From contig RHPI01001507.1 in assembly GCA_009103225.1 (NCBI GenBank), positions 264,249-328,248 of the forward strand: DNA of 64,000 nucleotides. The letters run 5' to 3'. Position numbers and translations under genes: made by a program. The notes beneath the pieces are model-generated. The model worked only from the letters and a program-made list of their open reading frames with translations. It did not search any database and was not told where the DNA came from. Below, in pieces: positions 1-64,000 of this stretch. Source of the DNA: Chlorokybus atmophyticus. Taxonomy: Eukaryota; Plantae; Mesostigma and Chlorokybus algae. Each line of letters starts with the position of its first letter. The first letter of the stretch is position 1.

Positions 1-68
1 ACAACTCAACTCAAGGTTGAGTTGTGTATAACAGCAAACCCATACACACAACGCCTTCTTCCCCAACC

Positions 69-2807
<2,739 letters not shown>

Positions 2808-5800
2808 GTTTGTGTGTGTGGAGAAGGAGGAGAGCGACATTGGCCAAAGCACAGCAATGCAGTTGTGATTGTCGTCACTACAAATCCATCCAGGGAAGAC
2901 ACGCGCTGTGGATTGTTGTGTACACGAGTTGTGGTAGTTGGTAGGCAAGCAGGCCTTATGTAGGCAGGCGCGTTTTGTTGTGCAGGAGTGGGGTGACTTG
3001 AGTATGGACCCTGTACATTGTAAGCGTCATGAACAAAGAATAAGTAACTTGCTGTTTAAATTGAATTCATTGGGCTGACAGCAACGACAACTCGAGCGTA
3101 CACATGCACATGCACGCTCAATTGCTCTCTCACGCCCATGTAGCCAACTGTGAGAAAGTGAGTGCACGCGCGTGCGTGCATGTGTGTGGCCATGTATACG
3201 GGGGGTGGGTACAAGTGGCTGTCGCACTTGCTGTTAATACTGTCAGCTGTCGTGCGGGGCCAAACACGTGTAGGAAGGAAAGGGGGGAGGGGGGGAGGGG
3301 AGGAAATCCTTGCACAGCATGGCTTTTACGCCATATCATACGGGGTAGCAATCATGCCAAGCAATGAAATCCTCCAACACACATCACGTGCATACAACAC
3401 ATGCACACATTGCAGGTGTGCGAAAGGGACGACTATTGTTATTGCATGATTGCAACTGATGATATCCAACGAACATCCCCCTCGCACAAACACATGTGCA
3501 TGCACGCACTTCATAAATAAATGCCACCGTTGGGCCATAGTTCTTGAATGGTTGGAAACACATGCACAATCATAATCACGCACACCGGGGCGGGGGGGGG
3601 GGGGGGGGNCCTTGATGCTTACTCACTCAACTCCTCCTCCTGACAAGAAAGTCACTTCGTATTGAGTGAATGCACCGTATGATAATTGCTGCATGCAGGG
3701 GCATTGCTTTTCGAGCACTTCTATATAGGGAAAACTTTCCCTGTATGACTTGCGAACTCTTGGTATGTATAACATGACGGAACACAAGCAAATGTGTCCG
3801 TTAACATGCATGTAATATCATATGTTAATGCAAATACATATACATGTATAACAGCACCGTGTGCACAACCACCTCATAGCAACGACTACCACAAGCAGGG
3901 CCTGGCCCAGGCCCTGAAGTTCAAAACAACTCAAACTTAAGGGTCTTGGCCAGCCCAAAATTATTGCACTTTGTGTGACACGGGCAAGGTGTACAATTGT
4001 TGCCAAAGTTGCCCACAACTTTGCCTTTGTGTAATACAGCGTTGCCAAGTGATGACGCAAAGTGCAGTACCAAAATCAGCATATGTCGACGAGCTGCTGC
4101 AGCTCTTTGCACCCACACCTAGATAAGCACGCAAAGCCTTGATATATTTGCTCAACAAACAGGGTGCCGCTACCATTTGAGGAGCCTCATGTCCTATATG
4201 CCATATGGGACAGTGTTTCATAACCACATATGTAACATTTCTCGACTCATCCACTCATGCCGCTTCATTATTGCTACGACTATCACGTGTGTTACATGTT
4301 CAAGTCGCCGCGGATGCATGTTGCATGCAACGGGTCACATGGTAATCTCATGCAGCAAGTTCCCAATGAATGAGTTATCGGCACAAGCCGGCGATTGTGT
4401 CAATGGTTGTAACAATCACATCAAGTTGTGGACCTGAACGGCGCTTTGAATGCATATAATTTTAAGCACATGCGTTGGATCAATCATGTGGCCGCCAACA
4501 CTGCTTTTTCTTATAAGTTACAACCCAAAGCTGCTCGTATATATAACCGTAACAAACAACCTTAACCAGTAGGCTACAATCGCGAATATGAGATCGCAGG
4601 AGGAGCCATATATCTCGTAACCTTATATGTCGCACTTGTTCGTGATGCACGCTTATGAATGTGACACCATACTCATACTGGCTTTTATAATAACGCTCTT
4701 GCTGCATAGTTACTATGTATACGTAATGGTTAATATGTTGGTATGCGGAGCATGCAATGCATTCAACCGTACCACATGCAGTTAAGTGGGCTGTGTCGTA
4801 ACAGCAACATAAGAGATTTTCGCAATCTGCATGATTTCTTAATTCACATAGATGCAAATAATGCTTTGTGCTTTTGTAATACGCGCACGTGTAAAACCCG
4901 CACACATAATCGATGGCACGTCATGAGCCACTTGCATGTTGTAATTAATGGCGGATGGCGGGTTGCCGACACGCCTAGCACACACCACCATTGGCTTCAA
5001 CACTTTTATATATGCTACTTATAGCCATTGAAAACGTGCCATAATATGCACGTATCAAGTTTATGCACATTCGTTAAGCGCATAAGAAAAAATTGTTAAA
5101 AAATGCATACATCATGCAATCATGCTTAATTTATATGCATGGATTATGTAGTGGTTATGTATACTCAACTTTGACCGTGGTCTATGTCTGATTAATGAAT
5201 TGTACATATTCAAGAAGTGCATGGACACATAAAGATTAGGCATCTTGTACCATGCACTTCATCTATGTGAATGCCGTTAAGCGCAGAGGTGTTAGCCTTG
5301 AGTTTCACACGTCTACAGGACGTCAGTGGCGGCCAGATTGTATGCACTTATCAAGTACGCTCTCATCGAGGTAGGACTGCAGGTCCGATAACGTTATGTC
5401 ATGAGTTAGTTCCCGCATGTAGTGTGAGCCGTAGCTGAAGTAAATTGCGTAGCAATTGGCGTCACCAATAAGTTACAGTCCCATGCTAAAAAGCGCGCCA
5501 ACAACCTGCTGACTTGGTGTCGCGTCCTCCTGCAACGCCGCGGCCACCAAGTATAGGTCTTGTCCCAATAGGCCTAGCCGGTCTGTCCCCAGTAGACGAC
5601 ACGCCGCGATTGCATCGCTCGCGTTGCCGCATACAATGCTAACTAATTGAAGTTTTCGTACACAACTGATTGGCGGCGGACCCAGTCTTGCCAAGCCAGC
5701 ATAGCAGTATAGCATGCGTGTAGGTAGGATACAGGCAGGGCAAGTAGGTAGGTGGAACTGCGGTTCTTCGCCTGCTAGCCTAGCACCAGTAGGCGGAGTG

Positions 5801-6180
5801 CGCGCGCATGGAACCTTTAACTCCCAGCGTCAACAAATGCATAGATGTTTTTAATTGTTCTCAGAGCATCTGTCAGCATCTGTCACATCTCAAGCGCCGT
5901 CATCCTCTTCGTTGTTCTTTGCGAGGGGTGTTTATATTACTCTTGCTGCGTGTAAGAGTTGCCTATGTATGAGCTGAGAAATTTTGCCAGACGACAGTGT
6001 GTGGGTGCCGCCTTGCAGCTGCGTGTAAAGAGCGGTAAAACTAGTCGTTTGTCGGGGCCAAAGCGGAGGTGTTGTGCGAGCGTGCCTGCAAGTTGCTGTT
6101 GGCATTGTTGTTCTGTCCACCTGCAAAGCTGTGGTGAGCGTTGGTGTGTGCGTGTGCGTCTCTGTGTCACGGCTACCCCA

Positions 6181-8544
6181 ACGCATGTGGGAAGGTCACG
6201 TATAGAGCCATCACGTTACCCGATGAGACGGGCATGCTCGATCACCTGAGCCTTGATGTAAGAGCCTCATTCCCACTACAACAAATGGCAGCGGACTTCA
6301 ATGCATAGGCCGCTGTCATCGCAACGTGGAACAAGGTGCACATACACACAAATACACATGCGAGTACAGTCATGCACAAGCTTACACCCATGCACTCACA
6401 CGCGCGCACACGCGTGTGTATGCGTCGTGCTATTGTCCTTCTACGACAGGCTTAAGCAACCACCATCAAGTGATAATGTGTGTTGCTCGCTTGCTAATTA
6501 CTCAATCATGCATGCAGGCATGATTGCAGGTGGGCTACTACCCGAATCGCAGCTCCTCGCCAGCAACCTTCCAGATCATCCTTGTATTTGACACGGCACG
6601 CGTGTTCATTTTCTTGCTATACGCCGAGGATACGGGACAAGAACTTTTTGCATTTGGTACCTATCTATGTCGTGTTGTTATTGTCATCTTCGTGATTGTT
6701 TGTGGCTCCCTTTTCCTGCGTGTTTGTGTTGTGTACTCATAGCGCAAGAAGGATATGCGACTGCCGGCACGAATCGATATTACAGCCTGCCTGGCGCTAA
6801 GACATAAAACATCCAGGCGTTGGCGGCCAAAATAACCAACGCATTCGTGGTGCGCATGCTAGGAACAGGAAAAGAAAGAATAGCTGTTTTGCTGCAAGCA
6901 AACTGTGCACATATGATACCGAGTGATTGAATCTCTTTCTTCTCTCAGTCAACTTAATGCTTGTGCTTTGTCGCTCAGGCTGGAAAATGGATATATGGCT
7001 TGAGTGCAAACACCACCCTTGGCGACCAGAGCATGTGAGTGTGTCTTATCACACATGACTGGCTTTATCCATTCAGTATGCCAGCAGCCAATGCGTGTGA
7101 CAACATGGAGAGTACCAACATTGCTGCCATCCAACTTGTGTTGTTGCATGCGCGCAGAGCCGGAGTACAATCGCCCGCCGACGTGTGCCAGATCGTGTTG
7201 ATGGGTGGGCATATTGGCACAACCCCCGGTTGCGAGGGTAAAAGACGCACGATCTCATACGACATTGATGACGACGGCAACATTGACCTTTTCGGCGACG
7301 CCGTTGTGTTTAAGCCATTCGAGTATCCCAAACTCAAGGTTGGATTGAACACGATACGTGCGGCAATCACCAAAGGGAATACAGACCCGGACTCATGTCC
7401 GGCGACACCCCTCATCCTTTCTCTCACTCTGAACCCGATTGTGATTGCGATAAAGTTGGTGTATGGGGTGAATGCCAACACCGACAGCCGCACGCTCGCT
7501 GTCGGTGATAGTATTGATATTCGCTCGAGTATAACCAATAATGCGCCGTGCGTTGAGCCCACGCTCACCATCGACTGTGGACCAGACTCTGTGGTAGGTG
7601 TAAGCGCATGCGTGTGCGTGTGCGTGTGCTTGTGCTTGTGCTTGTGCTTGTGCTTGTGCTTGTGCTTGTGACTGAATCCACCAAGCATCTTGTTTTCATG
7701 CAATCAACTGTGAAAGGGCGCTGCCAGTACACTTATGCAGGGTTGAAGACAGTCAACGTCATTGTGGTGGTAGCGGGACAGTCTACCGGTTTGGCTACCA
7801 ACATCAATGTGGTGGATGTTGCAACCCCGATATGTCCTAACAACACGTGAGCTCAAGTGCATGCTGATGAGTGCAGTCCCACGCGCACTTGCACATGCGC
7901 ACACGCAGTATTGCATACGGTGGCGGCGATGCTTTCATGCACATGTGCATGCATGAACGGACAAGTATGCTGCTTACATGCACGCACTTACAAATAACAC
8001 GTACAGGTATGCTGCTTTCCCGGTGGGGAGGGTGCTCGGCTCTCAGGCGTGCTCGCCAAGCACATGGGCAGCCTTTGCTCGCTCCATCCCATGCCGCTAC
8101 CCGCCACACGTGAGGCCCTACACAAAGTTGTACAACGCGTTTGCGAGCCGAGCGCCGGAGGATGCTGCAGTCATCAAGCGCTACTACGGCGAGCGCACGA
8201 TAGGCCAAGCCCTGTTTGATTTCAGCAGCAGGCGTCTCTCGGCACTTGCAAGAGAGTCAACGGCGGCACTCCTTAACTCCATTCAGTATGTCTACTTCAA
8301 CTGCCCTCTCCAAGTGGCCCTCACCTTCCGTCACACCATGTACAACCTCAACGACACCGCACGAGGTAGTCTTTGCCACTGTGTTGTGTGCTTGCTTGTA
8401 CGTGCGTACGTGTGTGCGTGTGTAATGTGACGAGGACGATGTCTCACCACTGGCTGATGTGCAGTTGATGCGGTCGTGAACAAGTTCGCCACAAAGAACC
8501 AGGCGTCCTTCCCCGGCTGCCCGGTCATTGACTGCAGCAACTGA
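6181..8544 (+). pseudogene. NIDO-Ig/PKD-PDF1-like gene copy 2 (5'-deleted pseudogene)
   Basis: 5900-6150 matches the upstream region of copy 4 (52180-52440), then jumps to the middle of the NIDO exon (CGKVTYRAITLPDETGMLDHL), so exon 1, intron 1 and half of exon 2 are missing. In-frame TAG 6306-6308 and TAA 6805-6807. Later exons are open with intact splice sites; ends FPGCPVIDCSN-TGA at 8542-8544. Confidence 0.85.
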
Positions 8545-9809
8545 GTTGTTTGTAAAAGGAGGAGAACCTTGGACAGAGCATACCATTTGCAGTTGTGGTG
8601 GTTGTCGCCACAATCGACTCTTCCAGAACGACGCGCTGTGCATGCGTTATGAATAAGTGTTGGTATTAGGTAGTTGACCAGGCCATACATACAGCAGGCG
8701 GATTTTGTTGTGCAGGTGTGCTGGCTTAGGTATACACCCTGTGCATGTACAAAGTTGTGAATAAGCGATAAGTAATTGGTGTTGAATAAGCATTGCTGGG
8801 GCTGAGAATAATGACAATTGCGGGCAGGCACGCATTGTCGCCCTCTCACACCCGGTTATCAATGTGTGAGGAAGTGAGTAAGGGCGTGCAAGCGTCTTTG
8901 TGTGCATGTGCACGTGGGTGCAAGTGTATGCATGCATAATGATGTTGGTCAGCTGTGTTCGGGACCAAACATGTACAAAAGAGGAGCGGGGAGCAAGGGG
9001 GAGGGGGGAGGGGGGGTATCGATTAACGTTATTGTTTGATTGTGTATGGTAACTATCAGGCCAACCAACGAAACTCTTCAACACCCGGTGCATGCATACA
9101 ACACACACCCTGAGTCTACCTCATTGCATAACCACCACCACCACCACCCCTCCGCCTTTTTGCTGGGATTGTTATCCCTCCCGGCAACAATGAAGAGCGA
9201 AATGCATAAAAGTGGACTGTACTAGGGTAAATACAGTACTCACATTGCAGGTGTACCCAAGGGGCAAATGATGCAAAGCACATTCAATCGAAATTGTAGG
9301 TTTCATTTTATTGAGCATTCCCCCACTTACACAAACATACGCGCATGCACAAACTTCAACGTCGCCATGCCGCGGGGGGGGGGNNNNNNNNNNNNNNNNN
9401 NNNNNNNNNNNNNNNNNNNNNNNNNNNNNNNNNNNNNNNNNNNNNNNNNNNNNNNNNNNNNNNNNNNNNNNNNNNNNNNNNNNNNNNNNNNNNNNNNNNN
9501 NNNNNNNNNNNNNNNNNNNNNNNNNNNNNNNNNNNNNNNNNNNNNNNNNNNNNNNNNNNNNNNNNNNNNNNNNNNNNNNNNNNNNNNNNNNNNNNNNNNN
9601 NNNNNNNNNGGGGGGGGCATTGCTGCATTGACCTTATCTTGTCTCTTTCCTTGAAGTCTGCGTTATGGCCGCCATGGAGCTGAGCTTTTGTGCTTACTGT
9701 TAGCATGAGCATGTTATGCACATGACTTAGTTCAACCAGCTTATTGTTGTGGCTAACGCATGAGCCTTAAAGCAGGCCACCTGCTGTAAGGCTCGTCTAT
9801 TACAGCTAC

Positions 9810-10410
9810 AAGCATGGATTATATCCATCAACCATCACTTTGTAGCAGATGTTTAGACAGAGCGGAGTATGCTAAGCACGACAACTATAAACTTGAAGTT
9901 GCTGAGAGTCTGCCGCAGTTTAAGGAACGTAAAATACACCTCTTACTGTGTATGGTATCATCACGTTCAAAGGACTGGCAAGTCACTCTTGGTTCCTTAC
10001 TTCTGTGGTAAGCAAGAAGGATAAAGTAGGGATTCGGTATAGTTATAATGTGTGTATACACATGCTACATAGTAACTGGCGTATGTGCTCATGAAATTAG
10101 TACTTATGCACTTAGTGTATACCGACTCAGCAGCTACACAAGGCACTATCTACCAGCACATTCATGACTAATTATGGTCAATGTGCAGTGTTAAGGGTGC
10201 TGCATGTGTGCATGTACAAGGATGACAAGGTCAGCCTGTACCGGCAAGACTTCTTAGTCTTGGACATCACATGTGCCAGGTTGGAGAGCAGCAAGTGGTA
10301 TAAAGGCGTGATACTCATCTTGTGGCGGCTATCAGTTGCTGGCCTTGTGAGAGCTACTTGTGTGTGGGGGTGCCTGGCTGAAGCTGTTGAAGGGGCTCTC
10401 CCCATCTACT
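9810..10410 (+). mobile_element. Decayed Ty1/copia-like 3' fragment (RNase H end and possible LTR start)
   Basis: 10210-10400 is visibly homologous to 28960-29140 (shared TTGGACATCA, CAGCAAGTGGTA/CAGCAGGTGGTA, CTTGTGTGTGGGG(G)TGCCTGGCT, AGCTGTTGAAGGGGCTCTCCCC), which lies at the end of a copia relic. Confidence 0.35.
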
Positions 10411-10649
10411 CCCTTAGGTTGTTACTAGTTGCAAGATGTGTAAAGTTCATCTGCTTGTGCATATTGCTGACTGTTTGAATGCTAGTTGATTGTTCCAGCT
10501 GCGTGCACACTTGCATATGAGGTGTGAAATGTGTTTCACACTGTCTCTGGCATTGACTGTGTGCACCTTTGTTGCGTACACTTCGAGTGGTGTCGAGAGG
10601 GTGTGACTATTGCGTTCACACTCATTACGTGCTTGTGCACAGCATAGAG

Positions 10650-11050
10650 TTTCAGAATGGCATCGACTGATGGAAACGTTGCCACCCCTCTAGCAGCTCA
10701 GGTAGCTGAGCTGGAGAACTAGGTACAAGCCATGTTAGCTGCCAACACACATCCATGAAGCAACATCATGAGCAGCAGCTGGCTAACTTTGTTGGCAACT
10801 GCGAATGCTCATGAAATGATGCCGCGCCTTGAGTTCTTCTCAGGCGCTCATGATGGGAAGCATAAAAACTCTGGCATTGATGTGCGTGACTTGTTATCTG
10901 GCGTGTGTTGAGTGCTGATGAGGTTTTGACAGGGCGCGAGGCCAAGGCAGTTGCACTTATAACATCCTACTTGCGAGGTGTTGCTGCATGCATGTGGGAA
11001 GGGGCTTCTCCACTTAGAGGCCGATGGCACAGAGATGTCACAAGCCTGGG
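10650..11050 (+). mobile_element. Decayed Ty3/gypsy-like Gag N-terminal fragment
   Basis: Broken frames give MPRLEFFSG..IDVRDLL and KAVALITSYLRGVAACMW, resembling the retrotransposon gag pattern KV..A.SYL.G.A..WW. Confidence 0.35.
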
Positions 11051-11316
11051 TGTGTTTGAGACTGCTAAGTTGCAGGCATATGGGGGTGTGAACCCATCGC
11101 TAAAAGCACGTGATAAGCTGACATGCAACCATGCAACCATTACCCCAATACATTCCCAGTTCTATGTATTGCCCCTCATTGTTGCCGGAGGGATTGCATT
11201 CGCGGCAAAGAGGCGCGCGCCGGGGGGGTGGGGGGTATGCATGTACTTTGTGTTGAAGAGTTTTGTTGTTTGACCTGATAATTACCGTATAAAATCAAAC
11301 ATGACGATATTCAGTT

Positions 11317-11349
<33 letters not shown>

Positions 11350-12101
11350 NNNNNNNNNNNNNNNNNNNNNNNNNNNNNNNNNNNNNNNNNNNNNNNNNNN
11401 NNNNNNNNNNNNNNNNNNNNNNNNNNNNNNNNNNNNNNNNNNNNNNNNNNNNNNNNNNNNNNNNNNNNNNNNNNNNNNNNNNNNNNNNNNNNNNNNNNNN
11501 NNNNNNNNNNNNNNNNNNNNNNNNNNNNNNNNNNNNNNNNNNNNNNNNNNNNNNNNNNNNNNNNNNNNNNNNNNNNNNNNNNNNNNNNNNNNNNNNNNNN
11601 NNNNNNNNNNNNNNNNNNNNNNNNNNNNNNNNNNNNNNNNNNNNNNNNNCACCTGCTCTCTGCCCCGCTCCTCCATGATACGAGTTTGGTCCCAAAGATA
11701 GCTGACCAACATCATTATGCATGCATACACTTGCACCCACGTGCACACAAAGACGCTTGCACGCCCTTACTCACTTCTTCACACATTGGTAACTAGGCGA
11801 GAGAGGATAAGAGAATGCGTGCATGGCCGCAATTGTCGTTATTCTAAGCCCAAGCAATGCTTAGTACACACCAACTACTTGATCCTTATTCATGACTTTG
11901 TACAAGTACAGGGTGTATACCCAAATCACCACACTCCTGCGTAACGAAACCCGCCTGCTGTATGGCCTTGTCGACTACCCATTACCAACACTTATTCATA
12001 ACGCATGCACAGCGCGTCGTTCTGGAAGAGTCGATTGTGGCGACAACCACCACAACTGCATTTGGTATGCTCTGGCCAACGTCCTTTTCCTTGCACGAAT
12101 C

Positions 12102-14984
12102 TCAGTGGCTGCAGTCAATGACCGGGCAGCCGGGGAAGGACGCCTGATTTTGTGTGGCGAACTTGTTCACCACCGCGTCAACTGCACATCACCCATTAGT
12201 GAGACGCCGCCCTCGTGACATATACATGCACGCACGTGCTTGTACACATACATGTACAAGCACACAACACAGAGGCAAACTACCTCGTGCGGTGTCGTTG
12301 AGGTTGTACAGGGTGTGACGGAAGGTGAGGGCCACCTGGAGCGGGCAGTTGAAATAGACATACTGAATGGAGTTAAGGAGTGCCGCCGTTGACTCTCTTG
12401 CAAGTGCCGTGCGACGACTGCTGCTGCAACAACCAATCAGAGCTTGGCGTATTGTGAGCTCGCCGTAGTAGCGCTTGATGACTGCAGCATCCTGCGGTGC
12501 CCGGCTCGCGAACGCATTGTACAATTTCGTGAAGGGTCTCACACTTGGCGGGTAGCGACACGGGGCGGAAAACGCTGCGTTTGACCACGTGTCCGACGAG
12601 CACGCCTGTGAACCCAGCACCCTCCCCGCCGGGAAAGCAGCAAACCTGTGCGTGAGTAGGTGTATGTGCGTGCGTGTGCGCATTTGTGTACACGTGCATA
12701 TTCAATACTGCGCATGTGCATCTATGCATGCGCGTGTGCAAGTGCGCGTGGGAATGTGCTCAATAGCATGCACTTAGGCTCACGTGTTGTTAGGACAGAT
12801 TGGCGTTGCAACATCCACAACATTGATGCTGATGGAGGAAGAGTTGGACTGCCCAAACGCCGTGGCGGTGAGCTTTATATTCCTCGATCCGGGACTGTTG
12901 TACTGGCAGCGCCCTTCCACAGTTGACTGCATGAACACAAGATGCTTGGTGTTCAGTCATATGCACACGCACACTTGCTCACGCGCGCATGCACATACCA
13001 CAGAGTCCGCTCCGCAGTCGATGGTGCTGGTGGAACGCACGCTACATAGCGCATGCGCGGAAATGCTCGAGCGGATCGCGATGCTATCCCCAACAACAAG
13101 TGTGCGGCTGCCGGTGTTGGCAACAACCGCACGCGCAGAGTTGATTCTAAGCAAAACCTCGCTGGGATTCAGAGTGAGAGTTGCGATGAGGTTTTCCGCC
13201 GGGCAGGTGGTTGCATTGACAGACCCCGCAGATATCGTCACACGTATCACGTTCTCTCCCACTGTGAGCCTGGGGTAATCAGATGGGTAGAACACCCACC
13301 CCAGGCCGAAGCTGTCGTCGTTGCCGTCGTTGTCAATGTCATACGCGATCGTGCGTGATTGACCCTCGCAACCACCGCTTGTGCCAAATGTTGCCGCCAG
13401 CAATGCAGGCCGGCACAGATCGGCGGGGACTGATTGCGCCGCGGCTCTGAGTGCACGCACGACACAACACAAGGGAAGGTTACTCTTTCAGCCAGGATCA
13501 GCAAGTAATGTATGTATGCAGACAGTCGTGTGTGACAAGACTCACATGCTGTTTGCGCCAAGGGTGGTGCTTGCGCTCAAGCCGAACGCCCACTTTCCAG
13601 GCTGAGCAACAAAGCACTTATCAAGGTAAGTGCGCGTGTGAGAGGGGATACGTGTGTGAGAGAGACAAACACTCTTGCACAAGCTGTCCATGTGTGCGGC
13701 GATCAACATTAACCAATGAGCAGCATGCGCACCACGTTCATGTTGCTCATCTCAGTCACCAACGCCTGGGCAAATGTGGAAGCGCCAGGCAAGATGTAGA
13801 ACCGACCTGTGGCAGCAACTGCATACCCTTCTTGCGCTGTGTATGCGCAAACACGCAGCGAGTGGGCCACAGTCATAACAACAATCAAGACCAACGACAA
13901 CAACAACAACAACGCTTGCAGATTATTTGGTACCAAATGTCACGAGTGTCGTGTCTTCCGCATACAGCAAGAACATGAACACGCGCTGCGTGTCCATTGC
14001 AATGACAATCTGGAAGGTTGCTGGCGAGTCACTTTGCTGATAGAAGTAGCCCACCTGCATATATATCAACGAGCAACAACTGAGCAATGCACAGTGCCAT
14101 TGCCCCAGCCTGTCATAGAAAAACAACAGCACGCATATGTACATGCGCGTGTGTGCGCGCACGTGCATGTACACATGCGTACCTTGTTCCATGTTGCAAT
14201 GATAGCGGCCTGTGCATTGAAGTCCGCGGCAAGCGGGTCGTTTGGAAATGTGGCTCTCACATCAATGCTAAGGTGATCGAGCATGCCCGTCTCATCGGGA
14301 AGGGTTATGGCGCGGTATGTGACTTCACCACAGCTGGCGCATTGCGTGTAGAGATCGGTCCAATACCCTGCCACTACATTGTCGTCGTAGTCAGCAGCGA
14401 GGGGGAACGCTTCTGGGAAGTATGCGCTGGAAGGCGCTTTGAACGTGATGAAACCGTTGGTGTTGACGTACACGCCGTTCACGCCGCTCGCGCCGAACAA
14501 CGGCACGGGGAACGGCAATGCTACGAGAGGTGAAGAATTGTCGTCACCCCTATTGGGAGAATAAGGAGAGAAAGAGTATGAAGCAAACCCATAAGGTGTT
14601 AGCAACTAGACTCTCACCCCCGCACAGACACAGGCACACTTGCTGCATGTGCTGCGTGAAAGGAGTGTTGCGGTGTATGCCACGTCTTCATATCAAGTAC
14701 GTGCATGTTGCGGTAGTGTTGCTCGAGGAATGCACACTATCCCGCCAGCAGAAACAAATGCAACCATACGCTCCCTCCCTCCCCCNNNNNNNNNNNNNNN
14801 NNNNNNNNAAAAACCACGCATACCCACACAAGCATTCTTACATGGCCAGCACAGTGTCCCCGTTTTCCACTCCGAAGAAGTAGAAGTCTTTTTCTGCAGT
14901 GAGGGCTAACACCAGGCGGTTGGGCTTCACATTACAAGTTACAAGACAAAAAGCCAGGAGCAGCCACGCCAAACGGGACCCCAT
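12102..14984 (-). CDS. Intact secreted protein: signal peptide + NIDO + Ig/PKD-like + PDF1-like C-terminal domain (copy 3, 9 exons)
   Basis: ATG at 14984 gives MGSRLAWLLLAFCLVTCNVKPNRLVLA (signal peptide). I followed all 8 GT-AG introns with consistent phases (exon 1 14984-14842, exon 2 14549-14183, exon 3 14054-13934, then six more) and found no stop or frameshift; TGA at 12102-12104. NIDO motifs: YVNTNGFITF, VAGYWTD, IATWNKVGY, TFQIVI, AQEGY..LPGAST..SNMNVPGKWAF. PKD-like: YNSPGSRNIKLTATAFGQSNSSSISINV. PDF1-like: TIRQAL..TALARESTAALLNS..QVALTF..NKFATQN. Confidence 0.85.
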
Positions 14985-15654
14985 GGTTGGCGAGGAAGGA
15001 AGGCTTTGTGCATGCGCTTGCCGTCCTGCACAAACAAAGCTGTGATGTCAGCATGATGAGTCTAGACAGCCCTCAACACATACGCAAACGCAGAAGTGTC
15101 AGTTGTACCTGAAACCCTGCACACCCACCTACACACCAATGCTCACCACAGCCTTGCAGGTGCACAGAACAACAGTTCCCAACAGCAACAGCAACAGCGA
15201 CATGCACGTCTTAACACCTCCGCTTTGGCAACTCACCTTTGCCCTTCACACGCAGCAGCAAGGCGGCGCACCCACACACTAGGTGCTCTGGGTAAAGTTC
15301 TCAGCATATATGTAAACATGTCAAGTGCAACGCATTGCCAGTTGCTGACAGATGCTCCAAGAATAATAAATCGAGACCGCCCCATGCGTGTTTTTTTTGC
15401 GCTCTGTCAGCGCTCTGTCATCCAAGGTCCATGCATGCTTAGCAGCCTGCTAGCCTAGCAGTGCAGGCGGGAAAACCTGCCGTGCTACCTACATGAGCCT
15501 AATTGCCACAGCCTGTGGCCCACAGGTGCGTTATTCAAGATTGGCACATGCGTTATTCAAGATTGGCACACATGCCGCATGCGTGCTGCTTGCAAGATGG
15601 GACCGTGCCACCAGCAAGATACTTGGTAGTAAGTAGTTGCTAGTCAACTCGGCA

Positions 15655-15885
15655 CTACCGAACGAAAGGCACAAGGCGGTGTCGGAAGCCCGCACCGCTC
15701 TCAGAAGGCCGCAGAGACGCCCCGCGTGGCCCGCGCGGCCCGACCGGCGGGAATGGCCGGGAGCCGCGCGCGGCCGGCGCCGCACCGGCCGCGCGACTGC
15801 CCTCGGTTAACCGAGCGCCGCGCCGTCGGCGCTCACCCCCGGGCCGACCGTCGACGCCCGTCCGCACCAGCGCCGTCGTTTGCGA
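15655..15885. other. Very GC- and CpG-rich island of unknown function
   Basis: About 230 bp dominated by CG/GC dinucleotides, with a 14-bp palindrome CTCGGTTAACCGAG at 15802-15815; ends abruptly at the AT-rich satellite. Confidence 0.7.
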
Positions 15886-15890
15886 AGAGA

Positions 15891-16830
15891 GATATATGTA
15901 TATATATGTATATATATACAGATACATATATATAGTTATAAGTATATATATTTGTATATATGTATATATATGCTTGTATATATACATATAAATATACATA
16001 TACGTATATGTATATTTATAGGCCTATGTATACATAGGCCTTATATACATGTATGACGTCATACATGTATATAAGTTATATATATATAATATATATATAT
16101 ATATGTTATGCTATATACGTATGCTATACATACATATATATATATACGTATATGTTGTAATATATGTATTTACCAACTATATATATACATATATGAGATA
16201 TATATATGTTATGATATATGTATGCTATACATACATATATATAGGATATATATATGTTATGCTATATATGTATGCTATATATATATATATATACGTATAT
16301 GTTGTAATATATGTATGCTATACATACATATATATATATACACGTATATGTTTTAATATATGTATTTACCAACTATATACATTTATAAGATATATATATG
16401 TTATAATATATATGTATGTATACCATACATATATATAGAATATATATGTGTTATGCTATATATGTATGCTCTGTATATATATACGTATATGTTGTAATAT
16501 ATGTAATTTCCAACTATATATGTATATAGGTCATACATATATTGATTATATATATAAGAGATATAAATGCTATACATATATATATACGAATATGTTGTAC
16601 TATAAGTATTTACCATCTATATGTATACATATGTATATGTCACACTTTTATAAATTATATAAGTTGTATACATAAATGATACACATATATATATGTACGT
16701 GTATGTTGCAATATATGTATGTATCAACTACTATATATATATATATATATATATATAAACATATCTATGAGGCATTCAATTAACACATGTATATATAAGT
16801 TTATTCATTATAATACACATATATACGTAA
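15891..16830. repeat. AT-rich TA-derived minisatellite with higher-order variants
   Basis: Recurrent units such as ATATATGTTRTRMTATATGTATGCTATACATAC and ACGTATATGTTGTAATATATGTATTTACCAACTATAT embedded in (TA)n. Confidence 0.9.
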
Positions 16831-17486
16831 CCATGTACATGTTGTGTTGATCAGCGTAGCACCCCCATCGTGTCTACACAATTGTGTGCTAGTGTCGCGT
16901 GCATTCGTCAAGTGTCAGGAGAGAATTTGGTCCTTTCTTCTAATACTTAGTCAGTGACTGGCCAAAGTGTATATGCATACAGCCTTACACACTATTGTTG
17001 TATGTGTGTTTTCCGCTTGCATATTGAGGGTCTCTTACAGTGTGCATGGCCTATCCACAATAGCCCTCAAACAAGTTGCGCATATGTGTGCATGTGTGTC
17101 TGCATCCTCCAGGGCATGCTGCATGTCCACATATTGCGCCATGAGCCATTGTTAGCGAGTCAAAGCTTTGGCAACCGCAGGTGAAAAGTGGCTTGCTTGT
17201 GGTTTATAGCAAATGGCGCTATATAGCTNNNNNNNNNNNNNNNNNNNNNNNNNNNNNNNNNNNNNNNNNNNNNNNNNNNNNNNNNNNNNNNNNNNNNNNN
17301 NNNNNNNNNNNNNNNNNNNNNNNNNNNNNNNNNNNNNNNNNNNNNNNNNNNNNNNNNNNNNNNNNNNNNNNNNNNNNNNNNNNNNNNNNNNNNNNNNNNN
17401 NNNNNNNNNNNNNNNNNNNNNNNNNNNNNNNNNNNNNNNNNNNNNNNNNNAGCGTAAAAGTGCAATCTACAAGCACGGCATGCTTA

Positions 17487-20400
17487 TCAACTATCAGCAC
17501 CAGTGCTGCGCTTGCTAGGGCGCAACAAGTCTGTCAACTCTGCCACTGATAATGCTCGCGAGCCTTTACCATTGTGTAGCTGCTTTTGTTGTTGCTCTCG
17601 TTGCACATCCAGACTCCGAGCAGCATCGTCTTCTGAAATGGCCTCTGACGCTGCCATCTCCTTGATGGCTTTGTACAAGACATTGCGTTTCCCATATTGC
17701 TTGCGCATGCGCTCGTTGCCGCACCGCCAGGCAGATCCAAACTTTCGGTCCAACTCCTGCACTGCTGGGCCCCCATCGATGCCACGCACATATTCTGTCC
17801 ATACATCAACAACGGTAGCCATGTTTACTGCCATCTGGTACGGAGGAGGTGGTGGCGCATCAACAGGCTCATATGCAGTCGTGGTTGCTTGCGCGGCTGT
17901 GGACTGAGCGGCAGCATCAGGTACCTCAACCCTTGCAGGTGGCTCGTTCGCTCGCCTATGACGACGATGTCGCTTGCTTGGTCGTTGACCGCGGGGATGC
18001 ACCTGCTGAGTGGTCGTCGACACTGACGGTAAAGTGATGTGTAGCCCAGCTGCAATTGTACGCAGATAGCCTTCGTGGACATGCATGCGAGCCTTGATCT
18101 GCTGCAACTCAGAGTCTTGACTCTGATTGCTCGCCTTCAGCTCATGCACTGACCTCTTCACCGACAACACCGAGTCCTGTGTCGCCTTCATAATTGCATG
18201 GTTGTCTTGCAAAATGACAGCGACCTGTTTCACAAAACTGTGCATGTAAGAGGCTGTGCATGTAGTCTGTGTGTATGAACAGCTCTTACAACTAGTGATG
18301 TGTATGTGCAATGTTTGCATCTGTAGCAATACGTACCCGATCCGGCAGTTCGTCATACTGTGTATTAGCGTCCACCATGGACTCATTATGCGACGCCACC
18401 ACTTCATCCGCCCATTCATCAAATTCTGCATTTTGAAACAACTCGTGTTCACAAACAGAAAGTGTAGGGAAGCCATCAACTGTTTCGCCACGTAGTTGCA
18501 TGTTTTCTTGTCGCATAATGGCGACATCCTGCCAGCAAGAAGACCTGCATCAAAGCATGCACAAGGCACAAGTTTCTGATCAACCATAAACATACCTGCC
18601 CTACAACATCGCGCAAGTAGTCAAGCAACTCTAAATGCTTAGATGCTGCAAAGTCCCGCTCTTGATCTCTGCCATGCAAACACCGCTGCAAGAGCCAAGT
18701 TCGTATATGAGGGACATGTACGCTGGCAGCCATAAACAACGACAATGCACTCGCTTAATCATAAGCGAGCAAGCAATACCTTTCGCACATCATTCAGTGC
18801 AATCTCCAAGCCGGGAAAAATTTGAGTGCGGATGTTTTGTGGCAAGCGGAACCGCGAACGAGCCAACACATGCTTGTTGGGGTGATTTAGATGTCCATGC
18901 CCTACAATGCAATTGTAGATAAATACATGCAAAATCATCAGACCATTACAGTGACTGTGCCGTTGTTACCTGCAATAATTGCGCATGTTGTGACGTCCAG
19001 CTGTGTGACGTAGGACAGGTTGAAATGGTCATTGTTCCATCGGCCATTTTGCTTCACACCACTTTCTGTAGCCCTGCATCATAATAATGTCGATTTATGT
19101 GTACAATATCAAGCTGTCGATCAAGTAGACATGTCCACACCCTCAATCTACTTACCCAGCGTTCATTGCCTGCTGTGATGATTCTTTGCGCGACGCATGA
19201 ACTTTAGACCTGCCCGTCACAATGCCGCATTCCCGGAACCCCTCGCATGCGTGGTTGTATTGTTGTCTGTAGGTCAGGTGCTGACCCTCTTTCTCACCAG
19301 GGAATAGAGGCTCTCCATACCTGTAACTCCGCATCATAAAATGGGCACGCACTTGCACACTACCACACGCACCGCACGCACCAGGTTGCCCGTGATGTGA
19401 AGTCCGGAAATGGTCGCTGCAGCATATGGTACTTGTGAAACCAATGGAATGCTAGCGCATTGTGCCAACATCCTATTGGACTCCAGTGGCGCAGACCTCC
19501 GAAATACTCCGTGTTGCCATTCTATGCACAAGCATAGCAACGTTTGCAACTATGAAACACGGAAACGTCATGTGCCACAACATGATCGACAGATGTTAAT
19601 GAGTACCTTGTTCATCTTTCCATTGCGAGATACAAAGCAAATCATCACACCAAGGTCCGGCCCTAAAGAGTTCTGAGGAATTTTGTAATTATAGAAGTCA
19701 CACTCTTCGCAAGCCCTTGCAACGTCGCCGCGCGTGAGGCATGTATGTCGCAACGCTAGATCCAATCTGCATGTTGCCAAAATTAGCAACATGAAAGATA
19801 TTGTTGTGCGTGAGCAGACTGAGCTCTCAACCATACCTTGCTCTTAAAGCCGCAGCTTGCTTGGGGATATTATTGGTATGAGCAGATTTTCCCAACCAAT
19901 AAGCATTCATGTTGCGATAATCTACAGGTGTATACGCTTCTGCACTAGTGCCTGCCAGCCGGTCCTTGAACTCCCTACGCACAACTTGCTTATTGGTCAA
20001 ACCAATATAAGAAATCACTGTTTGAGTTGAGGCATGTAGCAAGTTAGCAAATTACCTTTTTGCTTTATCGGAAATAACTTGGCGAGCACTCTTCAGAACC
20101 AACTTGATTGCATGGTTCTCGCGCAGATTAATAGCTGGCACACCTTCTTGCAAGGATTGGTCTTTGGCAGCGTCTTGTAGACTTTTGACAACGTTCTCCA
20201 ACTTGTGCCAAGATTCATGTTGATGTTCCAACATGAACCGCTCACAAGTGCTGATGTCCACACGCCGCTGGTGACCATTCTTCTCACACCATTCCTAACA
20301 CAATATTGTTAACAACATGCTTACAATAGGTGTGTGCACTCATGTCTACCTGATAGATCTTGACGCCTCTCATGTACTTTACTCTGGTGTTCTTCGGCCG

Positions 20401-20826
20401 CTCTTCATGCTTGCGTGATAAGAGCTCCGCTAAACCCGGCCTGGTAGTGGGTGCACTGCCAGCTTGCTGGTCATCATCGTCATCACTCATGTGAGCCTGC
20501 ACACATTCTATATGAATGGTACGATGTGATATGTATCAAGCACAAGGTGTAATGGCGAATCGTACTTGTGTAGTTGCAAGTGTTGCCGCAGCAGCAAATG
20601 GAAGCCATGAGATGCCTAAGCCCTTGGGCAGAACGTGTTGGCTTGTGTGTGATGACCAGCTGTGGCGTGCTGACGCAACCGCTGCAAAAGAACTGGGTGA
20701 AGAACAGAGCTGGAGACTGACGCCACTTGTGGACACGTCCACAAGTGGCGCAGGCAAGGCCCAAGACATCCATTCCAAGCTTCCAAGGGCTCTAAAACTT
20801 CGTAAAACTGTGCGCCACATCATCAC
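17487..20826 (-). mobile_element. CryptonF-like element gene: intron-containing tyrosine recombinase (NDC10_II-like) with C-terminal GCR1_C domain; reading frame intact
   Basis: Exons 20496-20350, 20294-20056, 19974-19837, 19766-19607, 19521-19382, 19320-19156, 19073-18970, 18901-18780, 18685-18596, 18528-18337 and 18224-17487, plus a probable upstream exon ending at 20566, splice in frame. Motifs: RPKNTRVKY..IYQEWC; catalytic set LTRG (R 19730), GKMNK, VHASR (H 19197, R 19188), GRWN (W 19037), LSYVT (Y 19010); GCR1_C pattern YQMAVNMATVVDVWTEYVRGIDGGPAVQELDRKFGSAWR. The 5' start and element termini were not determined. Confidence 0.85.
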
Positions 20827-23800
20827 GACCTAGCAACATAAGTGTCACTTGGTATGAGCAGATTTTGCCAACCAACCCCAATATCGAGTGTGTGTGCAGA
20901 CGTGTGCAGAGCTGTGTGCTGCTGTTGATTGTACGCCAATGTGAGCATTGTGCGCATGTCTGATGCTATTGTGCGCGCAAACACGCCTGGAGTGTTGCAC
21001 GCATGTGAGACACACAACCACACACAACACACACGCACACACTACTCCACATGCACGCAAAACCCACCTGCATGGCAAGCAACTCTGCACGCAAGCACGC
21101 GTATGCAGGTGAAAGACACACAAATTGGATGCATAGACATGCACATACGCACACCAACTCTGGACGCATGCACAAGCACACTCACACTCACACTCACCTG
21201 CACATACGCTGGACATATACACGCTGGCCACATGCACACGCTCACGCACAGTGCAAGAACTGCAAAACCCAACACCAATAGCGCTTCAACTTACATTCTA
21301 GCCCGCCTAGCACATGATATGCAAGAACATGCACGATGCACATGTATACACACGCGCGCACGCTGGACACATGTATACACACGCACACTGCAAGAATGAC
21401 TTCATTTGTATAAACAGAACAGAAAGTTACCAATTAGCGTCTAATACAACATATAGTGCCTAGATGCCCTAAGGTCGGCGCTCTGCCTGGAGCCGCCCCG
21501 TCAGCAGTCGGCTACCGCCTGCCGCTGATCACCCCGCTGATCACCCTGCTGATCACCCTGCTGGTCGCCCACGCCGCCAATATTGCCGCCGCTGCTGGTC
21601 GCCCACGCCGCCAATGTTGCCGCCGCTGCGCTAGTATCTACCGCTTGAAACCCTAAGCAAGCCATAAGCAAACCCTAATTCTGTTAAGAAACTACAGTGG
21701 ATATCCATGGTCAGCCTGCGTAGACATCTATTAAGAAATGATATCGACAATGCTGCTTGGTTAGGTACCCTTTATAGTACCTACCTTAACTGCTGCCTGG
21801 AGACGCGCAGCGTCTCCGGACACACATACTCAAGCGTCTCTAGAGACGCTTTGAGTTAGAAGGTACTATTACGGTAACGCGAGCAATGCATCCCCTTTAT
21901 CACAATTCTAGCAGGGGATTGCAGCGCCAGGTGCTGCCGTACCAGCTGGGTACATGCTAACTACGTACATGCTACGCAAAGTAATCAAGGTAACTTACAT
22001 GTGCATCCATGTATAAAGCTTAAATGCAATGTACAATGTTGTGCAACATACCAAGCCAATACCACGCCAAGTAACAACACAAGCAGGCAAACAATTAAGA
22101 GGGGCCCAGAGCAGCTCGAAACTATTGCGACACTAGACTGAACCATAGAGCGTGGGGCTGGGCGAGGGAGAGCATGGCAATGGGTAGGGAAAACTACCTG
22201 CGCAGCACTTGTGTGTATGCCTAAGAAGGTTGGGGCAGATGGGAAGATAGGTAGGTAGCGACCACAGATAGGTTGACAGCACGGTGGTGAGTGTAGTGCT
22301 TGGTGGGGTGCACTTGCGTTGCGTGTGTTACACTTTCATGCCAAAATCATTGCATTGAAGACATTGTGATGCAAGATCCCTATTGCAATGGTTTTCAAAT
22401 AGTATGCATCGGTGTGCATGTTAATGAATGTATTGCAAGGCAACAATTACTCCACAATCTACGCCGCAGAATAGTGCATCGAATGCACAATCCACGATTA
22501 CTCCAAAATGACAAGTTGAGCGTGAAGTTTGATAATTGTACGTATTGCTTTCAATTGCATGATTCTTGATTTAAAAAGATGCGGTTGCTTTATGTTCTTA
22601 CGTTAAGGCGCTCACGTCATGCATAATCCGTTGACGCTAGCATATCACTTTATTTATTGCATAGCTTATCACTCAGGCTGGTGCCATGTAATGCAGGCTC
22701 ACATGGCTATGTGATGCGGCGTCCAAGCTGTGCGGCTCGCTATTACAAGGATAGCAAAATGCATTACGGACACAACACGCATACTTAGCTGATGCCTCCT
22801 CTTCTTCTCTCAGCCTTGCCTTTAACCATATGCAAGCAGAACATGAGTTCATAAGTTAGCAAAAGTGACTTTGTCTTACACAGTTGGCGCATTGTTCGGT
22901 GCCATTGACAACGATCATTTATGTATACGTAAGTATAATCGGCTGCTGCCGCCATTTGCGGCAGCCAATGCCGACGGATGTTGAAGTGTGAACATTCACG
23001 ATAATGTGTGTGTGCCACAGTGTGTGTGCGTGTGCTTGTGCGTGTGTGCGTGTGTGTGTGTGTGCGTGTGTGTTGACTATAATGCATCTGTTGCTAGGTA
23101 TAAGAATAAATAGTAATAAATGAATGTGCATCATGAACGTAATACATCCCCAAATCATGCTATAGTATAAAATATGCTATTACTCGATGATTACTCCTTC
23201 AGACACCTTCAGACACAAATATTGTGAATGTACAATGTTTGTGCCACCATTGCCAGTGTGACACATTTTGTAGCTACCATGTTTGAACAGACCCGCCTGA
23301 TCTTATTTTGCTTGAATTGGACCCGCATAAGGCTTTTTTGATTAGTCAATTAAATGCCTAGTTCAAAACTTGGTTTATGCAATGCTTGGACTAACTGTGG
23401 TTGGTTTAACTTTAGCTATCATATGTTTGCATGCTTGCGCAACAGATTTTCGAGCCTAGACTGTTGGCAATGGGGTATAAAGAGGTGATGTACTGAGTCC
23501 ATATTGTAAAGAGAGCCCACTTTAAGTCCCGCATCTGGCACACTAGCAGCTAGGGTTTGTATGCTATGCATGGCTGCATGCACAGCTGCCTTCAAATGTG
23601 TGTAAGCTAGCACATTATAAACAGCTGAGCCTTCTCAGCTGCATACACAAGATTATATTCGGATAGATCCGTTGTGCTGGCCTAAAGCCTCGCGCTGGTT
23701 TGGAAAAGGTTTTGCCCTAAGCCAATTCCGCCTCCACCAACTTAACATGTTATGGGCCCACAACATTTGCGAGCGGTCGCTTGGATAGTGTGCTTTAATC

Positions 23801-24107
23801 TCCTTTTCAAGCTACTAATGCTGGATGGTCTGCTATAGCTAGTTGCCGTGGGACATCTCTATCCGGAAGTGCTAGATGGAGTCCTTTAATCTGTTAGCAA
23901 GCTCTGTTGAGGTTGTTCATTTGAGGTTTTGTCTGAATAATAGCATTGGAACGTATGAGTGTGACTGCAGTCCGACAAAGCTGCTCCACTTTCAATTGAG
24001 TCAGTTGGTGGTTGAGCAGCTTTAAGTGTAAGCTGATTTGCAATTAAACAACGGGTGGTTTGTTAGGTCGCATAATGTTACTCTTAACGGCTGATTGATT
24101 ATATGGG

Positions 24108-25410
24108 ACAGCCGTGCATTTGAGGATACTGATTTACACTGACGACCTTTAATCTACCGGGTCCTGATACAATGCCTCAGAGGTGCCTGAGCATAACGGC
24201 CATCACCATTAGTCGGCGGCCGTATCTATAAAGAGACTGATCTACACTGACATGTACATGTTAAATACCCATCAATAAAGCAAAGGGGACTTGACCTAAC
24301 GAACCGGCACCTAACAGTTGGTTCCCGGCAACTGTACCTCGAAGGTGCCTAACTATCAGGTACCTTTAGGGCATCTTATGGTACCTTCAAGGTACCTGAC
24401 ATTACTGTCCCCAGTACCTACCCGTACCGTGCAGTCATGAGCATGTGCTGCATGCATGCGATTGTCGTCAACTGTGAGAGACGCCAAGTCACAAGCTTGA
24501 CTGATCCACACAATAAAATATTAATTAATCACATTACAACCTGTTGCTACGCTACAATGTAAACTACATTAAGCTACTACTATTACCACTACTACCCTAC
24601 ACTCTGCCCGTATACTCCTCCTCCGCTCCTCCGCTCCTCGTCGCTCCTCTTCTTGGCCTGGTCGACAACTTGTTTTTGAAAAAGGGCATCAACACAATAG
24701 CATCATACACCATGACAGATGACACACATAACCAACTCACCTACCCTGCCGCCGCCGCCGCCCTAGCCTGGCCTGGCCTGCCCTGCTCTAAGAAGAGCGG
24801 TTGGGTTGTACTGATGCACTTAACATAACGGCATTATGCATGCTACTCTGTGTTGGAGGACAGCCCCTACTGTCCTCACCAGCTACAGTCAGCTTGGACA
24901 GCCCCTTTGCATTGACATTCGCCTACATTGACAGCCCCTGAATTAACAATCGCCTACATTGACAGCCCCTGGATTGACAGCCCCTATATTGACAGTCCCC
25001 AACTGTCGATGGAAGCTATCTGCAAGACTGAAGTTGTGGCATTTATAACAATGAAGCAGACCGCTGGCGGCGCTAGAAGGCTCAAAAAGGAGAGTCCTTT
25101 TGTATGCTAGCACAGACTGTAATAGCTAGCATAACCAAGGGGAACTCTTGTGTACATGTGGCTAGATAAGTGGCTAAGACTATATATTGTGTGTGCCGAG
25201 CCAGAGTTAATTATATCCACAAAACCTCAAGTGTGCAAGCTGCTGCTGTGCATGCTCGTGTGTGTGCGAGATAGGCTTAGTGTTGTAGCACATTCAACAC
25301 TGCTTAGCTCTGATTGTCAACACTCTGTGTACACACATAACCACAAACTCACCAACTGGCGCCGCCGCCGCCGCACACTGTTCTTGAACTTGTTGCCGTT
25401 CAGCGTGTGA
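24108..25410 (+). repeat. Diverged interspersed repeat homologous to the reverse complement of 46640-47460
   Basis: Shared blocks include GCCGTGCA..TGA.GATACT.ATTTA.A.TG.CGACCTT.A.TCTACCGG, GCATAACGG.C.TCACCATTAGT.GGCGGCCGT, CTACTAC-rich tracts, CTAGCCTGG(C/T)CTGGCCTG and CTCACCTAC..GCCGCCGCCGCC. Confidence 0.65.
24925..25001. repeat. Short tandem array of ATTGACAG(C/T)CCC
   Basis: Four copies of ATTGACAGCCCC or ATTGACAGTCCC with short spacers. Confidence 0.8.
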
Positions 25411-25753
25411 GGCGCTGCTGCGTTTGAAATGCTCGACGGCGACGAGGGTCAGCTGCGGCTTGCCGGTCGCGAGCTCGTTGCGGCGAGTCCGATAGACGAT
25501 GTGGGTAAGTCGTTGTGTTTGGATGTTGCACGGCGATCCTTACGGGTAATGAGTCGGGAGGAATGTCATACTGTGATCATAAGACATGGTTAAATGGCAT
25601 GTGGCTCCTCCTATAGCAGCGACTTTTGCTGCGGTAGCATAGTGGCTAAGGCGTTGATGTTACAGCAGACAACAGCAGCTTTGACTGTGCCACACGCATG
25701 CGCAAGCTTGAGCGCCCACACGCCCTGCAGCATTTTGAACCCAAGCATGCCTG

Positions 25754-25961
25754 AACACCTGTAGCACAACGCATACAATACCTACACATACAACTACACA
25801 CTACACATACAATCACACGCATGCGCATGAGCTAGAATTCTGCACACCTGCAGGCGAACACCTGCAGCACAACACATACAATACCTATACATACAACTAC
25901 ACACTACACATACAATCCCACGCGCATGCGCATGAGCGTAATTTCTGCACATCTGCAGGCG
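25754..25961. repeat. Tandem duplication, two units of about 104 bp
   Basis: 25754-25856 and 25857-25961 are near-identical (AACACCTG.AGCACAAC.CATACAATACCTA...CTGCAGGCG). Confidence 0.9.
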
Positions 25962-28244
25962 TGAAGGAAGCTTGTGCGTAAGTGCGCATGCATGCGTGTG
26001 TATGCGCAAGCATGAGCGCAGTTGAATGCACATGTGTGTGCAAGATAGATAAGGAATACGTAAGTGAGTATGCGTGTAGTTGTTACCTATAACTTCTTGA
26101 GCTGAACTGACCAAGTGCAACTCCGCCTGCTTGCAACTTTGCTTTTAATCAGCCAGCAGCTGCACCACTGGTAGCTCTCTGGCAGAGAGTACCTTGTGGA
26201 CCTGTGGCAACAAAGCGAGAATTACACTCAGCAAGATTGAACACAACCAGCACACAACATGCTCGTGCCGACAAGCGACATCCCAACCTCTCACCTTATC
26301 TTGGCAAATGTAACTCGCAGGCTTGACAGCCTACAGCCGCCGGTGCTTATGACACATTAGCTTGTTGCTGGACCACTTCTCGGCGTAGTTACAGTAGCAG
26401 TGCAAACGACCACACAACTTTCTTGAACTAAATGCTGAATACAGTAGGCTACAAGTGGATGGGTTCAACTTACTAGCAACAGCAACAACGACACCCGCAC
26501 AAATACAGCAAATGCAACAGCAGCAACAAGCAAAGCTAGCAATACCTGCAGTCACTGCCCGGCAGCCAAGCTGCAAGCAAAATGTGTGAAAGAGCAGGCA
26601 CGCAAGCGGGGGCGAGCAAGCATGGGGCACTAAGCAGGCAGGAGCGGGCGTGAAGGAGCAGGCGTGTAACAGGCATAGACTAGGCTGAAAACATTGCTGT
26701 CGCCTGCATGTAGTCATAGTTTTGGCATGGCAAGTAGGCAAACAGCTGCGAACAAGCTGCTGGTCGAACTACATGTGAACGACGCGTGTGTGCAAAACAA
26801 CAGTAGCTTGCAATGCATGAAGTTGATGTGCTTGGTAAAGAAAGACACACGGAGCTGACCTCTCTTGTTCTTAATTGGACATGTTTTCAGGCCAGGTATG
26901 AGTGGAGCGACATAACACTGTGGGGAGCAATCTAACACTGGCAGCAACGCATCCTTTGGTTGACGTACGTCATGGCATTACGGCTTTTACGCATACACAT
27001 TGAGTACGACAACAAGAACATCACAAGTTAGTAAAACAAGCATTGGTTGCTAAACCGCAAGCAAGACAACAACTATTGCAGTTTACACACCTGCGCGGCT
27101 GCAGCACAAGTGGCAGCACAAACGTCACATGTGCAAGAAGGAGAAGCAGGCGTACATTACCAGAGCGATTGTGAGCGCCGACCTGCAGAGCATTGCAGCG
27201 ATTGTGAGCAGCAGGCCGGCGCTGCTGGCAATCCCAACGACGAACTCCTGGCATTGCTACCGCCGCCGCCGTTGTGGCACACCATCGCCGCCGACACGAC
27301 AAGCACAGCAACAATGCTACAACCGATAGCACGCCGACACTTTCATCGCAGCCCGCGCAAATGCAAACGCCTGGAAATTGTAGGCCGAACGGTTTGTTTA
27401 ACTACTGTAGGTGTTAGCAATTGCAGGCGTCAACGGTGGGTAACGTAAACCGCGATAGGCGCTGCAATTGCATGCATCTTATAGGGTTTGGTCGATGTAG
27501 CGCATATTAGCACATACGGTTCGGTTGCTACGTTGGTCAAAGTATCGCTGTTCACGTTATTTAAGCCGATCGTGCGAGCATATCAGCTGCTTAAAGTATC
27601 GGTTGGCCGTGCACAATTGACCGAGAACACAAACGGTATGCCACGATTCTGGGTAGGTTACAGCCGGTCACTGTGGGGAATTGGTGCTGTACTGCCAGCT
27701 GTGTCAAGATCAGCGCCGGACAGCAGGCCAATTATGGCTCTATCGTCGGCACCAACCATAGTGCCGTCGATAACCGGCACCATTACCGGTCTCAACGTCG
27801 ACGGCACTAGTAGGCGGCCTACTGTATGAAACCGGTGTTGGTCCGGACGCATACGATTAGTGGCCGCAACGAAAAGCACCAATAATGGCGACGTCGATGG
27901 CACCAGAGACCCGGGCTGCCGGACCAGTATTGGACCGGCGTCTAGGAATTACCAATAATGGCGCCGATGTTGCGCGCTAGTAATGGACTCTCGTAGGACA
28001 GTGGTCCGCGCAGGTAATTCCCTGTGGCTTTCAGTCACTAGTTTGCCAGTTTTGCCTTGGATCCATTTCACGGCAATTAAGAAGTTCTACCCCTAATGGG
28101 ATCCCAACCTGTGCAGCTCAGCTCCGTTGGCAATGTAACACTGGCGCCTTAACCATTAGGCTACGGCAATGAAAGTCGCCACCATAGGAGGAGCCACATG
28201 CCATTTAACCATGTCCCATAACTACGGTATGACATCTTCAAAAC

Positions 28245-29150
28245 TTGTCGAAGTCTCTAAACCAAGTTATTAAGATGGCGGTGAGTTTTGACAATGTTCG
28301 GATTACCCCACTGCAGTCGGACAACTACCAAATGTGGAACACTATGATGATGATGCTTATGACAAGAAACAAGCTGTGGCAGATGTCTCGTCGTGATGCT
28401 GCGCCACGTGCTGCACCTGAGCTCTCTAACTGTGTGACTGCTGTTGGTGGGGCTAAGGTTGCTGCTGCTGCATGACCATCACGACGAAGCTGCACTGTCA
28501 CGACCATTGGGCTGGCAAAGGTCATTCTCTATTTCTTGCTTCATGAGACTCAATGGGACTCATTCCTAATAAGCAAGTGTAGTGTTACTGGGGTATGCTC
28601 TAATGTAGGTCTGCTCCTGAGCTCATGGGGCCTTGATTATGATGGACTACACAAGGCATTGATGAAGGTCGGCATGAAGCCGTCAATGCTAGAGGCTCGT
28701 TGAGCCCAAACCTACTCGCCACAATAAGTGACAGCTCCAAAAAAGAGAGCTAACTTGACAAACCACAGGACTTGTGCTGTGGTAGTGCGATGCGCCACAG
28801 ATGTGATAGTCGCAAGGCTAAGTGATGCCTGTGGGCAATTGCAAGTACCGTACTAAGAGAGCCTAAGTTTGCATTCCCTTGATAGGACTGTTACTCCTAC
28901 AGCAAACCGAGAGAGTTTGATATGCTCAAGGTTGATGTCCTGTGTTGGACAAGGGCAGCTTGCGCTGATAGGTCAGCACACAGTGACAAGCCTTGGGCCT
29001 TGGACATCATGTATGCCAAGTCGGAAGAGCAGCAGGTGGTATTGAGGCTTAGTGACAACCTTGAGTAGAGGTATGAGTGTGTGTCACCACTTAAGGGCCA
29101 CTTGTGTGTGGGGTGCCTGGCTAGTAGCTGTTGAAGGGGCTCTCCCCCTC
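28245..29150 (+). mobile_element. Heavily deleted Ty1/copia relic (Gag N-terminus, RT fragment, RNase H fragment)
   Basis: ITPLQSDNYQMWNTMMMMLMTRNKLW fits the copia Gag N-terminal motif; YDGLHKALMKVGMKPS fits copia RT; LDIMYAKSEEQ fits the end of copia RNase H. Confidence 0.65.
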
Positions 29151-29576
29151 ATCGCTTGTGGGGTGGGGTATTGTGTGTGAGTGTGGGTATGTTGGTCGTG
29201 AGTGTGCCTGGGATTGGAGATGTGTGAGAGGTTGGTGGTCATTATCTCCTCCTTTGGAGCTGTCGTGCCTGCCATGGTCGAGGGCAACCTTGTCTCGGAC
29301 AGGCTGCAGAGGAGTGCTAGTGCTGCACGCATGCTAGTGCCGTGCACTGCATTGGAGTCATGCAAGCAAAAGACAACCCCCCAATCGTGGGCATAGGCTT
29401 GAAGATGAGCCTACGCGGTGTTTAGTGCAGTGGACGAGCCGATGCCGCTCGCCACCTTTGTGTACAGACTGTGTCGTAGTGCACACAGCCAACAAGCCAC
29501 CCCCCCTGAGATTCTGGGGTAGCCTTCTGCTCCAGAACTCAGTTCCTACCGACTGTGTGGGGGACCGTTGATGCGG

Positions 29577-29710
29577 CAGTCATCGCACCAGTACTCCCAC
29601 AACGGTACTGCGTCCAGGGGAGGGTCAAGGCAGTAGCAGTGCATGCCTTGATTACAGCCGTCGCATAACATCATCAATGGGTCGTCGTCGGCGCTGCCAC
29701 ACTTCTCGCA
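29577..29710 (-). CDS. PHD finger (C4HC3) at the integrase C-terminus
   Basis: CEKCGSADDDPLMMLCDGCNQGMHCYCLDPPLDAVPLWEYWCDDC. Confidence 0.92.
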
Positions 29711-29899
29711 TCGGGTGCTGCGCAGCGGACGCGGGTGCTGGATCTTGGTGAAGCCAGCAATGTAGGGGAGATGACAGGGCGCACAGTTGACCATGTTGTC
29801 CTTCATGCGCTCGCCTCGTTGTCCCAACAGGTCCAGTACCCCTGTGGGGTGCACCTTCAATACCTTGTAGACAGCACGCCCGACGGAGGTATCGAGGGT

Positions 29900-32520
29900 G
29901 TCGCGTGTAGACGCCATACGGTAGACGAAGTCTCCTGACTCGAAGCGGCGCTCCCGCTCCTTGTAGAAACCACTGCGCACACGCTCGTAACGCAGCGTGT
30001 CGCGGTGCTGCGCGATGCGCAGGTTGTTGAAGGCCATGGGGACTGTGTGTTCGAACAGCGCACTGCGCACTGTCAGATCATACAACATCTCGTCGGGGTT
30101 GTCAAGATTGTCCACCACTCTGTCGACCTCCTGCTGTGCGCGGAAAGGGAGCAATGGCTGCCTTCCAAACAGTAGGTAGTATGGGCTGTACTCTCGCAGG
30201 GCTGCCTGCTTGGACAGCCGGTAGCCCATCGCTACCCATGGGAGGTGATCATCCCAGGTATTCTTCTCGTAGGCGAGGACGTACTTGCGCAGTGCCTTCT
30301 TGATGGTCTGCACGGTACGCTCGGCGAGGCCGTCGGCCTGCGGGTGGTCGCGTGAGGTGCGACGGTGGTCGATGAAGCATCTGTCGATAAGCTTGTCGAA
30401 GGCTCCTCTGAACTCTGTACCCTGGTCGGTGATGACTTCAGCGCAGCTGCCGAAACGTCCGAGTACATATGAGAGGAAAGCCTGGGCTACTCCCTCACTG
30501 CTCTTGTCGGGCAGGGGCACCAGCTCCACCCACTTGGAGAAGTGCTCGATCATGACGAGGATGTAGCGGTTGCCTCGCGCTGAGGGCGCTAGGTCTCCGA
30601 GGATGTCCAGTCCCCAGCGGTAGAACAACCCGGAAATGGGAAGGGGATGCAAGGTGGCATTGCGCGTGTTGAGGCTGACGCGAACCATGTCACACTGCTG
30701 ACAGTTGCTGACGAACTCCCGCACATGTCTGTGCACCCCATACCACCAGTACTGGATCCTGACCAGGCTGACCGTGCGCTTGACACCGAAGTGCCCGAGC
30801 TCGGTGTGAAGGGAGGAGATGATGCCTTCACGTGCAGCTGGTGTGGGGACCTCCTGATCTGCATCTTGTATCCGTCGATACAGCCTGTCGTTGGCCCAGC
30901 GGTATCGCTGAGTGCGTTGTCGGACGCGGTCCTTTTCGCGTGCGCTCATGCCTGCTGGAAGTTGTCCAGTCTGAAGCAGTGCGAGGGATGGCTCGTCCAG
31001 CCAGATGTCTTGTCGTGTGTCGGTGGGCGCCAGCTCCTCATCATCCACCTCAGGGTTGGCAGCGATTGCTTCTTCTGATAAAGGATCGGTGGTGGTGATG
31101 GCGGGCTCGGGAGCGGGCAGGTCCTCGTCTGCTGCTGCCTCAAAGGTCTGAGTCCTGCGTCCTGAGCGTAGCGCAGCGACAGCGAACATAGTGGCCACAC
31201 CTGAAGGTGCAGATGTAGGACCCAACTCATGTCGGGCGCCTGTGGCGTCGTTGGTGCTGAGGTGGGGGTTACGGCTGAGGCCATCCGCATCCTGGTTGGC
31301 AAGGCCTGCGCGGTGTTCCACCTCGAAGTCGTACTCTTGGAGCAGCAGCGCCCATCGTGCTAACTTTCCTGTCAAGTGCTGGTTGTTCATTAGCCACTTG
31401 AGGGGTTGATGGTCAGTGACCAGTTGGAACTGCCGTCCAAACAGGAAGGGTCGGAAGAAGGAGATGGCCCACACTGCGGCGAGACACTCCCCTTCGTAGC
31501 TGCTGTAGTTGGCCTCAGCACTGTTGTTGCTGCGGCTGGCGTACGACACCACGCGCTCCTTCATGTTGTTGTCATGCTGTACGAGCACGGCCCCCATGCC
31601 GAGCTTGCTCCAGTCTGTGTGCAAGATGAACGACCTGGTGTAGTCAGGGCGTTGCAGAATGGGAGCTGTGGTGAGGCGGAGCTTCAGCTCCAAAAAGGCC
31701 TCCTGTTGTGCCTCCTTCCACAAGAACTCGGTGTCCTTCTTCAGTAGTTCATTGAGAGGCCTTGCGATCTTGGCAAAGTCTTTGACAAACCGGCGGTAAT
31801 AGTTGGCAAGGCCGAGAAAGGCCCGCAGCCGCGTGAGGTCTGTGGGGGCAGGGATAGCCACCAGTGCCTCCACTTTGGCCTGCTGTACGTACACACCATG
31901 GGGCACAATCATGTGTCCTAGGTAGGGTACCTTGTGGGTGAAGAAGGTGCACTTGTCAGGGTGCACCGTCATCCCGACTTCCTTCAGCCTCTGTAGCACC
32001 TCTTCGATGTGCTGGAGATGCTCCTCATTGCTGTGACTGAAGATGAGGATGTCGTCGATGTAGCAGCGTGCGAAGTCCAACCCCTTGAGGGCTTTGTCCA
32101 TGACGCGCTGGACCTTGGCCGGAGCGTTCTTTAGTCCGAAGGGCATGACCTTCCACTGGTACAGCTGCCGGTTTCCCCAGAAGGAAGTCTTGTGCTTGTC
32201 CTCCTCCTTGATGGCAATCTGGTTGTACCCTTGGCGCAGATCCAGGATACTAAAGACTGTGCATTCTCCTACATCGTCAAAGATGCCTTCTGCGGTAGGC
32301 ATTGGATACATGTCCTGCTTGGTCTTGTTGTTGAGGGGGCGATAGTCGCCACACATGCGCCGGTCTGTCCAGTTGCCTGCTGAATCTTTCTTCAGGGGCA
32401 TGACGGTCGCGGCCGCAAAGTCCGATGTGGACTCCTCGATCAGGCCTGCATCTAGCAGCGCCTTGCACCTCTATTCCACCAAGTCTTCTTCTAGCTTGGA
32501 GAGGCGGTACTGTCTTCTGA
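29900..32520 (-). CDS. pol: Reverse transcriptase, RNase H and integrase
   Basis: RMCGDYRPLN, LDLRQGYNQI, MPFGLKNAP, YIDDILIFS, FLGLANYYRRFV, LHTDWS, YEGECLA, TDHQPL, QDADGLSR, HTELGHFG..CQQC, WGLDILG, VITDQGTEF, HPQADGLAER..TIK. Confidence 0.95.
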
Positions 32521-32879
32521 ACACCGGTTCGGTGTCCACTAATTCAATGTCCATCTGGTATGCTGAGCAGATGCCCAGCTCCTTCACACTGAAGCTGAAT
32601 TGGCTCCTCCACTTGTTGAGAAGAGCCTCGAGTTGCTCTCGAGTCTGGCCTGTGGCCAGCGGTCCAATGGCGTGGGACCACGAGGTAGCGTTGGCGACCA
32701 CTGGAATGTCTTCCACAGTGACTGCTGTCTGCTCCTCCATGTGGGCGGTCTCGAGGGCGGTGTGTGCTGCTTTGGTCTGTTAAAAACGAGCAATCCACCC
32801 CCCAGCCAGGTGTTCGAGCTCCTGGACGGACACGTGGCGGTCCTGGAGAGCAAAGCACATTTCCAAGTACCACACCATG

Positions 32880-33815
32880 CTGTTCTGATCAATGGCGCGC
32901 CCTAACAACTGACACTGTTGACCGGTTGTCAGCGTGGAGCCTGTGATGCTGCCTGGAAAGAATCCCATAGCACGCTCGCGCTCGCGGGCATTGGGTTCTT
33001 CCAGCTGTCCAGTGTTGGAGTCCAACACCATGCCGTCGCCACCATTGCGGAACGCGTAGGAGCCTGGATAGGATACAAGCGTGGGTAGTGCGCGGCGCGG
33101 CTGGCCAGGCTGGTTGCACTGGTAGAAGTGGTGGTGGTCAAGGCGTGTGACTGGTTGCGCTGTGCGTCCAGGGTCCAAGATGTCATCGACGACGAGATTT
33201 CGTGGCCGATTGCTGTATAGGTACTCTGCCAGAAACAGGTCTTCCACAATGGCCAGGTTGGTCCACTTGGCGCGGACGCGGTGTGCACGAGATCCATGAC
33301 GCGCGGCGTTGATTTTGAGAGGATGCCCCAGCAAGGAGCATACTTGTCGATAGGCCTTAGCGACGTGATGCCGCTTGTCATCCTCGGAGTGCACATTCTC
33401 GATGATGTACCCCAAGGGCCTAGCGATCTGACTGGTCTGTAGGAGTTTGATGACTCTCATTAGCTCCCAGAACAGCTGTGAGCGAGGATCAGAGAGCCCT
33501 TGACCTCTGCCTGCCCTGGAGTGCCCTTGACACTCCCATCCTGCTATCAGCAGGTCAACATTGGCGACTGCCTGCAGGTGATCCTTGGTAATCCAGCGGA
33601 TGTCCTGCGGTAGAGCCTTCTGGCTCCCTTGCAGTGCCGACAGTGGTAGCTGCTGCGGGTAGCGCTGGTGCAGCTGTCGTAAATGATGGCTCAGAGCCTC
33701 CTGTGCATGAGGGTCAGGGTCACAGTAGAGGTACTTGGTGACTGTTGTTCCTGTGTTGAGGACAGCCGCAAGCCCACTGCCTATGCCTCCGAACAGCTCC
33801 AGCACGATGATGCCT
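32880..33815 (-). CDS. C5-cytosine DNA methyltransferase domain inside the polyprotein
   Basis: Motif I VLELFGGIGSG, II YCDPDPHA, III DIR, IV DLLIAGWECQGHSRAG, VI YIIENV, VIII HRVRAKW, IX RERERAMGF, X LLGRAID, all in canonical order. Confidence 0.92.
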
Positions 33816-34229
33816 TGTTGTCGGCGGAACATGTGGAACTCCACAACTCCCGTAGCTATGTGGTACTGCTCCTGCACTGTAGCCTGGTCTTTGTAGACAG
33901 GGAAGTGTGCAGTGAGCTGAGGCCTGGTCAGCAGCATGTGTGCTGCTACTTGTGCGCTCCAGCGACGCTCGGATGGCTCCTGAAAGGCCACTTCTTTGGT
34001 GACAGTCTCCTGAGACTCATCGTACGGTGTAGGAGAGTCCTCTTCAGCGTTTAGGCTCGGGCTCGAGCTCGTTGCAGTTGTCCTCGGCTGCGTTCGGGCA
34101 CGAGGCACACGTGAGCTTTTTGTAAGACTGTAGGTGGCTGCTGCGGCCGATCTTCGTTGCGAGCGATCCTTGGCCACCAGTTCGAGAGGTAGGAATCCCT
34201 GCTCCTCTCCATCGTCCTCATCCCAATGC

Positions 34230-34570
34230 GGTCGAATCCATGCCTGCTCAGTCCAGCAGTCCATCCCCATGCCGACAGGGAAGTTGCAGTCCTGTCCCAG
34301 CAGTAGGTCAAAGGACCCGGCATCGGTGACCACACACCGTTGTACAATCTCGGTGCTGTGGGAAGGGTTTAGTCCTGTGAGGCGAATGCTCACAGCCTGC
34401 TTGATAAGGCCGAGCACCTTGTTGCGGTTGCCGGTTGCGGTGTCCAGCTGGTAGGGACAGGGAAGCAGCTCAGTGCTGGTGATGCCGAGATCTCGTGCGA
34501 GATAGCGCCCAACGATGACAGGCTGTGCTCCAGTGTCCAGCATCACGCGTTTGGGTGCCCGCCCATTGAC
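34230..34570 (-). CDS. Retroviral-type aspartic protease domain
   Basis: VMLDTGAQPVIVG and the downstream FDLLLGQD motif. Confidence 0.9.
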
Positions 34571-37249
34571 GGTCACGTGCTTGCCTTGGTTGGCGATCAT
34601 GGCTGCATTGGCGTTGATGCGCAGCCTCTTGCAGCGACGGAACCTCTTGCGTGGAGAGACTGTTGCTTTACTCTCATCTGCGGGGCCTGACCGTAGGGCA
34701 GCCAGGGCTCCTCTGCCTGATGGATCTTGTGGGCCTCCTTGTCCTCGGCTTTGTCCAAACCGTCCTTGTCGCGGTTGCTGATACACGCGTGGTGGCCTAG
34801 GCACTGGAGGTGCTGCAGCAACCTGTCCAAGTGGAGGTGCAGGAGGGTTGACCCTCTGTGCAGCTGTTGTCATGCCAGGAGGAGTGGCCAGTGGCTGTGG
34901 CGGGAACCCTGGAGGACCTGGTGTTTGCGGGACTGCCTCTCGTGCAGCCTGCTCCTCTGCATAGGTCCATCGCACAGCATGGGCTGCCTCTCTGACTAGT
35001 GTACCTTCCCATGTCGCCGTCGCATTGTTGTCCACGTCTATATAGCGATGGTTCTGAGGCATGGGCTGCAGGTACACTGCGCGTAGGAGCCGCGCTCTCA
35101 TGTCGTGGGTGATGGTGGGCACCCTGAGGATCCCTGCCATGTAAGCATCCCATCTGCCGTTGACCACTCCCACTTCCAGCACTGTTATTGCTCGTGTGCG
35201 TACAGTGAGGCGGGTCTCTGGCTGTTGGACATGCTGCTCGTAAGCAGCGGCGATGCGCCTGCGCTGACGTCCTGCCTCCACTCCTGGCAAACTCAGTATA
35301 GCCTCCAGAGCTCCCTCCAGAGTGTCAGTGGCGGCGGAAGCCACTTCATCATAGGCTTGCCGTATGGAGCGAAGGAATGCGTCCACCCACGCTATTCTGG
35401 CGCCGAAAGCGAACAACGGGACTGCGGGATGGTTGGTGACCAGCCACGTCACTAACCGTGCGCGTGCCGCGTTGCCATTGTCTCGCATCCCAAGCATCTG
35501 CCGAAGTCCGATGCCTTCTTGCCGATGCAGCATGGTTGCTTGTCGCAACAGAGCAGTGCGTAGTTGTTGCTCTCCAACCAGTCCTGCTCCATCTCTTTGT
35601 GTACACCCTTGTGGTGTAAGGTAGCCCCTCCCTGGCTCCCTTTGGTCCTCAGGTAGATCCTCCACCAGCGCAGGCAGCAACGGGGCGATCACCCCCCTGG
35701 TTTGTTGAGCCAACGCCCTCGCTTGGTCAGAGTTGGTCTCGACGAAGAGCGGAGTGGTGCTGGAGGATGGACCAGCAGTTGGTGACTGAGGTATTGGTGC
35801 ACGTGTAGCTTCAAGAGCTTGTTCACGTGCAGCAATGGCGGCAGCTTGATCCTGTCGCCAATGATATGCTTGTTCCAGTGCGTGGTAGCGCTGATGAAGA
35901 CGAGCGGTTGTAGGAGGTCCGAGTGCTTCATCAGTGCCCAAAGGCAGGTCGGCTGCGGCGGCGATGCGCTGCTGGACGGCGTCTCGGCGGTCCAGATACG
36001 TGTCCAACGGGCTGGGTTCAAAGGTGGTGGTTGGCATGCGTGCAGGCTGGCGCGGGGCGGTCTGCATGTTGTTGTGCAACGCCCAGAACAGCTGCAGAGC
36101 CAACTCCAACACTACAGGTGGGCTGTAGCTGATTAAAAACACCCTGTCACGCATCGGAGGTGCAGTGCCAGCAAGGATCTTATCTTCTAACTGGTGTTGA
36201 GTGGGTGCTGGAAGGGTGTGAACCTCTGGTAGCGGGAAGACGCGATCATCGCGGGCGACACGCGTGGTGCGCTCCCCCCCCCGACCGAAAGCGATGGTAG
36301 TGGGGTCTGCTCCGCGCAGGATGGTTTCCCATGCTCGCTCAGCTTGCTGACCAGTTGGGACAGCCTGAGTGACGTCGAGAGCGGGCAGAGTGGCTGCGCG
36401 CGTCGCTGCAGAGACAGCGGGGTCGACGATGGCCATTGTGGCAGTTGCGACGGTATCGGTCGGTGGTGCGAGAGTTGTCTCAACGCCTCCGGACAGAGGC
36501 ACTGCTGCAGTGGGAAGTGCACCGCCCACTGGTGCAGATTCGGTAGAGATGGCGGCTGCTGCCAGTGTGCTCACCAGCGTTGGCGTCACGGTGCCCATCG
36601 GTGTACCAGGCTGTGGTGCAACTGGAGTGGGTGCTGCTGACGTTGGTGGAGTCGACGTTGTAGCCGGTGTGGCTGTTGCTGCGGAGGCAGCACCACTGGT
36701 GGCTTCGGAGGAGGTGCCTGCTGATGTTGTTGCAGCTTCCCCTCGTGCTCGTCGTAATGGTTGCACGCGGGACGGAGTGTTCCTGTCTCTCTCGCGATTT
36801 GCAGCCATCAGCGCCCATCGGGCAGCGTAGTAGGCGCGGTAGTCCTGCTCCTTGTCTTCTTCCAAGCGCGCCATACGCGCCATGAGGGCTGCCATATGGT
36901 CATCAGCTGGTGGGTTGGCTGAAGCCTTGGCGGCAACAGCAGCAGCGCGTGGACGTGTATCTGGTCCCTTACGCTGAGGAGGTCTGTTCTTCCCCCTGTA
37001 GCCTTGCTCTTCCTTGCGAACACTGGCGTTGTTGTTGTTGTTACTGCCACCAGCGTTGTTGCTGTTGTGGGCTCCAGTGTTGTTGCTATTGTAGCCACTG
37101 AAGTGGTTGCCAGTGTGGCCCCCAGTGTTGTTGCTGTTGTAGCCACTGAAGTTGTTGCCAGTGTGGCCCCCAGTGTTGTTGCTGTTGTAGCCACCGAGGT
37201 AGTTGTGGTTGTAGCTGTTGGCGGGCCTCAACTCTGGGAACTTGAGCCA

Positions 37250-37360
37250 GCAGACTGACTCCAAATGACCAGTCTTGTGACAGTGGTCGCAAACCAAAGT
37301 TGAGTATTCTTCGGTGCACTCCTTTTGGTAGTGCCCATGCCGTCCACAGCGATGACACAG
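37250..37360 (-). CDS. gag: Gag CCHC zinc knuckles (two)
   Basis: CHRCGRHGHYQKEC and CDHCHKTGHLESVC. Confidence 0.9.
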
Positions 37361-40300
37361 CACAGGGGCAGCAAGTGCAGCATGAGCTGACCGTTTCCCT
37401 TTGTCGCGTGCTGGTGGAGCGTCCCGGCCACGGTCGCGGCGAGGAGGCTCAGTTGTCGTGCTGACTACAGGCCGTACGGCGCTGCGGTTGGTGTCCAGCA
37501 CTGCCTTCTCATACACCAAGCGCTTGTGGATGGCTTGTGCAGTCTCGAAGGCTTCTTTGAGGGTGTAGCCAAGGGGCCTGCTGTAGTTCAGAGTCAGGCG
37601 TGTCGACTCGCTCAGAGCAGCATCCAACTCATTGACGTATATCACTGCAGCAGCCTCCTCACTGACAATCTTGTAGTCAGTGTCCTTCAGCAGACCTTCC
37701 AGTCTGGAGTACAAGCGGAGGGGATCCTCATTGGGCTTGCGTCGAAAGCGTCTCAGCTCCTCAACCTTGCTGGTGGTCTGAGGAGGGAAGGTACGGCGCA
37801 GGGCAGCGTACAGGTCCTTGAGTGGAGAATCAGAGATGGCAGCACCTACGGTGATGGCTGGTGCGCGCAGTGCTACTGACCCGAGGGTGAAAGCGCTGCC
37901 TCCTGCACGAGAGCCAGGTGTTGCTGGAGGTAGAGGAGTACCCCACTCTGCGGCTGCCGCTTGCTGTACAGCTCTTTGTTCCTCAATGATGATGGCAGAA
38001 CGGTCAAGGATGCGGACTCGACGTGTGGCCTCCTTGGACTCAACTTCTGCAGGGGTCAAGTTGACAAGTACCAACTCTGGTTCCTCCTCCTCTGCCTGCT
38101 TGAGAGCTGCAGCTATGGTCAAGCCTGTTACTGCAACTGAAGTGGCAGGTGGAACGACACCTGCTGGACGGTGCAGGGATGCAGATGCTATGGTGCTGGC
38201 AAGCTCGCCATAGCCGTCTACTCGATGCAGTTCAGCAACGGACTTCCAGACATCGTGTGCTTCATGATCAAGATACTGAGCAGCAATGTGGAAAGAGATC
38301 TCATCTGACCAGTCTTTGTTCTTCAGTGCTTGCTGCCGCATCTTGGAGTGGAACTTGATGATGAACTCATCCAGCGAGGTGGTGCCGGCACGTCCGGAGA
38401 AGCGCAGGGATGTGGTTGAACTGGAAGATTCCATCTCGTTGTCGTCGCTGTCCGATGATAGTGGAGAAGCTGGATGACGAGGAGTAGAGTGGAGCGGGGT
38501 GAAGCTGGAGATGGAGCGCGAGCCTCTGCTGCTGCGGTCGATGCTTCCGTCACTGGTCCGCTCGTAGGTGAGATTGGTGGTTGGGCTCCAACTGCTGAGG
38601 TCACCCTCGTCTATTGGGGAGAACGGGGTGGGCCTGCTCATACAGCTGGTCCAGAGGTGAAAGGGTAGAGTGCTTGTGCTCTACCGTCTATCCTGATGCT
38701 GTTACCACCCAACACACTAGTGCTTGTGCGCACTATGTGATGACAATGATAACGAATGCCCAGCGATGTATCCCTGGGTGCAGACTGCACTATCTGATGC
38801 AGATTGCAACACACTCACTTGTGCAAAGAGGGTGACAATGTAAGTCAACAAGCCACTACGATAGGTAGTGCTGTGGACACAGTCCTTTGCATGAGTGGAT
38901 AGAATGATACACTGTTAAGTGAGGTGAATGAGTGTGCAACACGTGGATACAACACCCTGACTACTGAAACAACACACCACCGTCAAGCTCACAGCAATGG
39001 CAGGCACAGCGCACAAGAGCATGCACCGTGTCTCACGCAGTAAGGGAATTCTTGGCAACCGGGGCAGCGTGCTTCCAGTTCAAGTCGCTTCACAAGCTCT
39101 TTAGAAACAGAGTCTTTACTTCGTGGTACTCCTAGTACTCACAGTACTCACTTACAGTGTCGCCAGCCAGTCTGGTGACGTAACTTCCTACTTATACATG
39201 TCAAATCATGACTGTGCAGTGCCACGCGGGCACTAGGCCAACGGTCACATCGAGGCCTCATGCTATTTCGGAAATCTTCTAAGACTCGATATAGCACATG
39301 TGTTCTTAACAGACTTGCAACTGATCAGCTACGCGCGGTCCCTACAGACAGGTCTATAAAGTAGCCCTAGCTACATGCTACATGAGTGATACAGTAGCTA
39401 GCAGTAGGCTGGGGCTCGCGCGGTCTTCATGCTGGTAGCCCGGGCGCGGGGCTGGGTGTAGGCATGCTTGAGAAGAACTGGCATGCGAGGGTAGATGGCA
39501 TGACAGAGCGCTGCTGCAACTTCTCCTGCACCGTAGTGTTGGTGGGATTTCCACCGTAAGTCCTTGTGCATTGGTGTGCCAAGCCCCGACTAGCAAGCAA
39601 GTAGTGGTATCGTTACATGCACGCGCTGCAGCTGCCGAAGACGCTGAAAGGCTCAAATTTTTATTGGACTGAATGTGAAGGATCATCACCAAAGTTTGAT
39701 GACTGAGTGCACAACCGCAAGGGAGTGCTGCAGACGGTTTGGAGGCACATTTAGGTCTAGCAACAGTACGAGAAATTTGCAACTTGAGAGACCGATGTTT
39801 TTATAATGGATGACGACTAGAGAACGTGTTATCAAGTTTGTCGCAAGGGCTAGAGACCTTTGCATAAAGCTAATTGCTGTTGCCATAACATTAAAGAACT
39901 TAAAGTGGTCTGGAACATCATGTCTAGGTTGTCTGCCAGATTGAACAATATGGTCCAAATCTTGGGCACCACTTCTGCTAATTAATGCTGGGTTGAGGTT
40001 GTACCAAAGCTGATGTGTGTTTAAGGCAATTATAAGAAGAAGTAGGACTTCAGGAAGACCATTGCAATCGCTGCCAAGTTTGTGGCTTCCTCATCCTCTT
40101 GAGGCCATGAAAGAGGTAGAGGAAGAGGCAAGTTGAGAGGTGTGAGTAGAGAATAGTGGCTGAAGACTGTGGAGTGTCATTTGCTAGGAAGGTCCATAGC
40201 CAGGCCAACTGTTATGAGAATAAGACCAAGGGCTGAAAATGCACGGAGAATGTTATAGGTGGCTTTTGCTAAATCCGCTGAGTTTGAGGCGTGTACCTCT

Positions 40301-41240
40301 CGGCTTAATAATAGACTCTGATTGTACTTGCACATGACTCAAAACGATGCGGAAGACAATAGACATCTGGCAAAACCCACTGTCGTCTTATAATCAAAGA
40401 CTTGACTGACGCCGAGCAAGGTGCACAACTTGCTACTGAACTCGAAGCGATGTGCCACTCCACTAGTTGACAGCTTTCTCATCTAGCGCGTGCGCACCTG
40501 CTTTTACAGTGTTGATAACCACCTGGTCGCGCAGCCTCAAGGGCTCCAATGTACATGCCCCCTACTAGTATGTCTCAGAATTGTCAAAGTCAAGGCAGTC
40601 AACACTGTAGTGACCAAGAGCGCTTACCGCTATTACGAAGTACAGCTCAAGTGCATGGTTGTAAACAATAGTTACGCAAGGACAAAGGCGCGCATCTGCA
40701 TTCCCGTAGTAAAGAAGGACGAGTGGCAAGGCAAGTCAGCACATCGGCTTGGCAAACATGTAAGTGCTGCTATTTGTACGTACTGCTTACACCCATGTCA
40801 ATGCTTCTGCACAACCAGCTGAAAATGTAGGTGAGTGGCGTCATAAAGGGGCCATCATTCTCAGAATGGCATTGCAGTGCGCATGCGTAACTTACGCATG
40901 CGCACTGCAATGCCATTTTGATGCCCATGCAGCGGCTGCAACGAATGTGAGTCTAATAACATCGGCAGTGTAAAGGGAGAGAAATACCAACTCCCCCTTC
41001 AATGCTCTACCCCAACACCCACGCCAACGACCCTACCCATGCCGCCGCCGTGACTGTCGTGTCAAGAACCCCCGTTCCCCCNCAACCTCTCTAGTCGAGC
41101 GTATCTAGCTCACTCAGCTAAGCTTAGTGGGCCCCCACCCAGTCTGTGTTAGGCGTTCTTGTATTGTATGGTGATGTTTGCCGTGTAATGCCACTTGCTC
41201 TGTGACCCTACTTGGCCCCTGCTGTTTGCAACAGCCATCA

Positions 41241-41590
41241 TGTAAAGGGAGAAATGCCAACTCCCCCTTTAATCCTCTACCCCAACACCCACGCCAACGA
41301 CCCTACCCATGCCGCCACCGTGACTGACATGTCAAGAACCCCCGTTCCCTCACTCACTATCAGCCATAGCTTTGACCATTTTGGTTGATATCAACCAATT
41401 AGGGTAAGAATCACGGATATCACCCGTTGGGACTCATATAAGGGTCTTAATTAAGCATAGAGCGAGGAACTAATGAAGCTTGGCATTTTATATGACCTAA
41501 ATTGGTCAATTATAAAATATAATTGACCAATTAAGGTCATATAAAATGATGTCAAGGTGAAAACCTTAAATAAGGGAAAAGCCCTTGACA
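41241..41590 (-). repeat. 3' LTR of the chromovirus element
   Basis: TGTAAA...TTGACA; colinear with 48942-49302. Confidence 0.95.
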
Positions 41591-41605
41591 TTGCCCCCCC
41601 TCGGC
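41591..41605 (-). promoter_or_regulatory. Polypurine tract (PPT)
   Basis: The minus strand reads GCCGAGGGGGGGCAA immediately before the LTR TG. Confidence 0.85.
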
Positions 41606-44600
41606 TCCTGACGCCGTCAGTTGATCACTCTAACAGCCGGATCCGATTTCGATGAGGGATGAGGGTTGCACACTGAAGACATGCTGCCTCACGCCCTGTC
41701 AGTAGTGCGGTGGGCACACACGTTAGCGAGAGTTGTAATCCTGAAGAACCTGCTGGCAGTTTGTCAAGTTGCTTTCGGGCTCCTACGTGTTGTGCTCAAC
41801 ACCATACCCTTTCCACTTGACCAAATACGATGTGCGTCCACGCTTATCCTTTCTATGATCAAGTATATTCTCCACCTCATATTCCGGGCCCGCACTGCCA
41901 TCTAAGACAACAGCAGGAGGTGGTGGTTGAGTCCGTCCATCAGCACGATAGGCTGCAAGGAGGCTCACAGGAAATACATCATGTATCTTTCCCATCGATG
42001 CTAGCAACTCCAACCGATATGCAAGTTTGCCAACTCGCTCGCGTACTGCGCACGGTCCTACAAAGCGTGGCATGAGTTTGCGGGTACACTTTGCCTTGAG
42101 TGACAAGTTCTTGGTGTTTAGCAACACCATGTCACCAATTTTAAACATTATGCCGATGCTTATCAGTATACGCTTTGATCGATCTTGCGCCGCACGCATG
42201 CACTCACGTGCTCGTTGCGTGCATGATTGCAATTCAAGTGCAAGATCGCGTGCAGCTGGCACCTTATAACTAGGTGGCAACTTCAGATCAGCCACCCCCA
42301 ATGGGTATTTGCCATAATTCGCAAAGAAGGGCGTGTCGTTTATGCTCGCTTGCCAAGCATTATTGATTGCAAATTCTGCCATTGGTAAGTAGACATCCCA
42401 ATCGGTTTGATTAGGTGCAACATAATGTTGCATATTGTCGCATAATGCCAGGAGTCTCTTCCACAATCCGGTTGGCACGTTTAATTTGCCCATCCGTCTG
42501 AGGATGAAACGTAATGCTCATGTGTTGGTTAATGTGCAAGAAGTCACACCTTGATCTCTAAAACAAAGACGTAAATCTCGGACCTTTATCTGATACCATA
42601 TTGCGTGGCAAACCATGCAAACGGTACAACGAGGAGAGGAACAGCATAGCTAATTCCCGAGCACCCGTGTCCGTACGGCAAGGAGCTAGGTGAAGCATTT
42701 TGGTCAGACGGTCCACAAACACCACAATCGCTGTATGACCTCAGGTAGTCTTAGGCAGTGCAGTGATGAGATCCATACTGACACTCTCCCAACTGAGCGA
42801 TGGGATAGGCAATGGCTGTAAAAGGCTGGACATTCTTTGCCGTCTTGGCTTGTTGCGTTGACATGCATCGCATGTTGCAACATACTGATCGACATCCAAT
42901 GTCAATCGGGGCTAATACAAGTGTCGTTGAGTTGCAGCAGTAGTCTTGGACCGCCTAAAGTGACCGACATGCACAGTAGTGATACACTCAGTGCGCAAGC
43001 CATCATGATCAGGTATGACAAGAGCATTGCCCTTATACCATAGTCCATCCCGCAATTTAAAGCCCCGTCACGTGTTCATGGTTGATACACCATTGCTCAG
43101 TAGTCGTATGGTTGACGTCAGCCGGAATGAACTTGCGAGACTCATACGCACACACATTCGTCTTGCATGAGCACCGCCCCACACCCAAACTTGGAAGCAT
43201 CACTTATCACAGTGAATTGTTTCTCTTCCAATCCGGCATTGCCAGTACAGGTGCTGATGTTAGTGCACGCTTGATCATCGCGCATGGATTCGTCGTGTTT
43301 TGCATCCCATGTAAAGCATTGTCCTTTATGCAACAATGTTGACAACGGCAAAGTCAATGAACTGTAACCAAGTATAAACCGTCGAAAGCAATTAGCCAGG
43401 CCCAAAAATGATCAGCTCATAATGATTGCGAGGCGTAGGCCAATCTTCCACGACCTTAACTTTGGTAGGATTAGGCTTGATGCCATCAGCACCAACAATG
43501 TGCCCCAAGTATGGCAACTCCTGCTTACCAAAATTGCATTTGCTGAGGTTGGCGAACAACTTGTGCTTCCACAACCGCTCAAGAACGATTGCCACATGTT
43601 GCTGATGTTCATCCAGGTCATTACTATGAACAATGATGTCATCCAGGTAGACCTTTGCAAACTTGCTAAGCAAGTCGCCAAACACAGCATTCATCTCGGC
43701 TCAAAAGACTACGGGTGCGTTTGTCAAACTAAACGGCAACACCTTGTATTCATAATGGCCAATCGGCGTTCTGAAAGCAGTATTATGTACATCATTCGCA
43801 TGCAACCGGACGATAACCACTGGTCAAGTCGAGTGATGTAAAGTACTTACTCCCCGACAGTGAGTCCTGCATGTCATCAATGCGTGGTAAAGGGTACTTA
43901 TTTGTGACCGTGATCTTGTTCAATGCACGATAATCCACACATGCGTAGCTTCCCGTTTTCTTTCTTACAAAGAGAATGGGAGAGCCGTATGGGGATTTAC
44001 TCGGTTGAATCAAACCTTTGGCCAATAACTTTGTGATCTGCTTTTCCATTTCTACCCTCTCTACAGGACTTAGCCTATAGGTAGGTCGTGAAGGAGGGGC
44101 AGATCCTGGTTTTATATGAATGGTATGACCAATACCTCTACCTCTATCCGGTGGTAGTTCCGGCAAAGTGTCAGCAAAGACATCGCTGAATGTGGTCACC
44201 ACTTGTTGCATTTTGGGAATGCCATTCATGGCAGCGCTGTTGGCATCGGAAGCAGCATGTACATGAGCCAAAAAGGCCGTTGATTTGTGCTTGCGATACA
44301 CACGTTTGGTTTGCAGAGCATTTAAAAGCCCTGCACGCTTAGGCAAAGTTCGTCGCAATTGCGTGGTGAGCGTAACTTTACGCTTACCTTTGCGTACGGA
44401 ACATGTTTTTGCATATGTGTCTAGAATGCGACGCACAGCTTGTTGCCAATCAAGCCCCAGTATGACATCAGTATTGTCAATCCCAAGAACTGTGACTAAC
44501 AGCTTAAACACGCCGAGTATGCACCAATGCGCATGCGTGCATTGACAACGCCATATAGAGGCAAAGCGTTGCGCCCTGCGGCATGCAACAGCATGTTTGC

Positions 44601-47600
44601 TGGTAACATAGCCAACGATAAGCGTTTCACTAAAGAATGATCAATCAAGCTATGCGTAGCAGCGGTGTCCAACACAAATGAAGCATAATAACCCGCTAAA
44701 GAACCCTGAAAGGTCCATAGTAAGGGAATAAGATGACCATCAAATGCGGCCATAAGGGCATGGTCACTGTGCGGCGGAAGCACCACCTACTTCATGAAAG
44801 TAGGCATATCTGTTGTCCGCTTGAACTTAGCCACAAGGTGTCCATGTGATGTCCATTTGGAACATGAGCCATGATTGTATGGCATGAGGACATACTTTGT
44901 GATAGCAGGATGCTGTTTTTGAAACGTAGCAAACTCTGCTAAAGTAGTTGCTAAGTCATCTGGTTTGCACGAAAGTAACACACGCGCATCATGTACTGGT
45001 TCATCACACCGCAATACAGGCAACGTATCATGATCAAACCAAGCATGCGTGACACCATGTGTACGTATAACAGATACAATGTCCAAACCAACATCTCTAG
45101 GCATAGTGGCCATGGCTAATCCCTACGGCTCCTATTGAGTCTTCTGGCCTTTGCCCTTGCCCATCTTTGAAGACGCAGAGGCCTTGAGCTCAGGGTGCAG
45201 CTGCCAACAACGACCTGCCGTGTGACCAGGATTCCTGCAAGAAGCACAAGTCACCTTTGGCTTATCGAAGCGGGACTTCTTGAACCGCTGAGGTGCTCCA
45301 CGTTTGCCGTCCGTGTGCTCTCTCTTCTTCTGCACTGAAACTGCAGTTGTATCCTCAGGATGAGTTGCTTTGGTAGATCGCAGAGAGTGGTCGAGACTGA
45401 TGACATGACTTGATGTACTCATCCAAATTCCCAGCCCCCCCCACAGTGTTGTCCCCTCTCAGCTGCAAGCTGGTGACGAGATCCTTGCGTAATCCACTGC
45501 GAAAGGAGCGCATCTGTGCAGCCGCATCATACGGAAGTGGTCCTTGGTTGACTTCATCAACCAACAGGCGCCACTCGCACGCATACACAGCAGCATTCTT
45601 GTTGCCCATTAGAAGTTGGGCCAACTTCTCATCTGCTTCCACCCAAGGCGCAACACTCTGGTAGTGACTGCGCATGTAGTCCATCAGTGCTTGCATGGTA
45701 TTGGCAAACTTGCCCTTCTCATGCTGCATCTGCACCTTAGCTGGTGCCGAATTGAGAAGAATGTTGAACTTGTCCTCCTCTGACATGTCATTAGCTAAGG
45801 CCAACTAGTTGTTGATGGTTGGATCCACTTCTTAATGGTAGTCTTCCTATCAATGGGATCAAACATGGATGGCTTGACCAATGCCATCTTGGCACCGGCA
45901 GACATCGTCGCAAATTTTACACGGGGACTGATAAGGGACTGAGGGACTGACGTGTGCCTGACCCTACCTGACGTAACGGATTGATCCATACAGGGACTTT
46001 TCAGGTCGGCAGTTACAATTAAGCAACATATACCGACGGCAAGCAGTCGACCGATTGATACAATCGACGGCGGCCTGCCTGTAACGGCAACACCGCACTT
46101 TAAGATGACGGCCGATTGTCGGTCGTCCCATTTGCGCGACCTATCTGTATAGTTGATAAGTCACGTTTTGGTCACATACAGTGACGGCCGACCGACGGTC
46201 GTACCTTGACCGTAAAAAAGTATGCGCGACGGCCTGCCTACTTTGGCAAGCCAGTCACTGTTAGTCCCTTTCAGGTGACCTTACCGCGTTTATCAAGTGA
46301 CGGCCGATCGCCGATCGTGCACTTAACGCGGCGGCGACCTATTTATTGTGTGTCAAGTATGATAAGCAAGTGACCGCTGGTCCCTAAAGGTCGGCAAGTC
46401 GGGACGGTGGTACCGGCCGGCAAGTCAAACGCGGTGGTACAATGCCGCCGCCGTACTATGTCAATAGTACGAACAGTGCCATTGTTGCAATGGCACTATC
46501 GTAACATCAGTATGGTACGATAGTGCCATTGCGACAATGGTACTTTCGTACCATTATAATTATACGATAATGCCGTTGCGAATCCGACTCAAAACGTGAG
46601 TCAAGTTTCGAAAACGCGTTTGAATAACTTGGGCTGTTCAAGTTATTTAAACGCTCAACAGCTTCAAGTTGAACAGAGAGTTGTGGGCGGCGGCGGCGGC
46701 GGCGGCAGTGATGGCGGCGGTGGCGGCGGCGGCGGCAACGGCTAACAGTAGGTGAGCTTGGTTGCTGTCTGACGTTGTACTACGTGCAACACCGCATGCC
46801 AGCTAACCACCCTCCTTGCCTTAGGGCGGCCAGGCCAGACCAGGCTAGGCCAGACCAGGCCAGGCGGCGGCGGAGAAGGAACGGCGGCGGCGGAGCTGGA
46901 GCGGGCGGTGCAGGAGCCGCAGCTCAGTACAAGGGTAGTACTAGCAGTAGTACCTAAGGTAGCTGTAGCTGTAGTGGTAGTGGTAGCAGTAGTGGTAGTC
47001 TAGTTGTACTAGCAGTAGTAGTAGTAGCTCTGTATATTACATTGTAATTTATTTATTTATTTATTTTTTATTATTTATCACGCATTCTTGCATAGCTAAT
47101 GACGACAATTACGTGTGACACTTTATCATGATTGAGCGGTACCAGCATGTACCTTTACAAGTACACATCGTTAACGGTAGGTACCTTAAGGTACCTGACA
47201 ATTTCGCTCAGTTAGCGTACAGTCGCCGGTACCTAACTGATAGGTACCGGTCAGTTACCTGTTAATTAGGTCAAGTTCTCTTTGCTTAACTGTTGAGTAC
47301 CTGACAGGTACTTATTAATTAGGGTCAGTCCCTTTATGCAAACGGCCGCCAACTAATGGTGACGACCGTTATGCGCCGGTCCCTGTATCGAGATCGCCGG
47401 TAGACTGAAGGTCGACAATCTAAATGAGTATCATCAGGTGCACGGCCGTTGCTAATATTTAATTGGCCGGCAGGGGAAACATTTTGCGACGATACTGCTT
47501 GTGGCGGGTGAAGAGCGCAATGCCGTCACTTGCTGAGACAGATGAGAGATCAATGACTCTGCGATCTCCAATCTAGAAGTAACGCCTCGCGCCAACGCTT

Positions 47601-48927
47601 CCTGATGGCGACAATTTTGTGCCAGGAATTGGAATGCGCAACGCGGGCCATTGGAAGCAGCGTCAAAGACGCGCAGAAAATTCTGAATGAATTCCTCACT
47701 TGTCTCAGTGGGTTGCAACACATAAGGTTGGCTCTGTTGAGCTCCCTCTGAACTGGTGCGAGTAGCTGCTGGTGCAGGTTGTTGCTGGGTAGTTTTCTCC
47801 CTAGGCTCATTGACATCAACATGCACAATCTAAGCAGGGTCTGCAGGCAACACCAATGGGGTTGCCCCCAGTTTAACATCTTTCAACCACTTCTCTACAT
47901 CAATATATAAGGCGCTGCTGCCTAGCGGGTTTAAGTTTGTCGAACTGTTCACCAGCAAGAAGGTGCCTTCGTACATCACCTGCAAAACGCTTCGCCTCCC
48001 CCACAGAGTAGGGTTGACTGCAGAGAAAGCGTTCTTGCTTGGTGAGCTTAAGGAGAATGGCCCCTTCAATCTCATCCTGTGGGTCAATTGTGTGTAAGAG
48101 TGTGTATCTTCCTTTTGCCCCTCTACTTGCGTAGCGGTAAGCGGGGGATTCTCAATGCCCTGAGATGTTTTTTTTAACTTGCCGTTTGCCATGTTTGAAC
48201 ACAGCAATACAGCTTGTAAGAACGAAGCTGTGTCAGGCAAAGGAGTTGTGCAAGCAAAGCTTGCAACAACAACCAACAACAAGTCTTATGCCTGGGGCTG
48301 CTCGTGTTGTAAAATTGAGTGTAATGCCACCCAAAGAATGGTGTTAACGTGTGAGTGAGTGATGTCACCTATTGCAATGCAAAGCAAAGCAACCCAATGA
48401 CTAAGTGCTCGACTGCAGCGCAGAGGAATATTCGAGAGGCTCCCTCAATTAATGAGGGATATCGCGAGAGGCTTTTTGTGCTATCAATTGTGCACAAATA
48501 CGCACACAATGCACGCGAGCCAGCAAACACTCACGCACATCCACCTCTCCACAAGGAAAAGGGGCCAAATTAGCACAAGACAACCTATACAAGCTAATTA
48601 TTTACTTGTTTAGGTTGAAAGTCTGGCTGGTCGCGGCGACTTGCCAGGCTTTAGTTGCCGCTGGTCTGGCGGTGGTTGACCGCAGGGGGCAGGAACTGAC
48701 GCGCGCGGCAGTCAGTCCGGCGGCCGATACGATGGTACCTGATGCGATGCAGGTTGCGTCGCAGGAGGTTGCGCTGTAGGCTGCGCAATAGGTGGCTTGC
48801 CAGGCTTCTGTCCTGGTGGATGTGAACGGCGACGCTGCTAGCGGCCTGGTGGCTTGCTGGCGGCATTGCTCTACCACAATAAATAACCACAATAATTACA
48901 TTAAGGCGCACCCACAAGGAGAAGCAA

Positions 48928-48939
48928 GCTCCGATACCA
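48928..48939 (-). promoter_or_regulatory. Primer-binding site, initiator tRNA-Met type
   Basis: Minus-strand TGGTATCGGAGC, 2 nt inside the 5' LTR; one mismatch to the canonical TGGTATCAGAGC. Confidence 0.85.
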
Positions 48940-48941
48940 AA

Positions 48942-49302
48942 TGTAAAAGGAGAAATGCCAACTCCCCCTTCAATGCTCTACCCCAACACCCACGCCAACG
49001 ACCCTACGCATGCCGCTGCCATTACTGTCGTGTCAAGAGCCCCCGTTCCCCCACTCACTATCAGCCATAGCTTTGACCAGTTTGGTTGATATCAACCAAA
49101 CTGGTCAAAGCTATGGCTGATTAGGGTAAGAATCGCGGATATCACTCGTTGGGACTCATAGCTTGAATAAGACTCATATACGGGCCTTAATTAAGTATAG
49201 AGCGAGGAACCAATGGGGCTTGGCATATAATTGACCAATTAAGGTCATATAAAATGATATCAAGGTGAAAACCTTAAATAAGGGAAAAAAAAGCCCTTGA
49301 CA
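48942..49302 (-). repeat. 5' LTR of the chromovirus element
   Basis: TGTAAA...TTGACA followed by the TSD GGCAG. Confidence 0.95.
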
Positions 49303-50744
49303 GGCAGGCCCCAATTGCATGCAGTCAGCGCAAGACGACCCATTGCATTTTGCCCACGGGCGAAAACTCGCTCTAATGCGAGTTTCATGTGATAGAACCG
49401 GAGAATACATGTGAATCAGTAACGAACGAGTAAACGCATGTTAGCCGCTTTGTAAGGTGCCCAACCCCGCGGGCCCGCCAGGGCACAGCGCGCAACTTGC
49501 GCGACTAGCTAGATTAGTGCCCATGCCTGGATGTGGCTTTGCACCGCGCGTCGCCGGGGTTATGAATTTCCGGCAACGCGCGATGTAAATTGTCCTATGT
49601 TGAGGCACGGGCATTTTCTGGTGGCGGTTTGAACAGCCAATGACAAGGCAGCAAAAACTGCTGCCTTGTCATTGGCTGGCGCTGCCAACAGCAATGGGGA
49701 ATATTATAATCCTCATCTCCGTGGCACGATCTGCTTTGATGGTGTTTTCAGTCATAATTTGAAATCGGTTTGCTTAAAACAATGGGACTTAAGCGAGAAG
49801 AATTATGACTCTTAAGTTTTCACCCCTGAGCAACACGCAATATGCATGCCTGGCCAAAGGCCCCAACACCATTATAGTATTGTGACAATTGCCACCACTC
49901 AATAGGGAGGTATGCATGTACCTTGCTACATGCAGATCATACTAATTCAGCTGACCACCGCAACACCTATTATTCTAATGCTATGTCGATGTGTACAGAG
50001 TGTAAACTCTTTGGGCATAACAAAATAGGACGAATGCATGTTAGTAAAGGCGTGCACGATTATTTGTGACCATTATAATCAAGATGGGAACCCCATGCGG
50101 CAAGTCCCGGGAAGCTACCAATCTGTTTATGACAATAGGATCCAGCTCGCAATGAAAGCCGCTATGAGTGTTTCCGGCCAACATCCAAGCACATAATGAA
50201 GGGAGCTACATACAGATTTGCCACTTAGATAAATCGGATCACAATGTTGCAGGATGAAGCAGGTTACATGTGGGTAACAAAGGCTCCAGGGGCGCAAAAA
50301 GACCCTCACAGAAGTAAGCAAGCGAAATTACTTTCTTTATGCAAGGATTGTCATTGTGGGCAGTGTAGCATGGTAGGCAAATGTTGATTGGTCGTCTTTG
50401 TCATGCGTACCTTTGGCTTGAAGATTTGGTTACAGTGTGCCGCACAGCGCACTGCAGCTTCAATAGTAGCTGTGTGAAGTCAGGTCATGTCGTGGGAATA
50501 GCAACCACTCTTGAGGATTGCCACCTGGGTAAGTATTATAGTGGAGCACATGCATGCCGCAGATGAACGTCATTCAAGCACAGTCGTGGTTTTACAGCAC
50601 ACAGTGCACGCACCATATATATATATACATAGCAATTTCATGAGTCGTTTATTGGCGCTAAATGATGCATCACTTCATTTCTACCCTTTTCATCATTTAC
50701 TGTTTGCACAAATAGTTCGTGACTGCGAAATATATATATATATA

Positions 50745-50932
50745 CCGTAGTGCCGCGAAATCTTCGTGTTGTGCGGCGGCCACAAATATTGTATAACTTT
50801 CGTCAAAACCTCGCAGCTATGCAACTTATTTATTACTACTAGATTGCATAACGGCCGCCGATTATCTAAAACAGTGTCGTATAGCGCCTGGCTAGAGTTA
50901 TTTCTTGAACGAAGATTTTCGCGGCACTACGG
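50745..50932. mobile_element. MITE, Tc1/mariner-like (about 24-bp TIRs, TA flanks)
   Basis: Left CCGTAGTGCCGCGAAATCTTCGT and right ACGAAGATTTTCGCGGCACTACGG are reverse complements apart from one indel; TA on both sides. Confidence 0.8.
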
Positions 50933-51113
50933 TATTCTTCAGTCCGTTGGTGGACTGAAATGCTATCAACAAACATGATTGTATAAGCCGGAGAAGACTG
51001 CTATGATTTGGTCCAACCGTACAGGAGGGCCTCTGCACCTGAGGGCCGCGCCTGGTCCAGACCAGCGTAGGTTATCCTGATCACTGGTCCGTGCCGGTCC
51101 GTGCGCGGCAGAA

Positions 51114-51352
51114 CAGCACGGCAAGCGGCACAACCACACGCCTTTCCGACGGCGGACCGTGTGCATGCATGATGCTGCAGCAATGATATGTACCAGCGCG
51201 CTGGGCACATGATGGGCCGCGGGCCCCCAGAAGAACCGTGCACGGTTGCTTCTTGTATCAGGCTCGTGCCGTGTACTGGTGCGATGACGACAAAACCATG
51301 TGCATGGTCCGCCGTCGTAAAGCCGTGTGCGCTTGTGCCGCTTGCCGTGCAG
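51114..51352. mobile_element. Foldback or MITE-like element with about 55-bp inverted arms
   Basis: 51114-51167 pairs with 51297-51352 (CACGGCAAGCGGCACAA...CGACGGCGGACC), with a central palindrome AACCGTGCACGGTT. Confidence 0.6.
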
Positions 51353-52503
51353 CACGGCCCGTGCTGCTGCTGTCGCTAGGTTTTCCGGCTTGTAACATTA
51401 TGTAAAAGCGACCTGATGACACCCGCTCGCCGGCACCAGCTGCCTAGTATTGGGCATTAACCTTAAAAAAGGGGAGAACCTTAATCAATGCACCCTGTTC
51501 CAATCGGTTTTACGCGCATGACAACCAGTGTGGTGGCCACTTCGAACTTCGTAACGCTCACAAACTGCAGTTGCACGATATTACAATAACGCATGAGCAT
51601 GAGCATTCATGCATTGCAGTATGCAGCAAGCAGGCAGCATGCTCTACAGTGTTATGACCGCAGATTGCATGCTAAGATGCTGCATGGATCAAAGAATGAA
51701 GCGGGGCGGGTCATGCAGCATAACCCGCCCCTCTCATCCCAAGGGAAGAGTCGGCGGACGATCGTCAACGGCGAGGGACAAAGTGAACGTTGGGTCACCC
51801 GACTTGGGTGGAATTAATGCCTGAATGCGCACTTGTGATGCCATCGGCGGTACTAGGCTGTTCAATAGGCACAACTGATTCTGATCTATTATCTGCTTAT
51901 CTGCTTTCGTTGGCACTGCTCGCGCGGTACTGCCTCGTACCAAATGCCTTTCTGATGGCATGGTCTTGCCTTGCCAAGCAGCACGTGGAATAAAGCAGCG
52001 CATGCGGCACGATTTGATATTGCTGCCATGCTGTGGTGCGCATAGCATGCAAGTAGGTAGCACGGCGGTTCCCCACCTGCTAGCCTTGCCTAGCAGTGCT
52101 AGCGCAAGGACCTTGGATGATGCTGACCGCGCAAAAATCGCCAGGGCGGCCTGAATTATTATTTGAGCACCTGCGTCATCTTTCAAGCGCCGACATCCCC
52201 TTCGTTAGTTTGGGGATGAGGGGATTTATGTTGCATTTGATGTGTGAATGTATCCTGAGAATGCTTGACAAGACATGCCACAAGCACATGTAGTGAATGT
52301 GTGTGTGGGTGCGCCGCCTCGCAGCCTGCCGGTGAAGGCCACAGGTGAGTTGTCGGACCAAAGCAGAAGTGTTGTGACGTGCCAGTTGGTGTTGTTGGCA
52401 CTGTTGGCTCTGTGTCAGGGCTGTTGAGGCTCACCACGTTGACATGACAGCTTTGTTGTGTAGGACCCAGCAGACGCCTGTCACAAAGCCTCCCTCCCTA
52501 ACC

Positions 52504-55922
<3,419 letters not shown>

Positions 55923-58900
55923 GTTTTGTGCAAAGAGGAGGACGTTGGCCAGAGCACAGCAAATGCAGTAGCGGTTGTGGTCCATCGCTTCTTCCGGAAG
56001 ACATGTGCATGCTTTGTATAGAGTACAGTACTTGGCAGTCGAGCAGGCCTTACATAGGCATGCGTTTCTTGTTGTGCAGGAGTAGTGTCGCGGGTATAGA
56101 GCGTCTTGAACAAGGAAAGTCTTTGGTGTTCAATAAGTGCCAACGGGGCCCAAAAAAACCACACAAAGAAATCAAGGGCGCACACGGTTGCACACATTCT
56201 CTCTTTCTTTCACGCTCATGTAGCAGTGTATGAGATAGTGAGTACACGCGCGTTGCTGTTGTGCGCTTAAATTTTGGGCCTGTCCGTCTTAATCATCCCG
56301 AGTAAACAATCATTGTGCATATGTCTTAGTCTCGTACTCGGAGGTTACTGTCACCCTTGTCGTGACCTCCGGCATGCCACACCGTGTTGTGTATGCATGA
56401 TTGAGCACACCAAGCATTGCTTACCAACGAACCCCATACGGGTGTAACTGTCACTTCGATCCTTCATGTTCAGACATTCCCATTCATTGAAATTATGATA
56501 TGAGCATCATATTTCCTACGTCCGGCTAGCTTTCTTGCTTGAGTAATCGATTCAAAGAATGCAGGATGTTAGATACAGTCTGCTTGGTTGCAACAGTTAA
56601 ACCAGCATGATAACTGTGCAAGCGATGCACGCGAGGGAAGATGAATCACGTGCAGAGACAAATTGATCATAGTTAATAACGTACTCAGCTAAGTGATCAA
56701 GTGTACAGAGTAATCAAACAAATGGTGTGTAATGCTTGTGTATGCGAATACACACAACCGAAGCGCACATGCACACGCAATTATAGAAGCAGAACGTTAT
56801 TTAGCAACTTAGCTACATAAGCATAGCTGACCGGAGAAATAGTACTCAGGTTCCTATTGCCTTCTCTCCTACTCTTTAACGGATATACAATTTCGTATCC
56901 TAAAATAGAAGCTACGAATAACAAACTTGTTGCTAAAGTTCCTTCCTGCTACCGTTGCGCTTGTATGAAGAGTCCCGCCTGTTCTTGCGCCGCTTGTCGT
57001 GCTCCTGCGTGCCGAGCTCTCCATTATGATGCCCGTGGTCCTCATCTCTATAATGGTTGGTCCGCCTGCCGGCGGTGTTCGATTTCCCTCCACCTGCCAC
57101 GCCGTGCAGGCTGATGTAGCCTTTTGAGTTGTTTTGCGATAATTGACATATGTTTGTAACAATTGCGTCGTGATTTGGCTGTAAGAATTACCCGATGTCG
57201 TTTAAACGATATCGGCTCTAATGTACACGATGTCTTGAGGGTCATATGCACGACAGTGTGATGACACCCTCATGCGTGCTGCTCATGCCACGAGTAGAGT
57301 GCGGCAATTGTTGTTGAGAAATATGAATTAACTTATACGCCCCGTTGGAGTCTTCGTATTGACTCCTTCTTTGGACCCGGGTTGGCCGAATCTGAGCAAA
57401 TATGAGTACAAGAGTCGTCTGGCAAAGGCGGTCCAAGCAATCAAGTTGTTAACATGGAGGTTTGCATCAAAGGAAGAGTAAAACACATGCAATTGTAAAG
57501 TCAAGAAATAATTGTATATGATGCGACCTAGATATTATATGGCTTCATTCATGCGGGATTTGAACTACACGTGCATACGCACATTATGGGCAAGCGCACG
57601 TACGCACGCACCATGGGTGTGACAACCCCACCCCCACTCAAGCACACCACAAAAGTCTTACTTTGCAGCCCGTTAGGGCAAATGCAGGTAGCTACGATGA
57701 TGGATACATATTGAGCATCAACACGCGTGCAGCAGCAAAGGCAGTGTGATAAACCCCTCAGCAGCAGCATCAAGCCATGTCATGAGGTTTGCAAGCACAG
57801 CTCAACAAGCAACACCCCTGATGTGTGAGCATTGCTATGGTTGGTTATATATATGTATATATATATGTAGTATACAATTGTGTACTTTGTATACATCTGG
57901 CTATCAGATATCACAATAATATTATGCTTGAGAAGATTTTAAGAGTGATTATTTACCACACAAAAGCAACCACATTGTATACTGTAGTGTGTCTCTTCTC
58001 CTTTTATTGTGCTGTATTTCTCAAACTTTCGGAACCCGCCGTTTATTCGGCTGATGTATTGCGGGCCACCCAAACGAAAGCAGTCAAGATGAGAATACAT
58101 CGAATTGTAACGAACAGAGTGAGCTTGCTGTTAGTAGGCTCGTTGGTAAAGATTCATTGGGGTATGGGGGGCACTAATGGAAACGCGTGATGTAGAATGC
58201 GGTTCTACGGCAAACTGTCGCGCTGTGCCGTAAACGCGCGGCATCCAACGCGCCGTTTGTCATTTGTCGTCGCTGGTGGGCGGCCGGAGATTCTTCAGGC
58301 TTTGGGGGCCACACTCAGCAACGACAGCGACTTCAACGGTGGTTTAGGTGTTGCTTAATTAAACGCAGTGCGGCGCTGTCATTTTTGCATTTGCGGTACC
58401 ACATCAATTGACCGCCTTTGATGCATTCGTTGACTGCACATGCAAAGTCAAAGTCACATCTTTCCATTGTTGCGCTCATTATACATGGTCTTTATAAGGA
58501 ATTTTTGAATATCTTACTGTAAATGTTTACACAAGCGATCACCAGATGGGTAAAGTTGGATGGTCACGATGTCTGATAAGCGCTTCACCTTAACTGAAGG
58601 GTAGAAAACGTGTACATCAACTGTCCCAGTGACATACAATTGTGTTTTAAAAACACATGAACAATTTATGTACTGTCATATTACACCATCTCATTCAACA
58701 TGGGATACCGATACATGTTTATGCATAGATCGCCGCCATAAGTGTTCATGTGCACCGTTTGTGCTCTTATTGACATTTTTGGCAAACATGAGCAATATTG
58801 CGATTAGGATGTGCTTTGAACGGCCGCGATGTAATAATATACATCCAACGGCTTGAGGCTGATGGTCGCCGCCCAACAATGAGCGGCAGGCGGCAGGCAT

Positions 58901-59825
58901 ACTGCCACGCAGCCCGCCAATTGCGGGTGGCTGTGTTTGATGGGCAAGTAATGGGGGGGATACGTGTGTGATGTGGCGGCCGGCTTGCTCGGCCAAACAG
59001 CCGCACCACTAATTCGGCTGTTGACCATGTTTGATGACGCAGTAACTATAGCGTGTAATCAATTACAGTGGATCAGTTAGAACGAGGGTGAGTATTGACG
59101 GCATGTCTTTTGGGTATGGGGCCTGCCCCGACCTCGTACTGCCAAAAATGCGGCTAATTTAACCACGAACTGTGCTGCAATTGCACCAAATTGCTAGCGA
59201 TTTTGGGTCGCCGTTGGCAAGTAGTTGCCGCCGAGATACTTTTCAGCATGTTTTATGCATCTCTGCAATGATTAGCCAATTTGCTGCCATTTTCAGCAAC
59301 GGCTGTTGTCACCGTTGCAATCCCATTTTATCAAAATTCATGTGTGACCAAATGGTGGCCTAACGATGCAATTTTTCGTTTGGTTGAATCTTAACGTTAA
59401 GGTAATTCAGGTTTGCACTATTTTAATAATTGTAACCTTGGCATTACTGACAAATTATCTTAGCACGTACCGTGGCGTGAACGTTAGATTATTTATTTTT
59501 ATAACATTTAACTGCAAGTTGCTAGCCATATTGCACCATATTGCAGCATATGTGCTTCATATCGCAACATATGTGCTTCATATTGCAACACATCAGAGAT
59601 GTTGTGCATGTGGACTTTGCTTCAGTGCACGCCCTAATTGCCGGACTGTGCCGAGATGGTTCTTTTGGACGGTCAACAGTCGAACAAACGATCATCACAT
59701 ATCAATGTATCTCCACGTTTATCAAAGTTATTACTGTAACACATAAGAATGATTAACATGCAATCATAAGCGGCCACGTATGCAGAACTGTGCTGAAGTT
59801 TACATTTATTGGCATGCGTTTACAG

Positions 59826-60042
59826 GATTGGATGAGCTTTGGACGGCCAGGATGGGTTTAGGGCAGATTTAACGGTGTAACGCTTGTACTCGCCGCCTAG
59901 CCAATGAGAAGCAGGCGGGCCGCACATACTGCCGCGCAACCCGGCAGTCGCGGGTGCTGTGTGATGGCCCTTGTGCGCGGGATGTGTGATGTAGGTTGAA
60001 TGCCGGCCGGCCGACAGGCCCGGCCCGACCAAACAGCCGCAC
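59826..60042 (+). promoter_or_regulatory. Putative promoter region of the APX-R gene (CCAAT box at 59901, GC-rich motifs), with a diverged upstream copy at 58802-59006
   Basis: AGCCAATGAG about 400 bp upstream of the ATG; colinear similarity to 58802-59006. Confidence 0.4.
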
Positions 60043-60313
60043 TCGTTGTATAATGATGTAGTGGTAATACCCTACAAGTAATGAGTCATACCAATCTGTG
60101 TTCAGGCTGCATGAGTCCTTGCTGCCGCGCAAGTTGCGTTCATGCGTCACACAACGACTACATTGTCAACGTACAATACTCATTGATGCGTCATTGTGCA
60201 TCGTGCATGATGCATGCTGTGCAACCGCATGTCGTCGACATGATGTCGATGACTTCAGAAGCAAGGTGCTCAACTGTCAACGCATCAGCTTCGTTCGTCG
60301 CGCATGCGCGGCG

Positions 60314-63300
60314 ATGGCGTCGGCGGCGTCAGCGGGGTGGCTGTTGGTTTCGTCGGTGTCGTCGAGCTGGTTATCTGAGGATGCCAGCTTCCGGGCGGAG
60401 AGGGGTTCTGGGCTGAGGAGAAGATTGCAGCGGCATGGCGCAGTGACAACCGCGCAGGCTTCTCAGCCCAAGCCCAAGCCCAAGCCTCAGCCTCAGCCTG
60501 AGCCTCAGCCTCAAGCTGGTGAGTTAGGGTTTCATGCTTGCTTGCTTGCATTCTTGTTTTCTAACTCGTACTAGCTAGTTGTGCTTTGCTAGGTGCAGAG
60601 GTACACCTCTAGCAAGAAAGGCAGCTGATAACTGTTGTGATGTGCAAGCTTTGTTGGCATGATCTTGACTAGATGCTTCTTGTCAATCGCCAATGATCGC
60701 GGTAACATTGAGAGTCAGGATTAGGCATTGCTATAAGCGTGCAAGCATGCGGTGTTTCTTGCTCAGCATACAAAGTTGCAGCGGTCGTGTTGCAGACGGT
60801 ATTAATGGTGGCGGATTGGCGCTGTACAGGAGGCAGTTTGCATTATCTTCAGCAGCGGCAGGTATCAGGCAGTAAACTATCTTTTTCTGAAAAGGCACCA
60901 ACAGTCCATGCGAAAGGACATGGGAAACAGTCAGACACTCAGCTGGCTGGAGTTCAGTTCGTCATGCATACCGTTGCTGCAGCAACACACATTATAGATT
61001 TATTGTAGCAACTCGCGATCACTTTGGATCGCACTCTAGCGTTCTTCACTACACACATTTTGTAGAAGCGCATCCTCTCAGTCATCACACGGGAAAGTTG
61101 GACGGGCTCAAACAATTGAAACAGTCGAGTTCTACGCATGCAACTCTCGTGATTGCCTTGTAAGTGTCCTCATCAAGTTTGCGTACTGTTGCTGACCCAA
61201 GTTGTGAGCAGTGTTCTGGTAATTTATACAACTCTGCCACAAGCCATCATTCGCTCGCTGTTGTTGATTTCCTGGTAATTAGGAACTAAGTGTCTCATGC
61301 AACAATATCTTGTCCTAAAAGCTGCTCTTGCTTTACAGTTGTGACGAGGAGGAGTTTGATACAACGCAGCAGCGGCTTGCTGCTATTCATGCCGGCCGCT
61401 GCCCCTGTTCTGACTACGTTCGTCACACGCAACGGCAGCAATGCTGCTCGCGCTGTTGATGCGCCGTCTCCACGGTCAGGCGTGCCGAAGTCGCCTGAAG
61501 CAAAGTAAGTCAGCTGACGAGCTACAAGCTAGTGTGTTGTGGGTGGAGAAGGCATATACGAATACAAAGACATGCACAAGTACATATATGTGTGCCTTTG
61601 TGTATACGTGAGTCCGTCCGTATATGTGTGCGCATGGGTACATGCACCCACGCAAGCGTCACTGTGTGCATGTGCACCATACCATGCGTGCACCAGCACG
61701 TACATCTGTGCGCTTGCGCAAGTGTACAAGCATGTGCACATGCGCGCAACGTACTGTGCATGCATCCATTTGTGCGCGTATGCGTGTACACTTGTGCACA
61801 CGCACAGTACCTATGTTGTAAGCGCTCAATCTGTTGTGCGTGCTTGTCAACAATAGTGTACATGCACATAGTGTTTGTGCATGCATGCTTGCATATTGTG
61901 CTGCTTGGCAACATGCAAGATCAAATAACAATATATCAAAGGCATCTACAATGTGCAGCACTGACCAACTGTTGTCATCAACAGCGCAACGCTCTATGCC
62001 GCGTTGCAATCGGCGATCCGCGAGACCACAAGCAAGGGCAAGGCGCCGGGCGTGCTGCGGCTGGCTTTCCACGATGCCGGCACGTATGATCCATTTGCGG
62101 GTGCGGTGTTGCAGGGCGGACCCAACGGCAGCATAAGGTAGTCAGGATACACAAGCATACGTATGCCTGATGTATATATATATTGCCGCACATATATGCA
62201 AGCGTGTGCAGGTGCGCATGTGCGAGTGCTACTGCGTGTGTGCATGTGTGCATCAAATGGAAATGCTGTGCAGGTTTGAGGACAAGCGGCCAGAAAACGA
62301 GGGCTTGCAACGGCCTTTGAGGGTGAGGAACACATGTTCAATTCATCCAGGCTTGCAATGCAATTTGGATATGTGTCTGAGCTCAGGTTCTGATCGCAAT
62401 TGTCAGTACTATGTGCACTACTGTTGTATGTTGCATGTGCGTGAAAAGCAACACGACTGCATGGCATCAAAGCCAACAAGACAAACACGTGCACCTGTGT
62501 CAACGAGCCTTGTACTTAGCATGTTGTGTACAGTGTGTGGTGCCTCCACTTTGTAAGCAGAAGTGTTGTGACTGGCGGTCTTTAAATGGCAGCCCCTGCT
62601 CTTGTAGACACACTTCACCCAAACAGTTGTCACACTCGAAGCACTAGTAGAAATAAGATTAGTATGTAAACAGATTGACGCGTGTGCACTGGATGTGTAC
62701 ACGTCTCATCAACTTTTTGTTCGTACCCATGCGCGCACTTGCCGGCATATGCATATGTTGACCCCTGCCTTCCATTTATGTGCAACGTGCAGGTGATAGC
62801 GAAGACAATGGCGTCGCTGAAGAAGCAGCTGCCGAATGCGACTGTGTCGTGGGCGGATGTGATTGCCGTCGCGGGCGCCGAGTCCGTTGCCATCACGGGC
62901 GGGCCGACCTTCCGCGTACCTATTGGCAGAGTTGACGCACAGTAAGTTGATTCTCTCTTGCTAATGGGGGTTGCTTGTTTGTGTGTTTGGTGATCCTCCG
63001 GGAGTTTGCTGGCTGGATACCTTGCATATGCAGAACAACGCTGATGGGTGCAGAAGTCTTGTTTGAGGTAGTATGAGGCCACCCAGTGTTTGCACTACCC
63101 AAGCTGGGTGTGTTAGAGATAGCATACATTGCTGCTGACATAGCGCCCGTACCAAAATCTCCCATGCATACCATGCGTGCCATATGCAGTGCTTGTAATT
63201 CGTTGCAAGACACATTATTATTGCAGCGCGCAAATAGAGTTGGTATTGTACACACATGCTATATGTCACATATCACACCTTGCAGGGCGTCAGATGCGGA

Positions 63301-64000
63301 TGGTCGCATGCCAGGCGAGAATTGGACGGCAGCACAGCTGAAGTCTCATTTCGCAGCACAGGGTTTCAGGTACACGAACTGCGTGCATGCCTACATGAGT
63401 GTGTGTTAAGGGTTCTCTTGGTGTGATTTGTGAGCTCACAGCTTCGTGTGCGGATTGTCTCTTGACATGTCAAGGCACTTCACCAGCTGCATTGTCTGAA
63501 GTGGGATGTGTTCGTCACATGTGCTAATTGTCAGGAGTGCGGATGCTGCAAGTGGCTCGTCGTTGTTCACTTTATTACGCTCATATCGCTAGTATCACAT
63601 CTGCTGCCAATGCATCAAGTAACTTGATTGTGAGTCATGATTATTGCCTAGTCATGTGACAGGTCTAGTCATGTAACAGTCATGTGCAAGTAGTCGTGGA
63701 GCACTTACATTATGTTGCTGCGTGGGTCTGCAGCACGCGCGAGTTGGTGGCGTTGTTGGGTGCACACACCATTGGGTTCAAGGGTTACGGGATGCCGGAT
63801 GTGTTTGACAACACATACTACAAGACGCTGTTGGAGAAGCCTTGGAAAAACAGTAAAGGTGAGTCCAATCAGTCTGAGGGTGGGCTGTCCTACACATGTG
63901 GCACTTGTGAGGGTGTGTGCGTGTGTTCATGTATTTGTGAGTGCACGGTGAGCAAAGCCAAGACTGAATAGCTGTTACCGGTTGCAGATGCAATGGCATA
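60314..64000 (+). CDS. APX6: Ascorbate peroxidase-related (APX6/APX-R type) plastid heme peroxidase, 3'-truncated by the window
   Basis: Exons 60314-60518, 61339-61504, 61985-62137, 62274-62322, 62793-62941, 63286-63369, 63734-63858 and 63988-> splice in frame. Motifs: [55 protein letters not shown]...[32 protein letters not shown]. Phe in RLAFH and no GR.H after the proximal His fit APX-R rather than classical APX. Ala/Ser/Arg-rich transit peptide. Confidence 0.9.

Follow-up and report, generated by a model that had tools for sequence, protein, structure and literature searches.

Gene structure and integrity

The window, a stretch of 64,000 nucleotides from Chlorokybus atmophyticus, carries an intact gene on the minus strand at positions 12102 to 14984, where the initial annotation had placed it. 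Chlorokybus, a subaerial alga, represents the streptophyte algal lineage that branched off earliest and bears on the move of plants onto land. The gene, like all the features described below, is read from the minus strand and is divided into nine exons (14984-14842, 14549-14183, 14054-13934, 13836-13733, 13601-13546, 13446-12999, 12926-12784, 12645-12284, and 12181-12102) that sum to 1824 nt. These provide 607 codons closed by a TGA at 12104-12102, without internal stops, and the eight introns separating them (72 to 292 nt) are all of the GT-AG type.

The gene itself is already public as gene model Chlat1/8602 (P0001, 573 aa), whose 90% cluster has one member only, derived from the genome annotation. 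Seven of the eight splice junctions are shared exactly with this model, which we think is mis-spliced at two sites that the present model corrects, judging from the sequence. The inner donor used by P0001 in exon 2 was rejected because it breaks the NIDO profile; it is not present in copy D, one of the paralogs in the window, and paralog DNA stays conserved as far as the outer donor (14183/14182), beyond which the conservation drops away at once. Database searches and folding used single exons or parts of P0001 (573 aa).

Intron 1 (14550..14841) holds an assembly gap, a run of N at 14786-14808, which lies opposite about 21 G-rich bases when aligned to intron 1 of copy D. Since the intron is homologous along its whole length to that of its paralog, the gap leaves the reading frame untouched. 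Copies A and D join exons 1 and 2 at an identical position and in the same phase, as does P0001, and the GDT and FG motifs are 26 residues apart in this protein as well as in the homolog P0002. Given this conserved join, the intron homology, and the motif spacing, the gap appears to conceal no coding sequence.

The window contains four copies of the gene, of which the present one is the sole intact copy. Copies A, B, and D are damaged by in-frame stops, by a signal peptide frameshift, or by a missing 5' part or frameshift, so that the local cluster is partly decaying (three of the four copies). This damage, in a transposon-rich region, would suit a gene that is unexpressed or dying, as part of a tandem cluster in decay, and that looks intact because it has not yet been mutated. 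We consider this unlikely, since all 607 codons are open, the eight introns are canonical, the sequences around the start and stop codons are conserved (the former in copies A and D), dN/dS values among the paralogs are mostly 0.25 to 0.5, and the locus is called as a gene in the public annotation.

Domain architecture of the predicted protein

The signal peptide claimed by the initial annotation is predicted at approximately residues 1 to 20 (14925..14984), with an arginine at position 4 followed by a hydrophobic core at residues 5 to 17 (KD-11 up to 2.84). A hydrophobicity scan of the rest of the 607-aa protein revealed no second membrane-like segment and no hydrophobic tail.

The signal peptide is followed by a NIDO domain (PF06119), which is predicted to cover approximately residues 33 to 262, beginning late in exon 1 and running through exon 5 (13546..14890). 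Exon 2 matched profile positions 3 to 88 with 60.5 bits (cut-off, 25; E=2.8e-16), and exon 3 continued the match at positions 89 to 123 (22.4 bits; E=1.4e-4); P0001 scored 66.8 bits. Thus, the assignment to NIDO was confirmed above the Pfam cut-off, with a profile running continuously over the join of exons 2 and 3. Direct coverage extends over positions 3 to 123 of about 186, exons 4 and 5 being too short to score alone; these two exons align with the homolog P0002, which spans positions 3 to 183. The label "animal-type," given to this domain in the initial annotation, had to be dropped, as NIDO was already noted in multicellular streptophyte algae, namely, in filamentous Zygnema (PMC11096116). 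Word searches with the whole of P0001 or with its NIDO region returned the query alone, a blank that says little.

The middle of the protein was folded by AF2 into two beta sandwiches (pLDDT 82), in agreement with the beta-rich region with a PKD/Ig-like repeat initially described. The first (13173..13445; model residues 9 to 95; pLDDT about 85) is Ig-like and shows a D-x-D-N-D-G loop motif. The second (12801..13172; model residues 100 to 195) is encoded by the end of exon 6 and by exon 7, with intron 6 inside, and its predicted fold is PKD-like: it matched the PKD domain of an archaeal S-layer protein (1l0q; Z 8.7, rmsd 2.5, 81 aa) and the ColH PKD domain (4jgu; Z 7.7), with other Ig-like folds within 1 Z unit. 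The PKD HMMs (PF00801 and PF18911) gave no Pfam match at E values of 0.01-1 or better with exon 6, with exon 7, or with the full public models, the domain being split by intron 6. At the sequence level, a profile of 11 modules found no match in the PDB, and a PDB search with exon 6 gave nothing meaningful. The Ig-like module is repeated in P0002 and in P0003 (Chlat1/5076 and Chlat1/4938, respectively), which are further members of the family in C. atmophyticus.

The protein ends in a domain (12102..12644) predicted to be helical and clamped by cysteines near its two ends, encoded by exons 8 and 9, with intron 8 inside; the model shows seven helices (pLDDT 78). The C-terminal motif quoted in the initial annotation reads as given there and is conserved in the paralogs.

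It is highly improbable that the NIDO exons and the exons of this end domain belong to two adjacent genes wrongly joined. The introns between them are short, the frame is open through the nine exons, and neither exon 6 nor exon 8 is preceded by a start codon that would open a signal peptide. Moreover, copies A and D show the same order of domains, as does P0002, which lies on another scaffold, and the public model also joins both parts.

Relationship of the end domain to PDF1_C

PDF1 (PROTODERMAL FACTOR 1) is an extracellular proline-rich protein widely used as a marker of the plant epidermis. The initial annotation had compared the end domain of the Chlorokybus protein with the C terminus of PDF1, and we searched for this relationship in several ways. 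A HMMER search of 1.84 billion representatives with a three-sequence profile of exon 8 gave seven matches, all from Chlorokybus and none to a plant PDF1. The link to plants emerged only once the subtilase-type copies of the domain had joined the profile. These copies are P0004 and P0005 (Chlat1/6589 and Chlat1/35), which have the end domain alone in common with the present gene (E about 1e-7). The resulting eight-sequence Chlorokybus profile was searched against 5.8 billion sequences and retrieved P0008 (E=3e-9) and a PDF1-like protein of Phalaenopsis (E=1.5e-4); well over half of the 119 matches listed carry the PDF1_C family (PF27764). This word-based profile search chooses its candidates by shared 5-mers and hence favors proteins with the motif A-A-L-L-N-S.

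The profile alignments extend far along the domain. Using hhalign, the Chlorokybus profile matched nine land-plant PDF1_C domains with a probability of 97.8% (E=1e-12; 105 columns) and 35 domains of a prokaryote type, described below, with 98.5% (E=3.9e-15; 116 columns). The latter alignment takes in the first cysteine and the terminal G-C-P, i.e., both flanking cysteines. For the land-plant comparison, the real score was 74, compared with at most 18 in 22 reversed or shuffled controls. C23, W28, and A-L-L-N are invariant across the Chlorokybus alignment and align with their counterparts in the sets of plant and prokaryote-type domains. Our own PDF1_C HMMs gave weak scores on the end domain of the present gene (13.3 bits with the plant HMM and 23.8 bits with the prokaryote-type one) and 36.8 to 44.7 bits on the subtilase-type copies.

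The initial annotation had expected matches to PF06119 and to the PDF1 family: the former was found, while the latter is absent from the precomputed Pfam record of P0001, which lists PF06119.20 alone (many proteins there show PF27764.1), and the scores of our HMMs, at 13-24 bits, are borderline. Exons 6 to 9 searched singly gave no Pfam match, a blank that is uninformative for the end domain because the library used was without PF27764; a true PDF1 from Punica also gives no family with it. Comparing predicted folds, the Atlas search retrieved bacterial clusters at TM 0.65-0.72, the best of which (TM 0.72) has PDF1_C in 12% of its members; several of these clusters carry DUF7507, DUF11, or SdrD_B Ig repeats. 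Within the PDB, the best Foldseek E-value for the end domain was 1.1 and the best Z of the wide VIA search was 5.2, the latter to three-helix minibinders that were dismissed as noise level for helical models; sequence searches of the PDB gave nothing meaningful.

On the evidence of these alignments, the end domain belongs, as a divergent member, to the PDF1_C superfamily (PF27764). The choice of candidates by 5-mers, the low single-HMM scores, the P0001 Pfam record, and a single-exon Atlas feature score of just 0.83 could be accommodated by a chance or convergent likeness in a short helical motif (A-A-L-L-N-S), without homology. Such a coincidence is very hard to reconcile with alignments of 105 to 116 columns that run beyond the motif, beginning at the first Cys-x3-Trp and continuing up to the domain's end, with scores so far above those of the shuffled and reversed controls, with the subtilase-type copies that bridge the gap, and with a top Atlas fold match to a PDF1_C-bearing cluster. 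The homology to the PDF1 C terminus proposed in the initial annotation therefore stands, whereas its description as a land-plant domain does not, the match to the prokaryote-type domains being at least as good.

Distribution and origin of the domain

PF27764 is found on many metagenomic proteins of one common sequence type, which we call prokaryote type; of these, P0012 alone could be placed on a contig, which has bacterial-type genes, while the others were grouped by sequence motif and one is labeled Nitrososphaera. The profile search of 1.84 billion representatives found no relative in other algae. Since Chlorokybus has a divergent copy on other scaffolds, and homologs occur in metagenomic, partly bacterial, proteins, PDF1_C is neither an invention of land plants nor tied to proline-rich proteins.

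In an unrooted tree, the five Chlorokybus end domains formed a single clade (96/92), whatever their scaffold, and the sampled prokaryote-type sequences formed a separate one (96/95), with Chlorokybus not nested inside. With a short domain and no root, the tree settles neither direction of descent. One scenario is that a cassette of beta sandwich and PDF1_C-like domain was acquired from bacteria by horizontal transfer and later fused to NIDO, instead of being inherited with land plants. Some prokaryote-type proteins (P0104, P0112, and Atlas rows) do have the same order of Ig repeats followed by PDF1_C, the profile match is slightly better to the prokaryote type than to plants and extends to the terminal G-C-P cysteine, which is missing from angiosperm PDF1, and relatives were not found in other algae. 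Nevertheless, the Chlorokybus domains fall outside the prokaryote-type clade, the gene has eight spliceosomal introns, and both cysteines are also kept in small cysteine-flanked plant proteins (P0038 type). We thus regard a transfer as improbable. A further possibility, which we put forward tentatively and with low confidence, is that PDF1_C was an ancient extracellular "end-cap" module present in streptophytes before land plants, shuffled in Chlorokybus onto NIDO/Ig-like stalks and secreted subtilases and later placed onto proline-rich rods in the epidermis.

Proposed role and significance

Our preferred reading, to which we give a probability of about 0.7, is that the locus is a real and intact nuclear gene for a secreted protein composed of a signal peptide, NIDO, two Ig/PKD-like modules, and a PDF1_C-like domain, and that this protein is likely a component of the wall or mucilage. 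The product would be soluble, secreted, probably N-glycosylated, and disulfide-rich, with a mass of about 62 kDa. After the signal peptide and NIDO, the two Ig-like beta-sandwich modules, the second of them PKD-like, would form a stalk leading to the compact seven-helix end domain, in which cysteines near both ends align with the two flanking cysteines of the prokaryote-type domain. The gene is one of a lineage-specific multicopy family, whose end domain has been shuffled onto at least two secreted scaffolds, one with NIDO and beta-sandwich repeats and the other with a subtilase and a WAK-type galacturonan-binding domain.

The kinds of domain present lead us to infer a role in the structure or adhesion of the wall or matrix, as does FOCL1, which has been described as a putative cell wall glycoprotein (PMC6110162). 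Most likely, the protein would have a structural or adhesive function in the cell wall or mucilage, keeping together the sarcinoid packets of cells. Docking onto a polymer of the wall or surface, or onto a partner, would fall to the helical end module, in a position that would mirror the far end of the proline-rich rods in the plant PDF1 type and the place behind Ig-like repeats in some prokaryote-type proteins. This docking is a conjecture, as the PDF1_C fold has neither a solved relative nor a known biochemical activity.

The initial annotation knew of no description of this combination, and in the literature on PDF1 in algae, on NIDO in green algae, and on the Chlorokybus genome we found no account of a fusion of NIDO with a PDF1-like domain. 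The fusion is real and, it appears, not yet described, but it is only moderately surprising, given that the end domain is also found in bacteria. With it, the wall and mucilage of Chlorokybus, about which little is known, gain a family of extracellular proteins specific to this lineage. Moreover, it offers independent contexts from which the function of PDF1_C might be inferred, behind Ig-like repeats and beside a subtilase and a pectin-binding domain. If the domain was indeed an ancient end cap, a soluble and well-folded algal family would be a tractable way to find the PDF1_C ligand, and this ligand would tell the role of PDF1-type proteins at the interface of wall and cuticle.

Comparison with known systems

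Within Chlorokybus, P0002, whose gene lies on another genomic scaffold, combines NIDO with five repeated module pairs and ends in the same domain (E=7.5e-26); it measures 1349 aa, whereas the present protein has one module pair in 607 aa. P0004 and P0005 differ more, with Peptidase_S8 and GUB_WAK_bind where the present gene has NIDO.

In animals, NIDO occurs in nidogen, alpha-tectorin, and mucin-4. Animal NIDO proteins make up the nearest language-model clusters, but Pfam scans of the single exons and the public models found none of the modules that accompany NIDO in animals. In contrast to known NIDO proteins, its partners are Ig/PKD-like and PDF1_C-like domains.

The plant PDF1 type has in common with Chlorokybus the Cys-x3-Trp start, the central helices with L-x-x-A-L and A-A-L-L-N-S, and the C-terminal position in a secreted protein. 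Punica PDF1 (P0029) illustrates the plant architecture: its start is hydrophobic, and it has a proline-rich region. The latter is absent from the Chlorokybus protein, which has NIDO and beta sandwiches instead, and the gene is therefore not an orthologue of PDF1. Compared with angiosperm PDF1, the Chlorokybus end domain also has extra cysteines, including those of a terminal G-C-P-x3-C that angiosperm PDF1 lacks.

The prokaryote-type PDF1_C proteins lack NIDO, and their beta-sandwich families are unlike the modules of Chlorokybus. Nevertheless, they give the best profile match to the Chlorokybus domain, from end to end, and two of them, P0104 (DUF7507) and P0112 (SpaA), show Ig-like repeats followed by PDF1_C, in the same order as in the Chlorokybus protein.

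Gene model and splice sites

The gene at 12102-14984 (minus strand) was modeled on the reverse complement of positions 15100-11900 of the window and comprises nine exons, at 14984-14842 (exon 1), 14549-14183 (exon 2), 14054-13934 (exon 3), 13836-13733 (exon 4), 13601-13546 (exon 5), 13446-12999 (exon 6), 12926-12784 (exon 7), 12645-12284 (exon 8), and 12181-12102 (exon 9). All eight introns (72-292 nt) have GT-AG boundaries, and the joined reading frame of 1824 nt encodes 607 residues, with a lone TGA at its end (12104-12102).

An exhaustive HMMER search of 1.84 billion representatives, using a profile of the exon 8 peptide from three window copies (A1), returned only seven proteins at E ≤ 0.001, all from Chlorokybus atmophyticus (EukProt EP00898, JGI Chlat1). 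The top match, P0001 (573 aa, Chlat1/8602, Chrsp86S07998), represents this very gene in the public annotation and appears to be mis-spliced at two sites. An inner donor removes 26 residues at the end of exon 2, within the NIDO domain (PF06119), and a later acceptor drops the first 8 residues of exon 8, where the end domain begins. With the outer donor, exon 2 covers positions 3-88 of the NIDO profile and exon 3 begins at 89, whereas the NIDO match of P0001 is split in two. DNA conservation across the four paralogs of the window (the gene and copies A, B, and D) extends to the outer donor and collapses immediately after it, and the inner GT, present in the gene and in copies A and B, is absent from copy D. 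The inner donor of P0001 was rejected on these grounds. The 8 residues lost at exon 8 hold the motif A-F-P-x-G-R-V, which is conserved in the homologs P0002 (Chlat1/5076) and P0003 (Chlat1/4938) and in all paralogs, and this also favors the 607-residue model. The database searches used single exons or parts of P0001, which is 34 residues shorter.

An assembly gap, seen as a run of Ns at 14786-14808, lies within intron 1 (14841-14550). Copies A and D place the join between exons 1 and 2 identically and in the same phase (two bases plus G), and P0001 uses this join too. Intron 1 aligns over its whole length with that of copy D, the Ns facing about 21 G-rich bases, and at the start of NIDO, F-G lies 26 residues from G-D-T in P0002 as in this gene. 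These comparisons indicate that the gap hides no coding sequence. A further, larger gap, flanked by poly-C/poly-G, lies at about 11330-11650, some 450 nt downstream of the stop codon.

Local cluster of copies

A tblastn search of the 64-kb window with the gene model revealed three additional copies, all on the plus strand, leaving the gene at 12102-14984 as the sole intact copy among four. In copy A (~69-2807), a single-base frameshift disrupts the signal peptide and the counterpart of exon 2 contains a TAG; copy B (~6123-8544) lacks the 5' part and carries several stops; and in copy D (~52505-55916), a stop interrupts the counterpart of exon 8 and the frame changes within that of exon 6. The dN/dS ratios between copies are mostly 0.25-0.5, which indicates past purifying selection. 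Copies A (near 600-650, plus strand) and B (near 6290-6335, plus strand) share a TAG at one common codon, in the equivalent of 14183-14260 (minus strand), the 26-residue segment that P0001 removes. Splicing at the inner donor would bypass this TAG, and the pattern may reflect either alternative splicing or simply a shared pseudogene mutation. At the expected position of exon 5 in copy A (~1150-1300, plus strand), we found a single N and a (GA)n/(TC)n microsatellite of considerable length, whose translation is an extended S-L or E-R repeat.

Signal peptide, NIDO, and beta sandwiches

The protein starts with a predicted signal peptide (charged start, hydrophobic core at residues 5-17), and no second membrane-like segment or hydrophobic tail was found in its 607 residues. 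In the computed mature form there are 16 cysteines and five N-x-S/T sequons; its pI is 4.9. Exon 2 alone matches PF06119 with an E value of 2.8e-16. NIDO has been reported from filamentous Zygnema and as missing in land plants (PMC11096116).

When P0001 residues 236-430 were folded with 11 aligned homologous modules (A4) as input, two beta sandwiches were predicted (pLDDT 82), for which Foldseek retrieved tandem pairs of Ig-like and cadherin-like domains. In VIA-align 2, the second sandwich best matched the Ig-like domain of an amylopullulanase (Z 9.0), followed by the PKD domains of the archaeal S-layer protein 1l0q (Z 8.7, rmsd 2.5 Å over 81 residues) and of ColH (Z 7.7). The PKD/Ig-like repeat proposed in the initial annotation is thus a fair label for the predicted fold, but HMM and profile searches with the exons, the public models, and the module profile gave no PKD match.

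The C-terminal domain is homologous to PDF1_C

The Pfam scan of the end domain gave no match, which is uninformative because the library used lacked PF27764 (PDF1_C, the C-terminal domain of plant PROTODERMAL FACTOR 1-type proteins); a genuine Punica PDF1 was equally blank. We built a profile from the end domains of five Chlorokybus proteins, one fragment, and two window copies (A2). Its search (E values for 5.8 billion sequences) found the PF27764 protein P0008 at E = 3e-9, four proteins from metagenomes at ~1e-6, and, at 1.5e-4, a protein of Phalaenopsis annotated as "protodermal factor 1-like"; of the 119 matches listed, well over half bear PF27764. Profile-profile comparison of A2 with nine aligned land-plant PDF1_C domains (A3) gave a probability of 97.8% (E = 1e-12) over 105 columns that run from the initial Cys-x3-Trp as far as the domain end, and 20 shuffled and 1 reversed versions of A3 scored ≤18, against 74 for the real alignment. 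With 35 prokaryote-type domains, the comparison reached 98.5% (E = 3.9e-15) over 116 columns, with both the terminal G-C-P and the first cysteine in register. These profile comparisons confirmed the homology, bearing out the PDF1-like C terminus that had been proposed. In the precomputed Pfam record of P0001, NIDO is the sole entry, which is explained by the low scores of the gene's protein on ordinary HMMs (13.3 bits for the land-plant set and 23.8 bits for the prokaryote-type set).

A second scaffold for this domain exists in Chlorokybus. P0004 (969 aa, Chlat1/6589) and P0005 (437 aa, Chlat1/35), encoded on scaffolds of the genome other than that of the window, are of a type that combines, in this order, a Peptidase_S8 subtilase, a WAK-type galacturonan-binding domain (GUB_WAK_bind exceeds the cut-off in P0005), a Cys-rich region, and a PDF1_C-like domain. 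The subtilase-type copies are the highest scorers on the PDF1_C HMMs (36.8-44.7 bits; P0005 has 36.8 and 44.7 on the two sets), which shows that they bridge the gap between the gene's end domain and PDF1_C.

The AF2 model of P0001 residues 420-573 is a seven-helix bundle (pLDDT 78). Its nearest shapes in the ESM Atlas are bacterial clusters (TM 0.65-0.72), the first carrying PDF1_C and some others DUF7507, DUF11, or SdrD_B Ig repeats; fold comparison with the PDB found no solved structure resembling it.

Evolution of the end domain

Most PF27764 matches of the A2 search come from metagenomes and share two motifs, C-T-P-G-F/Y-W at the start and G-C-P-L-N at the end, and our "prokaryote-type" group is defined by this motif pair, not by verified taxonomy. 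The contig of one such protein also carries UvrC, AhpC, and chlorite dismutase genes, another is labelled Nitrososphaera, and in some of them PDF1_C is placed after DUF7507 or SpaA domains. In a maximum-likelihood tree of 50 end domains, three groups separate cleanly: prokaryote-type (96/95), land plants with P0008, and Chlorokybus (96/92), the latter falling outside the sampled prokaryote-type sequences. Being unrooted, the tree decides for neither vertical descent nor transfer. It does show a single origin common to the NIDO-type and subtilase-type end domains, and the domain was therefore shuffled within the Chlorokybus lineage. P0008 (133 aa, gene at 1870-2271 of L001, a contig of Logan SRR33208250) is the protein outside Chlorokybus that best matches the end-domain profile, has the plant-like motif N-T-R-T-D-G-Y-G-A-L, and joins the land plants on a long branch; either a bryophyte or a streptophyte alga could be its source.

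Proposed role and comparison with known proteins

Our literature search found no paper on a NIDO/PDF1_C-like fusion, in agreement with the initial view that the combination is undescribed. The analysis establishes the architecture and the homologies. As to the role, we infer that the gene product is secreted into the wall or mucilage, where the Cys-clamped helical end module would be presented to a wall or surface partner by NIDO and the Ig-like stalk. This role is suggested by the extracellular nature of every component domain and by the subtilase and WAK-type galacturonan-binding domains that adjoin the end domain in Chlorokybus. It also draws on the description of FOCL1 as a putative cell wall glycoprotein (PMC6110162). 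The known proteins with this domain point to the same role: the homologous domain terminates the proline-rich proteins of the plant PDF1 type, and in prokaryote-type proteins PDF1_C stands behind Ig-like repeats.
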